Assembly: GCA_965203965.1 (NCBI GenBank)
Contig: CBDBDR010000017.1
Span: 512,001-576,000, forward strand
From: Thermodesulfobacteriota bacterium
GTDB lineage: Bacteria > Desulfobacterota_D > UBA1144 > Nemesobacterales > JAJCZQ01
DNA length: 64,000 nucleotides
Direction: 5' to 3'
Shown: positions 1 through 64,000 of the stretch, piece after piece
How the letters are laid out: each line of letters begins with the position of its first letter
How positions within the stretch are numbered: the first letter of the stretch is position 1
Position numbers and translations under genes: made by a program
Notes under the pieces: model-generated
The model's input: the letters and a program-made list of their open reading frames with translations, nothing else
What the model was told of the DNA's origin: nothing
Databases searched by the model: none

Positions 1-1
1 T

Positions 2-886
2 TGTGTAAGGCCAGTCAGATGGATAAAAGGAACTCCTAACCCAGTAAAAAATCCTGGAAAATTGGATGTGGTTATATTCAGAGAAAATACCGAGGATGTG
101 TATTCCGGGATTGAATGGGAGAGTGGCACAAAAGAAGCTGAAGACATAAGGAATTTTTTAGTAAACACCTATGGTGTAAGTATAAGAGAAAAATCAGGAA
201 TAGGAATTAAACCAATAAGCCCCTACGGAACAAAAAGACTGGTTAAAAAAGCTATTGAATATGCAATAGACTACGGTAGAAAAAGCGTCACACTCGTTCA
301 CAAAGGCAATATCATGAAGTTTACAGAAGGTGCTTTTAGAGAATGGGGGTATGAAATAGCTAAAGAGCAATTTGGCGATATTACTATTACCGAAGATGAA
401 CTATGGGATGAATTTAATGGGAAAATGCCCAAAGACAAAATACTTATAAAAGACAGAATTGCCGATAATATGTTTCAGCAGGTATTAACAAGACCTAATG
501 AATACGACATTGTTGCCATGCCCAACCTGAACGGTGATTACATGTCTGACGCCTGTGCTGCTCAGGTCGGAGGGTTAGGAGTTGCTCCTGGTGGAAATAT
601 TGGTGATTACCTTGCAGTCTTTGAGGCAACTCATGGTACCGCACCAAAATACGCCGGTCAGGATAAGGTCAACCCAGGGTCAGTAATACTTTCAGGAGTG
701 ATGATGTTTCAATACTTAGGGTGGAATGAAGCAGCCGACTTAACTGTCAATGCAATGGAACAAACAGTTCTCAATAAAACGGTAACTTATGACTTAGAAC
801 GTCAAATGGAAGGGGCAAAATTGCTTAAGTGCTCTGAATACGCGGAAGCTATAGTTGAAAATATGGATAATATTCCGAGCAATTAA
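2..886 (+). CDS. icd: NADP-dependent isocitrate dehydrogenase (5'-truncated by window edge)
   Basis: Frame open from position 2 ([10 protein letters not shown]...). Motifs [49 protein letters not shown]. First gene of a TCA cluster. Confidence 0.95.
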
Positions 887-938
887 CCTTTTTTTTGTTT
901 AGTCAAACAACAAAGAAGTTTATTCAGGAGATTAGCTA

Positions 939-1889
939 ATGAGTAGATATAAAATTTCAGTTATTGGGGCTGGGAATGTTGGTGCATCAGCCGCCTTTCA
1001 GGTCGCCAGCCGTGAACTAGCAGATGTTGTTTTAGTTGATATAGTGGAAGGTATGCCACAGGGAAAAGCACTTGATCTTCATCAGATGTGCCCAGTTCTC
1101 GGGTCGGACGTTGAATTTGTTGGGAGCAATGACTATGAAGCCACCGCTGATTCTGATGTAGTGATCATAACATCTGGTATTCCAAGAAAGCCGGGAATGA
1201 GCAGAGATGACCTGATTTCAACAAATACTAAAATTGTCAAGGAAGTTACTGAGAATGTTGCCAAAAAATCACCTGACTCCATTTTAATACTTGTTACAAA
1301 TCCTCTTGATGCAATGGTTTATGTTGCACACAAAACCAGTGGATTTCCAAAAAAAAGAGTGATGGGAATGGCAGGGGTACTGGACTCTGCAAGATTCAGG
1401 ACTTTTATAGCAATGGAATTGGGAGTATCTGTGGAAAATATACAGGCGTTTGTGTTAGGCGGACACGGAGACGACATGGTGCCACTTGCCAGATACACAA
1501 CAGTAGCGGGTATTCCTATTACCGAGTTAATGAATAAAGACACAATAGAATCAATAATTGATAGAACCAGAAAAGGCGGTGCAGAAATAGTTAGGCTTTT
1601 AAAAACTGGTAGCGCCTTCTACGCTCCCGGTATTTCAGCTGTCGAAATGGCAGAAGCTATACTGAAAGATAAAAAGAAAATTCTCCCGTGCTGCGTGCTT
1701 GCCAACGGTGAATACGGAATTGAAAATACGTTTGTTGGACTACCGGTCAAGCTCGGAAGAAGCGGCATTGAAGAGATAGTGCAAATAGACTTACAGAAAA
1801 AAGAAAACGAGGAATTACAAGTATCGGCAAGCCACGTCAGGGAGTTATGCAAATTGATTGATGATTCTGGATTGCTTTTTAATTACTAA
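939..1889 (+). CDS. mdh: Malate dehydrogenase (LDH-like)
   Basis: GAGNVG Rossmann motif, [30 protein letters not shown] upstream. Confidence 0.95.
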
Positions 1890-1974
1890 TCAGAATTTAT
1901 TAATAAAATTTATTAAATTTGATCTGCAATAAATTGTTATCATTTAATTATTTATCACTGACGGAGGAAACAAA

Positions 1975-2724
1975 ATGTCTAGTGCTACAACTCAAGACAC
2001 TTTAACTCAAAGAAGGGACGCATGGTGGGTAGAACCTTTGATTACTGCAACTGTACTGGGGGCATTTGGTATTTACTCAACGTGGAGAGCCTTGTCAAAC
2101 GTTGATTTCCAAACAGATTTCGCTACGTTTGGAGTTCATTATCTTTCTCCTTTTTACTCTCCGCTAATTCTTGCGGACTGGTGGCCCTTTTCACCTGCAA
2201 TATTGATATTGTGGGCACCCTTAGGATTCAGAGCAACCTGTTATTATTATAGGAAAGCCTATTACCGCTCTTTTTTTCTTTCTCCACCTGCTTGTGCAGT
2301 CAATCCACTTAAAAGAGATAACAATTACAAGGGGGAATCTGCTTTTCCATACATTTTGCAGAATGCACACAGGTTCTTCTTCTATGCCGCAACAGTGATA
2401 CTGGTATTTTTGTGGTATGATGCATTTTTGGCTTTCAAATTCAAAGACGGTATAGGAATTGGGGTTGGAACAATTGTTTTAACAATTAATGCGGTTTTAC
2501 TGACTTTTTATTCCCTATCGTGCCATTCATTTAGACATCTTATTGGTGGCAATCTGGATGTATTTTCACGTTGTCCCACCAGGTTTAGGCTTTGGGGAGC
2601 AGCAAGTGTGCTAAACGAAAAACATATGTTATACGCCTGGGCCAGTCTGGTTTTTGTTGCCTTGGCCGACCTATATGTAATGTTAGTTGCTAAAGGAACA
2701 ATTACGGATGTGAGGTTTATATAA
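1975..2724 (+). CDS. Succinate dehydrogenase membrane anchor subunit (mycobacterial Sdh1 / Rv0249c-like)
   Basis: Multiple TM segments; RRDAWW, YLSPFYSP, FRATCYYYRKAYYRSF..PPACAV and CHSFRH motifs; directly upstream of sdhA/sdhB. Confidence 0.8.
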   Translation: MSSATTQDTLTQRRDAWWVEPLITATVLGAFGIYSTWRALSNVDFQTDFATFGVHYLSPFYSPLILADWWPFSPAILILWAPLGFRATCYYYRKAYYRSFFLSPPACAVNPLKRDNNYKGESAFPYILQNAHRFFFYAATVILVFLWYDAFLAFKFKDGIGIGVGTIVLTINAVLLTFYSLSCHSFRHLIGGNLDVFSRCPTRFRLWGAASVLNEKHMLYAWASLVFVALADLYVMLVAKGTITDVRFI

Positions 2725-2728
2725 TACA

Positions 2729-4450
2729 ATGGAAAATTTTGAAACACATACATATGACGTGCTGGTAATTGGTGCTGGGGGTGCAGGTTTGAGAGCAGCG
2801 ATTGAAGCGTCGGCAAAAGGTGCATCTACGGGACTTGTATGCAAGTCATTATTGGGAAAAGCTCACACAGTTATGGCCGAAGGGGGAGTGGCAGCGGCTC
2901 TTGCAAATGTTGATATAAAAGATGACTGGAAAACTCACTTTAAAGACACAATGATGGGCGGAAAAATGCTCAATAACTGGAAGATGCCGTATAACCATGC
3001 ACACGAATCACCTGAACGTATTTATGAACTTGAGCAATGGGGTGCGGTTTTTGACAGAACTCCTGAAGGCAAAATAATGCAGAGAATTTTTGGAGGGCAT
3101 ACGTGGAAAAGACTCGCACACGTCGGAGACAGAACGGGTCTGGAAATGATAAGAACTCTACAAGATAAGGGGATACATTCAGGTATTGATGTTTACATGG
3201 AATGCACAATTACAAATATTGTCATGGATGGCGACAAAATAGCAGGAGCTTTTGGGTACTGGAGAGAAAGTGGAAAATTTGTTTTATTCAAGGCAAAAGC
3301 GGTAGTTCTTGCAACAGGAGGTATAGGCAAAGCATACAAAGTCACTTCAAATTCATGGGAATACACAGGTGACGGACATGCAATGGCTTATGAAGTGGGG
3401 GCTGACTTGATTGATATGGAATTTATCCAGTTTCACCCAACGGGAATGGTTTGGCCACCAAGCGTACAAGGTGTTTTAGTAACTGAAGCAGTAAGAGGAG
3501 AGGGTGGTTTATTGACAAATAAAGACGGGGAGAGATTTATGAAAAAATATGACCCCGATAGAATGGAGCTTTCAACTCGTGATGTTGTAGCTAGATCTAT
3601 CTACACGGAAGTTCAAGAAGGAAGAGGATCTTCACACGGAGGAGCATTTTTAGACATATCTCACAAAGGGGCTGATTATGTAAAAAAGAAGTTGCCGAGC
3701 ATGTATCATCAATTTAGAGAATTTGCCGATATAGATATAACAAAGGAGCCAATGGAAGTTTTTCCAACCACGCATTACATTATGGGAGGGGTTAGAGTAA
3801 ATGGTGATACTTGTGAAAGCAAAGTTAGAGGTTTGTTTGCATCAGGGGAGGTAGCTGGGGGAATGCACGGTGCTAATAGACTCGGAGGCAATTCACTGTC
3901 CGACCTTCTTGTATTTGGTAAAAGATCGGGTGAAGCTGCGGCCAATTTTGCAAATAGCAACAAAACTTCAATCTCAATACCTAAAGATCATATTGAAAAA
4001 TATATTAATGAGCTTTTAGAGCCTTTCAGCAATTCCAAGGGTGAAAATCCTTATACCATACATCAGGAACTTCAGGAAATAATGGGAGAGCATATAGGAG
4101 TATTCAGAATCGAAGATAATATGAAAAAAGGTGTAGAAGAGATTGAAAAACTTAAAGACCGTATAAAAAACCTAAAAATAGAGGGCTCAAGAATGTATAA
4201 CCCCGGTTGGCATCTTTGTGGAGATCTGAAATCAATGTTAATTATCTCGGAAGCAATTGCAAGATCTGCACTTCAACGTCAGGAAAGCCGTGGTGCTCAC
4301 AGCAGAGTTGACTTTAAAAAATCCGACGATGAAAAATGGGGGAAAATTAACTCCAGCGTTGTTATGGATGGAGAAAACATGAGTGTAAAAACATCACCCA
4401 TACCCGATATGCCTAATGACCTAAAAAATCTGTTCAAGGAGGTTAGTTAA
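2729..4450 (+). CDS. sdhA: Succinate dehydrogenase/fumarate reductase flavoprotein subunit
   Basis: GAGGAG FAD motif, AHTVMAEGG (covalent FAD His), QFHPTG, HGANRLGGNSL, ESRGAH. Confidence 0.93.
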   Translation: MENFETHTYDVLVIGAGGAGLRAAIEASAKGASTGLVCKSLLGKAHTVMAEGGVAAALANVDIKDDWKTHFKDTMMGGKMLNNWKMPYNHAHESPERIYELEQWGAVFDRTPEGKIMQRIFGGHTWKRLAHVGDRTGLEMIRTLQDKGIHSGIDVYMECTITNIVMDGDKIAGAFGYWRESGKFVLFKAKAVVLATGGIGKAYKVTSNSWEYTGDGHAMAYEVGADLIDMEFIQFHPTGMVWPPSVQGVLVTEAVRGEGGLLTNKDGERFMKKYDPDRMELSTRDVVARSIYTEVQEGRGSSHGGAFLDISHKGADYVKKKLPSMYHQFREFADIDITKEPMEVFPTTHYIMGGVRVNGDTCESKVRGLFASGEVAGGMHGANRLGGNSLSDLLVFGKRSGEAAANFANSNKTSISIPKDHIEKYINELLEPFSNSKGENPYTIHQELQEIMGEHIGVFRIEDNMKKGVEEIEKLKDRIKNLKIEGSRMYNPGWHLCGDLKSMLIISEAIARSALQRQESRGAHSRVDFKKSDDEKWGKINSSVVMDGENMSVKTSPIPDMPNDLKNLFKEVS

Positions 4451-4451
4451 A

Positions 4452-5183
4452 ATGTCGGAAGCGGTATTCAGAGTATTCAGGGGAAATGCAGAAGGAGGAG
4501 AAGAAAAAGATTACAGTGTGCCTGTAGATGAAGGAATGGTAGTTTTAGATGCTCTTCATTATATTCAGGCAAATTATGATCCCGATCTTGCAGTCAGATG
4601 GAATTGCAAGGCTGCCAAATGTGGTTCATGCAGCACGGAAATAAACGGAAAACCAAAACTGGCATGCAAGGCAAGAATAGACCACCTACCGAAGAATAAA
4701 CCAATTACAGTATATCCGATAAGGACATTCCCTGTGATTAAAGATTTGGTGACCGATGTGTCCTGGAATTATGAAGTAAATAAAAAAATACCACCTTTTA
4801 CACCGGTTACCGATAAACCATTCAAAATGTATCAGGAAGATGTGAATAGAATTCAGGAATTCAGAAAATGTATTGAATGCTTCATGTGCCAGAACGTATG
4901 TCATATACTGAGGGATCATGGAAGAAAAGATGCCTTTTTCGGCCCGAGATCCATGATCAAAATAGCCGAGAGAGCTATGCACCCAATGGAAAAAATAGAC
5001 AGGACAGAATTTTTGAAAAACGAAGCAGGTGTGGGATTTTGCAATATAACAAAATGTTGCACAGAAGTATGTCCGGAGGAAATACATATAACTGATAACG
5101 GCATAATCCCTCTTAAAGAAAGAGTAGCAGATAAATATTTTGACCCGTTAAGTTGGATTATCAAAAAAATTAAAGGTGAATAG
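4452..5183 (+). CDS. sdhB: Succinate dehydrogenase iron-sulfur subunit
   Basis: CKAAKCGSC..C (2Fe-2S), CIECFMCQNVC and CNITKCCTEVCP clusters. Confidence 0.93.
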   Translation: MSEAVFRVFRGNAEGGEEKDYSVPVDEGMVVLDALHYIQANYDPDLAVRWNCKAAKCGSCSTEINGKPKLACKARIDHLPKNKPITVYPIRTFPVIKDLVTDVSWNYEVNKKIPPFTPVTDKPFKMYQEDVNRIQEFRKCIECFMCQNVCHILRDHGRKDAFFGPRSMIKIAERAMHPMEKIDRTEFLKNEAGVGFCNITKCCTEVCPEEIHITDNGIIPLKERVADKYFDPLSWIIKKIKGE

Positions 5184-5216
5184 ATTACAGTTTTATAAGC
5201 TTGGAGGATAAGCAAT

Positions 5217-6380
5217 TTGAATATTCATGAATATCAGGCAAAAGAGTTGTTCCGCTCTTACAATATAAATGTGCCAGTTGGAAAGGTAGCATTCACAGCC
5301 GAAGAAGCAAAGCGGATTAGTGAGGATCTGAATACTGACAAATTAGTCATTAAAGCTCAGATACACTCAGGGGGAAGAGGAAAAGGTGGGGGTATAAGAG
5401 TTGCAAATTCACCCGAAGACACTGATAGAATAACCTCTGATATGCTTGGGATGAGACTTATAACTCACCAGACGAGTGCAGAGGGAAAACTTGTAAGTAA
5501 GGTATTAATTGAAGAAGCATCAGACATTGAAAAGGAGTTTTATCTGGGAATCGTGATTGACAGATCAAAAGAGCAAATAGTAATCATGGCAAGTCCCGAG
5601 GGTGGAACTGAGATTGAAGAGGTAGCACAAAAAACACCTGAAAAAATAATCAAGGTTTATACATATCCGTCAATTGGTATTCAGCCCTATCAATGCAGAA
5701 AAATTGCATATTTTTTGGGAATAGAAGGCAAAGTTGTCAATAAGATTGTTCCTCTTATTACAGGACTTTATAATCTGTTTATTGAAAAGGACTGTTCCCT
5801 GGCCGAGATCAACCCTCTTGTTTTAACAAATAATAAAGCATTGTTGGCTCTAGATGGAAAGCTAAACTTTGATGATAATGCAATATTTAGACATAAAGAT
5901 ATTGCAGATCTAAACGATACTTCCGAAGAAAATGAACTGGAATCTGAAGCAAAAGAGATGGGCATCAGTTTTGTAAAACTGGAAGGAAATATAGGGTGTC
6001 TTGTAAATGGGGCAGGACTTGCAATGGCAACAATGGACGTTATTAAACTGCACGGAGGCGAACCAGCTAATTTTCTGGACGTTGGCGGTGGTGCAAATAA
6101 AGAGCAAGTAACCAAGGCTTTTAAGATGATTTTAAGCGATAAGAACGTGAAGGCTATATTTGTAAACATATTCGGAGGCATTATGAAATGCGATACCATA
6201 GCAGAAGGCATAATATCAGCGGCTCATGAGGTGTCCATTAAAGTACCCCTTATTGTCAGGCTTGAGGGAACAAATGTTGATAAGGGAAAAGAATTGCTTT
6301 CAAACTCTGGATTAAATATAAAAACAGGGATCAATATGAAAGACGCCGCTCAAAAAGCAGTTCAAGCTGCAAACGTTTAA
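5217..6380 (+). CDS. sucC: Succinyl-CoA ligase beta subunit
   Basis: [45 protein letters not shown] start after GGAGG. Confidence 0.95.
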
Positions 6381-6399
6381 CTCTCCCTGTTTATCGCCC

Positions 6400-6428
6400 T
6401 TGACAATTTCACTCGTGATACTTATTTT
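6400..6428 (+). promoter_or_regulatory. Putative sigma70-type promoter of the rpoH-dnaK cluster
   Basis: TTGACA (6400-6405), 17 bp spacer, TATTTT (6423-6428), followed by GGAGG. Confidence 0.45.
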
Positions 6429-6452
6429 GTGAATCTGGAGGGTTGTATAAAT

Positions 6453-7298
6453 ATGAAGGCATTAGAATTAAATACACCTTATAAGACATTTTTGAAAGAA
6501 GTGGAAAGTTATCCACTTTTATCTAGAGAAGAAGAACACGAACTTGCAGTAAAATACTATGAGAAAAATGATCTAAATGCAGTTAACAGGCTTGTTTTAT
6601 CTAATTTGAGGTTTGTTATTAAAGTTGCTGGAGAATACAAGTCGTATGGGTTTCCGCTCATGGATCTAATACAGGAAGGAACCATAGGATTAATGTATGC
6701 GGTAAAAAAGTTCAATCCTTATAAAGGTTACAAGTTAATAAGTTACGCAGTTTGGTCTATAAGGGCGAGGATACATGATCATATTATGAAATCTTGGAGT
6801 GCAGTGAAGATAGGAACAACTCAGGCACAGAGAAAGTTGTTCCAGAAGATAAGTAACGCAAAAAGAAAATTAAAGATATATTCTGATACTTTGAGTGAGG
6901 GTGATACTTCAAAACTTGCAGGTCATTTTGGAGTGAAAGAAAAAGATGTTGTTGAAATGGAATTACGGTACAAGTCCAGGGATTTTTCACTCAATCAAAA
7001 CAGTGAAGAAGACAGTTCTAAGAACTATATTGAGATTCTTGAGGATGAAAATCCGAATCAAGAATTATTGGTTTCAGAGATTGAGTTTAGATCATTAGCA
7101 CAAGAGGGAATTGAAAGAGGCATGCAAAAGTTGAATGACAGGGAGAGAAAAATAATAAATGAAAGATTTCTTTCAGAAAACCCCAAGAAACTTCATATGC
7201 TCGGTAGCGAACTGGGTATATCTAGGGAAAGAGTAAGGCAAATTGAGGGGGTTGCTCTAAGAAAACTAAAAAGATCGATAAAGACGATAGCCAATTAG
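6453..7298 (+). CDS. rpoH: RNA polymerase sigma factor, RpoH/sigma-32 family
   Basis: [26 protein letters not shown], RpoH-box-like [31 protein letters not shown] 6453 preferred over GTG 6429. Precedes dnaK. Confidence 0.85.
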
Positions 7299-7317
7299 GC
7301 TTTCAGGAGGTTTATTA

Positions 7318-9234
7318 ATGGCAATTTCAAAAATAATTGGGATAGATTTAGGCACCACGAACTCATGTGTAGCTGTAGTTGAAGGAGGTGAGCCAAAGAT
7401 CATAATAAATGAAGAAGGACACAGAACTACTCCATCAATAGTTGCATTTGGTAAAGACAAAGAAGTTATAGTAGGTGGACCGGCAAAGAGGCAGGCTGTA
7501 ATTAATTCAACAAGCACAATATATTCAAACAAGAGATTGATGGGAATGAGATTTGAAGAGGTAGAAAAAGAAATTAAAACTCTACCCTACAACGTTGTAA
7601 AATCCTCAAATGGTGATGCTTGGATTGAGGTTGAAAATGAACAATATTCACCGCCACAGATCTCTTCTCATATTCTGGCAAAACTGAAGAAAGCTGCAGA
7701 AGATTACCTTGGAACAGAAGCAAAAGAGGCCGTGGTAACAGTGCCAGCGTATTTTAACGACAGTCAAAGACAAGCAACCAAAGATGCAGGGAAAATAGCA
7801 GGGTTAGAGATTAAAAGGATCATTAATGAACCTACTGCCGCGGCTCTTTCTTATGGGTTTGATAAGAAGAATGAAGGAATAATAGCCGTTTATGATCTAG
7901 GGGGAGGGACTTTTGATATTTCCATACTTGAAGTTGGTGATAACGTGATTGAAGTGAAATCCACTAACGGGGATACACATTTGGGTGGTGATGATTTCGA
8001 CAATAGGATCATTGAGTATATAACAAGTGAATTCAAAAAAGATTCAGGCATTGATTTGAGTAATGACAAGATGGCTATTCAAAGGCTTAGAGAAGCTGCA
8101 GAAAAAGCCAAAATAGAGCTTTCAACTACTCTGGAAACTGAGATAAACTTACCCTTTATAACGGCAGATGCCTCTGGTCCCAAGCATTTGGTTTTAAAGA
8201 TAACCTGTTCAAAATTTGAACAATTAACCAAAGATCTGGTCAAAGGAACTCTTGGTCCATGTAAGCAGGCTTTAAAAGACGCAGGTCTAAAAGCCTCAGA
8301 TATCTCCGAAGTGATATTAGTCGGGGGGTCTACGAGGATACCGCTTGTTCAGAACGTTGTTACAGAGTTTTTCGGAAAAGAACCACACAAGGGTATAAAT
8401 CCTGATGAAGTTGTGGCAATGGGTGCAGCAATTCAAGGAGCCGTTCTCGGTGGAGAAGTGAGGGATGTGTTACTTCTTGATGTGACTCCTTTATCATTGG
8501 GTATTGAAACTCTGGGTGGGGTAATGACGACCATTATTTCCAGAAATACAACAATCCCTACCAAGAAAAGCCAAGTGTTCACAACAGCAGAGGACAATCA
8601 GACGGCAGTTGATATTCATGTCCTTCAAGGTGAGCGACAGATGGCTTCGGACAACAGGACTCTGGCAAAGTTTATTCTTGATGGCATCCCATCGGCATCA
8701 CGAGGGATACCTCAGATTGAAGTAGCATTTGATATTGATGCTGATGGAATATTGCACGTTCACGCTAAGGATACGGCAACAGGTAAAGAACAGAAAGTGA
8801 AAGTTGAAGCATCAAGCGGATTATCTAAAGAAGAAGTAGATAAAATGGTAGAAGAGGCCGAATCGAGATCTAAGGATGATAAGAAGAGATATGAAGCAGT
8901 TGAAAAAAGGAACAAACTGGATGAAATGATCTATAGGACTGAGAAGAATTTTAAGGATATGGGAGACAAACTCTCTGACGAAGAAAAGAAAGAGCTTGAA
9001 GATGCTCTTGAAGATGGAAAGGCAAATCTTCAATCTGGTGATATAGATAAAATTGACAGATCAATAGAGAGAATCACTAAAGCATCGCATAAATTAGCTG
9101 AGATCATGTATAAGCAACAAGCAGAGCCTCAATCTGAAAATACTGCAGACCAACAACAGCAGGTAAATAAAGAAAATGTGGAAGAAGATAAAGGCGATGA
9201 TGTAATAGATGCTGAATTTACGGAAAACAAATAA
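7318..9234 (+). CDS. dnaK: Chaperone DnaK (canonical)
   Basis: [38 protein letters not shown]-terminal DVIDAEF. Confidence 0.97.
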
Positions 9235-9396
9235 TATCCTTCCAAAAAGTTAAAAAAGTTCATGAATACCAATTTTCAAGGTTTTATTGCACCGTTCTAA
9301 TATTTGACAAAGATTGAAAACACTGCCTTAAATTGTTATCATGACAGCTTATTAATTATATTATGGCACATAATCGTAATGGTTTTAGGAGAAAAA

Positions 9397-9948
9397 ATGA
9401 CTACTGACAACAGCAAAGAAGAAAAAATACCAAACGAAAATAACGATGAACATGAAGCCTTGAATAACCGTTTTATGAGGCTTGCAGCAGACTTTGATAA
9501 CTATAAAAAACGTGTATTAAAGGAAAAAGAAGATATTTCCAAGTATGGTAATGAAAAACTTATAAAGGAATTGCTGACTGTATTGGATAATCTTCAGCTT
9601 GCAGTGGATTATTTTGACCCCAAGGGAGATGTAAATTCTCTGGTTGAAGGTGTGAAATTGGTGCAAAATCAATTGGAAACAACTCTTCAAAAGTTTGGAT
9701 TAATCCAAGTTAACGCACAAAAAGGAACTCAATTTGATCCAATGTTGCATCAGGCAGTTGAAAAAATTAAAAAAAACAAAACAAAACCAGATATGATCCT
9801 TAATGAACTGGTCAAAGGTTATATACTGAATGAAAGATTAATAAGGCCGGCAGCTGTAGTTGTATCAACCAGTGCTATTGGATCAGAAAGTAGTAATGTC
9901 AATAAAGGTAAAAGCAAAAAAGGTCGGAAAAAAACAGATCAAAAATAG
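9397..9948 (+). CDS. grpE: Nucleotide exchange factor GrpE
   Basis: RLAADFDNYKKR, FDPMLHQAV, KGYILNERLIRPAAVVV; ATG 9397 follows AGGAG (the track's TTG 9304 start is unlikely). Confidence 0.93.
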   Translation: MTTDNSKEEKIPNENNDEHEALNNRFMRLAADFDNYKKRVLKEKEDISKYGNEKLIKELLTVLDNLQLAVDYFDPKGDVNSLVEGVKLVQNQLETTLQKFGLIQVNAQKGTQFDPMLHQAVEKIKKNKTKPDMILNELVKGYILNERLIRPAAVVVSTSAIGSESSNVNKGKSKKGRKKTDQK

Positions 9949-9951
9949 CTT

Positions 9952-11826
9952 ATGGCAACTATTGGAATAGATTTAGGGACAACCAATTCATGTGTATCAA
10001 TTATGCAAGGGGGTGAGCCGTTTGTAATCCCCAATGAAGAAGGAAGTACAACAACTCCCTCCGTTGTTGCATTTACCAAAGATGGGGAGAAAATTGTTGG
10101 TGCAGCTGCCAAAAGGCAGTTGGTGGTAAACTTAACAAGTACCTTTTTTGCAGTAAAAAGAATTATAGGAAGAAAAATAGATTCAGATAGTATCAAAAAT
10201 TTTTTAGAATTTTCTTCATTCCCTATAGTTCCAGATAATAGAAACAATGCCTGCGTAAAAGTGAATGAAAGAGTCTACAGTATGCAGGAAATATCATCAT
10301 TTGTACTTACAAAGATTAAAAGTATAGCAGAGCAATATTTAGACCAAACCGTACAAGATGCAGTAATAACAGTACCCGCTCACTTTAACAATATACAAAG
10401 AAGTGCAACGCGAGACGCCGGAATTATATCAGGACTAAATGTCGTTAGAATCATCAATGAACCTACTGCAGCGGCTCTTGCTTATGGTTATGACAAAGAA
10501 AGCAAAGGAACATTAGCAGTTTATGATTTAGGTGGGAGCACTTTTGATATATCTATACTCAGAGTTGAAGATGGTGTCTTTAGAGTTCTATCCACAAATG
10601 GAGATAACTACCTTGGCGGTTATGACTTTGATCTGAAACTATTGGAATACGTAATCAAAGACTTTCAGGATGAGTACGGTATTGATCTTAAAGAGGACAA
10701 AGTAGCATTACAAAAAGTTAACCTTGAATGTGAAAAGGCAAAACATGAACTTTCTTCAGTTGATGAAACGGAAATAAGAGTGAATTTCATTGCAGTAGAT
10801 AAATCTGGTCCAAAACATCTTAATTTAAAGATAAACAGAACCAAACTTGAAGAGTTGACTGGAGATCTGGTTGAGAAAACAGCACCCCCTTGCATACAGG
10901 CGATACAGGATTCTGGACTAACAATTGAAGAGATTGATCATGTAGTTCTCGTAGGTGGTATGACGCGCATGCCTCTGATAAGAAAAAAAGTCGAAGAAAT
11001 ATTTGGCAAGTATTCTGACACTAACATGAATCCTGAAGAAGCAGTAGCGATCGGGGCAGCTATTCAGGGAAATATTCTTGAACTTAACACAAATAAAACT
11101 ATTTTACATGACATCACACCACTATCGCTTGGAGTTGAAACAAAGAATGGGATCTTTACAAAAATTATTAAAAAAAATACACCTATACCGATTGAAAAAA
11201 AGCTGACATTTACTACTACTAAGGATAATCAAAGCGTTGTAAACATCCACATCCTACAAGGTGAAAGAGAAATGGCAGATGACAATACTTCTCTTGCAAA
11301 ATTTAGTCTTTTAGATATTCCTCCTGAATTAAGAGGTGTTCCTGAGATTGAAGTCAACTTTAGTTTGGATAATAACTGTATTTTACAAGTTTCCGCTCGT
11401 GATCTTAAGACTGGCAACATGCAAGAGATGAACGTTGAAGATTCGACTAGTTTAAGTAGTAAAGAACTGGTAAAATTGATAAAAGAAAGTGAAGACAATA
11501 TGAAACTTGATAAGCAGAAGAAAAAAATAGCCTCATTAAGGAATAAGGCAGACAACTCAATTTACTCTATGAATAAATTATTGGAAAAATTAACACAGAG
11601 TCAGCGTGAAGTAGATATTAAACTTGAATCAGACATGCAAATAAAACTAAAAGATTTGGAAAAAACATTAGACGGAGAAGATCATAAATTAATTGATACC
11701 GCTTTATTATCTTTTAATGAAGCACTTCACAAATTTTCTGAGTCAATTTTTAAACCTCATAGAAAATCTGAACCTGAATTCAAGTCTAAATCCGTTGAAA
11801 AATCTGACCCAACAGAGCTACATTAA
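9952..11826 (+). CDS. Second, divergent Hsp70/DnaK-family chaperone
   Basis: [32 protein letters not shown]; full ATPase and substrate-binding domains. Confidence 0.9.
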   Translation: MATIGIDLGTTNSCVSIMQGGEPFVIPNEEGSTTTPSVVAFTKDGEKIVGAAAKRQLVVNLTSTFFAVKRIIGRKIDSDSIKNFLEFSSFPIVPDNRNNACVKVNERVYSMQEISSFVLTKIKSIAEQYLDQTVQDAVITVPAHFNNIQRSATRDAGIISGLNVVRIINEPTAAALAYGYDKESKGTLAVYDLGGSTFDISILRVEDGVFRVLSTNGDNYLGGYDFDLKLLEYVIKDFQDEYGIDLKEDKVALQKVNLECEKAKHELSSVDETEIRVNFIAVDKSGPKHLNLKINRTKLEELTGDLVEKTAPPCIQAIQDSGLTIEEIDHVVLVGGMTRMPLIRKKVEEIFGKYSDTNMNPEEAVAIGAAIQGNILELNTNKTILHDITPLSLGVETKNGIFTKIIKKNTPIPIEKKLTFTTTKDNQSVVNIHILQGEREMADDNTSLAKFSLLDIPPELRGVPEIEVNFSLDNNCILQVSARDLKTGNMQEMNVEDSTSLSSKELVKLIKESEDNMKLDKQKKKIASLRNKADNSIYSMNKLLEKLTQSQREVDIKLESDMQIKLKDLEKTLDGEDHKLIDTALLSFNEALHKFSESIFKPHRKSEPEFKSKSVEKSDPTELH

Positions 11827-11864
11827 TCTTAAAGGGCTTCAAATGAGAATACCCGGAGATTTTT

Positions 11865-12962
11865 ATGAACAGAGATTACTATGAAGTACTAGATATTAAA
11901 AAAGATGCGAGTGTTGATGAAATAAGAAAAAAATACAAAAAGCTCGCTTTTGAATACCACCCGGATAGAAACCCCAATGATGATTCCGCCTTGGAAAGAT
12001 TCAAAGAGATAAATGAAGCTTACCAGATATTGAGCAACGAAAATAAACGTGCCCAGTATGACAGTTTTGGACACATTTATAACGATAGCTCTTTTTCTGG
12101 ATCTGGAGATTTTGGTTCCAATATCAATGATCTATTCGGAAACTTGTTTGATGAAGTATTTAGCGGTGGTTTCGGTAGTTCTGTTAAGCAAAGAGGTAAT
12201 GATCTAAAATATGAGATCAAAATAGATTTTGAAGAAGCAGCATTTGGAATTGAAAAAGAAATTACAATTTCTAAAAATGTTACATGCAACCAATGTGAAG
12301 GCAATGGAGCAGCACCAGAGGGGGAGTCCAGATGTAACGAATGCAAGGGTAGGGGTTCAGTAGACTACGCAAATGGTTTTTTGTCTATTAGTCAAACCTG
12401 TAGGGAGTGCAGAGGCAGGGGATATATAATCACCAAATATTGCAATGAATGCAATGGAGCTGGATCCGTAAAAATCAAACATAAGGTAAAAGTTAAAATT
12501 CCCGCCGGTATTTCTAATGAGTCAAGGTTAAGGATCAGGAACGAGGGGGGAGCCGGAATTAACGGTGGACCAAACGGAGATCTTTATATCATTATATTTG
12601 TCGAGGATCACCCCATATTTAAAAGAGAAAATGGCGATCTATACTGCGAGGTTCCAATCAATTTTATCCAAGCAATACTGGGCGATAAGATCACAATTCC
12701 AACTCTGGGGGGTAAAGACACACTTAAAATACCATCTGGCACCAATCATGGTCAACTTTTTAGACTGAAAGGAAAAGGAATTGTCAATCTGCAAACAGGC
12801 AGGCTGGGTGATATGGCAGTAATAGTCAACATTGAAATACCTAAAAAAATAAACTCAAAACAGAAAAAACTCTTGCAAGAATTTGCAACAGAACTTAAAC
12901 CTGACCAACTGAAAAACATTGATGATTTTAACGAAACTATGGAAAAATATTTAAAGGATTAA
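11865..12962 (+). CDS. dnaJ: Chaperone DnaJ
   Basis: J domain with HPD, G/F-rich region, four CxxCxGxG repeats. Confidence 0.96.
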   Translation: MNRDYYEVLDIKKDASVDEIRKKYKKLAFEYHPDRNPNDDSALERFKEINEAYQILSNENKRAQYDSFGHIYNDSSFSGSGDFGSNINDLFGNLFDEVFSGGFGSSVKQRGNDLKYEIKIDFEEAAFGIEKEITISKNVTCNQCEGNGAAPEGESRCNECKGRGSVDYANGFLSISQTCRECRGRGYIITKYCNECNGAGSVKIKHKVKVKIPAGISNESRLRIRNEGGAGINGGPNGDLYIIIFVEDHPIFKRENGDLYCEVPINFIQAILGDKITIPTLGGKDTLKIPSGTNHGQLFRLKGKGIVNLQTGRLGDMAVIVNIEIPKKINSKQKKLLQEFATELKPDQLKNIDDFNETMEKYLKD

Positions 12963-12982
12963 GACTTAGACTCAAAAAGCAG

Positions 12983-13255
12983 TTATCCTCCAGCGATTGC
13001 AGGTATTATGGAAACGCTGTCATTTTCAGCTAACGCAGTGTCCTTCCCATTTAGAAATCTTATATCCTCACTGTTCACGTATAAATTTACAAACCTTCTA
13101 AGATTTCCTTCTTCATCGCATATTCTTTCTTTTATACCGGGACATTCCTCTTCGAGATTCTCTATTAATTCACTTACGTTTGAAGCGTTCACGTTTATCT
13201 CATCTCTATCTCCAGATAATTTTCTAAGTGGTGTAGGGATTTTTACCGATGGCAT
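12983..13255 (-). CDS. Ubiquitin-like sulfur carrier (MoaD/ThiS/CysO family)
   Basis: [23 protein letters not shown]-terminal PAIAGG. Confidence 0.9.
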
Positions 13256-13261
13256 ATAGTT

Positions 13262-14503
13262 TTACCTCCTATTCTGTGAGTTATTATACAATTCTTCAAA
13301 TATTTCAATTCTGGGTTCTATAATCTTTGGCTTAACAACGCTATCCACAATGGCATCTTGAGTTTTCAAGCCGTTACCTGTTATAGAAATAACGGTCAAT
13401 TCGTCAACGGGTAATTTACCTTCTTCTATGAGCTTTTTAGTAACCGCAACGGTAACTCCACCTGCTGTTTCGGTGTATATACCCTCTGTTTCTGCAAGCA
13501 ATTTTATCCCTTCTATCACTTCCTCGTCAGATACGTCTTCAGCCCAGCCACCGCTCTCTCTGATGACCGACATTGCATAAATACCGTCCGCAGGAGTGCC
13601 AATAGCAAGCGATTTAGCAATTGTATCAGCCTTTACTGGCTTAAATACGTCCCAGTTATTTTTCAAAGCAGTTGAAATTGGTGAACATCCCGTAGCTTGA
13701 GCTCCATACATTTTTGTCTTGCTGGGTTCTATAATTCCTAGTAATTCAAATTCTTTTATTGCTTTCCAAATTTTTGTAAGAAGCGAGCCACTTGCCATTG
13801 GCACTACAATGTTATCGGGAGCTTTCCAGTCAAGTTGCTCCATTATTTCAAAGGCATGAGACTTTGAACCCTCCGAATAGTAGGGCCTGATGTTTATGTT
13901 TATGAACGCCCATTCATACTTCCCAGCAATTTCACTACAAAGCCTGTTAACATCATCGTAATCACCTTTTATACCTATAAGGTTGGTTCCATAAACAATG
14001 CTGTTAATGATCTTTGATTGCTCAAGATCATGGGGAATGAAAATAAAACTTCTTAAATTGCCGGACGCTGCAAGTGAAGAGACAGAATTGGCGAGATTGC
14101 CGGTAGAAGCACAGGATACAGTATCAAAACCAAACTCTTTGGATTTGGATAAAGCAACTGATACCACTCTGTCTTTAAAGGACAAGGTCGGAAAACACAC
14201 TGAATCATTTTTCACATAAAGATTTGAATGCCCTAATTTCTTTGCCAGGTTATCAGCCTTTATCAAGGGTGTATAACCGACTTGATCTCCTATAGTAGGC
14301 TCGTTGTCAATGGGTAAAAGTTCGGCATATCTCCAGATATTTTTTTGCCGGGATGTGATAGTATCTTTTGTTAAACACTTCCTGATCTTTTCATAATCGT
14401 ATGAGACTTCCAGAGGGCCAAAACAGGCTTCACAAACATATATGGGTTTTGTGGAGTATTCCTCGCCGCACTCCTTGCACTTTAAGCCTTTAACAAAACT
14501 CAT
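13262..14503 (-). CDS. thrC: Threonine synthase-like PLP enzyme with N-terminal Zn ribbon
   Basis: CKEC..CEAC, PTLSFKDR (PLP Lys), ASTGNLA, TGNGLKT. Confidence 0.8.
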   Translation of the reverse strand: MSFVKGLKCKECGEEYSTKPIYVCEACFGPLEVSYDYEKIRKCLTKDTITSRQKNIWRYAELLPIDNEPTIGDQVGYTPLIKADNLAKKLGHSNLYVKNDSVCFPTLSFKDRVVSVALSKSKEFGFDTVSCASTGNLANSVSSLAASGNLRSFIFIPHDLEQSKIINSIVYGTNLIGIKGDYDDVNRLCSEIAGKYEWAFININIRPYYSEGSKSHAFEIMEQLDWKAPDNIVVPMASGSLLTKIWKAIKEFELLGIIEPSKTKMYGAQATGCSPISTALKNNWDVFKPVKADTIAKSLAIGTPADGIYAMSVIRESGGWAEDVSDEEVIEGIKLLAETEGIYTETAGGVTVAVTKKLIEEGKLPVDELTVISITGNGLKTQDAIVDSVVKPKIIEPRIEIFEELYNNSQNRR

Positions 14504-14569
14504 TTTTACACTGTTTTTAAGGATAAAATTGGAGAGAAAAAATACCTCTTATTGTCAATATTGTCAAAG

Positions 14570-14974
14570 TTACTTTCTTAAATCACCTGCAGGTTTTATA
14601 CCGTCTTTGTCCAATATTACCTTAACCACTTCCTCGGATATAATAACGTTTCTGTTTTTACTGTATTTTCCACCAACAACTACGGTATCGTTTTCCTTAA
14701 ATTCAAGCACTCCCAAAAATTCTACGTTTATGCTATTTCCATACTCGTCTGTTATAAGCAAAATTCTTCTATCATCTTCAAAACTCTTAATTTCTTTAAC
14801 AAATCCCAGCACTACCACTTGTGCTCTATCAAAAGCAAGAGGAGATAACTGAATTTTTACAATTGACGTCTTAATTCCTTTTATATTAAAGACAGGTTCC
14901 AGTTGTTCTTTTTTTGAACATCCTACAATAATTAACACACTGGAAAATATCAGCAATTTTGTTACATTAAACAT
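14570..14974 (-). CDS. Hypothetical lipoprotein, possibly OB-fold
   Basis: Lipobox-like LIIVGC after a hydrophobic stretch (start MFNVTK preferred); V.V.G.V...V.V.G pattern. Confidence 0.5.
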   Translation of the reverse strand: MFNVTKLLIFSSVLIIVGCSKKEQLEPVFNIKGIKTSIVKIQLSPLAFDRAQVVVLGFVKEIKSFEDDRRILLITDEYGNSINVEFLGVLEFKENDTVVVGGKYSKNRNVIISEEVVKVILDKDGIKPAGDLRK

Positions 14975-15021
14975 TTTATCAACACCTATGATTCCCCTAA
15001 TTATATCCAAAGGAGACAGAT

Positions 15022-15813
15022 ATGTATATTTCAGAAAATGATAACTTCAACATATACAGGTTCAAAGTGAAAAGTAGCGACAGTAATTTTAATTACATAG
15101 TAAGATGCAACCAAACAGGTGAGTGTGCTGTAATAGATCCAATTGATCCAGTTGTTCTGCTTGAATTTATAAGAAAAAACGATATGAGGGTATCTTACGT
15201 GATAAATACACATGGACATCCTGACCATATTGAAGGGAATAATCCTATTATTAAGGTTTTCTTGCAATCCAAAATTTTAATACACGATTCGGGCATGGAT
15301 CTTGTTGCACCAAGGGCAGAAGCAGTAAGAGAAGGAGATATGATCACGTTTGGAAAAATTAATATGAAGGTTATACATACCCCGGGACACTGTGCTGAAC
15401 ACATTTCTTTGATTATTGGCAACAACATATTTGTTGGTGATACGATCTTTGTCTCCGGATGTGGAAATACAAGATTTGGGGGTAACGTTGATGATCTTTA
15501 TGATACTTTTTCAGATAAACTCATTAAATTAGACGATAACTATAACATATTTTGCGGCCATGATTATGCTAAAAATAATTTAGAATTTACTTTAAGCATT
15601 GATCAAAATAACCCTCATATAAAAAATAAATTAAAAGAAATTAACAATCAAAATGAGATTTTATCAACGATCGGAGAAGAAAAGACATATAATCCTTTTA
15701 TGCGAGTGCAGGACGAAGGACTGATTGACAACCTGCTGAAAAAGTATCCTGACACAAAGACGGACGGAAGATCCGTATTCACCAAATTAAGAGAGCTCAG
15801 AAATAACTGGTAG
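15022..15813 (+). CDS. gloB: Hydroxyacylglutathione hydrolase / MBL-fold hydrolase
   Basis: [41 protein letters not shown]. Confidence 0.8.
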
Positions 15814-15845
15814 AATCTGACCTTAATTATTACACTACCAAAATA

Positions 15846-18800
15846 ATGTTTGAAGCAATAGCTAAAACGGAAGTCTATAACTTCCTAAATGATTTACTCC
15901 AAAGAAGAATATTGTTCCTTGATGGTGCTATGGGAACGATGATACAGAAATACCAACTTGAAGAAGCTGATTTTAGAAAAGATCTGTTCAAAGAACACGG
16001 TATTGATCTCAAAGGTAATAACGATCTTCTCTCTTTGACAAGACCCGACGTCATATTTGATATACACACCCAGTATTTTGAGGCAGGTGCCGATATAGTT
16101 GAAACCAATACTTTCAGTGCCACAAGGATCGCTCAGGCTGACTATGGACTTGAGCATATTGTAAAGGATCTAAACGTTGAATCGGCAAAACTCGCAAAAA
16201 AAGCCGCAAAAAAGGTGATGGAGAAAAATCCCGAGCGCGTCTGCTTTGTTGCGGGTGCTATAGGGCCGACGAACAGAACCGCCTCAATGTCACCTGACGT
16301 GAACGATCCCGCATACAGAGCCGTGACTTTTCAGGAGCTATCAGCAGCATATCGTGAACAGGTAGAGGCACTTGTGGAGGGAGGAGTTGATATACTCCTT
16401 CCTGAAACAACGTTTGATACACTTAACTTAAAAGCAGCCATATACGCCATAGAGGAGTTTTTTGAAAGCTATGGAAAAAGGTTGCCCGTTATGCTGTCCG
16501 TAACAATAACTGATCAATCGGGCAGAACGTTGTCCGGACAAACTATAAGTGCATTTTGGAATTCCGTTAAGCATGCCAAACCTTTAAGTGTCGGGATAAA
16601 CTGTGCACTCGGGGCAGAAGATATGAGACCCTACATCGAGGAGCTTTCCAATATTGCCGACTGCTACATAAGTTGTTATCCAAACGCTGGGCTACCCAAT
16701 CCACTCAGCGAAACCGGCTACGATCAAACACCAGAAATCACTGCTGGGTTGTTAAAAGATTTTGGAAAGAGTGGTTTCTTAAATGTAGTCGGCGGTTGCT
16801 GTGGAACCACACCCGAGCATATCGGGTGCATCGTGGAAAACATAAAAAACCTCAAACCTAGGCAAATTCCCAAAGTTGAACCTGCCACCCGTATCAGTGG
16901 GCTTGAGACTTTAACAATTAAACCCGGGAAAGATTCCCCTTTCATTATGATCGGCGAGAGAACAAACGTCACCGGCTCAATGAAGTTTGCAAAATTAATA
17001 AAAGAGGACGATTTTGAATCAGCTATTAGCGTTGCACTACAGCAGGTGGAAAACGGTGCAAATATAATTGACGTCAACTTTGATGAGGGTCTCCTTGATG
17101 GGGAAAAGTACATGGAAAAATTCCTGAACCTGGTTGCCTCTGAACCCGATATTGCAAAGGTGCCAATAATGATTGATAGTTCAAAATTTTCAGTAATTGA
17201 AGCCGGGCTCAAATGTGTGCAGGGAAAGTGCATTGTGAATTCAATAAGCCTCAAGGAAGGGGAAGAAGAGTTCATCAAACAGGCAAAAACCGTAATGAAA
17301 TACGGTGCGGCAGTCGTGGTCATGGCATTTGATCAAGATGGACAAGCTGCGGAGACCGAGGACAAGATAAGAATTTGTAAAAGGGCTTATAAAATTCTCA
17401 CTGAAAAAGTCGGGATGGATTCCACTGATATTATATTTGACCCCAACATCCTCACCGTAGCAACTGGGATAGAAGAACACGATAATTATGCGGTCAATTT
17501 TATAAATGCGGTCAGTAAGATAAAAAACAGTTGTCCGGGTTCACTCACAAGCGGTGGTGTCAGCAATATATCTTTTTCACTGCGTGGCAACAACATAGTA
17601 AGGGAGGCAATGCACAGTGCATTTTTATATCATGCAATAGAGGCAGGATTGGACATGGGCATTGTAAACGCAGGAATGCTTGCAGTTTATGATGACGTGC
17701 AGAAAGAGCTTTTGGAAAAGGTTGAGAACGTTTTGTTGAACAAAAAACCCGGTGCCACTCAAGACCTCATTGATCATGCACAGCAGTTCATGGGAGTTAA
17801 AGGCTCAAATAAGAAAAAAGACGATAAAAAGTGGAGAAAAAAGACCGTAGAAGAAAGGCTTAAATATTCTTTGGTTAATGGCATTTCTGACTTTGTTGAA
17901 AAAGATACAGAAGAAACGAGAGTGAAGTATGATCAACCTTTGAACGTAATTGAAGGCCCCCTGATGGATGGTATGAAGACGGTAGGCAAACTTTTTGGTG
18001 AGGGCAAGATGTTCCTTCCCCAAGTGGTCAAAAGTGCTAGAGTGATGAAAAAAGCGGTCGCCTATCTTGAGCCGTTCATGAAAGACCATAAAGTCAACTC
18101 TCAAAACACAAGAGGTAAATTCGTGATAGCTACCGTCAAGGGTGACGTTCACGACATTGGAAAAAACATTGTCTCCGTTGTATTAAGTTGCAATAACTAC
18201 GAGGTTATAGATCTGGGAGTTATGGTTTCATGCGACCGAATATTGAACACGGCAAAGGATAAAGGGGCAAATATCATAGGGCTTAGTGGTCTAATAACTC
18301 CTTCTTTGGATGAAATGGTCTATAATGCGGCTGAAATGGAGAGGCAAAAATTCAATGTACCACTACTAATAGGGGGCGCTACAACCAGCAGTGCCCATAC
18401 TGCCATAAAAATAGCACCCAATTATAAAGGGATCGTTGAACACGTTAGAGATGCCTCGCTTGTGGTAGGGATCTGCAATGACCTCTTAAATCCTGAAAAA
18501 GCAGACTCATATAAGTTAAAACTAAAAAAAGGTCAGGATAAGCTAAGAAAACTTCACGCCGAAAGTTCTGTGGAAAAAAGTTATCTCACAATATCCGAAG
18601 CCAGAGAGAAAAAAGGGTTTACGACGGATTGGAAAAAAGCTGAAGTTATTAAGCCTGAAAAACTTGGGATACAGGTTTTTAAGGACATATCCATAAATGA
18701 AGTAACCAAATATATTGATTGGTCGCCATTTTTCTGGGTCTGGGAGCTTAAAGGAGTATTTCCCAAAATATTTGAAAATAAGAACTATGGAAAGCAGGCA

Positions 18801-19553
18801 AGGCAACTTTACAATGACGCAAATGAACTACTTAAAGACATCGTGAGAAACAAAAGGTTCAACCCCAGAGCCGTTTTAGGAATATGGCATGCATGCTCCG
18901 TTGGTGATGACGTGAAAGTTTATGAGGCAGAAAAAGAGGCTCTAATTCACCTGAGATTTTTAAGACAACAACAATTCAGAGGCAACAACAAACCGTATTT
19001 CTGCTTGTCGGATTTCATTGCACCAGAAGATTGTGGGATTATTGACCACGTTGGGGCATTTGTTGTAACATCAGGTGAAGAGGTAGATGAATTTGCCTCA
19101 TTCTATAAGAATAAAAATGACGACTACAACGCAATAATAGTACAAGCACTTGGTGACAGAGTTGCCGAAGCTCTGGCTGAAATGTTCCATGAAAAGATCA
19201 GAAAGGAGATATGGGGTTATTCAAAAGGTGAAGATCTGTCACGTGAGGATTTTATTAAAGAGAAATACAGAGGAATAAGACCCGCTCCGGGTTATCCTTC
19301 ATGTCCTGATCACACCGAAAAGGAAAAGCTCTGGAAGTTGCTCAACGCCAGAAAACACACGGGCGTAACGCTTACTGAAACTTATGCAATGACGCCCGGC
19401 AGTTCAGTTGCCGGATACTATTTTGCAAATCCCGGATCAAAATATTTTAATTTGGGAAAAATTCAAAAAGACCAAGTTGAAGACTATGCAAAAAGAAAGA
19501 ACTTGACGGTTGAAGAGGTGGAAAGATGGCTTCAACCTAATTTGGGTTACTGA
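15846..19553 (+). CDS. metH: Cobalamin-dependent methionine synthase
   Basis: [36 protein letters not shown] (B12 His), [12 protein letters not shown]. Confidence 0.97.
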
Positions 19554-19604
19554 TATTACGTTTTTGATGTATCTTATAAGGGAAAGAGTTCATATATTGC
19601 CATA

Positions 19605-20480
19605 ATGAAAATTAACATTCCTGAATTGATAATATTGCTTGGAGATTGCGGTGAGAAACTCAAAGATCTAAGAGACAATTCAGTTGATCTCGTATTTACA
19701 TCTCCTCCTTACGCTGATCAGAGAAAAAATAGTTACGGGGGTGTTTCTCCGAGTAAATACGTTGAATGGTTTCTACCGATCTCTAAGGAACTTTTAAGAG
19801 TTTTGAAACCCTCTGGAACTTTTATCCTCAATATCAAAGAAAGAGTAGTAAGAGGAGAACGTCATACTTACGTGCTTGAGCTAATAATGGCAATGCGTGA
19901 GCAAGGATGGTTTTGGACGGAAGAGTTTATTTGGCACAAAAAGAATTGCTACCCGGGTAAATGGCCAAACAGGTTTAGAGACTCTTGGGAAAGGCTTTTA
20001 CAGTTTAATAAAGACAAACATTTTAAAATGCTTCAGGAATCCGTGATGGTTCCTACGGGAAGTTGGGCAAAAAACAGGCTTAAAAGTTTGAGTGAAACCG
20101 ATAAAATACGGGATGAATCGAGGGTTGGTAGTGGTTTCGGAAAAAATATTTCAAATTGGATAGGTAGAGATAGGGTATATCCTACGAACGTTTTACACAT
20201 GGCTACGGAATGCGGAAATAAAGGGCACAGTGCCACTTTTCCAAAAGCACTTCCGCAGTGGTTTATCAACTTGTTTACAGAGGAAGGCGATACAGTTCTT
20301 GATCCATTTGCCGGCTCCGGAACAACTCTTGAGGCAGCACATAAGCTCAACAGAAATTCCATTGGTATTGAAATCAATCACAATTTTTACGAACTTATGA
20401 AGCAAACCTTAAAAAAACGAGAAAAACACCGCAGGCTCTTGGAAAAGAAAGCAAGGAACTATGAAAAAGATCACGTTTGA
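19605..20480 (+). CDS. Site-specific DNA amino-methyltransferase (N4-C/N6-A, beta-class motif order)
   Basis: Motif IV TSPPY precedes motif I DPFAGSGTT; HSATFP. Confidence 0.9.
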   Translation: MKINIPELIILLGDCGEKLKDLRDNSVDLVFTSPPYADQRKNSYGGVSPSKYVEWFLPISKELLRVLKPSGTFILNIKERVVRGERHTYVLELIMAMREQGWFWTEEFIWHKKNCYPGKWPNRFRDSWERLLQFNKDKHFKMLQESVMVPTGSWAKNRLKSLSETDKIRDESRVGSGFGKNISNWIGRDRVYPTNVLHMATECGNKGHSATFPKALPQWFINLFTEEGDTVLDPFAGSGTTLEAAHKLNRNSIGIEINHNFYELMKQTLKKREKHRRLLEKKARNYEKDHV

Positions 20481-21210
20481 TCAGGTAAGAAGCTATGTTG
20501 AAAATAATATAACAAGTTTTCATTTCACTCGACTTGAAAGTTTGAATGATTTAAAACTTGATAAAATACTGAAAAGAAAAAACCCTTATTTGTTCAGAGC
20601 CAAAAACTTAATTAACGCCTCTGACCTTGTTAAAACTTTTCTTGATGCTCATTTATCATCACAGGAAGAAACAATATTTGGAGATTTTCTGGAAGGTCTT
20701 GCTATCTTTGTAAATGAAAAAGTGTATCAAGGTTGGAAATCATCTGCCGAAGGCATAGACCTTGAGTTTAACACAGACAACATTAGATACATAGTTTCCA
20801 TTAAATCTGGCCCCAATTGGGGGAACTCCAGTCAGATCAAAAAAATGAAAGATGCATTCCTTCAAGCTCAAAAAATTCTCAAGCAAAAAAATAGAAATAT
20901 GAACGTTCAAGCCGTAAACGGCTGTTGTTATGGAAGGGATACCAGACCCGACAAAAAAGGCTATTTCAAATACTGTGGGCAAAGGTTTTGGGAATTTATA
21001 TCCAATGACCCTGAGTTATACACTGAAATAATTGAACCCCTTGGCCATAATGCAAAAAAGAAAAATGATGAATTTATGGAAGATTATGTACGAGTTGTTA
21101 ATAAGTTTTCTCAATCTTTTATGGAACGTTTTTGTAAAGACGGAGCAATTCAATGGGAAGAGTTATTACGATTTAATTCTTCTCAGTTAAAAAACAAACA
21201 AGAGAGGTAA
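20461..21210 (+). CDS. Type II restriction endonuclease (EcoO109I-like PD-(D/E)xK family)
   Basis: KRKNPYLFRAK, SSQEETIFGDFLE, GIDLEF...SIKSGPNWGNSSQ, YCGQRFWEFI; overlaps the MTase gene by 20 nt. Confidence 0.75.
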   Translation: MKKITFDQVRSYVENNITSFHFTRLESLNDLKLDKILKRKNPYLFRAKNLINASDLVKTFLDAHLSSQEETIFGDFLEGLAIFVNEKVYQGWKSSAEGIDLEFNTDNIRYIVSIKSGPNWGNSSQIKKMKDAFLQAQKILKQKNRNMNVQAVNGCCYGRDTRPDKKGYFKYCGQRFWEFISNDPELYTEIIEPLGHNAKKKNDEFMEDYVRVVNKFSQSFMERFCKDGAIQWEELLRFNSSQLKNKQER

Positions 21211-21217
21211 TTACTCA

Positions 21218-21427
21218 ATGAAAACCTATCAAGTAGTTTTAACAAGAGGTTATCTTGTTTCCGTAAAAGCAGAAAGTGAAAATAAAGCTATGAGATTCGC
21301 TGAACATTATTTAGGAAATTGTATTGATTGTTCAGATGAAGAAGAACAGGTGCGCAATAATTTCTCAATAGAGGAAATAGAAATGACTTATAATGAAGCG
21401 CATGAAGTTACTGAAATAACAGACTGA
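21218..21427 (+). CDS. Small acidic hypothetical protein downstream of the R-M pair
   Basis: 69 aa ORF, SD GAGGT upstream, co-oriented 7 bp after the REase stop. Confidence 0.6.
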   Translation: MKTYQVVLTRGYLVSVKAESENKAMRFAEHYLGNCIDCSDEEEQVRNNFSIEEIEMTYNEAHEVTEITD

Positions 21428-21480
21428 GGCAGAGCCAGCAATCTATGATTCCCTCTTTTATTGCTACCCCGTTGGAGATA

Positions 21481-21638
21481 CTACCCCGTCATTGCCTAAC
21501 GGCAATGCCACCCCTTCTGAGAAGGGGAATTGACCGTTCCCATTTCCCTCCTACGGAGAGGCTCAGGCAACTCCTAACAAAGCAGTCCATTCCCCTCCTG
21601 TGGAGGGGTGGCAGTCCAAAAGGACTGACGGGGTGGTC
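21481..21638. repeat. Inverted pair of REP-like double-hairpin elements
   Basis: Copy A (21483-21530) ACCCCGTCA-TTGCCtaacGGCAA-TGCCA-CCCCTTCtgaGAAGGGG-AAT. Copy B (21589-21634) is the inverted equivalent with different stem sequences. Degenerate third hairpin at ~21542-21561. Confidence 0.75.
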
Positions 21639-21835
21639 AATAAAAGGGGTAAGTCCATCCTGCTTCGCATTCCTAAACACGAGCATTACGTTGATTATTG
21701 ACCCTTTAAATGGGATTTAAACAGTGTTTAACAAGGGATTATTCCTCACTTATGCCTTGTGTCAGGAAAAATTAAATGATAATAAAATGTTTTGTCTAAA
21801 AACTTAAATGAAAAACAGATTATTTAAGGCAAGTT

Positions 21836-22861
21836 ATGAACACAATCAAAAGCAAAGTAAAAAATTTTATTAAGAAATGGCTCAATCCTCTGACTCTTGA
21901 AGGTGCCCTTGTATATCTGAGCGTCGTAAATATAGGTATAAATGTACTTGCCTATTGGTTACATTGGGAAGGTTGGTTTGCCGAAAACACACCCATAAAC
22001 GAGATCATAAGAAATAATATGCTCATATTAGGAGGTATTTGGGCATTTTACGGGATTATGTTAGCAGCACGCAGAATAAAATTACAAGAGCGGGGAATAG
22101 AAATACAAGAACGCAGACAAGTAGCCGAGCGATTTGCCCGTGCTGCCGAGCAACTTGACAGCAAAAGCGATTCCGTCCGCATGGTGGCTATATTAGCGTT
22201 GCAAAAGGTCGCCAATGAAGCAGATGAAAAAACATTCCAAGACGTGGTTAAAACTCTGTGTTCTTATGTCAGAGAAAATCGTCCAATAAAAGAAAGAAGC
22301 AAAGATACTCAGGATACTCCATCAAAGTTTCCCGAATATTTGCAACAAATAATAGATTTCTTGAGTGAGATTGATAATACAAAAAGACTTGATGAAAACA
22401 ACAACCCCAAAATAGATTTATCTGCCACAGATCTGAGGGGTGCACCATGGATCTATGGAAAAAATCTCAGTAAATTCAATTTGAATAAAGCAAATCTAAA
22501 GGAAGTAGAACTGTGGAATTCAATTCTGAAAAGGGTCTATTTGTCAGGAGCAGATTTGGAAAGGGTGAATTTATCGATAGCAGATCTGAAAGAGGCGAAT
22601 TTGTCAGGAGCAAATCTGAAAGAGGCGAATTTGTTCGGAGCAGATCTGAAAGAGGCAAATTTGAGAGGAGCAAATCTGGAAATGGCAGGCTTGGTGGGAG
22701 TAAATTTGGAAATGGCAGACTTGAAAGAAGCAAACTTTACAAGTGTAAACACCACCAACATAAAGGGGCTTGAAAGCACTAATAATATCGAAACCGTATT
22801 AAGCCCAACCACTGAGATCAGTGCGGAAATAAAAAGACGCAAACAAAAAAAGTCCAATTAG
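21836..22861 (+). CDS. Membrane-anchored pentapeptide-repeat protein
   Basis: Two N-terminal TM segments, ERFARAAEQL...LCSYVRE helical domain, then A(D/N)LxxAxL repeats (30-bp DNA periodicity ~22480-22740). Confidence 0.85.
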   Translation: MNTIKSKVKNFIKKWLNPLTLEGALVYLSVVNIGINVLAYWLHWEGWFAENTPINEIIRNNMLILGGIWAFYGIMLAARRIKLQERGIEIQERRQVAERFARAAEQLDSKSDSVRMVAILALQKVANEADEKTFQDVVKTLCSYVRENRPIKERSKDTQDTPSKFPEYLQQIIDFLSEIDNTKRLDENNNPKIDLSATDLRGAPWIYGKNLSKFNLNKANLKEVELWNSILKRVYLSGADLERVNLSIADLKEANLSGANLKEANLFGADLKEANLRGANLEMAGLVGVNLEMADLKEANFTSVNTTNIKGLESTNNIETVLSPTTEISAEIKRRKQKKSN

Positions 22862-24117
22862 CCAATCACTTCAAAAATCCTATCCAAATCCCCGATCTTT
22901 ACCTTTACCTCACTACTCTCTGACATATTACGAATTATCAGATCACCACTTTGCACCTCTTGCTCACCAATTATTATTGCAAACATAGCATTTAGGCGGT
23001 TAGCTTTCTTCAACTGGCTTTTTAAACTCTTTGGATCATGCTCCATAACCACTGTTTTTCCGGTCTTTCTTATTTCACCCGCGACCTTAAACCCTTCAAT
23101 GAAAGAGTTATCCCCGATCCATGCTATGTAAACATCCGCACTTGGTTCAAAGCCGTCTTTTTGCAGTTGTTCATGCAGGATAACTATTCTCTCAAGACCA
23201 AGTGCAAAGCCTACCGCCGGTGTTGAATTACCTCCCATCTGCTCCACTAAACCGTTATACCTGCCTCCTGCTGCAATGGCGTTCTGGGATCCAAGCAGAT
23301 CAGTTACAAATTCAAATACCGTCTCGGTATAGTAGTCTAATCCCCTCACGATCCTGCTGTTTATCTCAAAAGGAATGGAGAGAGAGTTTAGAACGTCAAT
23401 TAACCTGTTAAAATGATCCCTGCTGTTGGTAGTAAGAAAATCAATTATAGCAGGGGCGTCATCGGTCAACTTCTTGCATTCTGCGTTTTTACAGTCCAAG
23501 ATCCGCAGTGGGTTTGTATCTAGCCTCTTCCCGCATTGTTCACACATACTTTCTCTATGCGGGGAAAGAAACTCTGCAAGGGCATCCTTATAGTTTTCTC
23601 TGGAAGTTTCATCTCCAATTGAGTTCATCTCTAACTTTACTGAACTATCAAAGCCGATACGTTCAAAAAAACTCCATAAAACACTTATGACTTCTACGTC
23701 TGCGTTTGGACTGCCTGAGCCAAAATATTCACAGCCTATTTGCGTAAAGCCCCTGTATCTTCCTTTCTGGGGTCTTTCATGCCTGAACATAGAGCCAATG
23801 TAGTAAAGTTTTGTCGTAGGGGATATTTTTCCTAAAGAATTCTCAATATAAGACCTGACGACACCAGCAGTCCCTTCGGGGCGGAGAGTAATGTAAGAGC
23901 CGTCCCTGTCCTCAAAAGTATACATTTCCTTTGTAACTATATCGGTGGTGCTGCCTATCCCTGATTGGAATACATCGGTAAACTCAAGAACTGGTATTCG
24001 TATTTCGTTGAAACCATGAGACTCTAAAACATTTCTTGCTTGTGCCTCAATGTATTGCCATCTTTTGACCTGCGAGGGCAGGACGTCATGAAATCCCCTG
24101 ACTGATTTATGCTTCAT
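22858..24117 (-). CDS. hisS: Histidine--tRNA ligase
   Basis: LRPEGTAG, FRHERPQKGRYR, IVRGLDYYT, AGGRYNGL, GFALGLER. Confidence 0.96.
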   Translation of the reverse strand: MKHKSVRGFHDVLPSQVKRWQYIEAQARNVLESHGFNEIRIPVLEFTDVFQSGIGSTTDIVTKEMYTFEDRDGSYITLRPEGTAGVVRSYIENSLGKISPTTKLYYIGSMFRHERPQKGRYRGFTQIGCEYFGSGSPNADVEVISVLWSFFERIGFDSSVKLEMNSIGDETSRENYKDALAEFLSPHRESMCEQCGKRLDTNPLRILDCKNAECKKLTDDAPAIIDFLTTNSRDHFNRLIDVLNSLSIPFEINSRIVRGLDYYTETVFEFVTDLLGSQNAIAAGGRYNGLVEQMGGNSTPAVGFALGLERIVILHEQLQKDGFEPSADVYIAWIGDNSFIEGFKVAGEIRKTGKTVVMEHDPKSLKSQLKKANRLNAMFAIIIGEQEVQSGDLIIRNMSESSEVKVKIGDLDRIFEVIG

Positions 24118-24189
24118 ACTTGAACGTGTTATTATATCCCAGCATACGACTTAAAAACATAACCGATACAATTTTGCAGCCTGATTAAA

Positions 24190-25323
24190 ATGAAAAAACC
24201 AAGAGTATGCTACGTCGGAAGCCCAGAGCTTTTTTCAAAGGGCGCAAGCTCAATATATATTATGAAAATGTGTCAAGCAATGAGCAAGATGGGTTTTCAA
24301 ATTGAATTGGTCTTTCCGAGTTACGACAGGAATAAAGATATTTTTGACTACTATGGGGTGGATGAGAGTTTTAAGATCACTGCAATCCCCTATACTAATT
24401 TCATCAATCGTCAGATCGTCCACGGTTTTGCAAGTGCGGTTTACTGCAAGATCAATAGAGACAGTTTTGACCTGATCCTAACTACAAACATTATTTGCAC
24501 CTATTTTGCAACCAAATTCTTTAACATTCCGACGATCTATGACGCACACCACCCACTGGTCAACGGTATTGCGAAGAAGATGTTCAAGAGCTTTAAAGAT
24601 TCTGACAATCTACTGAAAGTTACTGCCAATTCTGGGGGACTTGCAAATATGTATATCAAGGAAGGGTTAAACAAAGAAAAATTGATCGTTTCCCATAATG
24701 GGGTGGAAATTGAAAGGTTTCAAACCGACGCGTCAATTTCTGACCTCAGAAGAGAGCTTGGATTGCCTGCTGACGTAAAAATAGTCTGTTATTGCGGAAA
24801 CACTTATAGCGGCAGAGGAATTGAGATGCTGATAGAAGCCGCATTAAAATATAAAGACCTTATTTTTCTAATCGTGGGTGGGCTTGAGGATGACAATAAA
24901 CGATATGAATTTATGGCGGGCGAGCGACGTCTGAAAAATTTCTTAATAAAAGGATTTGTCCCCCACACTGAAGTTCCAAAATACCTAAAAGCGTCAGACG
25001 TATTGGTTATACCTTACTCATCAGGTATGACGATCAAAGGTGGCACAATAGCTACTGAATTCACCTCGCCAATGAAGCTGTTTGAATACATGGCAGCAGG
25101 CAAACCCATTGTTTCAAGTGCACTTCCTACAATAACCGAGATACTTGAAGACGGAAAAACGGCAGCTCTCTTTGAAGCAGATAATTTTGGTTCATTTTGC
25201 GAAAAATTGGATTTGGTTTTAAGCAACTCGGATTATTCAAAAACCTTGTCAGAAAATGTCTCATCTCAAGTGCTGAACTACACGTGGGAAGCCAGAGTGG
25301 AAAAGATCTTTGAATTGATTTAG
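24190..25323 (+). CDS. Glycosyltransferase family 4
   Basis: GT-B fold; SPMKLFEYMAAGKPIV, YTWEAR. Confidence 0.88.
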   Translation: MKKPRVCYVGSPELFSKGASSIYIMKMCQAMSKMGFQIELVFPSYDRNKDIFDYYGVDESFKITAIPYTNFINRQIVHGFASAVYCKINRDSFDLILTTNIICTYFATKFFNIPTIYDAHHPLVNGIAKKMFKSFKDSDNLLKVTANSGGLANMYIKEGLNKEKLIVSHNGVEIERFQTDASISDLRRELGLPADVKIVCYCGNTYSGRGIEMLIEAALKYKDLIFLIVGGLEDDNKRYEFMAGERRLKNFLIKGFVPHTEVPKYLKASDVLVIPYSSGMTIKGGTIATEFTSPMKLFEYMAAGKPIVSSALPTITEILEDGKTAALFEADNFGSFCEKLDLVLSNSDYSKTLSENVSSQVLNYTWEARVEKIFELI

Positions 25324-25353
25324 TTCAGCTTCAGCATTATAATTTGTGCCTTC

Positions 25354-26856
25354 ATGTATCGTCTTATAATTTTCCTATTGATCATTTTAAATACCTGTAT
25401 CAGTCCTTCCAGTTTGCAAGCCCGGCAAATACTCCTTGCAGACCAAAAAGTGGATGATCCCATAGAAAACACAGAGATCTATGATAGCACAGAACTAACT
25501 GACGAAGATCTAACAAGTAAGCCCGGCACGAGGGAATTTTTGCGCGATTCTACAATTTACTACTCCGCCCTGTGGATATTTAGAATGTTTTACGTCCGAA
25601 ATAAGAACGCGAGGATATTTGACACTTCACTTTCCAAATGGGGAAACAATATAAGTCAATTTCCGGTTAGTGATGACGGAGACCAGTTTTTTACAAATTA
25701 CGTTGTGCATCCATTTGCAGGGATGATGTCTTTTTTGTATTACCGTCAAATGGAGCATGAATTATGGGTTGCAGCATTGGGTTCGGCATTGCAAAGCACA
25801 CTATTTGAATACACCATTGAAGGACTTGTGGAGACTCCATCCTTGTCCGACCTCATATTCACGCCACTAATAGGGGTGCCGGTCGGATACGGATTGGAAA
25901 GAACATCCGACTGGTTTTATAACACAAATAGCAAATTGGGAAAAGTCGCCGCACACTTAATTAATCCAATGAGGAACCTTATTGACGACAGAAAAATTGC
26001 TCTCTTTAACCCTCTTACAGGGCAGTATGAGTTCAAGGGTACATTTCAGACCACTTTGCCGACCCACAAGCAAAAGTCCATTCAATACAGTTACCCTGTT
26101 TTGTTTGAACCAGCCTTACCCACTGGTTATTTCCGTGCTTTTATAGAAGTTGCAGAAATGGGAGACCAGTTTAATAATGGGGAGTTTATTTTTTATCACG
26201 TAAAAGCAGAGTTTCCCTCTAACGATCATTTGTACAGTGCTTACATCAGAGTTTCACAGGCAGGTGTAAACAACATAAACGGTGAAAAAGTCAGGGTCAG
26301 AGATGGATTTGAACTTGCAAACATCCTCCTTGGAGGTAAATCCGTACTATACAAGACGGAAAATTCGGCTTACACAGCGGGTTTGGAAGTCATACTGCCG
26401 TTGGCATATAAAGATAACGTTAACAGGCTGAAAACCATTTTTGATAACAGTTTAAGAGATTTTCCTTTTTATGTCAGGAAAACTTTAACTTTTACCCCTT
26501 ATATTTCCACGCTGCATTATCATAAATGGTTGAGTATTCAGAATAATATCGCTCTAGACGTGGTGACGCGTGCTCGAAAACTTGAGGGGGACGGGATTGA
26601 AACAAGGTTAAAATACAACTCTTCAGTCGGTGTATCTCCCCCATGGGAACTGACGGATGCCGTAATATTTGGCGAGTTTAACGGAATAACTACTTTTACT
26701 GCCGATACATTCAAAAATACCGATCTTTCACTTGCAGTCGGGACAAGGATAGGAAGAAGGTTTTCACCCGGATTTACAGCTCGTTTCCCGTTAAATGGGA
26801 CAACTGACGACAATACCAGATTTAGCTACACAGTAGATATGACAATCAGATTTTGA
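25354..26856 (+). CDS. Exported DUF3943-like protein with a possible C-terminal beta-barrel
   Basis: Signal peptide; DGDQFFTNYVVHPFAG...FEYTIEG..ETPSLSDL; amphipathic beta strands ending in terminal Phe. Confidence 0.6.
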   Translation: MYRLIIFLLIILNTCISPSSLQARQILLADQKVDDPIENTEIYDSTELTDEDLTSKPGTREFLRDSTIYYSALWIFRMFYVRNKNARIFDTSLSKWGNNISQFPVSDDGDQFFTNYVVHPFAGMMSFLYYRQMEHELWVAALGSALQSTLFEYTIEGLVETPSLSDLIFTPLIGVPVGYGLERTSDWFYNTNSKLGKVAAHLINPMRNLIDDRKIALFNPLTGQYEFKGTFQTTLPTHKQKSIQYSYPVLFEPALPTGYFRAFIEVAEMGDQFNNGEFIFYHVKAEFPSNDHLYSAYIRVSQAGVNNINGEKVRVRDGFELANILLGGKSVLYKTENSAYTAGLEVILPLAYKDNVNRLKTIFDNSLRDFPFYVRKTLTFTPYISTLHYHKWLSIQNNIALDVVTRARKLEGDGIETRLKYNSSVGVSPPWELTDAVIFGEFNGITTFTADTFKNTDLSLAVGTRIGRRFSPGFTARFPLNGTTDDNTRFSYTVDMTIRF

Positions 26857-26879
26857 TACCTTAATTATCTAATTCAAAG

Positions 26880-27170
26880 TTATTTGTTTTCCAATTTTTT
26901 AACAAATTTTTCAATTGGTATAGCGGACATAGTAACCAACTTTAAAGTTCCTCTTGAACCAAGTTCTATTGCTACGCGAGAGATGGTTTCGTTGTCGGGG
27001 GCTTCAAGAATATTTATAAAATCATAAGGTCCCAGCACAGCATATTGCGCATGCACCTTTACACCCATTTTCTCAAGTTCCGTATTAACTTCCTTTATCC
27101 TTTCAGGTCGCATTTTGACAGTTCTCCTGCCCTCATCCGTAAGGGTTGTAAGCATTATATACTTCCCCAC
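26880..27170 (-). CDS. GYD domain protein
   Basis: YIMLTTLTDEG, LGPYDFINILEAPD; GTG start at 27170 after GGAGG. Confidence 0.8.
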   Translation of the reverse strand: MGKYIMLTTLTDEGRRTVKMRPERIKEVNTELEKMGVKVHAQYAVLGPYDFINILEAPDNETISRVAIELGSRGTLKLVTMSAIPIEKFVKKLENK

Positions 27171-27447
27171 TTTATAAAAACCTCCACCTATGTTTAAAAA
27201 CTTCTTTGAACAGTAGAACATAATATAGATATATTCAAGTAATTCTTATCCATCCACGGGAAAACAAAAAACTATGGTAAAATTTCTTCCTAATGAACAA
27301 ACAAAGTAGAATTGGTATAGAACTCGGTAAGAAGTATAAACAACTGAGTGCCACGCTTGAGGCTGACTCTGCCTCAAATAACACTGTAAGAACTCCAAAA
27401 AAAGTGATTGAAATACTTCAATATGCTGTATTTTAGCCCTGTGAACC

Positions 27448-28158
27448 ATGAATAAGATAAAAGCTGTTTTATTTGACGCGGCAGATACGCTTTTCTACAT
27501 CAAGAACGGCTTGGGGCAGACTTACGCCGAACCAGCTCGTAGATACGGTGCGAACCCATCACCGGAACAGTTGAAAAAGGCTTTCTCAAAGCATTTTACC
27601 AAGGCTCCACCATTGGCTTTTAATACCGATGACCACAAGGAAAGAAAAAATCTGGAAAAGGATTGGTGGTATAAAGTAGTGCGTAATGTTTACACCGATA
27701 TTGGAATGTTTGAAAGATTTGATGAATATTTTAACGACCTTTTTGAAATTTTTAGAACTTATGCGTGGGCTATATTTCCAGAGACAAAAGACGTGCTTTC
27801 TCACCTTAAAAACAGGGGATACAAAATGATCGTGGTATCAAATTTTGATTCAAGAGTGTATGACGTTTGCCAAGATCTTGAAATAAAACAATATTTTGAC
27901 GATTTTGTTATATCAAGTGAAGTAGGTTATGCAAAACCTTCCATTAAAATTTTCCTTGCTGCCTTAAAAAGAAATGATCTGACCCCCGATCAATGCGTTC
28001 ACATAGGTGATAATTTCACAAACGATTATATTTGCCCGACAACCATTGGAATTAATGCACTGTTCCTTGATAGGGAAGGCAAAAGTAACTACAATGGAAG
28101 TGATAAAATAAGCAACCTTAACGAGATCATGCAAAAACTTGAAAATAAAAGTTTATGA
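27448..28158 (+). CDS. HAD-superfamily hydrolase
   Basis: FDAADTL, VSNFD, AKP..IF, HIGD..ND. Confidence 0.88.
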   Translation: MNKIKAVLFDAADTLFYIKNGLGQTYAEPARRYGANPSPEQLKKAFSKHFTKAPPLAFNTDDHKERKNLEKDWWYKVVRNVYTDIGMFERFDEYFNDLFEIFRTYAWAIFPETKDVLSHLKNRGYKMIVVSNFDSRVYDVCQDLEIKQYFDDFVISSEVGYAKPSIKIFLAALKRNDLTPDQCVHIGDNFTNDYICPTTIGINALFLDREGKSNYNGSDKISNLNEIMQKLENKSL

Positions 28159-28171
28159 CAATGACACATAG

Positions 28172-28495
28172 TTATTGTTGGTCAACGTCCTTTAAAGCCT
28201 CTTCAAATTCATCTGCCATTCCCGGATGCCCATGTCGCCTTGCGGCAGCAATACCTTTTTTATATGCCTTTTTCGCCGCTTCAACCTCTCCAATCTCCAA
28301 GTAGGATTCCGCCAGAAGCCTGAATCCTGCTCCCTCATCACTATATGAGTTAAGATAATGCAGAAGCTCATTTATTGCTTTTTCATACTCATTGAGTTTA
28401 AAGTATTCATTGGCAAGCGAATAACGTATCAAAGAATTATCAGGATTCTTTTCTAGAAGGCTCTTAAATTGTTCAAGTCTGCTTTTCTTACTCAT
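28172..28495 (-). CDS. Small TPR protein
   Basis: LLEKNPDNSLIRYSLANEY, AKKAYKKGI TPR pattern. Confidence 0.8.
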   Translation of the reverse strand: MSKKSRLEQFKSLLEKNPDNSLIRYSLANEYFKLNEYEKAINELLHYLNSYSDEGAGFRLLAESYLEIGEVEAAKKAYKKGIAAARRHGHPGMADEFEEALKDVDQQ

Positions 28496-28508
28496 TTTGA
28501 GATGATAA

Positions 28509-28538
28509 TTGCAAAATAGATCTATGATGGGGTATAAT
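28509..28538 (+). promoter_or_regulatory. Putative sigma70 promoter of the lipoprotein gene
   Basis: TTGCAA, 18 bp spacer, TATAAT, then strong SD AAGGAGG before 28585. Confidence 0.4.
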
Positions 28539-28584
28539 ATAACTGTAAAGTTAAGAAAATTTTATTTGAAGGAGGTATTGTATC

Positions 28585-29247
28585 ATGTTTAAGAGACAAA
28601 GGTTTAGTATTTTATCTTCACTGTTTTTAGTTCTCGCCATCGGAGGGATGCTGTTGGTATCGTCCTGTGACGACGATGATGATGATTCACCTGCGGCAGC
28701 GCCAGCAGGTGATGGCGCTTCGGTTACAGTTACCATAGTAGATAGGGTCAACTATGTAGGGTATTTTCTCAGTGACACCGCGGAAGGAAATCGTGACTGT
28801 CAAAGAGAAAGATTCACGCTAGCTGAATTGTCAAATGGGCTATATACAACTAGCACGGATGCTACATTTGCCGGTTTCTCTTCTCCACTCACAGGATATG
28901 TAGGGAACGTTCAGGATGCGACAGGTGAAAGCCAGATTGCACTTGGTTACGCGAACGATAACGGGTTTAACGCGGGGGCGTATTACCTTGAGCAAACAGG
29001 TGGAGACGGCACTGCATTTAATGGATTCTGGACAGGACCGGCTTTTCGTTCAGGGACAAGATTTATTTGTCCTTATGTTCTGTATCTAGAAGGAGATGAT
29101 CCTAATATTACTATAATAGACGGCGCCGGTATTACTGCTGAAAATGCAGCTATAAATCTTGCTGCTTGCCAAGCATTACCAGACTTTGCGGATGACGCCG
29201 ATTGCGTAAGATTAGATGACAGACTATTTCCCGACCCTACTTTGTAG
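28585..29247 (+). CDS. Hypothetical lipoprotein
   Basis: Basic N-terminus, hydrophobic stretch, LVSSC lipobox, poly-Asp and Ala/Pro linker. Confidence 0.75.
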   Translation: MFKRQRFSILSSLFLVLAIGGMLLVSSCDDDDDDSPAAAPAGDGASVTVTIVDRVNYVGYFLSDTAEGNRDCQRERFTLAELSNGLYTTSTDATFAGFSSPLTGYVGNVQDATGESQIALGYANDNGFNAGAYYLEQTGGDGTAFNGFWTGPAFRSGTRFICPYVLYLEGDDPNITIIDGAGITAENAAINLAACQALPDFADDADCVRLDDRLFPDPTL

Positions 29248-29285
29248 GTAGTAAAAATAAGGGAAAAATAATATAAGAAAAGAGG

Positions 29286-29969
29286 TTATTCGTAACTGAA
29301 TAGCCTCTTTTCTTTTTCTATGACTTCAGTATATCCAAACTTGCCGATAAACTTCTCTGCAACAACTCCACTAACAAGATCCGTTCCTACCAGTTCTCCA
29401 CGATCACCACACTGTTCTATGGACGTCATCTTAACGTTATTTATTCCGCATGGGATCATTAGGTCAAAAAAATCAAGGTCTGTATTTACGTTAACTGCAA
29501 GCCCGTGATAGGTAACCCATCTTTTTATTCCCACCCCAATAGATGCGATCTTACATCCTTTTGTCCAGACCCCAGTAAGTCCTTCTATCACTTGCCCTTC
29601 AATACCAAATTCCTTAAGAGCTTCTATAATTATCTTTTCCAAGTCCCTTATATACTTATGGACGTCTCTTACATGGTCATTTAGATTGATGATAGGGTAA
29701 CAGACAACCTGTCCGGGACCATGGAACGTTATATCTCCACCTCTGCTTACTTCAAAAAATTCTATATTCTTACTTTTTAGATAGCTCTCGGAAATAATGA
29801 GATTAGACCTATTGCCCCCCCTACCGATCGTTATGGTCGGCGGATGCTCAATCAACAGAAAAGAATCGTTTACCTCGTTATTGATCCTTTTCTCAAGGAG
29901 TTTGAGTTGCAAGTCCATCCCATTTTTGTAACTCATTACCCCAAGACGGTATACATCAAGTGTCTTCAT
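29286..29969 (-). CDS. lipB: Octanoyltransferase
   Basis: EHPPTITIG, RGGDITFHGPGQ, KIASIG, HGLAVN, IPCG. Confidence 0.95.
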   Translation of the reverse strand: MKTLDVYRLGVMSYKNGMDLQLKLLEKRINNEVNDSFLLIEHPPTITIGRGGNRSNLIISESYLKSKNIEFFEVSRGGDITFHGPGQVVCYPIINLNDHVRDVHKYIRDLEKIIIEALKEFGIEGQVIEGLTGVWTKGCKIASIGVGIKRWVTYHGLAVNVNTDLDFFDLMIPCGINNVKMTSIEQCGDRGELVGTDLVSGVVAEKFIGKFGYTEVIEKEKRLFSYE

Positions 29970-30013
29970 TGTAAAAACCTGCTCATCTTTCCGTAGATGG
30001 TAGTGAAAAGAAC

Positions 30014-31447
30014 TTACAGGTGTCGCGTTCTACCCAAAGTGCCCAATGCAGCTTCCATAACTGCCTCGGAAAGAGTAGGGTGGGCATGAGATGTGTATGC
30101 AATTTCAAGTGGTGTAGCTTCAAGGGAAGACGCCAATCCAAGTTCGGCTATTAACTCAGTAGCTCCGCTGCCAATAATGTGGGCACCGAGTATTTCATTG
30201 GTCTTTTTATCAGATAGTATTTTCACAAAACCTTCCGTATCACCTACTGCAACTGCTTTACCGGCGGCTTTAAACGGGAACTTTCCAACCGAGTAATCAA
30301 AACCCTGTTCCTTTGCCTGCTTTTCAGTAAGTCCGATCATACCAACTTCAGGCTGACAATAAACGCAGCCCGGTATCCTGTTGTAGTGAACTTTACTTTT
30401 TTTTATCCCATTCATTATTTCTACGGCAACGACACCCTCTTCAGAGGCTTTATGTGCCAACAGAGGGGGGCCTATAACGTCACCAATGGCATAAATACCG
30501 TTTTTAGTGGTCATATAATCCTTATCTGTTTTGATAAAACCGACACTGTCAAGTTCAACACCAACTTCACCCAGCCCCAAGCCGTCTGATTTGCCGTAAT
30601 GACTAAAAGAAGATAGAGCAGTATTTGCAACTGCCTTCCGCCCGATCGCAACCAGTACCAAAGAGGTTTTTATATTTTCTTCCTCACCTGTTTCTATGTC
30701 TTGAACGGTTACAGTTGCCGAGGTTCTTTGCTTTTTTATGGATTTATACTTGGTTCCACAACGTATTTCCACGCCATGTCGCTTAAATACCTTTTGAAGT
30801 TCTATTGCAACCTCTTCGTCTGCGCCTGGGATAATATTTTTTTCCATTTCAACGATCGTAACTTTACTGCCAAACGAGTTGTAAACATAAGCAAATTCAA
30901 CCCCGATGTAACCGCCACCGATGATCACCACGGATTTGGGAATTTCACGGTTCATAATTGCCTCATCACTGGTCATAACTACTTTGCGGTCTATTTCCAA
31001 CCCGGGGATCGTCCTTGGAACCGATCCGGTGGCTATCAGTATTTTGTCCGTCTGGATTTCAAGGTTTTCCTTGTTAAGAACTGCCACTTGGTTTTCTTTT
31101 ATGATCTTGCCAACCCCTTTCAACAAAGTGATATTGTTTTTCCCAAGTAAAAACTCAACACCTTTGTTCAAAGTTGTTGACGCATCTCGGCTCTTACCCA
31201 CTACTTTTGAGTAATCGTATGAGATCCCGCTTGTTTTGATACCATATTTCTCCGAATTGATAATGTAGTTGTAAACTTCTGCGCATTTCAGTATTGCCTT
31301 GGAAGGTATGCACCCCCAGTTTAGACAGACACCTCCAGGCTTGTCTCTCTCTATCACTGCGACATTCATACCGAGTTGTGCTGCACGTATTGCCGCTACG
31401 TAGCCACCCGGTCCGGATCCTATAATAGTTAAGTCAAATTTTTTCAT
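30014..31447 (-). CDS. lpdA: Dihydrolipoyl dehydrogenase (copy 1)
   Basis: GSGPGG, GGVCLNWGCIPSK, LAHKA, HAHPTLSE. Confidence 0.93.
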   Translation of the reverse strand: MKKFDLTIIGSGPGGYVAAIRAAQLGMNVAVIERDKPGGVCLNWGCIPSKAILKCAEVYNYIINSEKYGIKTSGISYDYSKVVGKSRDASTTLNKGVEFLLGKNNITLLKGVGKIIKENQVAVLNKENLEIQTDKILIATGSVPRTIPGLEIDRKVVMTSDEAIMNREIPKSVVIIGGGYIGVEFAYVYNSFGSKVTIVEMEKNIIPGADEEVAIELQKVFKRHGVEIRCGTKYKSIKKQRTSATVTVQDIETGEEENIKTSLVLVAIGRKAVANTALSSFSHYGKSDGLGLGEVGVELDSVGFIKTDKDYMTTKNGIYAIGDVIGPPLLAHKASEEGVVAVEIMNGIKKSKVHYNRIPGCVYCQPEVGMIGLTEKQAKEQGFDYSVGKFPFKAAGKAVAVGDTEGFVKILSDKKTNEILGAHIIGSGATELIAELGLASSLEATPLEIAYTSHAHPTLSEAVMEAALGTLGRTRHL

Positions 31448-31570
31448 TGAAACGCATATTATACCAACTATTTATATCAATCAACACAACTTACAGATCA
31501 AACCCTTATAAATACATAAAACCTTTTACTTTTATCATTATCAATTAAAATTTATAAAGAGAGATTATCT

Positions 31571-34252
31571 ATGTCGCAACAAAAAAACAAAGAAACAGCA
31601 CTTCAAGAAGAGATAGAGGACAGGGAATGGATAGAGTCTTTAGAAAACGTTCTTACAAGTTCGGGGCACGACAGAGTGCGAGATTTATTGAAAAAGCTAC
31701 AGGTATATTCGCAAAAAGCTGGTGTGACCGTTCCTTATACTGCTAACACACCATATATAAATACGATCCACGTCAACGATCAGCCGCCCTACCCAGGCAA
31801 TTTTAATCTTGAGAGGAGAATAAGGAACATTGTACGATGGAACGCAATGGCAATGGTCGTAAGGGCTAACAGGATAGATGAAAGTATAGGTGGACACATT
31901 TCTACCTACGCATCCTGTGCCACTTTGTTTGAAGTGGCTTTCAACCATTTCCTGAAAGCAAAAAATAAAGATCAGGACGGAGATATTGTGTATTTTCAAG
32001 GACACGCGGCTCCCGGCATATACTCACGAGCCTTTCTTGAAGGAAGGATCACACTTAAACAGATAAAGCATTACAGAAAGGAATTAACTTATAAAGATGG
32101 GCTGTCGTCATACCCTCATCCATGGCTTATGCCAGATTTTTGGGAATTTCCCACTGTTTCAATGGGGCTTTCACCTATCATGGCAATATATCAGGCAAGG
32201 TTCAACAGGTATCTTGAAGATAGGAAATTAAAAGAGAAAACAGACAGTAAGGTCTGGGTTTTTATGGGTGATGGTGAAACAGATGAGCCTGAATCACTTG
32301 GAGCAATAACCCTCGCATCAAGAGAAAATCTGGACAACCTGATATTTGTTGTAAATTGCAATTTGCAGAGGTTGGACGGGCCTGTAAGAGGAAACGGGAA
32401 TATAATACAGGAGCTTGAAAGAATATTCAGAGGCGCAGGCTGGAACGTTATTAAACTGATATGGGGAAATGACGTTGATCAGTTACTGGAAAACGACAAA
32501 GATGGACTACTTGTTAAAAGAATGGAGAGTGCTCTGGACGGTGATTACCAGAAATATACCGTTGCAGATGGGTCATACATAAGAGAGCATTTTTTTGGCA
32601 CACATCCAAAGCTAAAGGAACTTGTAAAATCATATTCAGACCAAGATCTTAAGAAACTGAGAAGAGGAGGGCATGATAGTGAAAAGGTCTATGCAGCATA
32701 TAAGGCAGCGGTAGACCATAAAAATTCACCAACTGTTATACTTGCAAAAACAATAAAAGGATATGGCTTGGGTGAAGCAGGAGAGGGCAGGAACGTTACC
32801 CACAATCAGAAAAAACTAAATGAACAGGAGTTAAAAAAATTCAGAACGCGTTTCAGCATACCTATATCCGATGAAGAAGTTGCGAGGGCACCTTTCTACA
32901 AGCCCGATGATAACAGTCCTGAAACTAAGTATTTAAAACAACAAAGGGAAAAACTCGGAGGGTATATCCCTACAAGAAAAGTATATGGAGAGCCAATAAA
33001 AAGTTTTAATGAAACAATATTTGACGAGTTTTACAAGGGATCGGGAAGCAGGCCTGTTGCAACTACAATGGCATACGTAAGAATGTTGTCAAAACTTCTC
33101 AGAGACAAACAAATAGGTAAGTTGATAGTGCCTATTATTCCTGATGAAGCAAGGTCTTTCGGTATGGAATCGCTCTTTAGGCAGGCAGGTATATATTCAC
33201 ATATAGGACAGTTGTATGAACCTGTTGACTCAGACAAGTTCCTTTATTATAAGGAAGCAAAAGACGGACAGATACTTGAGGAAGGGATCACTGAAGCAGG
33301 AGCCTTTTCATCATTTATAGCTGCTGGCACTGCTTATGCAACTCACGGCGTAAATACTATCCCATTTTTCATGTTTTACTCAATGTTCGGTTTCCAGAGA
33401 ATAGGGGATCTGATCTGGACGGGATTAGACATGAAATGTAAAGGATTTCTTATAGGCTGTACATCAGGTAAGAGTTCATTTGCGGGAGAGGGTTTGCAAC
33501 ATCAGGATGGAAGCAGCCATCACACTGCTTTTTCTTACCCTACAATAATGGCTTATGACCCTGCTTACGCCTATGAGTTTGCGGTTATTATCAAAGATGG
33601 CATAAAACGTATGTATATGGAATACCAGGATGTTTTTTATTATATAACGCTGCTCAACGAGATATATGAACAACCTCCAATGCCTGAAGGAGTGGAAGAA
33701 GGAATAATCAAAGGCATGTATTGCTTCAAAAAAAACAACGGGGAAAATTCTGGTAAACATGTAAATCTTCTCGGAAGCGGCGGTGTCTTGAATCAAGCTA
33801 TAGCTGCCTCAAAAATACTAGAAGAATACGGGGTTCTGGCGGATATTTGGAGCGTAACAAGCTACAAGGAACTTTACAAAGATGCACAGGACGTGGAAAG
33901 ATGGAACATTTTGAATGCAGATAAGGAGCCGAGAAAAAATTATATTGAACAATGCTTTGATAAAAAAGACGATGATACAATATACGTTGCGGTCTGCGAC
34001 TACATAAAAGCGGTTCCTGGTGCGGTCTCAAAATGGTTTGGCAAGAATTTTACGACACTTGGTACGGACGGGTTCGGCAGAAGTGATAACAGAGAGATGT
34101 TGAGATATCATTTTGAGGTCAATCCAGAATACATAGCCTATATAAGTCTGGTAGAACTTTACCGTAAAGGTGTAATTGATAAAAAATTGCTGGATAAAGC
34201 AAAGAAACGACTTAAAATAGACACTGATAAACCAAACCCAATATTTGTATAA
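31571..34252 (+). CDS. aceE: Pyruvate dehydrogenase E1, homodimeric type
   Basis: GGHISTYAS, LSSYPHPWLMPDFWEFPTVSMG, GDGETDE, NCNLQRLDGPV, GTDGFGRSD. Confidence 0.96.
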   Translation: MSQQKNKETALQEEIEDREWIESLENVLTSSGHDRVRDLLKKLQVYSQKAGVTVPYTANTPYINTIHVNDQPPYPGNFNLERRIRNIVRWNAMAMVVRANRIDESIGGHISTYASCATLFEVAFNHFLKAKNKDQDGDIVYFQGHAAPGIYSRAFLEGRITLKQIKHYRKELTYKDGLSSYPHPWLMPDFWEFPTVSMGLSPIMAIYQARFNRYLEDRKLKEKTDSKVWVFMGDGETDEPESLGAITLASRENLDNLIFVVNCNLQRLDGPVRGNGNIIQELERIFRGAGWNVIKLIWGNDVDQLLENDKDGLLVKRMESALDGDYQKYTVADGSYIREHFFGTHPKLKELVKSYSDQDLKKLRRGGHDSEKVYAAYKAAVDHKNSPTVILAKTIKGYGLGEAGEGRNVTHNQKKLNEQELKKFRTRFSIPISDEEVARAPFYKPDDNSPETKYLKQQREKLGGYIPTRKVYGEPIKSFNETIFDEFYKGSGSRPVATTMAYVRMLSKLLRDKQIGKLIVPIIPDEARSFGMESLFRQAGIYSHIGQLYEPVDSDKFLYYKEAKDGQILEEGITEAGAFSSFIAAGTAYATHGVNTIPFFMFYSMFGFQRIGDLIWTGLDMKCKGFLIGCTSGKSSFAGEGLQHQDGSSHHTAFSYPTIMAYDPAYAYEFAVIIKDGIKRMYMEYQDVFYYITLLNEIYEQPPMPEGVEEGIIKGMYCFKKNNGENSGKHVNLLGSGGVLNQAIAASKILEEYGVLADIWSVTSYKELYKDAQDVERWNILNADKEPRKNYIEQCFDKKDDDTIYVAVCDYIKAVPGAVSKWFGKNFTTLGTDGFGRSDNREMLRYHFEVNPEYIAYISLVELYRKGVIDKKLLDKAKKRLKIDTDKPNPIFV

Positions 34253-34261
34253 GGAGTTGTA

Positions 34262-35674
34262 ATGAATGATATAACCCTTCCTGAGATCGGTGAAGGAATA
34301 AAGCAAGCCTCAGTTGTAAACGTCTTTATATCTCATGGAGACTCAATACAAAAGGAACAGCCGGTAATAGAAATAGAGACAGACAAGGCTGCCATTGAAC
34401 TTCCATCCCCCTATGACGGAACAGTCAGTGAGGTGGCTGTAAAAGTAGGTGATACCATAGGTATTGGGCAACTCATAGCAAAAATTAATGATGAAGCGGT
34501 AAATGGCAAGGAAAAACCCACTGAAAAAGCAAAAGAAAAAAAAGCTACCGAGCCGACAACAGTAGAAATAGCAGAAAATGAAGCAGTAAATGGCAAGGAA
34601 AAGCCCACCAAAAAAGCAAAAGAGAAAAAAGCTACCGAGCCAACAATAGAAACAGATCAAGAGATAACTAAGGAAGTTAAACCTGAAAATAAAGAAGTTC
34701 AAGAACATGATAAACAGAGCGACTTGAAACCAATTATTGATAAAGATGAGAAAAAAGTCTCTGTTCCAGCTTCTCCTTCCACGCGTAAATTGGCACGACA
34801 ACTTGGAATTGACATTGGTCGGGTATCAGGAACTGGGCCCGGAGGTAGAATTTCAACTGAGGACGTCATAAAACACGCTAAAAATATAATAAGTAGCTAT
34901 GACCAACAAACGTCAACTCACAGGGGAGCTTACATACCAAATCTTCCAGATCTTCCTGATTTTAACAAATGGGGAAAGATAGAGACGGTAAAAATGAACA
35001 CAGTAAGAAGGCTCACAGCAGACAATCTTTCAATGGCGTGGACGATCCCGCATGTTACGCAGCACGATAAAGTAGACATTACAGAACTGGATGAGCTTAG
35101 AAAGAAAAACAAGCAGAAGGCGAAGGAAGCAGGAGGAAATCTAACGATCACACCGATCCTAATAAAGGTCGTTGCCTCAGCGTTGAAGGTTTTTCCTGAA
35201 TTTAATGCAAGCATAGACATAGAGAACAACAATATAATTTACAAACATTTTTACAATATCGGCTTTGCCGTTGATACCGATAGAGGGCTTTTTGTACCAA
35301 ACATAAGAAACGCAAATCAAAAAAACATAATAGAGATCGCCGCGGAATTATCAGATATATCAAACAGAGTGAGAAATAAAAAAATAACACCAGATGAATT
35401 AAAAGGCAGCACATTTACCGTCAGTAATCTTGGAGGTGTGGGAGGAACTTATTTTTCACCCATAATATACTATCCGGATGTTGCAATCCTCGGTGTCTCA
35501 CAATCAACTATTGAACCAGTTTATATAAACGGGGCGTTTGAGCCGAGATTGATGATGCCTTTGTCACTCTCCTATGACCACAGAATAATTGACGGTGTAG
35601 CTGCTGCTACGTTTCTTAGATGGTTGGTAAGAGCACTTGAAGAACCTTTCAAAATTCTTTTTGAAGGACACTAA
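34262..35674 (+). CDS. aceF: Dihydrolipoamide acetyltransferase E2 (single lipoyl domain)
   Basis: ETDKA lipoyl motif, ASPSTRKLAR E3-binding domain, DHRIIDG. Confidence 0.92.
   Translation: MNDITLPEIGEGIKQASVVNVFISHGDSIQKEQPVIEIETDKAAIELPSPYDGTVSEVAVKVGDTIGIGQLIAKINDEAVNGKEKPTEKAKEKKATEPTTVEIAENEAVNGKEKPTKKAKEKKATEPTIETDQEITKEVKPENKEVQEHDKQSDLKPIIDKDEKKVSVPASPSTRKLARQLGIDIGRVSGTGPGGRISTEDVIKHAKNIISSYDQQTSTHRGAYIPNLPDLPDFNKWGKIETVKMNTVRRLTADNLSMAWTIPHVTQHDKVDITELDELRKKNKQKAKEAGGNLTITPILIKVVASALKVFPEFNASIDIENNNIIYKHFYNIGFAVDTDRGLFVPNIRNANQKNIIEIAAELSDISNRVRNKKITPDELKGSTFTVSNLGGVGGTYFSPIIYYPDVAILGVSQSTIEPVYINGAFEPRLMMPLSLSYDHRIIDGVAAATFLRWLVRALEEPFKILFEGH
34491..34645 (+). repeat. 87-bp imperfect tandem duplication in the aceF linker
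   Basis: ATGAAGCGGTAAATGGCAAGG at 34491 and ATGAAGCAGTAAATGGCAAGG at 34578; encodes EAVNGKEKPT(E/K)KAKEKKATEPT twice. Confidence 0.9.
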
Positions 35675-37080
35675 TGAGCATAAAGACACAGCTTGCAATA
35701 ATCGGTGCAGGGCCAGGTGGTTATCCCGCGGCTTTCAGAGCAGCAGATCTGGGAATTGAAGTTACACTTATAGACCGTGAGGAGAACCCAGGAGGCGTGT
35801 GTCTTTACCGTGGATGTATACCATCAAAAACACTACTTCACGTTGCAAAAGTCATAAATGAATCCAAACACGCAGAAAAACTCGGTATAACTTACGCCAA
35901 ACCTACAATAGACGTGAAAAAAGTGGCAAAATGGAAAGATGAAGTTGTAGCCAAGCTAACGGCAGGAACTGGTTTTTTGGTGAAAAAGAGAAAGATCAAT
36001 TATATAAAAGGAAATGCAATACTCAGTGATACTCAAACAATAGAAGTTACAAAGCAAAAAGGGGATAAGGAAACTATCAGCTTTGAAAACTGTATTATCG
36101 CAACGGGATCCAGACCGAGTGATATACCGGGAATAAAAGTTGACAATAAAAAAATACTCAATTCAAAAGGTGCTTTAGACCTTGAAAAGGTGCCGAAAGA
36201 ACTATTGGTCGTGGGAGGTGGATACATAGGACTTGAAATGGGAACGGTGTATTCAGCACTCGGGTCAAACGTTACAGTAGTGGAAATGCTTGATTCCATA
36301 CTTGAGACAGTAGATAAAGACCTATCCAACATTCTTCATAAAAAATTAGAGAAGGAATTTAAATCAATTCTGCTTGGGACAAAAGTGCTTGAAGTCAACA
36401 ATACGAAGCGGGGTTTGAAGGTAACATTTGAAAACAAAGGAGACGGTATTTTTGAACGTGAATACGACAAAATACTCATATCAGTAGGACGAAAACCTAA
36501 CATTGACGGTCTTGGTCTTGAGAATACAAACGTAAAAATAAGCAAAGAAGGTTTTATTCAAACAGATCAGCAGAGAAGAACAAATGAGCCTAATATCTAT
36601 GCGGTTGGGGACGTGGCAGGCGAACCAATGCTTGCTCACAAGGCTACACATGAAGGTAGAGTGGCTGCCGAGGTTATTGCCGGCAAAGACGTTGCATACG
36701 ATGCCTCCTCTGTACCAGCGGTAATTTTTACAGACCCTGAAATTGCATGGTGCGGATTAACCGAAGAAGAGGCAAAGGAAAAAAACATTGATGTAAAAGT
36801 AACTAAATTCCCCTGGGGGGCATCTGGCAAAGCAACCATCCTTGATAGAACAGATGGATTGACAAAACTGGTTTTTGAAACTGAAACTGAGCGGTTGCTT
36901 GGTGTCGGAATAGTAGGAGCAGGAGCAGGAGAGCTTATATCTGAGGGAGTGCTTGCAGTGGAAATGGGGTCTCTTGTGTCTGACATATCACTGTCCATAC
37001 ACCCGCACCCAACCCTTACCGAAACCTTTATGGAAGCGGCGGAAATGTTTCATGGAAACAGCACACATTTAATAAGATAA
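35674..37080 (+). CDS. lpdA: Dihydrolipoyl dehydrogenase (copy 2, PDH operon)
   Basis: GAGPGG, GGVCLYRGCIPSK, MLAHKA, HPHPTLTE. Confidence 0.94.
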   Translation: MSIKTQLAIIGAGPGGYPAAFRAADLGIEVTLIDREENPGGVCLYRGCIPSKTLLHVAKVINESKHAEKLGITYAKPTIDVKKVAKWKDEVVAKLTAGTGFLVKKRKINYIKGNAILSDTQTIEVTKQKGDKETISFENCIIATGSRPSDIPGIKVDNKKILNSKGALDLEKVPKELLVVGGGYIGLEMGTVYSALGSNVTVVEMLDSILETVDKDLSNILHKKLEKEFKSILLGTKVLEVNNTKRGLKVTFENKGDGIFEREYDKILISVGRKPNIDGLGLENTNVKISKEGFIQTDQQRRTNEPNIYAVGDVAGEPMLAHKATHEGRVAAEVIAGKDVAYDASSVPAVIFTDPEIAWCGLTEEEAKEKNIDVKVTKFPWGASGKATILDRTDGLTKLVFETETERLLGVGIVGAGAGELISEGVLAVEMGSLVSDISLSIHPHPTLTETFMEAAEMFHGNSTHLIR

Positions 37081-37082
37081 AA

Positions 37083-37436
37083 TTGAGCGAGCTTGCTATG
37101 GAAATTCTCATATCTATGAAAGCCGACGACATGAACAGAACAAAGTTCCGCAATCTTCAGATGGATATGCCTGCAACTCAGGTTAATGGTCACTTTGTGG
37201 CTGAAATTAGAGAGTCGGACGACAAAACCATCAATTTACTTAAAAGATACGGGGAAATACTGCTGAAAAAGCTCAACAAAGGTGGAAACTATGCAGTGGA
37301 ATATACTGATATAGGTTTTAAGTTGAAAAAGCAGGTTGATAGTGAAAAAGACTACATGGAAGAATGGGAAAAATGGGTGGAATTCTCCAGAGAACTTTAC
37401 GAGGAACTTGAAGCATTTTTTGAGGAAGAAAACTGA
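37083..37436 (+). CDS. Hypothetical protein
   Basis: 117-aa ORF filling the gap between lpdA and ileS; start uncertain. Confidence 0.6.
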   Translation: MSELAMEILISMKADDMNRTKFRNLQMDMPATQVNGHFVAEIRESDDKTINLLKRYGEILLKKLNKGGNYAVEYTDIGFKLKKQVDSEKDYMEEWEKWVEFSRELYEELEAFFEEEN

Positions 37437-37463
37437 ATTTTACTGCATTTGACCTATAAATGA

Positions 37464-40409
37464 ATGATGTCTAAAAAAGAAAAAACAAATTACAAAAACA
37501 GTTTGAACCTTCCTAAAACCAGCTTTTCAATGAAAGCTAATCTAATTCATAAAGAACCCGATATGCAGAAAATATGGGATCGGGAAAACCTGTATGAAAA
37601 TATAAGAAAACAGTCTGCTGGTAGAAATAAATTCATCTTTCACGATGGCCCCCCTTATGCAAACGGTCCAATTCACCTTGGACACCTTTTGAACAAAGTC
37701 CTTAAAGACTTCGTGGTAAGATCAAAGACAATGGAAGGGTATGATGTGGATTTTGTTCCCGGATGGGATTGTCATGGGCTCCCCATTGAGCATAAAGTCC
37801 TTAAAGACTTGAGAGATAAGGCAAAAAATTACACTAAACTGCAGATCAGGAACAAATGCCAAAGTTATGCGAGCAAATTTGTAAAAATACAATCAAAGCA
37901 GATGAAGAGGCTCGGGACAATTGGTAATTATAATGACCCTTACATGACCATGGTTTCTGGGTATGAGGTGGGCGTTTTAGAAGTATTTGCATCTCTCATG
38001 GATAACGGTCTTGTTTATAGAGATTTGAAACCTGTCCATTGGTCAATTGAAAACCAGACCGCTCTTGCAGATGCAGAACTTGAATACTATGAAAGAACAG
38101 ATAAAAGTGCATTTGTCCTTTTTCGTATAAATCAAACTGAAAATCTACCCGAGTCGTTAAATGCTTCATCGGAAGACACTTTTTTAATGATATGGACAAC
38201 AACGCCCTGGACGCTCCCGGCAAACCTCGCAGTTGCTGTTTCACCAATAGGTAATTACGGCTTATACGAGTTAAATCACAAGGGAAAGAAGGTTTTTGCA
38301 GTTCTATCCGAGTTACTTGCTGAAAAGGTGCTTGCCAAAGTAGGTGTCAGTAAATTCAAAAAGATCGGAAGCTGTACGGGAAAAGAACTTGTTGAAAGCA
38401 CCATTACTTATGACCATCCATTTGCGGGAAGGGATGGAGTTGTTGTAAGTGCAGAATACGTTACTTTTGAGGATGGAACAGGACTTGTTCACATTGCCCC
38501 GGGGCATGGAATTGAGGATTATCAGACCGGATTGAAAGAAGGGCTGGATGTTTACTGTCCCGTTCTGGCCGACGGCACATTTGATGAAACCGTCCCAGAT
38601 TGGCTTCAAGGTGTAGACGTCTGGAAAGGCAATCAATCGGTAATTGATAGTTTAAAGCAAAGTGAAAACCTGTTTTTTGAAGAGGAATACACACACAGCT
38701 ATCCACACGACTGGCGTAGCAAAACACCGACGATCTTCAGGGCTGCTGAACAGTGGTTCATAAACGTGGATAAACCTTATGGCAAAGATAAGAGGACGCT
38801 GAGAGAAAAAGCGATTGAAAGTGCTACAAACGAGATCAAATTCTTTCCTGAATGGGGAAAAAACAGGTTAAAAGGCATGCTTGAAGCACGACCAGACTGG
38901 TGTATATCAAGGCAACGATCATGGGGGTTGCCAATACCTTATTTTGTTAATGATGAGGGAGAATATCTCTTAACGGCAAAGATTGTAAAGCTGATCACCT
39001 CCAGAATAGCTGAAAAAGGGTCTAACGTGTGGTTTTTAGAAGATGCCGCAAATATGCTTGAGGGTTATGATCCTCTAGATGATCCTGACGCTCCAGATTG
39101 GATAAAAGAAAATCCTGAATTGGTGAAAAACGGCTTAAAGAAGGGGACGGATATATTTGACGTGTGGTTTGAATCTGGATCTTCATGGAAGGCAGTTCTT
39201 AAACATCCAGATAGAAATATAGGCTATCCAGCAGACCTTTATCTTGAAGGCTCTGACCAGCATCGTGGCTGGTTCCAGTCATCATTGCTCACTGCTATTG
39301 GAGCAACAGATATACCTCCATTCAAAGCACTCCTTACTCATGGTTTCATGGTTGATGCAGATGGCAAAAAGATGAGCAAATCCGGCGGCAATGCATTAGA
39401 GGTAGACGAACTATTAAAAAACTATGGGGCAGATATATGCAGGTGGTGGGTCAGCACGCTAAAATACTCCAACGATATAAAAACGGATTGGAAATACTTC
39501 AAAGTCGCAGCCGATGAATACAGAAAGATCAGGAATACAATAAGATTCTTATTGGGTAATACGAGTGATTTTGATCCCGTAAAAGATAAAATCATATTTA
39601 CTGATGAAGACAGATTTTCCATTGATTACTGGGTTTATGCCAATCTTTCAAAATTTGTTTTGGAAGCTAAAAAAGCCTATAGTGAATTTGATTATAAACG
39701 TGTTAGTGAACTAACGTTTAACTTCTGCAGTGATACATTAAGTTCGGTTTATCTGGCAGCTATAAAAGACAGGCTGTATTGTGATAAAAGGAACAGCAGG
39801 CGCCGCAGACGCTCGCAGACAGTTATGTATGAAATAGCAGACAGTTTAATAAGACTGCTTGCTCCCATACTTGTAACCACGGCTGATGAAGCATATAGGT
39901 GTCTTGGTGAACTACGTGGAACTGATGAAGTAAAAAGTGTACATCTTACTGAATTTCCTACCATTCCTAGTATTGAACTTGATAACGTCTGGAATGAAAT
40001 TTTCAGCATAAGAAACGAATCCCTCAAGGAACTTGAAAAAACCAAAAATGACGGGGTCTCAAATCCATTGGATGCTGGTATTAAGGTGAGTTTTAACACT
40101 GATTTTTTTAACACTGATTTCTTTAGTATCATAAAACCTTATGAGCCTGAACTTGCCGATCTTTGTGGAGTAAGTCGTTTCAATGTTGTTACAATCACGC
40201 CAAAGGTTATTAAAGGTGGTCATGCAATCACGCCAAAGGTTATTAAAGGTGGTCATGCAATCACGCCAAAGGTTATTAGCGTTGAAGTTTATAGTTTAAC
40301 TACAGAGGTTCGGTGTGAAAGGTCATGGAAACGTGACGAAACTGTAAAACAAAGAGCAGATGGTGGAATGCTCAGCGATAGAGATGCCGAGGCAATTGAA
40401 ATTAATTAA
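37464..40409 (+). CDS. ileS: Isoleucine--tRNA ligase
   Basis: HDGPPYANGPIHLGH, GWDCHGLPIE, WTTTPWT, DWCISRQR, EGSDQHRGWF, KMSKS. Confidence 0.96.
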   Translation: MMSKKEKTNYKNSLNLPKTSFSMKANLIHKEPDMQKIWDRENLYENIRKQSAGRNKFIFHDGPPYANGPIHLGHLLNKVLKDFVVRSKTMEGYDVDFVPGWDCHGLPIEHKVLKDLRDKAKNYTKLQIRNKCQSYASKFVKIQSKQMKRLGTIGNYNDPYMTMVSGYEVGVLEVFASLMDNGLVYRDLKPVHWSIENQTALADAELEYYERTDKSAFVLFRINQTENLPESLNASSEDTFLMIWTTTPWTLPANLAVAVSPIGNYGLYELNHKGKKVFAVLSELLAEKVLAKVGVSKFKKIGSCTGKELVESTITYDHPFAGRDGVVVSAEYVTFEDGTGLVHIAPGHGIEDYQTGLKEGLDVYCPVLADGTFDETVPDWLQGVDVWKGNQSVIDSLKQSENLFFEEEYTHSYPHDWRSKTPTIFRAAEQWFINVDKPYGKDKRTLREKAIESATNEIKFFPEWGKNRLKGMLEARPDWCISRQRSWGLPIPYFVNDEGEYLLTAKIVKLITSRIAEKGSNVWFLEDAANMLEGYDPLDDPDAPDWIKENPELVKNGLKKGTDIFDVWFESGSSWKAVLKHPDRNIGYPADLYLEGSDQHRGWFQSSLLTAIGATDIPPFKALLTHGFMVDADGKKMSKSGGNALEVDELLKNYGADICRWWVSTLKYSNDIKTDWKYFKVAADEYRKIRNTIRFLLGNTSDFDPVKDKIIFTDEDRFSIDYWVYANLSKFVLEAKKAYSEFDYKRVSELTFNFCSDTLSSVYLAAIKDRLYCDKRNSRRRRRSQTVMYEIADSLIRLLAPILVTTADEAYRCLGELRGTDEVKSVHLTEFPTIPSIELDNVWNEIFSIRNESLKELEKTKNDGVSNPLDAGIKVSFNTDFFNTDFFSIIKPYEPELADLCGVSRFNVVTITPKVIKGGHAITPKVIKGGHAITPKVISVEVYSLTTEVRCERSWKRDETVKQRADGGMLSDRDAEAIEIN
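40091..40120 (+). repeat. 15-bp perfect tandem duplication in ileS
   Basis: TTTTAACACTGATTT x2 (FNTDF FNTDF). Confidence 0.9.
40192..40278 (+). repeat. 33-bp perfect tandem repeat (~2.6 copies) in ileS
   Basis: CAATCACGCCAAAGGTTATTAAAGGTGGTCATG at 40192 and 40225, partial copy at 40258 (ITPKVIKGGHA). Confidence 0.95.
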
Positions 40410-40413
40410 GGTT

Positions 40414-40755
40414 TTATCCGGGTGGCCAGGTCATTTTTCGTCCACCTAAAAGATGAAAATGAAGATGAAAGACGCTCTGACCAGCATCTGAATTTATATT
40501 TGTTACCACGCGATAGCCACTTTCCTCAATTCCTTCCTGCCTTGCTATTTCTGACGTTTTAACCATTAAATGCCCTAAAATTTCCAGATCCTCGCTTTCT
40601 GCCGTAGCCAAAGATACAATCTCTTTCTTCGGTATTACAAGAATGTGAACGGGTGCCTGCGGCTTTATATCCCTGAATGCAAGGCATATATCATCCTCGT
40701 AAACTATATCAGCGGAAATCTCTCTATTTATTATCTGCCTAAATATTGTACTCAT
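40414..40755 (-). CDS. Histidine triad (HIT) nucleotide-binding protein
   Basis: AFRDIKPQAPVHILVIPK, GQSVFHLHFHLLGGR. Confidence 0.93.
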   Translation of the reverse strand: MSTIFRQIINREISADIVYEDDICLAFRDIKPQAPVHILVIPKKEIVSLATAESEDLEILGHLMVKTSEIARQEGIEESGYRVVTNINSDAGQSVFHLHFHLLGGRKMTWPPG

Positions 40756-40922
40756 TGAATTGATTTACCCTTTGAATGAGAAGTAAACAATACATTAAAA
40801 TTGACAAATTTGTTATTGAGATTTTCTTTAACAAAATTTAATAAATTAGGTTAAGTTTAATATTATTCAATAATAACAATGTATTATACTTTATTTTTAA
40901 TATATTACTCTAACTATATTAA

Positions 40923-40950
40923 ATGGCTGATAAGATATATTATGTAAACT
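40923..40950 (+). other. Putative dif site (XerC/XerD chromosome dimer resolution)
   Basis: ATGGCTGATAA-GATATA-TTATGTAAACT: 11-6-11 architecture, ATAA/TTAT inverted core, right arm close to the E. coli XerD arm TTATGTTAAAT; AT-rich intergenic position at a strand-bias switch. Confidence 0.75.
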
Positions 40951-41044
40951 ATATTTTTATTAACAAAAAAACCATAATCTTGAACAAACTTATCTCAGAG
41001 ATTATAATTAACTCTATTCCCACAATTACTTATGGAGATACAAA

Positions 41045-41389
41045 ATGCCCATATATGAATATCAATGTCAACAGTGTGAATACATGTTTGAGGAAATACA
41101 GGGATTCAATGACGAACCAATAAGAAAATGTCCGAAATGCAAAAAAAATAAGGTTACAAGATTAATATCCCTTTCAGCTTTTCATCTGCAGGGATCAGGC
41201 TGGTATGAAACTGATTACGGTAAAAAAAAGAAAGCTTCAACTGGTCCATCTCCATCCAAAAAAGAAAAAACTGGAGATACTGCCACGGAAACCGTAACAT
41301 CCGGAACACCTGATGGAGAGTCTTCTTCCGCTACTATTGATTCAATAAAAAAGGACACTGCCAAAGCCAAAGGATCAAAAGTTATATGA
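41045..41389 (+). CDS. FmdB-family zinc-ribbon protein
   Basis: MPIYEYQCQQC...CPKC...GSGWYETDY. Confidence 0.9.
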   Translation: MPIYEYQCQQCEYMFEEIQGFNDEPIRKCPKCKKNKVTRLISLSAFHLQGSGWYETDYGKKKKASTGPSPSKKEKTGDTATETVTSGTPDGESSSATIDSIKKDTAKAKGSKVI

Positions 41390-42177
41390 ATTTAGGTATA
41401 AAAGATAAAATTGCGATAATATCAGCATCTAGCAAGGGATTGGGTAAAGCATGTGCCGAAGAACTGGCAGCTGAAGGATGTAATTTGACGATATTTTCAA
41501 GAAATCTGGCAAATATTACCAAGACAGCAAATGAAATAAGAGACAAATACAAAGTCAATATTTTATGTATAAAAGCCGATGCTAGCAATTCTAAAGACAT
41601 AAAAAACGTCGTTAAATTCACTATAAAAGAGTATAAGACCGTTCATATCCTCATAAATAATGCAGGTGGTCCACCCTTTGGCTATTTTGAGGATTTCAAT
41701 TCAAACGACTGGCAAAAAGCATTGGAATTAAATCTGTTAAGTGTTGTTAATTTAACTAAAGAGGCTATTCCATATATGAAAAAACAACAATGGGGTAGAA
41801 TCATTAACATCACGTCAATCGCCGTAAAGCAGCCCATAGATGGACTTATACTTTCCAATACGGCAAGAACAGGAGTAATTGGTTTTGCCAAAACGCTGTC
41901 AAATGAATATGGAAAATATAATATATTGATCAACAATGTATGTCCCGGGAGAATAATGACCGACAGAATAACCGAACTTGCTGAAAAAAGAGCCAAAGAA
42001 ATAAAGAAAAGCGTAAAATCAGTTATAAAAAGTATGGAATCCGATATACCGGTTGGAAGAATTGGCACTCCCCGGGAACTTGCTTCAATGGTAGCCTTTC
42101 TATCTTCAGAAAAAGCCAGCTATATAACAGGAAATACTATCCAGTTAGATGGTGGATTGAATAAAGGGTTGTTTTAA
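41386..42177 (+). CDS. SDR family oxidoreductase
   Basis: SASSKGLG, NNAGGPP, NNVCPG, YITG...DGG. Confidence 0.9.
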   Translation: MNLGIKDKIAIISASSKGLGKACAEELAAEGCNLTIFSRNLANITKTANEIRDKYKVNILCIKADASNSKDIKNVVKFTIKEYKTVHILINNAGGPPFGYFEDFNSNDWQKALELNLLSVVNLTKEAIPYMKKQQWGRIINITSIAVKQPIDGLILSNTARTGVIGFAKTLSNEYGKYNILINNVCPGRIMTDRITELAEKRAKEIKKSVKSVIKSMESDIPVGRIGTPRELASMVAFLSSEKASYITGNTIQLDGGLNKGLF

Positions 42178-42190
42178 AATCTTGCCAATA

Positions 42191-44779
42191 TTACTGGTCC
42201 ATATTACCTAACTTGGACTTAATATCTCTTAAAGTTTTCTCTCTTAACGTCTTGATGCTGTATGCTATCCTTCCATATTGAGTTTCAGAGAATTCTATAC
42301 CACCAGGAACTCTAAAGCTGTCTGCCTTATATAAATCAAGTGCATAATCCATATAATCTATCCATATTGGAAGTGCAGTTTTAGAACCAGGCTCTTTTTC
42401 TCCAAGAGAAAGATTATTATCTTTTCCAACCCAAACACCCGTTACAAGATCCGGACTATAACCAATAAACCACGCATCCTTGAAGTCATTAGATGTACCA
42501 GTTTTTCCTGCAATAGGTGATTTGTTGTTCAAAAAATTGGCTCTTATACCTGTTCCTTCTTTAACAACGGCTTGAAGCAAATCGGTAACCAAATAGGATA
42601 TATCCTCCGCTATTATTCTTTCAGGATTATTGGTTGTTTCTAAGATTAAACTTCTATTTTGTTTTAATATTTCAATGAACTCATTACTTGTTAAAAAACC
42701 GCTCTTTTCATCAATATCTTCATCGTTTAAGGCAATATAATCTCCTTCCTGTATGGTTTCATATTCATTAACACTTTGTGGTATCACTCTTCCCTTCTGT
42801 TCTGCTAACTTTTTCAACAATTCATTTCGTTGTGCCACTCTCTCTTTTTTTAATATTTTCTCCTTATCAATAAAGTATTCCCCTGTGTTATCCTCTATTA
42901 TTTGATCGTTCCTGTCATATATTCTTAAAATAAATCTTGGTTTTACCCATAAACCACCATTTGCAAAAATGGAGTAAGCCTGCACCATTTCTAAAAGAGT
43001 TACACTTGATCCTCCCAATACCAAAGATGGGTATGGATTCAGTTTGGAACTAAATTTGAATCTTCTACAATAATCCGCTGCATATTCTGTGCCAATATCC
43101 AGAATTAGCCTTACAGATGATAAATTTCTTGAATCTATTAGTGATTCCCGCAGCGTAATAGCACCCATGTATTCATCATCATAGTTTTTAGGTTCCCATT
43201 CGTCTATTGAAACAGGTGCATCAAACAGCAAAGACGTCTGAGTGTAACCTTTATCAAGGGCTGCGGAATAAATCAACGGCTTAAAAGAAGATCCTGGCTG
43301 TCTTAATGAAAAAGTTGATCTATTAAACTGTGAATCCTTGAATTCAACTCCACCGACCATTGCAACAACATTGCCGTTTTTATCAATTGATATAAGAGCA
43401 GATTGAGCATTGTTTTGAAACTTTAGCTCTACTTTTGCAATATTCTCATCAGTAATACCGTTGATTTTAACACTGATAATATCCCCAATAGAAAACTCTT
43501 CTGGGATAATATAAATATCTTTATAGGAGTTGACAGGCAAATACTTTTTTGAAAAATGGAATCCAATGCCTTCTTCAGGAAACAGACTATTTTCCTTGTT
43601 ATAAACAACATATTTGATCTCACCATTATAGTGGGAAAAGGAAACAGTTGCTGATTTTATGTGCCCCCTTACTTCTCTTACTTCAGTTACTACTGCATCG
43701 GTTGTCGTTCCATCTTTGTAATCTGTTCCAGCTTCATTCTGACCATGCAAATATAATTCTATGGAATCTCTTGAGTCCAGTTTTTCTTTGATAAAATTGT
43801 TATCCCATCTGGATTCATAATTATAAATACCTCTTTTTACAGCCCAATGAGCAGATAGACTCAGATCCACATCCATAGTTGTCATAACTTTATATCCCCC
43901 GAATCTGTATTGTTCTGTGCCCACCTTATTCTCAAGGTATTCTCTGGCATATTCAACAAAGTAAGGTGCAACCTGATAGTTAAAATCACTTTCTGAAATG
44001 ATACTGATTGGGTATTCAACAGCTTCTTTGAATTGACGGTCGTCAATTATTTCTTCTTTCCTCATAATATTCAAAACCAACTTTTGGCGATTTAAAGCAT
44101 TGTCTAAGTACTTTCTGGGAGAATATTTTTTGGGGCGTCTAGGTATTGCAGCAAGCAATGCAGCTTCAGCAACATTAATATCCCTGACGGATTTTCCAAA
44201 ATACCTGTTGCTTGCCGCCTCTACGCCATATATCCCTTCTGCAAGATAAATATGATTAAGATAAAGATATAAAATCTCATCTTTGGATAGATTTTTCTCA
44301 ATTCTGTATGAGAGTATTGCCTCCTTGAACTTTCGTGAAAACGTTCTTTCTGGAGTTAAAATCAGGTTCTTGGTAATTTGCTGTGTTATTGTGCTACCAC
44401 CTTCCACAACCTTCCCTTCCCTTATGTTTTGAACAATCGCCCTCAACACCCCCTTAAAATCCAGTCCAACATGATCAAAAAACCTTTTATCTTCAACAGC
44501 AATAAATGCACCTACCACATATTCGGGAATACTATCAAGATCAACCAGATTTCTTTTTCTGTAACCAAACCTCCCTACAAGCCTTCCATCTGATGAATAT
44601 ATTTCATTCACCAACGTTGGCTCATATTTGATTATTCCCTCCAAATTTGGTAGATCAGCAGAATAGCACCTATAGACAAGGTATGAAACACAAAACGACG
44701 TAATCATACAGGCCGCAAAAGACCATTTTATGATTTTTTTTATACGGGATCTATTTTTTTGGTGTTTTTGTTTGCTCAC
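42191..44779 (-). CDS. Penicillin-binding protein 1A (transglycosylase/transpeptidase)
   Basis: EDKRFFDH, GGSTITQQ, RKFKE, RQPGSSFKP (SxxK), SRN, GKTGT. Confidence 0.93.
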   Translation of the reverse strand: MSKQKHQKNRSRIKKIIKWSFAACMITSFCVSYLVYRCYSADLPNLEGIIKYEPTLVNEIYSSDGRLVGRFGYRKRNLVDLDSIPEYVVGAFIAVEDKRFFDHVGLDFKGVLRAIVQNIREGKVVEGGSTITQQITKNLILTPERTFSRKFKEAILSYRIEKNLSKDEILYLYLNHIYLAEGIYGVEAASNRYFGKSVRDINVAEAALLAAIPRRPKKYSPRKYLDNALNRQKLVLNIMRKEEIIDDRQFKEAVEYPISIISESDFNYQVAPYFVEYAREYLENKVGTEQYRFGGYKVMTTMDVDLSLSAHWAVKRGIYNYESRWDNNFIKEKLDSRDSIELYLHGQNEAGTDYKDGTTTDAVVTEVREVRGHIKSATVSFSHYNGEIKYVVYNKENSLFPEEGIGFHFSKKYLPVNSYKDIYIIPEEFSIGDIISVKINGITDENIAKVELKFQNNAQSALISIDKNGNVVAMVGGVEFKDSQFNRSTFSLRQPGSSFKPLIYSAALDKGYTQTSLLFDAPVSIDEWEPKNYDDEYMGAITLRESLIDSRNLSSVRLILDIGTEYAADYCRRFKFSSKLNPYPSLVLGGSSVTLLEMVQAYSIFANGGLWVKPRFILRIYDRNDQIIEDNTGEYFIDKEKILKKERVAQRNELLKKLAEQKGRVIPQSVNEYETIQEGDYIALNDEDIDEKSGFLTSNEFIEILKQNRSLILETTNNPERIIAEDISYLVTDLLQAVVKEGTGIRANFLNNKSPIAGKTGTSNDFKDAWFIGYSPDLVTGVWVGKDNNLSLGEKEPGSKTALPIWIDYMDYALDLYKADSFRVPGGIEFSETQYGRIAYSIKTLREKTLRDIKSKLGNMDQ

Positions 44780-44813
44780 CGTTCGGTTGTTATTTAAGGT
44801 ATATTGTTAAAGT

Positions 44814-45026
44814 ATGTCTGAAGATAAGAAAAATAAAAATGAACCACTCAGTGTATATATCAGCAAGTTAACCGACCAGGAGTTAAAAATCTTGCTCTTA
44901 AAACTGAAAAATGAAGTAAAAAAACCGGATGCCTCTTGGAATGACATTAAAAGTATTCTTAGACAAATCAGTAAAAAGAACAGTGAGATACCTAAAGAAA
45001 TAATCCATTTTATACTGAACAATTAA
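44814..45026 (+). CDS. Small hypothetical protein
   Basis: 70-aa helical ORF in an intergenic gap. Confidence 0.5.
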   Translation: MSEDKKNKNEPLSVYISKLTDQELKILLLKLKNEVKKPDASWNDIKSILRQISKKNSEIPKEIIHFILNN

Positions 45027-45043
45027 GGAATATAACCTGGTTT

Positions 45044-45391
45044 CTACTTAAGATGGGGTATCAATACCCACATTTTATTTTTAGTTCTTGTTCCCCACCC
45101 AGGTACCAGCAAAACAAATTCACTTACATACAGTTTTGTTTGCACTGGTTTAAATATGATTTTTCTTTTTCTCAAGCACTTTACTTCAATATCACCTTTA
45201 TCAATTAACAATAAGTTTTTGGTTTCTTCACTTTTTCCACTGCTGGACGTCTCAATTGCCAATCTTTTAACGTTTTTTCTTAACGGATCGGTTTTTGGTA
45301 TCAACCAACTTATTCTTTCCTCTGAAATTTCCAGCGTTAATTTTAAACACGGTTTATCGTCTTGATACCTATAGAGGCTGAAGCTATTCAT
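45044..45391 (-). CDS. Hypothetical protein
   Basis: 115-aa ORF overlapping the coaX stop (translational coupling). Confidence 0.55.
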   Translation of the reverse strand: MNSFSLYRYQDDKPCLKLTLEISEERISWLIPKTDPLRKNVKRLAIETSSSGKSEETKNLLLIDKGDIEVKCLRKRKIIFKPVQTKLYVSEFVLLVPGWGTRTKNKMWVLIPHLK

Positions 45392-46148
45392 TTATCTCGT
45401 GTAAATATTTGAGCCCTTTTAATGTGAGGTTTTCTTCCACCTCTTCAATTTTCTTTGACTCGCTGGCAATGAACCTTGCAAGCCCGCCTGTGGCAATTAC
45501 CTTTGGCTTGTCATCAAAGCATTGACTAATTTTGTCTATTAATCCATCAATCAAAGCTGCATAACCGTAGATTATGCCAGATTGAATACTCTCAACCGTA
45601 TTTTTTCCAATAATATTTTTCGGCTTTATAAATTCAACTCTGGGAAGTCTGGATGCTTTATGAAAGAGTGCATCTGATGATATTTTTATCCCCGGCGTAA
45701 TTACACCTCCAAGATATTCTCCCTTGCTTGATACACAGTCAAAAGTTGTAGCAGTTCCAAAGTCAACTATTATAAGCCCCGTTTTATACTCCCTAAATGC
45801 TGCAACTGAGTTAGTAATCCGATCTGCGCCGACTTCATCGGGATTATCGTACAAATTTGGCATACCTGTTTTGATGGCGCTGCTTACCATCAAAGGTTCT
45901 ATATTAAAATATCTCTTAACCATCTCCATAAAAACATCAGAAAGATCAGGAACAACACAGGAAATAATTGATGAATTTAGATTGGTTATGTCAATTCCGT
46001 TCTTTACTATCAAATCTGAAAAAATAACGGCGTATTCATCGGTGGTCTTATTCTTATTGGTGTTAATCCTAATAGTTAATAGCAGGTTATAACCTCTGTA
46101 GATTCCTCCTACTATATTTGTATTACCAATATCTATGGCTAGCAGCAT
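45384..46148 (-). CDS. coaX: Type III pantothenate kinase
   Basis: LAIDIGNTN, VGADR, IVDFGTATT, ATGG. Confidence 0.95.
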   Translation of the reverse strand: MLLAIDIGNTNIVGGIYRGYNLLLTIRINTNKNKTTDEYAVIFSDLIVKNGIDITNLNSSIISCVVPDLSDVFMEMVKRYFNIEPLMVSSAIKTGMPNLYDNPDEVGADRITNSVAAFREYKTGLIIVDFGTATTFDCVSSKGEYLGGVITPGIKISSDALFHKASRLPRVEFIKPKNIIGKNTVESIQSGIIYGYAALIDGLIDKISQCFDDKPKVIATGGLARFIASESKKIEEVEENLTLKGLKYLHEINE

Positions 46149-46276
46149 GAGATTTTATTATTCTTTATTTTGAGTAGAAATAAAGGATAATTATAAAAAT
46201 TTGCAAAACCTGCGAAGGTTGTAGTTACACAGTGTGTCTTATTTTATAAAACTTTTGAATTATCCTTGCTTGCAAA

Positions 46277-47203
46277 ATGAAAATTATAATAACTGGCGGT
46301 GCAGGATTTATTGGTTCATGGGTTGTTGATTGCTACTTGAAGAACAATCATAAAGTGTTGGTTATGGATAATCTATACGGTGGAAGTAAGGAAAACATTT
46401 CCGCTGATGCCGAATTTGTTGAATGTGACATCAGAGATGCGTCCACTGTGGAAAAAGTTTTTAAAGAATTCCAGCCGGAAATAGTAAATCACCATGCCGC
46501 TCAAAAAAATGTCAGACTATCAGTTGACAACCCGTACCTTGACGCCGACGTTAATATAATGGGTTTGCTTAATATCCTTGAAAGTTCCAGGAAGTCAGAC
46601 GTTAAAAAAATCATCTTTGCTTCAACTGGTGGAGCGATATATGGGGAACCGGAAATACTGCCTGCAGATGAAACGACTGACGAAAAACCTCTTTCACCTT
46701 ACGGAGTTTCAAAGCTATGCGCCGAATCCTATCTGGCTTATTACAAGGAGTTATATGGATTAAGTTACACCGCTCTAAGATATTCAAATGTTTATGGGGG
46801 AAGACAAAATCCACAAGGTGGTGCTGGTATAGTGGCAATATTTTGTAATAACATGCTCAACGGAATTAATTGTAAAATTTTTGGCGATGGGAAGCAAACA
46901 AGAGACTATGTATATTGTGAAGATGTTGCGAGAGCGAATCTCTTGTCCCTTACTTACCCGGATACGGATGGAATATACAACATTGGAACATCGGTTGAAA
47001 CTTCCATTAATGAAATATTTGAAAATCTAAAGCAAATCTCCGGGAGCATTTCTAAGGCTGAATATCTACCGGGGAATTTAGGAGAAGTTAAAAGAATTTC
47101 ACTGAATAGTTCATCAGCTGCCAGAAAGTTGAATTGGAAACCTCAAATTAGTTTTAATAAAGGTTTAAAAAAAACTTGGGAATGGTTCAATAAAAATAAA
47201 TAA
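46277..47203 (+). CDS. NAD-dependent epimerase/dehydratase (UDP-glucose 4-epimerase-like)
   Basis: TGGAGFIG, ASTGGAIYG, SPYGVSK, RYSNVYG. Confidence 0.9.
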   Translation: MKIIITGGAGFIGSWVVDCYLKNNHKVLVMDNLYGGSKENISADAEFVECDIRDASTVEKVFKEFQPEIVNHHAAQKNVRLSVDNPYLDADVNIMGLLNILESSRKSDVKKIIFASTGGAIYGEPEILPADETTDEKPLSPYGVSKLCAESYLAYYKELYGLSYTALRYSNVYGGRQNPQGGAGIVAIFCNNMLNGINCKIFGDGKQTRDYVYCEDVARANLLSLTYPDTDGIYNIGTSVETSINEIFENLKQISGSISKAEYLPGNLGEVKRISLNSSSAARKLNWKPQISFNKGLKKTWEWFNKNK

Positions 47204-47275
47204 TTCCATACAATACTACTTACCAATTGATAACAATCTGACTAATTGGTATTCTTTCACGTTAAGGAGATATAA

Positions 47276-47470
47276 ATGCCCAAAAAAGATGAAAAATTTT
47301 TTGATGTAAGAGTTTCAAACAGATACATAAAAGAAGGTATGCTGACCAAAAAGGAGTATGACAGTTTCATAAAAAATCTTCCAGATATTGAGGATAAAAG
47401 TGAACCTCTTATCATAGAAGATGAAAAAACTGAGATAGAAGAAAATACAGAATTAGTAGAAGATGAGTAA
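47276..47470 (+). CDS. Small hypothetical protein
   Basis: Strong SD AAGGAG; FDVRVSNRYIKEG..LPD with acidic tail. Confidence 0.7.
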   Translation: MPKKDEKFFDVRVSNRYIKEGMLTKKEYDSFIKNLPDIEDKSEPLIIEDEKTEIEENTELVEDE

Positions 47471-47525
47471 AAACAGGAAGTACGGGACATAGTTCCGCAA
47501 AAAATCTGAAAATAGTGGGGATTAA

Positions 47526-49055
47526 CTATTCCCATTCAATTGTGCTTGGCGGTTTAGTGGATATGTCATACACAACCCTGTTTACCCCTTCAACTTCGTT
47601 AATTATTCGAGTTGAAACTTTTTCAAGAACATTATCAGGTATTCTTGCCCAACTTGCCGTCATGCCATCAATGCTTGTAACAGCACGCAGTGCTATAACA
47701 TTGTCATAAGTTCTTTTATCGCCCATAACACCAACGGTTCTTATAGGAAGAAAAACACAAAACGCCTGCCAGATTTCATTATACAGGTCAGAGTTTTTTA
47801 ATTCTTCAATAAATATACGATCCGACATTCTCAGTATATTTAAACGCTCTTCATTGATCTCCCCTATTATCCTGATAGCAAGTCCCGGACCCGGAAACGG
47901 GTGCCTGTTCAGCAAATCAGGGGAAATCCCTATTGCACTTCCTACCTTTCTGACTTCGTCCTTAAAAAGCTCTCTTAATGGCTCAATTAGCTTGAGTTTC
48001 ATTTTTTCAGGCAATCCCCCCACGTTATGATGTGATTTTATAGTTGCTGAAGGTCCTTTTACATTCACACTTTCTATAACGTCTGGATAAAGGGTTCCTT
48101 GTGCCAAATATTTAACTCCTGAAATCTGTGCGGCTTCTTTCTCAAATACCTTTATAAACTCATCACCTATTATTTTTCTTTTTTCCTCGGGGTCGGTAAT
48201 TTTTCTCAGTCTCTTTATAAACCTGTTTCCTGCATCAATTGTCATAAGATTAAGACTCAGATTTTTAAATCCTTCTACAACTTCTCTACTTTCATTAAGC
48301 CTCATTAATCCTGTATCAACATAAATACAGGTTAACTTATCGCCTATTGCTTCATTGATGAGCACGGCAGCTACAGTTGAATCTACACCTCCTGACAACC
48401 CACAAATGACTTTTGACTCCGTGACTTCTTCCTTAATCCTCTTTATTGCATTTTCAACAAATGAACCGGGATTCCATTCACTCTTTAAATTGCATACCAA
48501 ACGTAGAAAATTTTTGAGTATATCTTTCCCACAGGGAGTATGAACAACTTCAGGATGGAATTGCATACCATAAATTTGCTTTGCTTTATGCTTTATGGAG
48601 GCAATGGGTGAATTAGCGGTCTTTGCCAAAGATAAAAAGCCTTCAGGGAGAGTCAATATCTTATCACCATGAGACATCCACACTTCTTTGCTATGAATAG
48701 CATGAAAAAGAGGATCATTTTCTAATATTTCAATATGAGCAGGACCAAACTCTCGCTTACTAGATATTTCAACCTCTCCACCCAGCACATGAACAATAAG
48801 CTGCATACCGTAGCAGATACCGAGTATTGGAATATCTATTTCCAACAAATATTTATCAATACTGGGTGCATCCTTGTCCCATACACTTGAAGGACTACCC
48901 GAAAGTACAATCGCCCCGGGTGAAGATTTCTTGATTTCCTCGATGGTTGTGTTGAAAGGTTTAATCTCTGAAAAAATTCCCAGCTCACGTATTCGTCTGG
49001 CTATGAGCTGAGTATATTGAGAACCAAAATCCAGTACTAATACAGTCTCGGACAT
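47526..49055 (-). CDS. guaA: GMP synthase (glutamine-hydrolysing)
   Basis: [53 protein letters not shown]. Confidence 0.97.
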
Positions 49056-49071
49056 ATAGAAAACGAAGGAA

Positions 49072-50541
49072 TCACTCTATTCTGTAGTTTGGAGCCTCAT
49101 TCGTAATAATCACGTCATGCACGTGACCTTCTTTGAACCCGGCATTTGTAATTTTTATGAAATTAGCACTGCTTCTGAGTGTTTTTAAATTTTTACAACC
49201 CATATAGCCCATGCCGGATTTCAAACCACCGACAAGCTGGTAAATTACTCCACCCAACGAGCCTTTATATGGCACCCTTCCCTCTATACCTTCCGGAACC
49301 AATTTGGATTCAATCATTTCGTCCTGTGCGTAACGGTCTTTACTGCTGCCCTGCTTCATTGCTTCTATGGATCCCATTCCCCTGTAAACCTTATAAGTTC
49401 TCCCTTGAAATAAAACCGCCTCACCAGGAGCTTCATTTGTTCCTGCAAACAAATTGCCGATCATGACAGAGTAAGCTCCAAATGCGAGGGCTTTTGTAAT
49501 ATCACCTGAATATTTTATTCCACCGTCTGCAATTATTGGAACTTTTTTCTTCTCGCTAGCTTTGAACACTTCATTAATTGCAGTTACCTGCGGAACTCCA
49601 ATGCCGGAAATTATCCTAGTAGTGCATATTGAACCGGGACCAACTCCCACTTTTAGAGCATCTGCCCCTGCTTTAATCAATGCTTCTGCCGCATCAGAAG
49701 TTGCAATATTACCAGCCAGTACCTCAATATCTTTAAAGTTTTTCTTTATATCTTTAACGCTGTCTATAACCCTCTTGGAATGAGCATGGGCTGTATCAAC
49801 AGCAATAAAATCGCAGCCCACTTTGATCAGTTGTTCAACTCTCTCATCTCTTTCAGTACCCACACCAACTGCGGCACCACATCTGAGCCTTCCCATATCA
49901 TCTTTAGAAGCATTTGGAAATTTTTTTATTTTTTCAATATCCTTCATGGTTATCAAACCGCGAAGCTTGAACTTTGAATCTACAACGGGAAGTTTTTCAA
50001 TCTTATACTTGTGAAGCAAATCCTTTGCACTCTCAAGTGTCTTACCTTCCCTTAATGTTATTAAATTCTTCTGCGGAGTCATTACCCGTTTTATCTTATA
50101 GTCAAGGTTCTTCTCAAATCTCAAATCCCTGTTTGTAATTATTCCACGTAAAATACCATCATCGTCAGTTACGGGAAGACCTGTTATATCGTGCTTGACC
50201 ATAATATCCAGGGCTTCACGTACCAGTTGGTCTCCACTTACGGTAAGTGGGTTGACTATCATGCCACTTTCAAATTTCTTTACCTTTTCAACCTCTGCAA
50301 CCTGTTTCTCCACGCTCACATTACGATGAATTATTCCAATACCACCTTCTTGTGCCATAGTGATAGCGGTTTTAGCTTCTGTAACAGTATCCATTGCTGC
50401 ACTTACAAGTGGAATATTCAATTTTATTCGAGGAGTTAAACTTGTTGATACATCTACTTCATTTGGCAAAATTTCAGAGTAGGAAGGGATCAATAAAACG
50501 TCATCAAATGTCAGGGCTTCTTCTATCTTGCCCTTGTTCAT
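49072..50541 (-). CDS. guaB: IMP dehydrogenase
   Basis: [12 protein letters not shown] pair, [21 protein letters not shown]. Confidence 0.97.
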
Positions 50542-51023
50542 TGCTTCTTACCTTTTACTTTTGTCTTGGCTGGCTTTTTTACATTCGTTGCAGCCTTGGC
50601 TTTTGGTGTTTTTTTATCCTTGGGAGATTGTTTTTTTTTTGAACTTGTTACTGAGGATTTACTATTTTCAGTCTTTGTTTTTTTAGAGATTGGAGCAGAT
50701 CTCCCAATGCTTTTATTACTTTTTTCAACTACTTTTCCTGTATCCATTCTGGCAACAACAATTTCTTGAAATAATTCCACAGTTTTTTTTCTCGTCTCGG
50801 GAATAGCAACTCCAAGTTCAAACTCTATCTCCTGATTTTTTCCTATGAGATGAAAGAATACAGGCAAAACACCTACATAAGTATTGGCACTAACTTTCTC
50901 AAATCCGAGTGATTTAAGCAATCCTTTTTGGAAAACAGGAAGCTGCATGGTTGCAACCTCCATAGTTTCTTGAGGCAATAATCCATCCTGACTTAAACTT
51001 ATTTTTATCTTGGTAGTTTTCAT
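50538..51023 (-). CDS. Hypothetical protein with Lys-rich C-terminal tail
   Basis: 161-aa ORF overlapping the guaB start (ATGA). Confidence 0.65.
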
Positions 51024-51155
51024 AGTTCATCAGAAACTCCCATTGCAACATCTCTTTTTATATCAGGGAGTTTCTTACAATTAAATTATATTATTTAAGT
51101 AAAAGATATTACAATACAGGGAAGATTGAGAATTAGCAAGACAATGTTAATCAGA

Positions 51156-52577
51156 TCATTTTGAAGACGATTCGTAACCTATGATATCAACTTTGAATTT
51201 TAAACCTAATATTTTATTCCGAGCTGGAAAAAAAGAAGAAAAAGGCACTTTTTCATTCGGTTTTATGTCAGAGTTTAACCCATTCACGCTAGTAAAGTTT
51301 TTGTAATTTATCTGACCTTTTTTATTTGTAAGTTTTGAATACAACTTATCTAAAGCTTGGTTTTTCATTGCCCAGTCTGAAAGAAGGTTCCCAGCATAAA
51401 TTTCCTGAGAATAAACAGCCACATCTTCTGAAATGTAGCCCACTTTCAACTTAACAAAACTGATTGGTTCATTTGAACGATTTACGACGCTACCCGAAAC
51501 AACATATATCTGTCCATGCTTTGAACTGATCCATCTGCCGTTTTCTTCAACAATCTCCAACATCTTCATGGATAAATTTGTATAATCCTCAATCAAGTCA
51601 GTTGCTGTAGATTTGAGTTTATTGTAATAATCATTTGGATTCTCAAAGAAAACAACCACCTCACGTCCGATTTTAGAGTAATAATCATTCGGGTAGACAT
51701 TCGATTTATCTAATAAAAATGACGAGAGTGTGATTAATACACCTGAGAAAAATAATACAATTATCAGTACGAATATTTTTCCCAAAAAACCACGAGACTG
51801 CTTTTGTTCAGAACTTTCAATCCTACTCGACTGATCTGGAGGGTCAGATTCCTCAACATCCTCTGTCATTTTATCAGACTCAGGTTTCAGTTTATCCAAT
51901 ACATCTAAATCAAATTTCAGTTCATCATTTGAAGACCCTTGAGTTTTATCATAAGAAGACTGATCTGGAGGGTCAGATTCCTCAACATCCTCTGTCATTT
52001 TATCAGACTCAGGTTTCAGTTTATCCAATACATCTAAATCAAATTTCAGTTCATCATTTGAAGACCCTTGAGTTTTATCATAAGAAGACTGATCTGGAGG
52101 GTCAGATTCCTCAACATCCTCTGTCATTTTATCAGACTCAGGTTTCAGTTTATCCAATACATCTAAATCAAATTTCAGTTCATCATTTGAAGACCCTTGA
52201 GTTTTATCATAAGAAGACTGATCTGGAGAAGCAGATGTCTCAACATCCTCATGAGGCTGTGTATCATCAATGTCTTTCTTTAACTGCTCACCTTGACCGG
52301 AAGTTGAGAAACTCGATTCTTCTACCAACTGTTCATTATAAGAATTCATTTCTTCATATAAATCTTCAATGTAGCTGTCATCAGTGTCTGACAATGGTAG
52401 AGTAACGTTTTGTTTCTCAATCTCTAATGCTTTATCGTTTTCGTGTTCATCAAAAAGCTCACCTTCAAAAAAGAAAACAACTCCACAATTCGTGCATTTG
52501 ACCTCCATTCCAAGAGGGTTTATTTCCCCCTCATCAAGCCTTATCTCAGCATCACATTCTTGACATTTAATAATCAT
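51156..52577 (-). CDS. Zinc-ribbon (MJ0042-type) membrane protein, DUF3426-like architecture
   Basis: MIIKCQEC...VKCTNC, acidic linker, one TM helix, periplasmic domain with VSGSVVN. Confidence 0.75.
   Translation of the reverse strand: MIIKCQECDAEIRLDEGEINPLGMEVKCTNCGVVFFFEGELFDEHENDKALEIEKQNVTLPLSDTDDSYIEDLYEEMNSYNEQLVEESSFSTSGQGEQLKKDIDDTQPHEDVETSASPDQSSYDKTQGSSNDELKFDLDVLDKLKPESDKMTEDVEESDPPDQSSYDKTQGSSNDELKFDLDVLDKLKPESDKMTEDVEESDPPDQSSYDKTQGSSNDELKFDLDVLDKLKPESDKMTEDVEESDPPDQSSRIESSEQKQSRGFLGKIFVLIIVLFFSGVLITLSSFLLDKSNVYPNDYYSKIGREVVVFFENPNDYYNKLKSTATDLIEDYTNLSMKMLEIVEENGRWISSKHGQIYVVSGSVVNRSNEPISFVKLKVGYISEDVAVYSQEIYAGNLLSDWAMKNQALDKLYSKLTNKKGQINYKNFTSVNGLNSDIKPNEKVPFSSFFPARNKILGLKFKVDIIGYESSSK
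51829..52228 (-). repeat. 129-bp perfect tandem repeat (3 copies plus partial) in the coding linker
   Basis: GACTGATCTGGAG recurs at 51829, 51958, 52087, 52216; 43-aa unit PDQSSYDKTQGSSNDELKFDLDVLDKLKPESDKMTEDVEESDP. Confidence 0.97.
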
Positions 52578-52805
52578 AATTTAAGCAGGTAGATTTCAGT
52601 ACCAATATTAAAATCAACTTGTAGAAGGCTATAAAATAATTCTAATGCAGTCAAGCATCTTTTATACATACAAACTTACCATAAATGTTCAAATTTACCT
52701 TCGAGCATAAGTAACAGAGACGAACAAACAACTATTGCAAACAAGTTCTTTTTTCTGTAAAGTATATTTTTAGTACTAAACGGCAAAGGGGTTAACAAAC
52801 AGAGT

Positions 52806-53759
52806 ATGCACACCAACAACCCTATATTAAAGCTGAAAAATGAAATGGACAGGCTTGTGGTCGGCCATAGCGACGTGAAAATGGCTTTACTCCTTGGTAT
52901 TGTCTCAAGGGAGCACATTTACATTGAAGGACCTCCCGGAACCGCAAAAACAATGCTGTCCGAGATAATTTCCTCCGCTGCCCAACTGAATTTCTTTTTC
53001 TACCAACTACATAGGGATACAAGACTCTCGGAGCTAATAGGCGATCTTGTAATTTCCAAGGAACAGACCGAAGAAGGTGAAATAATCAAGCAGAAGATTG
53101 TCAAAGGTGGAATTCTCAAGTCTGAAATATGTTTGCTGGACGATATATCAAGGGCCCCGGGTGAATCGCTCAACGTTTTATTGAGAATACTTAATGAGAG
53201 AAAGTTTTTTAACGAACCAATCCCACTACTTACCGCCATTGCTACAAGCAATCCGACCGCTGATGAATACTACAATGAACCCCTTGACCCTGCTAATCTG
53301 GACAGGTTCGTTCTTCAGGTAAAATCGCTTGGAATTTCTTATGGGAAAAAATGGAATGATGCAAAAAAAATAATTGAGCTTTATTCAGACAAACCACCAA
53401 GCAAGGAAATACCTGCCGCAGTGAGTAAAAAACTGTTTGATGAATATTATTCCAGAATTGGAGAGATGAAAATACCTGTTGAAGTCCAAGAAGGTCTTGC
53501 CAACTTCATTACAATATTAGTTGAAGACTATGGATTGGATGAATCCAATTCCCTGATCTCCGACAGAACATTCTTTGTAAAGTCATTAAAAATCATAAGG
53601 TCTCACGCACTTATTTCTAACAGGGAATCCTGCACTATGGAGGATTTGAAAGCCCTGAAGTATATGACTGTTTTTAGGATCCCAGAGGAGATATATAACA
53701 ATCTGGACGAAATCTTGAACAATCTTGACCGTAAAAAAAAAGTCAAGATGAACAACTGA
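52806..53759 (+). CDS. MoxR/RavA-like AAA+ ATPase
   Basis: Walker A GPPGTAKT, Walker B-like CLLDD, LNVLLRILNER, ATSN, DPANLDRF, ISDRT. Confidence 0.85.
   Translation: MHTNNPILKLKNEMDRLVVGHSDVKMALLLGIVSREHIYIEGPPGTAKTMLSEIISSAAQLNFFFYQLHRDTRLSELIGDLVISKEQTEEGEIIKQKIVKGGILKSEICLLDDISRAPGESLNVLLRILNERKFFNEPIPLLTAIATSNPTADEYYNEPLDPANLDRFVLQVKSLGISYGKKWNDAKKIIELYSDKPPSKEIPAAVSKKLFDEYYSRIGEMKIPVEVQEGLANFITILVEDYGLDESNSLISDRTFFVKSLKIIRSHALISNRESCTMEDLKALKYMTVFRIPEEIYNNLDEILNNLDRKKKVKMNN
53733..53741 (+). other. Candidate -1 frameshift / transcriptional slippage site (A9)
   Basis: CGT AAA AAA AAA GTC; the -1 frame has TAA at 53732-53734 and is then open into the VWA gene. Confidence 0.6.
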
Positions 53760-53803
53760 GAAAAAAACCCGACGAAGAACAGCTTTCGGAATTTGAACAG
53801 GTT

Positions 53804-54916
53804 ATGCCCGATGAGGAATTAAAGGAGAAACCTGATGAAGAATCCGACAAGGAAGCCCAGGAAGAAAGTATTTCCGAAGTTAGAAAGACTTTCTTTCAAG
53901 CCCTAAAAGAACTTAAAGACAATATTGATCAGGAAAACGACATGGCTCCTCCTGATGATTTGGATATTCCATCCGATCCAACTGGTCAACCGTTTGATGA
54001 TGGTAGCAATGAAAGCAAAGACAACAGTACAGATAAGATATTTGCGAGTAAATCAAAAAATTCCGGCAAAGATGACGACCTGAAAACACCTGGGAAAAGA
54101 AACACAGAAGGTGCTGATAACATTAAGATGATAATGAAAGTACTTGAGGGAAACTTCCAGCGAAATATTGCAAGAAGAACAAATCATCCTGGAGGTGTCC
54201 CGAGAAAATGGAAAACAATGGTTTCTTTTGATGAAGTGGAAGATATTGACCCACTTGAAGCATTTATCTGGGCTGATTGCGCATCTCCCCATCTACCAAG
54301 AGTCCAGAGGAGAGAAAAAGAGAGTCTAGGGGGTGAAATAGCGATCCTTAGGGATGTCAGTACCTCAATGATGGGAGTTTATAGTGAATGGTCTTCATCG
54401 GTTGTTCAGGGAGTTATAGAACTTGGCCGTTCAAAAAACATGAGGGTGGGTTACTTGGAATTCAATCACAAATCCTATAAATACAAGAAAGATTGCAGAT
54501 TTTTTACCAGAGATTACAAATGGATACTAAACATGTCATCTAACACTGAATGCTCCGGTAATACCAACTATGAAGATGCTTTGAGAGAGGCACTTTCGGA
54601 ATTTAGAGGCAGAGGATTGAGAAATAAGCATATTTTATTCATCACTGATGGTATCCCCACGTCCGGTGATTGCGACGTTGTCACTCAGAGAATGCTCGCA
54701 AAAAAACTTGGCGTTTGTATTCACTCTATTTTTATCGGCTCAAAAAACTACCCTAAAATTTTGCAAGTCGTCTCCGAGGAAACTATCGGCACACAATTTA
54801 TTGCATCAAGAGGAAAAGACGGCAATATAAAAATAGAAAGAAAAGACAAAGCAATAAAAAACAGTAAAGAACCGAAAATGCAGGTTGATCCTTTTATAAA
54901 AGTATTTACGAGTTAA
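53804..54916 (+). CDS. VWA-domain protein with acidic N-terminal linker (frame open from 53735)
   Basis: MIDAS DVSTS...GNTNY...FITDG; acidic low-complexity N-terminus. Confidence 0.85.
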   Translation: MPDEELKEKPDEESDKEAQEESISEVRKTFFQALKELKDNIDQENDMAPPDDLDIPSDPTGQPFDDGSNESKDNSTDKIFASKSKNSGKDDDLKTPGKRNTEGADNIKMIMKVLEGNFQRNIARRTNHPGGVPRKWKTMVSFDEVEDIDPLEAFIWADCASPHLPRVQRREKESLGGEIAILRDVSTSMMGVYSEWSSSVVQGVIELGRSKNMRVGYLEFNHKSYKYKKDCRFFTRDYKWILNMSSNTECSGNTNYEDALREALSEFRGRGLRNKHILFITDGIPTSGDCDVVTQRMLAKKLGVCIHSIFIGSKNYPKILQVVSEETIGTQFIASRGKDGNIKIERKDKAIKNSKEPKMQVDPFIKVFTS

Positions 54917-55911
54917 TTTTTCCCCTTCCCTTTTATATATTTCCTTATAGCACCGGCATGCTCTTTGTAATTTCTTGAGAAATGATGAGTTCCATTATCT
55001 TTCAAAACAAAAAACAGGTAATCGGCATCCGATGGACTTGAAGCAGCTAAAATTGAGTCTCTGCCGGGATTTGAGATGGGTCCCGGTGGCAAACCATAAA
55101 TTTTGTAGGTGTTGTAAATAGAACTAGTCTTTAGGTGCTTTCGGGTGACTCTTCCCTTGAAAGATTTTCCGTGTATATAAACAGCGGTCGGATCAGATTC
55201 AAGTTTCATTCCCTTTTTCAATCTGTTATGAAAAACGGCAGATACATGTTCTTTTTCATTGCTGTTTGCTGCTTCTTTCTCTATCATTGAGGCAAGTATA
55301 ACAATTTCATGGTCGGACAGTCCTATCCTGTTCTCTTTGCGAATTTGATCATATATATTTCTGAACCTGTCCGTCATGACTCTTATTACTTTACGAGCAT
55401 CAGTATCTTTTGAAAACATATAGGTATCAGGGTAAAGGTAACCTTCAAGGCTTTTTACCTCTGTGCCGATAAGTAGGCTCGCATAATTTCCATCCATAGC
55501 CCATCGGATAAACTCATCTCCATTTGCAACACTTTGCTCATCTAAAATTTCCGAGATCTCATACAGGTTTTTACCTTCCGGTATTGTGATCTTCCTAAGC
55601 CAAACCTTTCCACTTATAAAAGTATTTACAATTTCATTAAGACTCATACCTGAAGTTATTTTATACTCTCCAGCTTGCAGTTTGCCTTCCGAACCTTTCA
55701 GTAAAACGATCAGGAGAAACAAATGTTTGCTTCGGATAATACTGTTACTTTTAAGAATAGAACCTATTTCATCAGAAGTTGCTACCTTGGGAATTTCCAA
55801 TACTACTGAATCATTTGGATATCCATCCATGTAAACAAAGTAGTAGGCAGTTAATATAAAAAATAAAATTATCACTGTGCAAAACGTCAATATGAATCTA
55901 TTTTTCTTCAT
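54913..55911 (-). CDS. mltG: Endolytic transglycosylase MltG
   Basis: LQAGEY, ITIPEG, LEGYLYPDTY, LASMIEKE, VFHNRL, GLPPGPISNPG. Confidence 0.94.
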   Translation of the reverse strand: MKKNRFILTFCTVIILFFILTAYYFVYMDGYPNDSVVLEIPKVATSDEIGSILKSNSIIRSKHLFLLIVLLKGSEGKLQAGEYKITSGMSLNEIVNTFISGKVWLRKITIPEGKNLYEISEILDEQSVANGDEFIRWAMDGNYASLLIGTEVKSLEGYLYPDTYMFSKDTDARKVIRVMTDRFRNIYDQIRKENRIGLSDHEIVILASMIEKEAANSNEKEHVSAVFHNRLKKGMKLESDPTAVYIHGKSFKGRVTRKHLKTSSIYNTYKIYGLPPGPISNPGRDSILAASSPSDADYLFFVLKDNGTHHFSRNYKEHAGAIRKYIKGKGKN

Positions 55912-57052
55912 TATCTTTGCTTATCACTGCAAGATCGTCCCTATGAACAATCTCGTTGCTGTATTTATAGCCCAGTATCCTTTCAATTTCAGATGTTTTA
56001 ACACCGATGATTCTTCTTATTTCATCAGAGTCGTATGAAACGATCCCTTTTGCAATTTCATTACCTTTATCATCAATACACAACACCGAATCACCAATCT
56101 CAAAATCACCTCTTATTTCTTTTATCCCTGATGGAAGCAGACTTTTCCCTTTTTCAACAAGAGCATCTTTTGCGCCTTTATCTACAATTATCTCACCACT
56201 GACCTGTAAATTAAAAACAATCCAGTGCTTTCTTGCATTCAATTTATCCTTTGACGGAAGCACAAATGTACCAATGTTCTCACCTTTTAATATTTTTAAA
56301 ATAACGTCTTCAACACATCCATTAGCAATGACAGAAGGCACCCCAAAAGCTGAAGCCTTTCTTGCTGCTTCAATTTTTGTTATCATCCCCCCAGTAGTAG
56401 TGGTGCCCATTGTATCTCTGGCAAGTTTTTCAAGACTATCATCAATAACTTCAACTAGAGAAATAGGCAAAGCATCACTGGTTTTGCTTGAATATTCTCT
56501 GTATATACCGTCAATATTGGTAAGCAATATCATAAGATCTGATCCTGTCAGTGAGGTTACAAGGGAAGCCAGATTATCATTATCTCCAATCATAATCTCT
56601 TCCACAGCAACAGAATCGTTTTCATTAACAATCGGCACAATTTCCATTTGAAGGAGTTTATGTATTGTTCTTCTCGCATTCAGGAATCTTTTACGATTTG
56701 ACAATCCGTCATGGGTAAGAAGTATCTGGGCAACATTTACACCAAAAGATGAGAAAGCCTTTTCATAATTCCACATAAGCAAGCCCTGCCCACAAGCTGC
56801 AATCGCCTGCTTTAAATGTATTTCAGGAGGTTTTTTCTTGAGGTTTAATTTCTTCATTCCGGAAGCAATTGCACCTGAAGACACAACAATAACTTTAAGA
56901 CCATTTCTCTGTAATTCAACTATCTGAGAGGCCAGGTCGCCAAACCTCTCTTCAACAAGATTACCCTCGCTATCAGTCAAAATACTGCTTCCAATTTTAA
57001 GGACAATTCTTTTAATTCTTGATAAAAATACTTTACGATCAAACTTGTTCAT
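55898..57052 (-). CDS. proB: Glutamate 5-kinase with PUA domain
   Basis: VLKIGSS, VSSGAI, PIVNEND, GDNDNL, GGMITK, SLLPSGI. Confidence 0.96.
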   Translation of the reverse strand: MNKFDRKVFLSRIKRIVLKIGSSILTDSEGNLVEERFGDLASQIVELQRNGLKVIVVSSGAIASGMKKLNLKKKPPEIHLKQAIAACGQGLLMWNYEKAFSSFGVNVAQILLTHDGLSNRKRFLNARRTIHKLLQMEIVPIVNENDSVAVEEIMIGDNDNLASLVTSLTGSDLMILLTNIDGIYREYSSKTSDALPISLVEVIDDSLEKLARDTMGTTTTGGMITKIEAARKASAFGVPSVIANGCVEDVILKILKGENIGTFVLPSKDKLNARKHWIVFNLQVSGEIIVDKGAKDALVEKGKSLLPSGIKEIRGDFEIGDSVLCIDDKGNEIAKGIVSYDSDEIRRIIGVKTSEIERILGYKYSNEIVHRDDLAVISKDNEEK

Positions 57053-57098
57053 CTAATAGAAAGGTTATTTTACCAAATAATGAAAAGAGTTGTATCTA

Positions 57099-57127
57099 TT
57101 GACAAATAATAACCCTCAAGCTATCTT
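57099..57127 (+). promoter_or_regulatory. Promoter of tRNA-Gly(GCC)
   Basis: TTGACA, 17 bp spacer, TATCTT, 14 bp before the tRNA. Confidence 0.7.
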
Positions 57128-57141
57128 TGACATCCGTCTAT

Positions 57142-57218
57142 GCGGGGATAGCTCAGTTGGCTAGAGCGTCTGCTTGCCAAGCAGAAGGTCGCGGGTTCGA
57201 ATCCCGTTCCCCGCTCCA
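57142..57218 (+). tRNA. tRNA-Gly(GCC)
   Basis: GCGGGGA acceptor stem, anticodon arm TCTGC-TTGCCAA-GCAGA, GTTCGAATC T loop, U73 and encoded CCA. Confidence 0.96.
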
Positions 57219-57245
57219 TTTTCCGACAGCATCTAATACAATTAA

Positions 57246-57273
57246 TTGACAAAAACAAACCTCAAGCTATCTT
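57246..57273 (+). promoter_or_regulatory. Promoter of tRNA-Gly(CCC), duplicate of the upstream promoter
   Basis: TTGACA, 16 bp spacer, TATCTT; shares CCTCAAGCTATCTTTG with copy 1. Confidence 0.65.
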
Positions 57274-57287
57274 TGGCACCCACCTAT

Positions 57288-57364
57288 GCGGGGATAGCTC
57301 AGTTGGCCAGAGCATCTGCTTCCCAAGCAGAGGGTCGCGGGTTCGAATCCCGTTCCCCGCTCCA
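57288..57364 (+). tRNA. tRNA-Gly(CCC)
   Basis: Same body as the upstream tRNA, anticodon arm TCTGC-TTCCCAA-GCAGA, encoded CCA. Confidence 0.95.
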
Positions 57365-57382
57365 GAGTTTTTTGTCAACCAT

Positions 57383-58189
57383 ATGAAAATAATTGTTTTC
57401 TCACATATTTTTCTTTTATTTTTTATTGCAAGTATTGGCTTCACAAAACCAACTGGTGAGTCCATCTCAATAGGAAAGAGAACGGCAGGGTGTATAAAAA
57501 ATTCTGCAATATTGCCGGTTGATGGTTTTGGTTATCAGGTAATCAGAACCAGTAGAAAGAGTAACTACGGTCATAAACAACTTATAATCTTGATTGAAAA
57601 CCTCGCGTCAAAGGCTAAATCAACTCACAATGTAACTCTTTTAGTAGCGGATATATCCAAGAAAAACGGCGGTCCCATGCCTAAATACCATGATAGCCAT
57701 CAGAACGGGTTGGATGTTGATATACTCTACATACATAAAAACAAGAGTAAAAATCAAAGATACTCAACAAAGGAAAGAGAAAAGATCTCACCGCGCTCAG
57801 TTATTAACACAACCCAAACGACAGTTGATCCTAACAAATGGGATTTGGTCAACGGTGAGATCTTAAAATTAGCTTCATTTCACCACAATGTTGATCGTAT
57901 TTTTGTCAATCCCTTAATAAAGAAGGAACTTTGCTTGAAATACCACAACGAAAAATGGCTTAAAAAAATCAGACCATGGTGGAAACATGACAAACATTTT
58001 CATTTAAGACTCAAGTGTCCCGTGAACAGTATAAAATGTGATCCCAGCCCTAAAATTCCAAAAGGAACAGGTTGTGGAAGCGATTTGGAATGGTGGTTTT
58101 CAAAAAAGGCACACAAAAAAGGAATAAAAAGAATTACAAACTCAAAGAAAAAGAAAGTAATGCTTCCGAAAGAATGTGACGAAATTTAG
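57383..58189 (+). CDS. mepA: Penicillin-insensitive murein endopeptidase
   Basis: Signal peptide, SIG...GCI, HDSHQNGLDVD, RIFVNP.IK, IRPWWKHDKHFHLRLKCP. Confidence 0.88.
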   Translation: MKIIVFSHIFLLFFIASIGFTKPTGESISIGKRTAGCIKNSAILPVDGFGYQVIRTSRKSNYGHKQLIILIENLASKAKSTHNVTLLVADISKKNGGPMPKYHDSHQNGLDVDILYIHKNKSKNQRYSTKEREKISPRSVINTTQTTVDPNKWDLVNGEILKLASFHHNVDRIFVNPLIKKELCLKYHNEKWLKKIRPWWKHDKHFHLRLKCPVNSIKCDPSPKIPKGTGCGSDLEWWFSKKAHKKGIKRITNSKKKKVMLPKECDEI

Positions 58190-58248
58190 ATTTTTTAAAT
58201 TGTATGGAAAAACCATAAATTAGTTGGTTATGTTACTTGGTTCGTCTT

Positions 58249-60570
58249 TTACCCATCGCCGTTTCTTTTCTTAGTAGACCCTTTTTTATTTACATTCTTT
58301 ACAGAGGAGATGTCTTTTTTGGCAATAAGATCTCTTAATGCAATTTGATCAGGTTCCACAAGTCTTTCTACATTTTCCTTGCTGATGCTGCAGACAATTA
58401 TATGACCGATTTCCGTATTGACATCATTAAAAATTTTGATTTTTTTCATACCTTGTGTCTGCTTCATATTATCGTTAGTCGGACTAACATAATGAACTGA
58501 CAGTGCGTTATAACGATAAAACAAAAACAGGCTAATCAAAGTCATTAGTCTCTTCTGTCTGAAATCAAGATTAAACGTATTCTGATCTCTTATGGAAAGG
58601 ATTACCTTTCCTTCTCTGTCTTGAAATGTTTCAAAAATAACATCTGCCATCTTGGTATTGGATTTGTCAATAATGTTCAACTCAAGCACGTTCATACCCA
58701 CTGTATGGGGTTTCAATTCCACACGTAGCTTCTTTCTAATGTTGTAATGTTTAACCCAGGTAGCAATCCACTCTTCCAAAATCTTAGGCGAGGCTTCTGT
58801 CTGTACAAGATGTTGGAACTGAGTTGAACCTTTACCCATCGCCTTTGTTGTTGCAGTTCTCCCCGAACTCGCAACCAGGGCACCATCAAGTCTTGGTCCA
58901 CCAACATGCGTTTGAGGGGTTTTATATGGTGAATCTATCAGCCTAAGCCTTCTCTGAACACGGGCAAGTGCAAGCATACCATCCTCTTGAAGTGCCTGTG
59001 AAAACTCTTCAGCTGCAAGACCATCAATCTGATGACCACCATAAGTAATAAAATCAAAAACAAATCCAAATTTTCCAATTTCTTTTGGAAAATTTTTCAT
59101 TTCCTCATCGGTCATACCCGTTGTATCCCAATTGAACGAGGGGGAAAGATTATAGGCAAGCATCTTTTCAGGGTGTACTTTGTGAATAGCATCTGCAAAC
59201 TGTTTTGCGTCCTTAATGTCTGCGGTTTTTGTTTCCATCCATAACAGATCACAAAATGGTGCAACGGCCAACGATTTTGCTATTGCGTATTCAATACCTC
59301 CTCTGACCTGGTAATACCCTTCTGGTGTGCTTGAAAGCTCACAGTCCCATTTAAGGTTCACTCCAATGTCTTCTGCCTTTATTTTTGCCTCTTCAATAGA
59401 TGCAGTCCTGGCAAACTCTTGCCACTCACCAACCGTCATACTAAACTTTGCCCCTTCCCGAATACTGAACTCCATAATATCTGTAACAGCCTCTCCAATT
59501 GTGGTCAATCCAGATTCCGATTCCCATATTTTCACAAATTGAGTGACAATTTTATCAAATGTACTTTCAAATTCAGATGTCTCTTTTGTCTTCAAAAACT
59601 TTATACTACCGTCAATAAAGTCAAATATACCGCAATTCTCAAGCCATTTATCAACTCTTTCTTCAGTAGGACTAGATGGATAACCATAAAGTAAATGACC
59701 GCTAACATCCTTCACACCTTTTTTGCTTATTCTTCTCAATATTGCAATGTAACAACTCTTATAGCTTGGAACATTCAGATTGGTAGCACCAAGTATAAAC
59801 GGATGATCTCTCTCATCATTCTTATTGTCCAACAGGTTGGCAGCTTCGGCGTCTGTTCTGGCTACAATAATCCCGGGCACTCCCATAATATCCAATTGAA
59901 ATCTTGCAGTGTTAAGCCTCTTGATCTGTTCATCAACAGAAACTAAAACCTTTCCACCTTGGTGCCCACATTTTTTTGTGCCGGGTCTTTGATCCTCAAT
60001 GTGGTAGCCTGTAACACCGACCTCAACAAATCTGCGAATCAAGTTTCTGATGTGAGCATCCCCTCCGTGTCCCGTATCTGCATCTGCAATAATAAAAGGC
60101 CTATAATCTATCTCCGAGGTTTCCGCTCTCTCTTTTGGTGTCATTCTTGATCTCATATATTTCTGGTTCTTATCAGCTGACAGGAGTGCTCTTACTATTG
60201 ATGCTGCCTCATCTGGCACCTGACTCAACGGGTAGCTTGCAAGATCCGCGCCCTGATCTTCCGTAACGGACCCTTTGGCGGAAGTGGCCCAACCTCCGAG
60301 GTATATTCCCTTTATACCTTTTCTTTTCATCATTATTGCTTGTCCAGGTGAATAGGGGCCAAAACTTGTTATTTGTTGACCCTTTTTAAACAAACTTCTT
60401 AAAAGGTCATAAAACTCTGTTGCCATTTTTCTGGTAATGGAATATTCTCTCTGGATTGTTCCTCTTTGCTCAACAACCTGCCTTGCGGAGTAAAGGCGTG
60501 TGATATTCATAAAACGGGGACTGTCAAAATATTCCTGAGTTTGCTTAATTTCTTTTTCAAATAAAGACAT
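58249..60570 (-). CDS. aceA: Isocitrate lyase, long ICL2 type
   Basis: [41 protein letters not shown]; 773 aa with a large insertion and a C-terminal extra domain ([16 protein letters not shown]). Confidence 0.92.
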
Positions 60571-60605
60571 TCTATAACTAATCTCCTTTTGATTTTAATT
60601 GAAAC

Positions 60606-62489
60606 TCAATTTTGTAACTCAAAATCAAGGTTCTCGGTAATTCTACTTCCGTTTTCTTTAAATTTATTCATATATAGTTCAATTCTTTCCTTTGCTGTTT
60701 CCAAATTATGATTGTTTAAATTAATGTTGAGTAAATCAATATACCAAGGAGTTTTCACTTCATCAATTACATAGGATCTTACTATCTCCCTGGCAATGGG
60801 AAGTGTGGTATCCTTGGATATATCATATACATCTTTGTCTCTCGCATTAAGGAGTTTTTGGTATTCTTCATCCAGAAGCCTTTTAAACAGGTCAAGTGTA
60901 AAAATATCCCCGGCTTTTACTCCTGAACCAGAATCATCTTCAGTCATTCTGGCGCCTTTGTGTAGCCACTCCCAAAGTATGCTTAACCTAATCTCTCCAG
61001 TAGCTGCATCTTCCATGAGATAAAGTATGTTATCATCTTCAAAGAAATCCGCCGGCTTGAGTGCAGCCGCCTGAAAACCCTGTCCAAAAGCATTACCATA
61101 TTGAAGTGCTACGCTCAACAAATTTCTTGCTCCCCTGATTGTTCTCGCTTCCGGTTCAAGCTGAGTAAGACCCAATTCATCTTTTTCAGTATAAGTAAGG
61201 GGAAGAAATTTCCTGCCGAGTTGATTATTCTCTCCCATTTTTTCCCAGACAGGTCTTACAATATGAACCATTTTCCAGTGAGCAACCCATTTACCACTTG
61301 CACCTTCACGCTGCTCTCGCTTTGCGCCTGTAATTGCTTTTTCCATACTATTTGATACTCCTTCTTCACTGCCAACTGGAATATTTGGTTCCATTCCTCC
61401 CTGCCATAGAGCATATTTGCCGTTAGCATCAGGAGTGTTCACAGCACGGCGGACACGATCTTCATAGTTTCTCATGTAGGAATAGGTCATTGTAATTGAC
61501 TCAATATTGGGGTTTATAAAATCGACGTCCCATGCCATTGCATCCGCTACACTATTTATGTAATCCCATCTACCCGTATTGAAACCTACAAAGTGTTTCC
61601 CAAGCACAGCACGAATCTCCATCAATTGGTATGTTTCTTCAAGCTGTTCAATCAAAACATAAACCTTAATAGTCCCTATTTTTAAATTCAAATGATTCTC
61701 AAGTGCGGATATAATCTTATTCCAAAGCACTGCTTCCTCTGCAGTCTGGATTTTAGGCAGATAAAGAACAAGAGACCTGTTATTTTTAATTAGTTCTTTA
61801 TAAATGTTTACAACATATAAAACTAAATCCACAATAGATGCAGACATTGCTATACCGTTTTCATCGCGAATATGCCTGTCGTCAAGATGAAGCCCTCTCG
61901 CCCGGAAAATTACAGTTGTAAAATCAAGTTGATCTTTCCAATTTTCAATTATATTGTGTCCAAAAAACTCATTGCCCCATTTATTCATAGTGTCTGCAAT
62001 TTTTTCAGCAACATTAAGAAATAATGTGTCCCTGTATATTGCAAGTTTAAGATTCCTGATGTTATCAAGCGACATACTGTTGATCTGTCCAAGAGCATCT
62101 TCACCATCAAACATCCAACCATCTGCACCAGACAGAAGAGCATAAGCCACATTCCGTATACTGGCTTTCACAGGAGAACCAGGTTTTGCAGCGGGACCGG
62201 TTCCCTGTATCCATTGTCTTTGAAGATCATGTGGTATTTCTCCTCCTTCAAATTTGCCATCTCGTACATCCTGAACCTTAAGGTTTGTTCCAGGTATTAT
62301 TTCATCCGGCCTGAGGAAGGTAATTCTTTTTTTATTTTTATACCTATCTTCTCTTAATTGGTACCTCTTATTCATGAGATTTTTTTGATCTTTATTGAAT
62401 TTTGAAAGTAATTCTAGAGCCTCCAAAGACTCGGGAGTATATACATCTGGGTATTGTTTTTTTAAATCACCTATTACATGCAAACTCAT
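60606..62489 (-). CDS. Malate synthase
   Basis: WMFDGEDA, FRARGLHL, LYLPKIQ, VLIE, NTGRWDYINS, LMEDAATGEIR; upstream of isocitrate lyase. Confidence 0.88.
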   Translation of the reverse strand: MSLHVIGDLKKQYPDVYTPESLEALELLSKFNKDQKNLMNKRYQLREDRYKNKKRITFLRPDEIIPGTNLKVQDVRDGKFEGGEIPHDLQRQWIQGTGPAAKPGSPVKASIRNVAYALLSGADGWMFDGEDALGQINSMSLDNIRNLKLAIYRDTLFLNVAEKIADTMNKWGNEFFGHNIIENWKDQLDFTTVIFRARGLHLDDRHIRDENGIAMSASIVDLVLYVVNIYKELIKNNRSLVLYLPKIQTAEEAVLWNKIISALENHLNLKIGTIKVYVLIEQLEETYQLMEIRAVLGKHFVGFNTGRWDYINSVADAMAWDVDFINPNIESITMTYSYMRNYEDRVRRAVNTPDANGKYALWQGGMEPNIPVGSEEGVSNSMEKAITGAKREQREGASGKWVAHWKMVHIVRPVWEKMGENNQLGRKFLPLTYTEKDELGLTQLEPEARTIRGARNLLSVALQYGNAFGQGFQAAALKPADFFEDDNILYLMEDAATGEIRLSILWEWLHKGARMTEDDSGSGVKAGDIFTLDLFKRLLDEEYQKLLNARDKDVYDISKDTTLPIAREIVRSYVIDEVKTPWYIDLLNINLNNHNLETAKERIELYMNKFKENGSRITENLDFELQN

Positions 62490-62704
62490 AGAAACTTCTC
62501 CTCATCTATGTAGATAAAACTTTATATAATACAAAAACTGAAAAAAAAAGCCAGTATAATTTAATAATACTTGATACTCAAAAGGTTGGAAATTGAGGAA
62601 TTTTTTAACTTTTAATTAACTATATAGAATTTTTGAAAACAAAATATAAAAAATAACATATAATTAAATGCACTGAAAATAATACCAACTTTGTAACAAC
62701 TTTT

Positions 62705-63196
62705 ATGATAAAAAAAATAACACTTTACCGTCACGGCAAATCTGATTGGTTAGCTGACTATGGCTCTGACCATGATAGACCTCTTGCCAAAAGAGGTATC
62801 AAAAGCGCAAAAATAATGGGAAGGCTATTGGCAAAATCCAATCAAATACCGGATCTTGCAGTCACATCTACTGCCGTTAGAGCTAGACAAACACTTGAAA
62901 TTTCAATACTTGCAGGCAAATGGAATTGTGATGTAATAGAAAATGCAAAACTGTATTATGGACCTGTTGAAGAAATTTTTGAGACTGTTAAATCCATTTC
63001 AGACAAATACAGTAGTGTTATTCTGGTAGGACACGAACCAAAATTATCTACTCTTGCCAACTTAATGACCAACAGCGATAACACCGTATTTAAAACAGCA
63101 ACAATGGCACGAATTAACTTTAACAAAGAAAGGTGGAAAAAAATTAAATTTGGAGATGGAGAACTTAAATGGTTACAAAAACCTCAACTTTGTTGA
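62705..63196 (+). CDS. SixA-like histidine phosphatase
   Basis: RHGKS, DHDRPL..RG, STAVRARQT, VGHEP. Confidence 0.88.
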   Translation: MIKKITLYRHGKSDWLADYGSDHDRPLAKRGIKSAKIMGRLLAKSNQIPDLAVTSTAVRARQTLEISILAGKWNCDVIENAKLYYGPVEEIFETVKSISDKYSSVILVGHEPKLSTLANLMTNSDNTVFKTATMARINFNKERWKKIKFGDGELKWLQKPQLC

Positions 63197-63209
63197 ACTT
63201 TAAAAGTCT

Positions 63210-63959
63210 TTAATTCTTCTCTTTATTCTGTTTGTTAGAATCAGGTTCAGTAACTTTTATTTCATCACGTTGTGAGGAGGTTTCTGGACTTTCATCAGCA
63301 GATTTTGGTTCTTCTATTTCAACTTCATCCGCAACATCAGATTCGATCTTACCTGCTTCAGACTCAAACACTTTCTTCTCGGAAGACTGGTCTGTGACGT
63401 TCATAGATTCAACGGGCACATCGTCTCGCACATCTTTATCTGATAACATTGTTTTAGCGTCAGAATCTTTTAAAGTATTTTCAACCAAGCCAAGCTCTTT
63501 GGCAGACTCTTTTTTATTGCTTTTCACTGAACTGGAATCTTTTTTTCCTGTTTCAGTTTTAGCTTTCACTTTGGTGCCTTTCTTTTTAGATTTGGTTCTA
63601 TATTTATCCTGAATTAACTCAACAAGAGATATTGGAGCACCATCTCCTTTTCTGAAACCAAGTTTTACTATTCTTGTGTAACCACCCGGACGGTCTCTGT
63701 TTTTTTCAGCAATCTCGGAAAACAACTTCTTCAAAACCTCTTTGTCTTTTAAATGAGAAGCTGCTTGTCTTCTATGTTGTAGTGTGCCTTTTTTAGCCAT
63801 AGTTATTAGTTTTTCGGCAAACCTTCGTACCTCTTTTGCTCGCATATCCGTAGTCTTTATACTGTCATGCCTGAAAAGAGACATAGTCAAGTTCCTCAAC
63901 ATAGCCGTCCTATGCTTTGTTACAACTCCAAGTTTTCTACCAACTCTTCTGTGCCTCAT
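63210..63959 (-). CDS. rplQ: 50S ribosomal protein L17 with long C-terminal extension
   Basis: MRHRR..RKLG, IKTT..RAKE, RPGGYTRIVKLGFRKGDGA. Confidence 0.95.
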   Translation of the reverse strand: MRHRRVGRKLGVVTKHRTAMLRNLTMSLFRHDSIKTTDMRAKEVRRFAEKLITMAKKGTLQHRRQAASHLKDKEVLKKLFSEIAEKNRDRPGGYTRIVKLGFRKGDGAPISLVELIQDKYRTKSKKKGTKVKAKTETGKKDSSSVKSNKKESAKELGLVENTLKDSDAKTMLSDKDVRDDVPVESMNVTDQSSEKKVFESEAGKIESDVADEVEIEEPKSADESPETSSQRDEIKVTEPDSNKQNKEKN

Positions 63960-63977
63960 ACTAATTCTCCAATACTT

Positions 63978-64000
63978 CTATTCAGCATCTTCATTCATAC
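63978..64000 (-). CDS. Probable 3' end of rpoA (partial)
   Basis: Reads (G)MNEDAE-TAG just upstream of rplQ, the usual position of rpoA; only 7 codons visible. Confidence 0.4.

Follow-up and report, generated by a model that had tools for sequence, protein, structure and literature searches.

A MoxR-class AAA+/VWA gene of Dadabacteria with a conserved A run: one locus, probably two proteins

The closest described counterparts of the locus reported here are the frameshifted chlD ("magnesium chelatase") genes (Antonov et al. 2013, PMC3711429; Kuznetsov et al. 2022, PMC9227772; reviewed by Atkins et al. 2016, PMC5009743). These genes encode, in order, an AAA+ module, an acidic linker and, at the C-terminus, a VWA domain with a MIDAS motif; a poly-A run lies at the end of the AAA+ part, beyond which the coding sequence continues in the -1 frame. 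Other species have homologues fused in frame, and two products with a common N-terminal ATPase are made. According to the first of these papers, the shifted product amounted to 63% in chlD poly-A constructs with A11, 40% with A9 and 10% with A7 (PMC3711429). A second relevant gene is dnaX of Thermus thermophilus, an AAA+ gene with a homopolymer of at least nine A, alternative frames that close soon after it, and a mixed mRNA population giving a long and a short product; according to Baranov et al. (2005, PMC1088944), about half of the product is shorter than standard owing to slippage on its A9. A third group comprises NorQ/NorD, CbbQ/CbbO and RavA/ViaA, in which a MoxR-class ATPase is paired with a separate VWA protein bearing an intact MIDAS (PMC13036017 and PMC9976466). 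The hexamer pore of NorQD is reported to hold one VWA finger (PMC13036017), and a preprint describes the VWA domain of CobT as moving to the pore of the CobS hexamer.

The locus analyzed here, located in a 64,000-nt stretch of DNA (hereafter the window; table 1), resembles frameshifted chlD in the layout of its domains, the position of the A run, the -1 frame of the downstream part, the existence of in-frame fused homologues and the two expected products sharing an N-terminal ATPase. It departs from chlD in that its ATPase is MoxR-class and not ChlI-class, and in that its fused alleles also keep the run along with hidden stops. As in Thermus dnaX, an A/T run of at least nine is conserved at the nucleotide level (104 of 104 loci), and the early closure of the alternative frames is matched by the fused alleles, most clearly by the Tectomicrobia-like ones; the protein family and function differ, and the templated product of the window allele is the short one, with slippage needed for the long one. 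Slippage is likewise needed for the long product in the OrfAB fusions of IS elements. The locus shares with the third group the MoxR-class ATPase and the VWA domain with an intact MIDAS, and by analogy one VWA would be expected to engage the hexamer pore; unlike in those systems, one gene encodes ATPase and VWA together, a disordered linker of ~200 residues would tether the VWA covalently, and the Walker B pair is D-D. Full-text literature searches on MoxR/VWA frameshifting and on frameshifting in Dadabacteria, with hits judged by title or abstract, turned up no account of the present site, and neither "MoxR" nor "von Willebrand" occurs in the main text or the one searchable supplementary file of PMC3711429.

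Table 1. Features of the AAA+/VWA locus, in coordinates of the window
Feature	Position	Strand	Remarks
Pair of sigma-70-like promoter matches 5' of the ATPase ORF	52551..52637	+	Consensus only; weak
AAA+ ATPase ORF (frame 0), MoxR-type, 317 aa	52806..53759	+	Product of standard decoding; stop five codons past the A run
Walker A motif GPPGTAKT	52929..52952	+	Invariant in alignments A1, A2 and A4
Walker B acidic pair D-D (usually D-E)	53139..53144	+	D112 and D113 invariant in family alignments
A9 run, putative slip site	53733..53741	+	AAA AAA AAA (KKK) in frame 0; includes the heptamer A_AAA_AAA in frame
Whole -1 frame, 393 codons and stop	53735..54916	+	Encodes the acidic linker, then a helical region and the VWA domain; would be entered only through a shift at the run
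-1-frame stretch devoid of ATG, GTG and TTG	53735..53803	+	Start of the acidic linker with the conserved S-E-F motif; annotated as intergenic
TGA closing the ATPase-only product	53757..53759	+	Split loci have an in-frame stop at the homologous position; in fused loci it is hidden off frame
ATG taken as VWA start in public gene calls (370-aa product)	53804..53806	+	Not shared by sister genomes L002 and L003; no well-spaced SD
VWA domain, residues 189-353 of the -1-frame translation	54299..54793	+	VWA_2 32.3 bits, VWA_3 31.4, VWA 26.0
MIDAS motif D-x-S-x-S (DVSTS)	54353..54367	+	D, S and S invariant in the family alignment

The ATPase ORF ends in CGT AAA AAA AAA GTC AAG ATG AAC AAC TGA, and the -1 frame, closed by a TAA at 53732-53734, is then open up to the stop at 54914-54916. 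This arrangement of the ATPase and VWA ORFs, the A9 run and the -1 frame had been described in the first-pass annotation, every sequence statement of which was confirmed on re-reading, including the repeat seen in two acidic 11-mers (8 of 11 residues identical). The observation that the -1 frame opens exactly at the run is correct for the TAA of this locus but incidental, other loci being open up to 169 nt upstream. With one added A, the reading frame spans 309 + 3 + 391 = 703 aa, as had been estimated for the fusion, and equals the closest in-frame homologues in length. The ATPase ORF matches MoxR-type Pfam models above their cut-offs (bpMoxR, 74.4 bits against 27; AAA_5, 69.4 against 22; AAA_3, 45.2 against 27; AAA_lid_8, 26.3 against 22.8), and its closest solved structures are 2r44 and then RavA both by sequence (1.5e-18 and 1e-10) and by fold, the latter from a Foldseek search with the model of the fused homologue P0007 (2r44 at 6.5e-20, target TM-score 0.73). 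The ATPase is thus MoxR-class and not ChlD. No NCBIfam model reached its cut-off, the RavA equivalog NF010054 scoring 60.9 bits against 681. In the P0007 model the VWA domain is confidently folded, the linker of ~200 residues is disordered, and confidence drops to values under 50 right at the KKK (residue 310); the short product is thus a whole AAA+ module.

The precedent of programmed frameshifting in chlD, invoked in the first-pass annotation, is real (PMC3711429, PMC9227772), and the absence of chelatase genes that it noted extends beyond the window to the whole 99.5%-complete genome: nothing exceeded the cut-off for CobN/ChlH (PF02514; best score 18.5 bits), and positive controls were found. 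The substrate is therefore not a tetrapyrrole chelatase, and a chelatase reading of the locus was rejected on this ground. Moreover, Pfam Mg_chelatase stayed below its cut-off on the ATPase (18.7 bits against 20.3, over residues 18-56 only), TIGR02442 scored 28.1 bits against 779 on a fused homologue, and no ChlI, BchI or ChlD chain was found by sequence at E<=0.001 or among the best 50 Foldseek matches listed. Gene neighborhoods yielded no inferable client protein. The neighbors in the window encode a Zn-ribbon repeat protein, MltG/YceG, ProB and IMPDH; the upstream neighbor varies among relatives (Zn-ribbon protein, Na:Ala symporter or RNase III), and the convergent downstream ORF of ~330 aa, YceG/MltG in the window, is matched in the sampled relatives by size only. 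None of the VMAP, iSTAND, FtsH or beta-propeller neighbors of the MoxR-vWA ternary conflict systems (Kaur et al. 2020, PMC7159879) was present. PADLOC returned only IetA, at 17.9 bits, which is nothing relevant, and no defense-system assignment was therefore made.

The first-pass annotation had suggested comparing related loci for the run and the -1 phase, on the expectation that other relatives would be fused in frame, and this is the pattern observed. An A9-A12 run occupies the homologous junction in all 104 distinct related loci, never falling below 9 A, and the phase is split -1 in 77, fused in frame in 25 and split +1 in 2; related loci are not independent samples, and these counts are to be read accordingly. 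A census of the whole GTDB order found the gene in 98 of 101 species genomes, in 17 of which the frame is open for 691-800 aa, the other 81 closing at 289-380 aa. Within clades the run length is constant across assemblies that differ in contig naming and contiguity. Across clades the run begins at codon position 1, 2 or 3, and the sequence just 5' of it varies. The run is kept over a gene G+C of 32-60%, even in G+C-rich loci where AAA makes up only 0.11-0.20 of lysine codons; the probability of three consecutive AAA under the genes' own codon usage is 0.001-0.02 there. In four genomes the junction run is the sole A/T run of at least ten genome-wide (G040, G034, the fused G007, and G005), and in others it is one of two (G018), three (G017 and G012) or five (G021). 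Rarity was rejected as an argument for the A9 of the window itself, since its genome (40% G+C) holds 76 A/T runs of at least nine, many inside long ORFs; the significance of this A9 hence rests on conservation in relatives. Fused-type relatives likewise have 17-60 A9 pattern matches per genome, and rarity therefore backs only the A10-A11 loci. The genome's own dnaX also contains an A9, at residue 272 of 543 within the conserved N-terminal region, which we judged incidental.

A stop at the position of the ATPase TGA lies 13-27 nt after the run in 76 of 76 split loci; the run itself is retained in 25 of 25 fused loci, and a stop in the +1 frame relative to the VWA frame occurs within 28 nt of it in 24 of the 25. 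The codons that accommodate these hidden stops are minority codons in the same genes (TTA 3-25% and CTA 3-17% of Leu, GTA 5-12% of Val, ATA 27-57% of Ile), and the hidden stops could in part be relics of split ancestors. On a tree built with FastTree alone, seven changes between the fused and -1 states were counted, at least five being forced by starred branches; switches are seen inside single genera, and two families are fixed in the -1 state (f8 in 37 of 37 genomes, f1 in 5 of 5). In the Tectomicrobia-like homologues (~55% identity) the run is A10, and both other frames have stops, which end 4 nt past it and, in six of seven, 11 nt past it (20 nt in L116).

The anatomy of the locus, the conservation of run and -1 phase at the nucleotide level, the absence of a VWA start codon shared among relatives, the repeated switching between fused and -1 alleles and the off-frame stops in both are shown by the sequences and point to one gene with two products, as had been proposed from the window alone. 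We consider it somewhat probable that the two ORFs constitute a single recoded MoxR-class AAA+/VWA gene in which slippage on the A9, most likely by RNA polymerase, gives both the ATPase and the fusion. Templated decoding of the A9 allele would yield the complete 317-aa ATPase module. In a fraction of expression events the message would carry one extra A, most likely through realignment of RNA polymerase on the A9, and the ribosome would continue in the former -1 frame through the acidic disordered linker into the MIDAS-bearing VWA domain, producing the 703-aa fusion. Slippage, its rate and its placement at transcription are inferred. The first-pass annotation had left the choice between ribosomal and polymerase slippage open, and the evidence from relatives leans to the polymerase.

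The same two products could also arise from a faithful mRNA by programmed -1 ribosomal frameshifting on A_AAA_AAA or A_AAA_AAG, as in E. coli dnaX, which we regard as rather unlikely. Such shifting is possible at every split locus, since all 77 contain an in-frame A_AAA_AAA, with A_AAA_AAG also present in 34, and it would account for the excess of -1 over +1 split alleles (77 vs 2); the genome encodes a tRNA-Lys(UUU), and the analogous chlD event is termed ribosomal frameshifting in the chlD papers (PMC3711429, PMC9227772). Several observations nevertheless favor transcription. A heptamer suffices for ribosomal frameshifting, yet in none of the 104 loci is the run reduced to one; the variable codon position at which the run starts argues in the same direction. 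The fused alleles, furthermore, maintain both the run and an off-frame stop in a frame that -1 ribosomal shifting cannot reach. Downstream RNA structure is not conserved: RNAalifold found 0 conserved pairs among eight diverse split loci, the 99 nt after the run gave a z-score of -0.44 as a single sequence, with no stimulatory structure, and an Rfam scan of 53500-54000 detected no known frameshift element, its sole hit being to IMES-1 by chance (15.4 bits, where the gathering score is 81). The genome also contains a tRNA-Lys(CUU), which should reduce slippage on AAG. Finally, one of two RNA-library contigs covering the run has A10, the other A9. The A10 contig is otherwise identical to the window but comes from a different sample, has a depth of 6 and ends only 12 nt from the run; it could be explained by DNA polymorphism or sequencing error, and is a hint at RNA slippage, not proof. 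Coverage gaps in X13 (53610-53702 and beyond 53951) have no meaning.

In contrast to polymerase slippage, replication slippage could flip the DNA itself between fusion and ATPase-only alleles, as phase variation and with no programmed slippage of polymerase or ribosome. The repeated swapping of fused and -1 alleles even inside genera, a close pair one A apart (A12 in L042 vs A11 in L056) and the A10 contig, which as a product of a different sample could be a DNA variant, are all consistent with this reading, which we nonetheless hold to be improbable. A simple on/off switch would not be expected to lack one OFF phase almost entirely. In the families fixed in the -1 state the VWA frame is intact and under purifying selection: in an 81-nt segment, 9, 6 and 25 variable columns fell at codon positions 1, 2 and 3, respectively, in a test running from the ATPase stop to the ATG of one clade and beyond, the columns upstream of that ATG being too few alone. 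For the organism itself, the assemblies of two DNA-type runs and one RNA-library run show A9.

A still smaller likelihood, in our estimation very slight, attaches to two ordinary genes, with the VWA protein starting at its own codon (ATG 53804) and the run merely encoding a conserved KKK. Public gene calls do list separate proteins of 317 and 370 aa, even distant relatives keep the KKK in their protein sequences, and in one clade an ATG 34 nt past the run is semi-conserved. Across the split loci, however, no VWA start codon is conserved. In 50 of the 77 split loci the VWA frame has no ATG, GTG or TTG ahead of the conserved S-E-F motif, and 35 have no start codon in this frame up to 150 nt past the run; the sister genomes L002 and L003 have none at the position of ATG 53804. 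In the window this ATG is preceded by no match of at least 4 nt to the anti-SD complement at -16 to -3, an AGG lying just 2 nt upstream, which bears out the earlier remark that it has no convincing SD. The promoter and terminator scan detected no promoter-like site between the ATPase and VWA frames, and its three promoter matches were fewer than the 6.6 expected by chance in shuffles. The peptide translated ahead of the ATG, KKSQDEQLRKKPDEEQLSEFEQV, was rightly suspected of being coding: the linker sequence upstream of the ATG is conserved among relatives, and in P0002, an in-frame homologue with KKKSQ at its junction, the linker is collinear with 53735..53803. The improbability of three successive AAA codons in G+C-rich loci likewise speaks against a run kept for KKK alone.

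That the -1 phase is a homopolymer assembly error, or the locus a decaying pseudogene of a fused gene, is scarcely credible: homopolymers are error-prone, and the +1 alleles L052 and L113, on contigs of ~3 kb, may be such errors, but A9 recurs in three other studies, namely in two DNA-type runs (two of these studies, one with a different strain carrying 2 SNPs) and one RNA-library run, all read from assembled contigs, which lose minority variants, the same phase is found in 77 distinct loci, some in single-contig relatives, and neither half is further disrupted, two flagged stops being alignment overreach. The agreement of independent DNA-type assemblies therefore settles the first-pass concern that the A9 might be misassembled.

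Returning to slippage by RNA polymerase as the preferred reading, the two products would have the same ATPase module and would be expected to co-assemble into one hexameric ring with fewer than six tethered VWA domains. More tentatively, and with less confidence than in the recoding itself, we propose that the A run may be the stoichiometry device of a self-contained MoxR/VWA machine, in which polymerase slippage, and not the genome, would set the ratio of the two products at about one tethered VWA per hexamer. As the mRNA pool would be mixed either way, evolution could flip the DNA between in-frame and -1 alleles, and the device may predate the class Dadabacteria because the Tectomicrobia-like homologues keep A10 and the stops in both other frames.

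If this reading is right, it adds to the few cellular genes with a poly-A slip site a second AAA+/VWA family, functionally unrelated to chlD, and the MoxR-VWA gene would join chlD and dnaX as a further case of the same kind of recoding. The conservation spans a whole uncultivated bacterial class, with the gene in 98 of 101 species genomes. Public gene calls split the gene and assign the VWA part an arbitrary start, so that the proteomes predicted by annotation pipelines for these bacteria, which are widespread in the sea, in sponges and in soil, would be wrong here. With the run and hidden stops in both types of allele, in-frame and -1, nature provides an experiment on transcriptional versus ribosomal slippage. 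Together, these features may bear on how MoxR rings acquire just one VWA adaptor, a question that the recent NorQD and CobST structures have posed.

Re-inspection of the locus recovered every element described in the first-pass annotation, namely the ATPase ORF, the A9 run and the VWA frame lying in the -1 phase. The ATPase ORF produced Pfam matches to bpMoxR (74.4 bits), AAA_5 (69.4) and AAA_3 (45.2) in addition to AAA_lid_8, and the VWA frame matched VWA_2, VWA_3 and VWA. The Walker A motif of the ATPase is intact (GPPGTAKT), and the D-D form of its Walker B is invariant across the aligned Dadabacteria, Tectomicrobia-like and more distant homologues (protein alignments A1, A2 and A4). Upstream of its first ATG, at 53804, the -1 frame encodes KKSQDEQLRKKPDEEQLSEFEQV. 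Public gene calls divide the locus into separate 317-aa and 370-aa proteins.

Features of the MoxR–VWA locus in the window
Feature	Position	Strand	Description
ATPase ORF	52806-53759	+	317 aa; 3' end CGT AAA AAA AAA GTC AAG ATG AAC AAC TGA
Walker B	53139-53144	+	D-D in place of D-E (sequence read-out)
A9 run	53733-53741	+	near 3' end of ATPase ORF
-1 frame	closing TAA 53732-53734; stop 54914-54916	+	393 open codons after the TAA
MIDAS D-x-S-x-S	54353-54367	+	DVSTS, intact

The A9 at the junction is not an assembly error, since the comparison of A9 with A10 proposed earlier, made here on assembled Logan contigs, which mask minority variants, returned A9 in two DNA-type runs of two other studies (X3, a 5018-nt contig at depth 75 with zero differences; X10, 4448 nt at depth 21, whose two SNPs relative to the window mark it as a different strain). 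An RNA-library contig of 1468 nt (run X1) also has A9. In the RNA library of a fourth study (X13), a 226-nt contig covering 53721-53945 at depth 6 has one extra A and is otherwise identical, a weak hint of A10 transcripts, as the longer run lies just 12 nt from the contig end and the sample differs from that of the window.

The window's genome (40% G+C) holds 76 A/T runs of at least 9, many of them within long ORFs, and the A9 run by itself is therefore within chance expectation. By length there are 69 runs of 9, five of 10, one of 11 and one of 29, and this steep fall at 10 suggests selection against A/T runs of at least 10. One of the seven runs that long genome-wide, and hence another slippage-prone site, is the T10 at 50631-50640 (+ strand), a coding-strand A10 read as in-frame KKK close to the C-terminus of a lysine-rich protein (161 aa) devoid of Pfam matches (- strand ORF 50538-51023). 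The A29 run (G000:C1:15764-15792, in the window's own genome) lies outside long ORFs, and one C18 run also occurs. The genome's dnaX (locus L192) has an A9 (G000:C17:592848-592856) at residue 272 of a 543-aa frame, with both shifted frames closed 2-7 codons past the run; because this A9 lies inside the conserved N-terminal region, a shortened product would lose part of that region, and the run is probably incidental.

Among longer proteins, 252 homologues of the ATPase were found at E≤0.001, and the closest among the best 120 are 79% identical, exactly 703 aa long and carry AAA and VWA Pfam domains in a single chain. The junction of the in-frame fused homologue P0002 reads KKKSQ; the window with one extra A gives the same reading, and the remainder is collinear. 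Locus DNA was gathered from related genomes (30), from named genome records (80, titled mostly as Dadabacteria, Thermodesulfobacteriota or Deltaproteobacteria MAGs, with a few other labels) and from metagenome loci with both gene halves (17), leaving 104 distinct loci once identical copies were dropped. This survey, suggested in the first-pass annotation, bore out the conservation of the site: an A9-A12 run stands at the junction in 104/104 loci, of which 77 are split in the -1 phase, 25 are fused in frame and two (L052 and L113, on contigs of ~3 kb, with a run unlike that of close kin) are split in +1. Within the GTDB order, the gene was detected in 98 of 101 species genomes (E≤1e-60), its frame being open for 691-800 aa in 17 and closed at 289-380 aa in 81; fused genomes make up 13/14 of family f7, 2/2 of f4, 2/32 of f2 and none of f1, f5, f6 and f8. 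A FastTree tree of 100 loci, computed with the run codons excluded and leaving out L052 (too short) and L101, L107 and L133 (N), requires seven changes among the three states, at least five of them forced by starred branches (FastTree alone, and kin are non-independent). Both states occur within genus g13 and within genus g16, and a single A separates the close pair L042 (A12, fused) and L056 (A11, split).

Seven of the loci bear other titles (L034, L035, L081, L094 and L098, Spirochaetia; L096, Ignavibacteriales; L106, Candidatus Hydrogenedens); their genes nest within Dadabacteria clades, with ATPase parts 68-79% identical to that of the window, and these MAGs may carry incorrect taxonomic labels. 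Three metagenome contigs (L130, L131 and L132) carry a full-length fused paralogue (~35% identity to the Tectomicrobia-type query) with a second ATPase gene (53-55%) immediately after it, and none has an A run of at least 7.

The VWA part lacks a conserved start codon of its own. Between the opening of the frame and the conserved S-E-F-type linker motif there is no ATG, GTG or TTG in 50 of the 77 split loci, and 35 of the 77 have no start codon up to 150 nt beyond the run. L002 and L003, both sister genomes, lack ATG 53804. In one clade an ATG occurs 34 nt past the run, without an SD and replaced by I or T in several members. A scan found no promoter-like site between the ATPase and VWA frames. 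Along the linker stretch, inter-clade gaps are multiples of three, and variable columns in the largest clade, counted in the VWA frame, number 9, 6 and 25 at the first, second and third codon positions.

The run is maintained in the nucleotides themselves. Across the genes G+C spans 32-60%, and in G+C-rich loci AAA makes up as little as 0.11-0.20 of the lysine codons elsewhere in the gene (6 AAA vs 47 AAG in L024); three successive AAA codons would have P = 0.001-0.01 at such usage, and the run is nonetheless present. Genome-wide scans of ten relatives for A/T runs of at least 10 found the junction run to be the sole one in four (G040, 3.4 Mb; G034, 3.0 Mb; G007, with a fused allele, 2.2 Mb; G005, 1.8 Mb), one of two in G018, one of three in G017 and in G012, and one of five in G021. 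The other two have A9 at the junction, with zero longer runs in G001 and an unrelated A16 as the sole one in G024. This rarity argument fails for A9 alleles, as fused-type genomes contain 17-60 A9 pattern matches each.

The ATPase frame closes 13-27 nt past the run in 76/76 split loci, and in the control, off-frame reads from random in-gene positions stop within 27 nt in 42%. In 24 of 25 fused loci (exception L024), the VWA+1 frame, where the ATPase stop of split loci sits, retains a hidden stop no more than 28 nt past the run. This stop arises where G or A comes after an NTA codon, and such codons are minority choices in fused genes (TTA 3-25% and CTA 3-17% of Leu, GTA 5-12% of Val, ATA 27-57% of Ile). 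Seven fused Tectomicrobia-like loci (A10, ~55% identity to the window) have a VWA+1 stop ending 4 nt past the run in 7/7; the remaining frame is closed at 11 nt in six of them and, in L116, at 20 nt. With hidden stops thus kept, fused alleles also look arranged so that a slip of frame would give a short ATPase product.

Together, these comparisons point to a real, conserved recoding site at the MoxR–VWA junction. One gene would yield two proteins, the ATPase module alone and an ATPase–acidic linker–VWA fusion, the latter requiring one extra base in the reading, acquired at the A run. AlphaFold modelling of the naturally fused homologue P0007 (mean pLDDT 70) gives a confident AAA+ module as far as residue 305 and a confident VWA domain across 511-682, and confidence below 50 starts exactly at residue 310, the KKK; on this basis the short product is predicted to be the whole AAA+ module.

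As for the mechanism, we favour RNA-polymerase slippage, given that the run is always at least 9 long, that its codon phase varies by clade, that the sequence 3' of it showed neither a conserved structure nor a known element nor a fold of unusual stability, and that one RNA-library contig reads A10. Ribosomal -1 frameshifting may contribute, and both might act: an in-frame A_AAA_AAA heptamer is present in every split locus, with A_AAA_AAG additionally in 34, and such a shift equally accounts for the common -1 and near-absent +1 alleles. However, fused alleles retain the run together with a VWA+1 stop whose frame is inaccessible to a -1 ribosomal shift, which again favours slippage by the polymerase. 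The genome encodes tRNA-Lys(UUU) and tRNA-Lys(CUU), which bears weakly on the mechanism.

The closest precedent is frameshifted chlD (PMC3711429, PMC9227772 and PMC5009743), which encodes an AAA+ module, acidic linker and VWA domain, has a poly-A run and continues downstream in the -1 frame, with fused homologues elsewhere; in E. coli, reporters with A11, A9 and A7 yielded 63, 40 and 10% shifted product, respectively (PMC3711429). The MoxR–VWA gene would work alike. Membership in chlD itself was rejected because ChlI-type models fall below their cut-offs and the large subunit is missing; the absence of chelatase genes, noted earlier for the window, extends to the whole 99.5%-complete genome, in which no CobN/ChlH was found. 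The fused alleles resemble Thermus dnaX as outlined in PMC1088944. The MoxR-vWA ternary conflict system (PMC7159879) was also rejected, its third component being missing. Full-text literature searches, extending to the main text and one supplementary file of PMC3711429, found no paper on this slip site.

By sequence and by fold alike, the nearest solved relatives of the ATPase are 2r44, a MoxR-type ATPase from Cytophaga, and RavA. The gene is flanked by MltG/YceG, ProB and IMPDH, convergent with it, and upstream by a divergent gene on the opposite strand, whose identity differs among relatives; these flanking genes indicate no client protein. In the window the upstream gene (- strand ORF 51156-52577) encodes a 473-aa protein in which Pfam recognises just a zinc ribbon at the N-terminus, and a 129-nt tandem repeat inside it (51829-52250, 3.3 copies, 98% matches) translates into three near-identical 43-residue acidic repeats. 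In NorQ/NorD, one VWA finger enters the hexamer pore (PMC13036017), and CobS/CobT (bioRxiv 10.64898/2026.10.09.757910) offers a second comparison for a ring with VWA. By analogy with these systems, a ring may use about one VWA domain, and mixed ATPase-only and fusion subunits would supply it with about that number.
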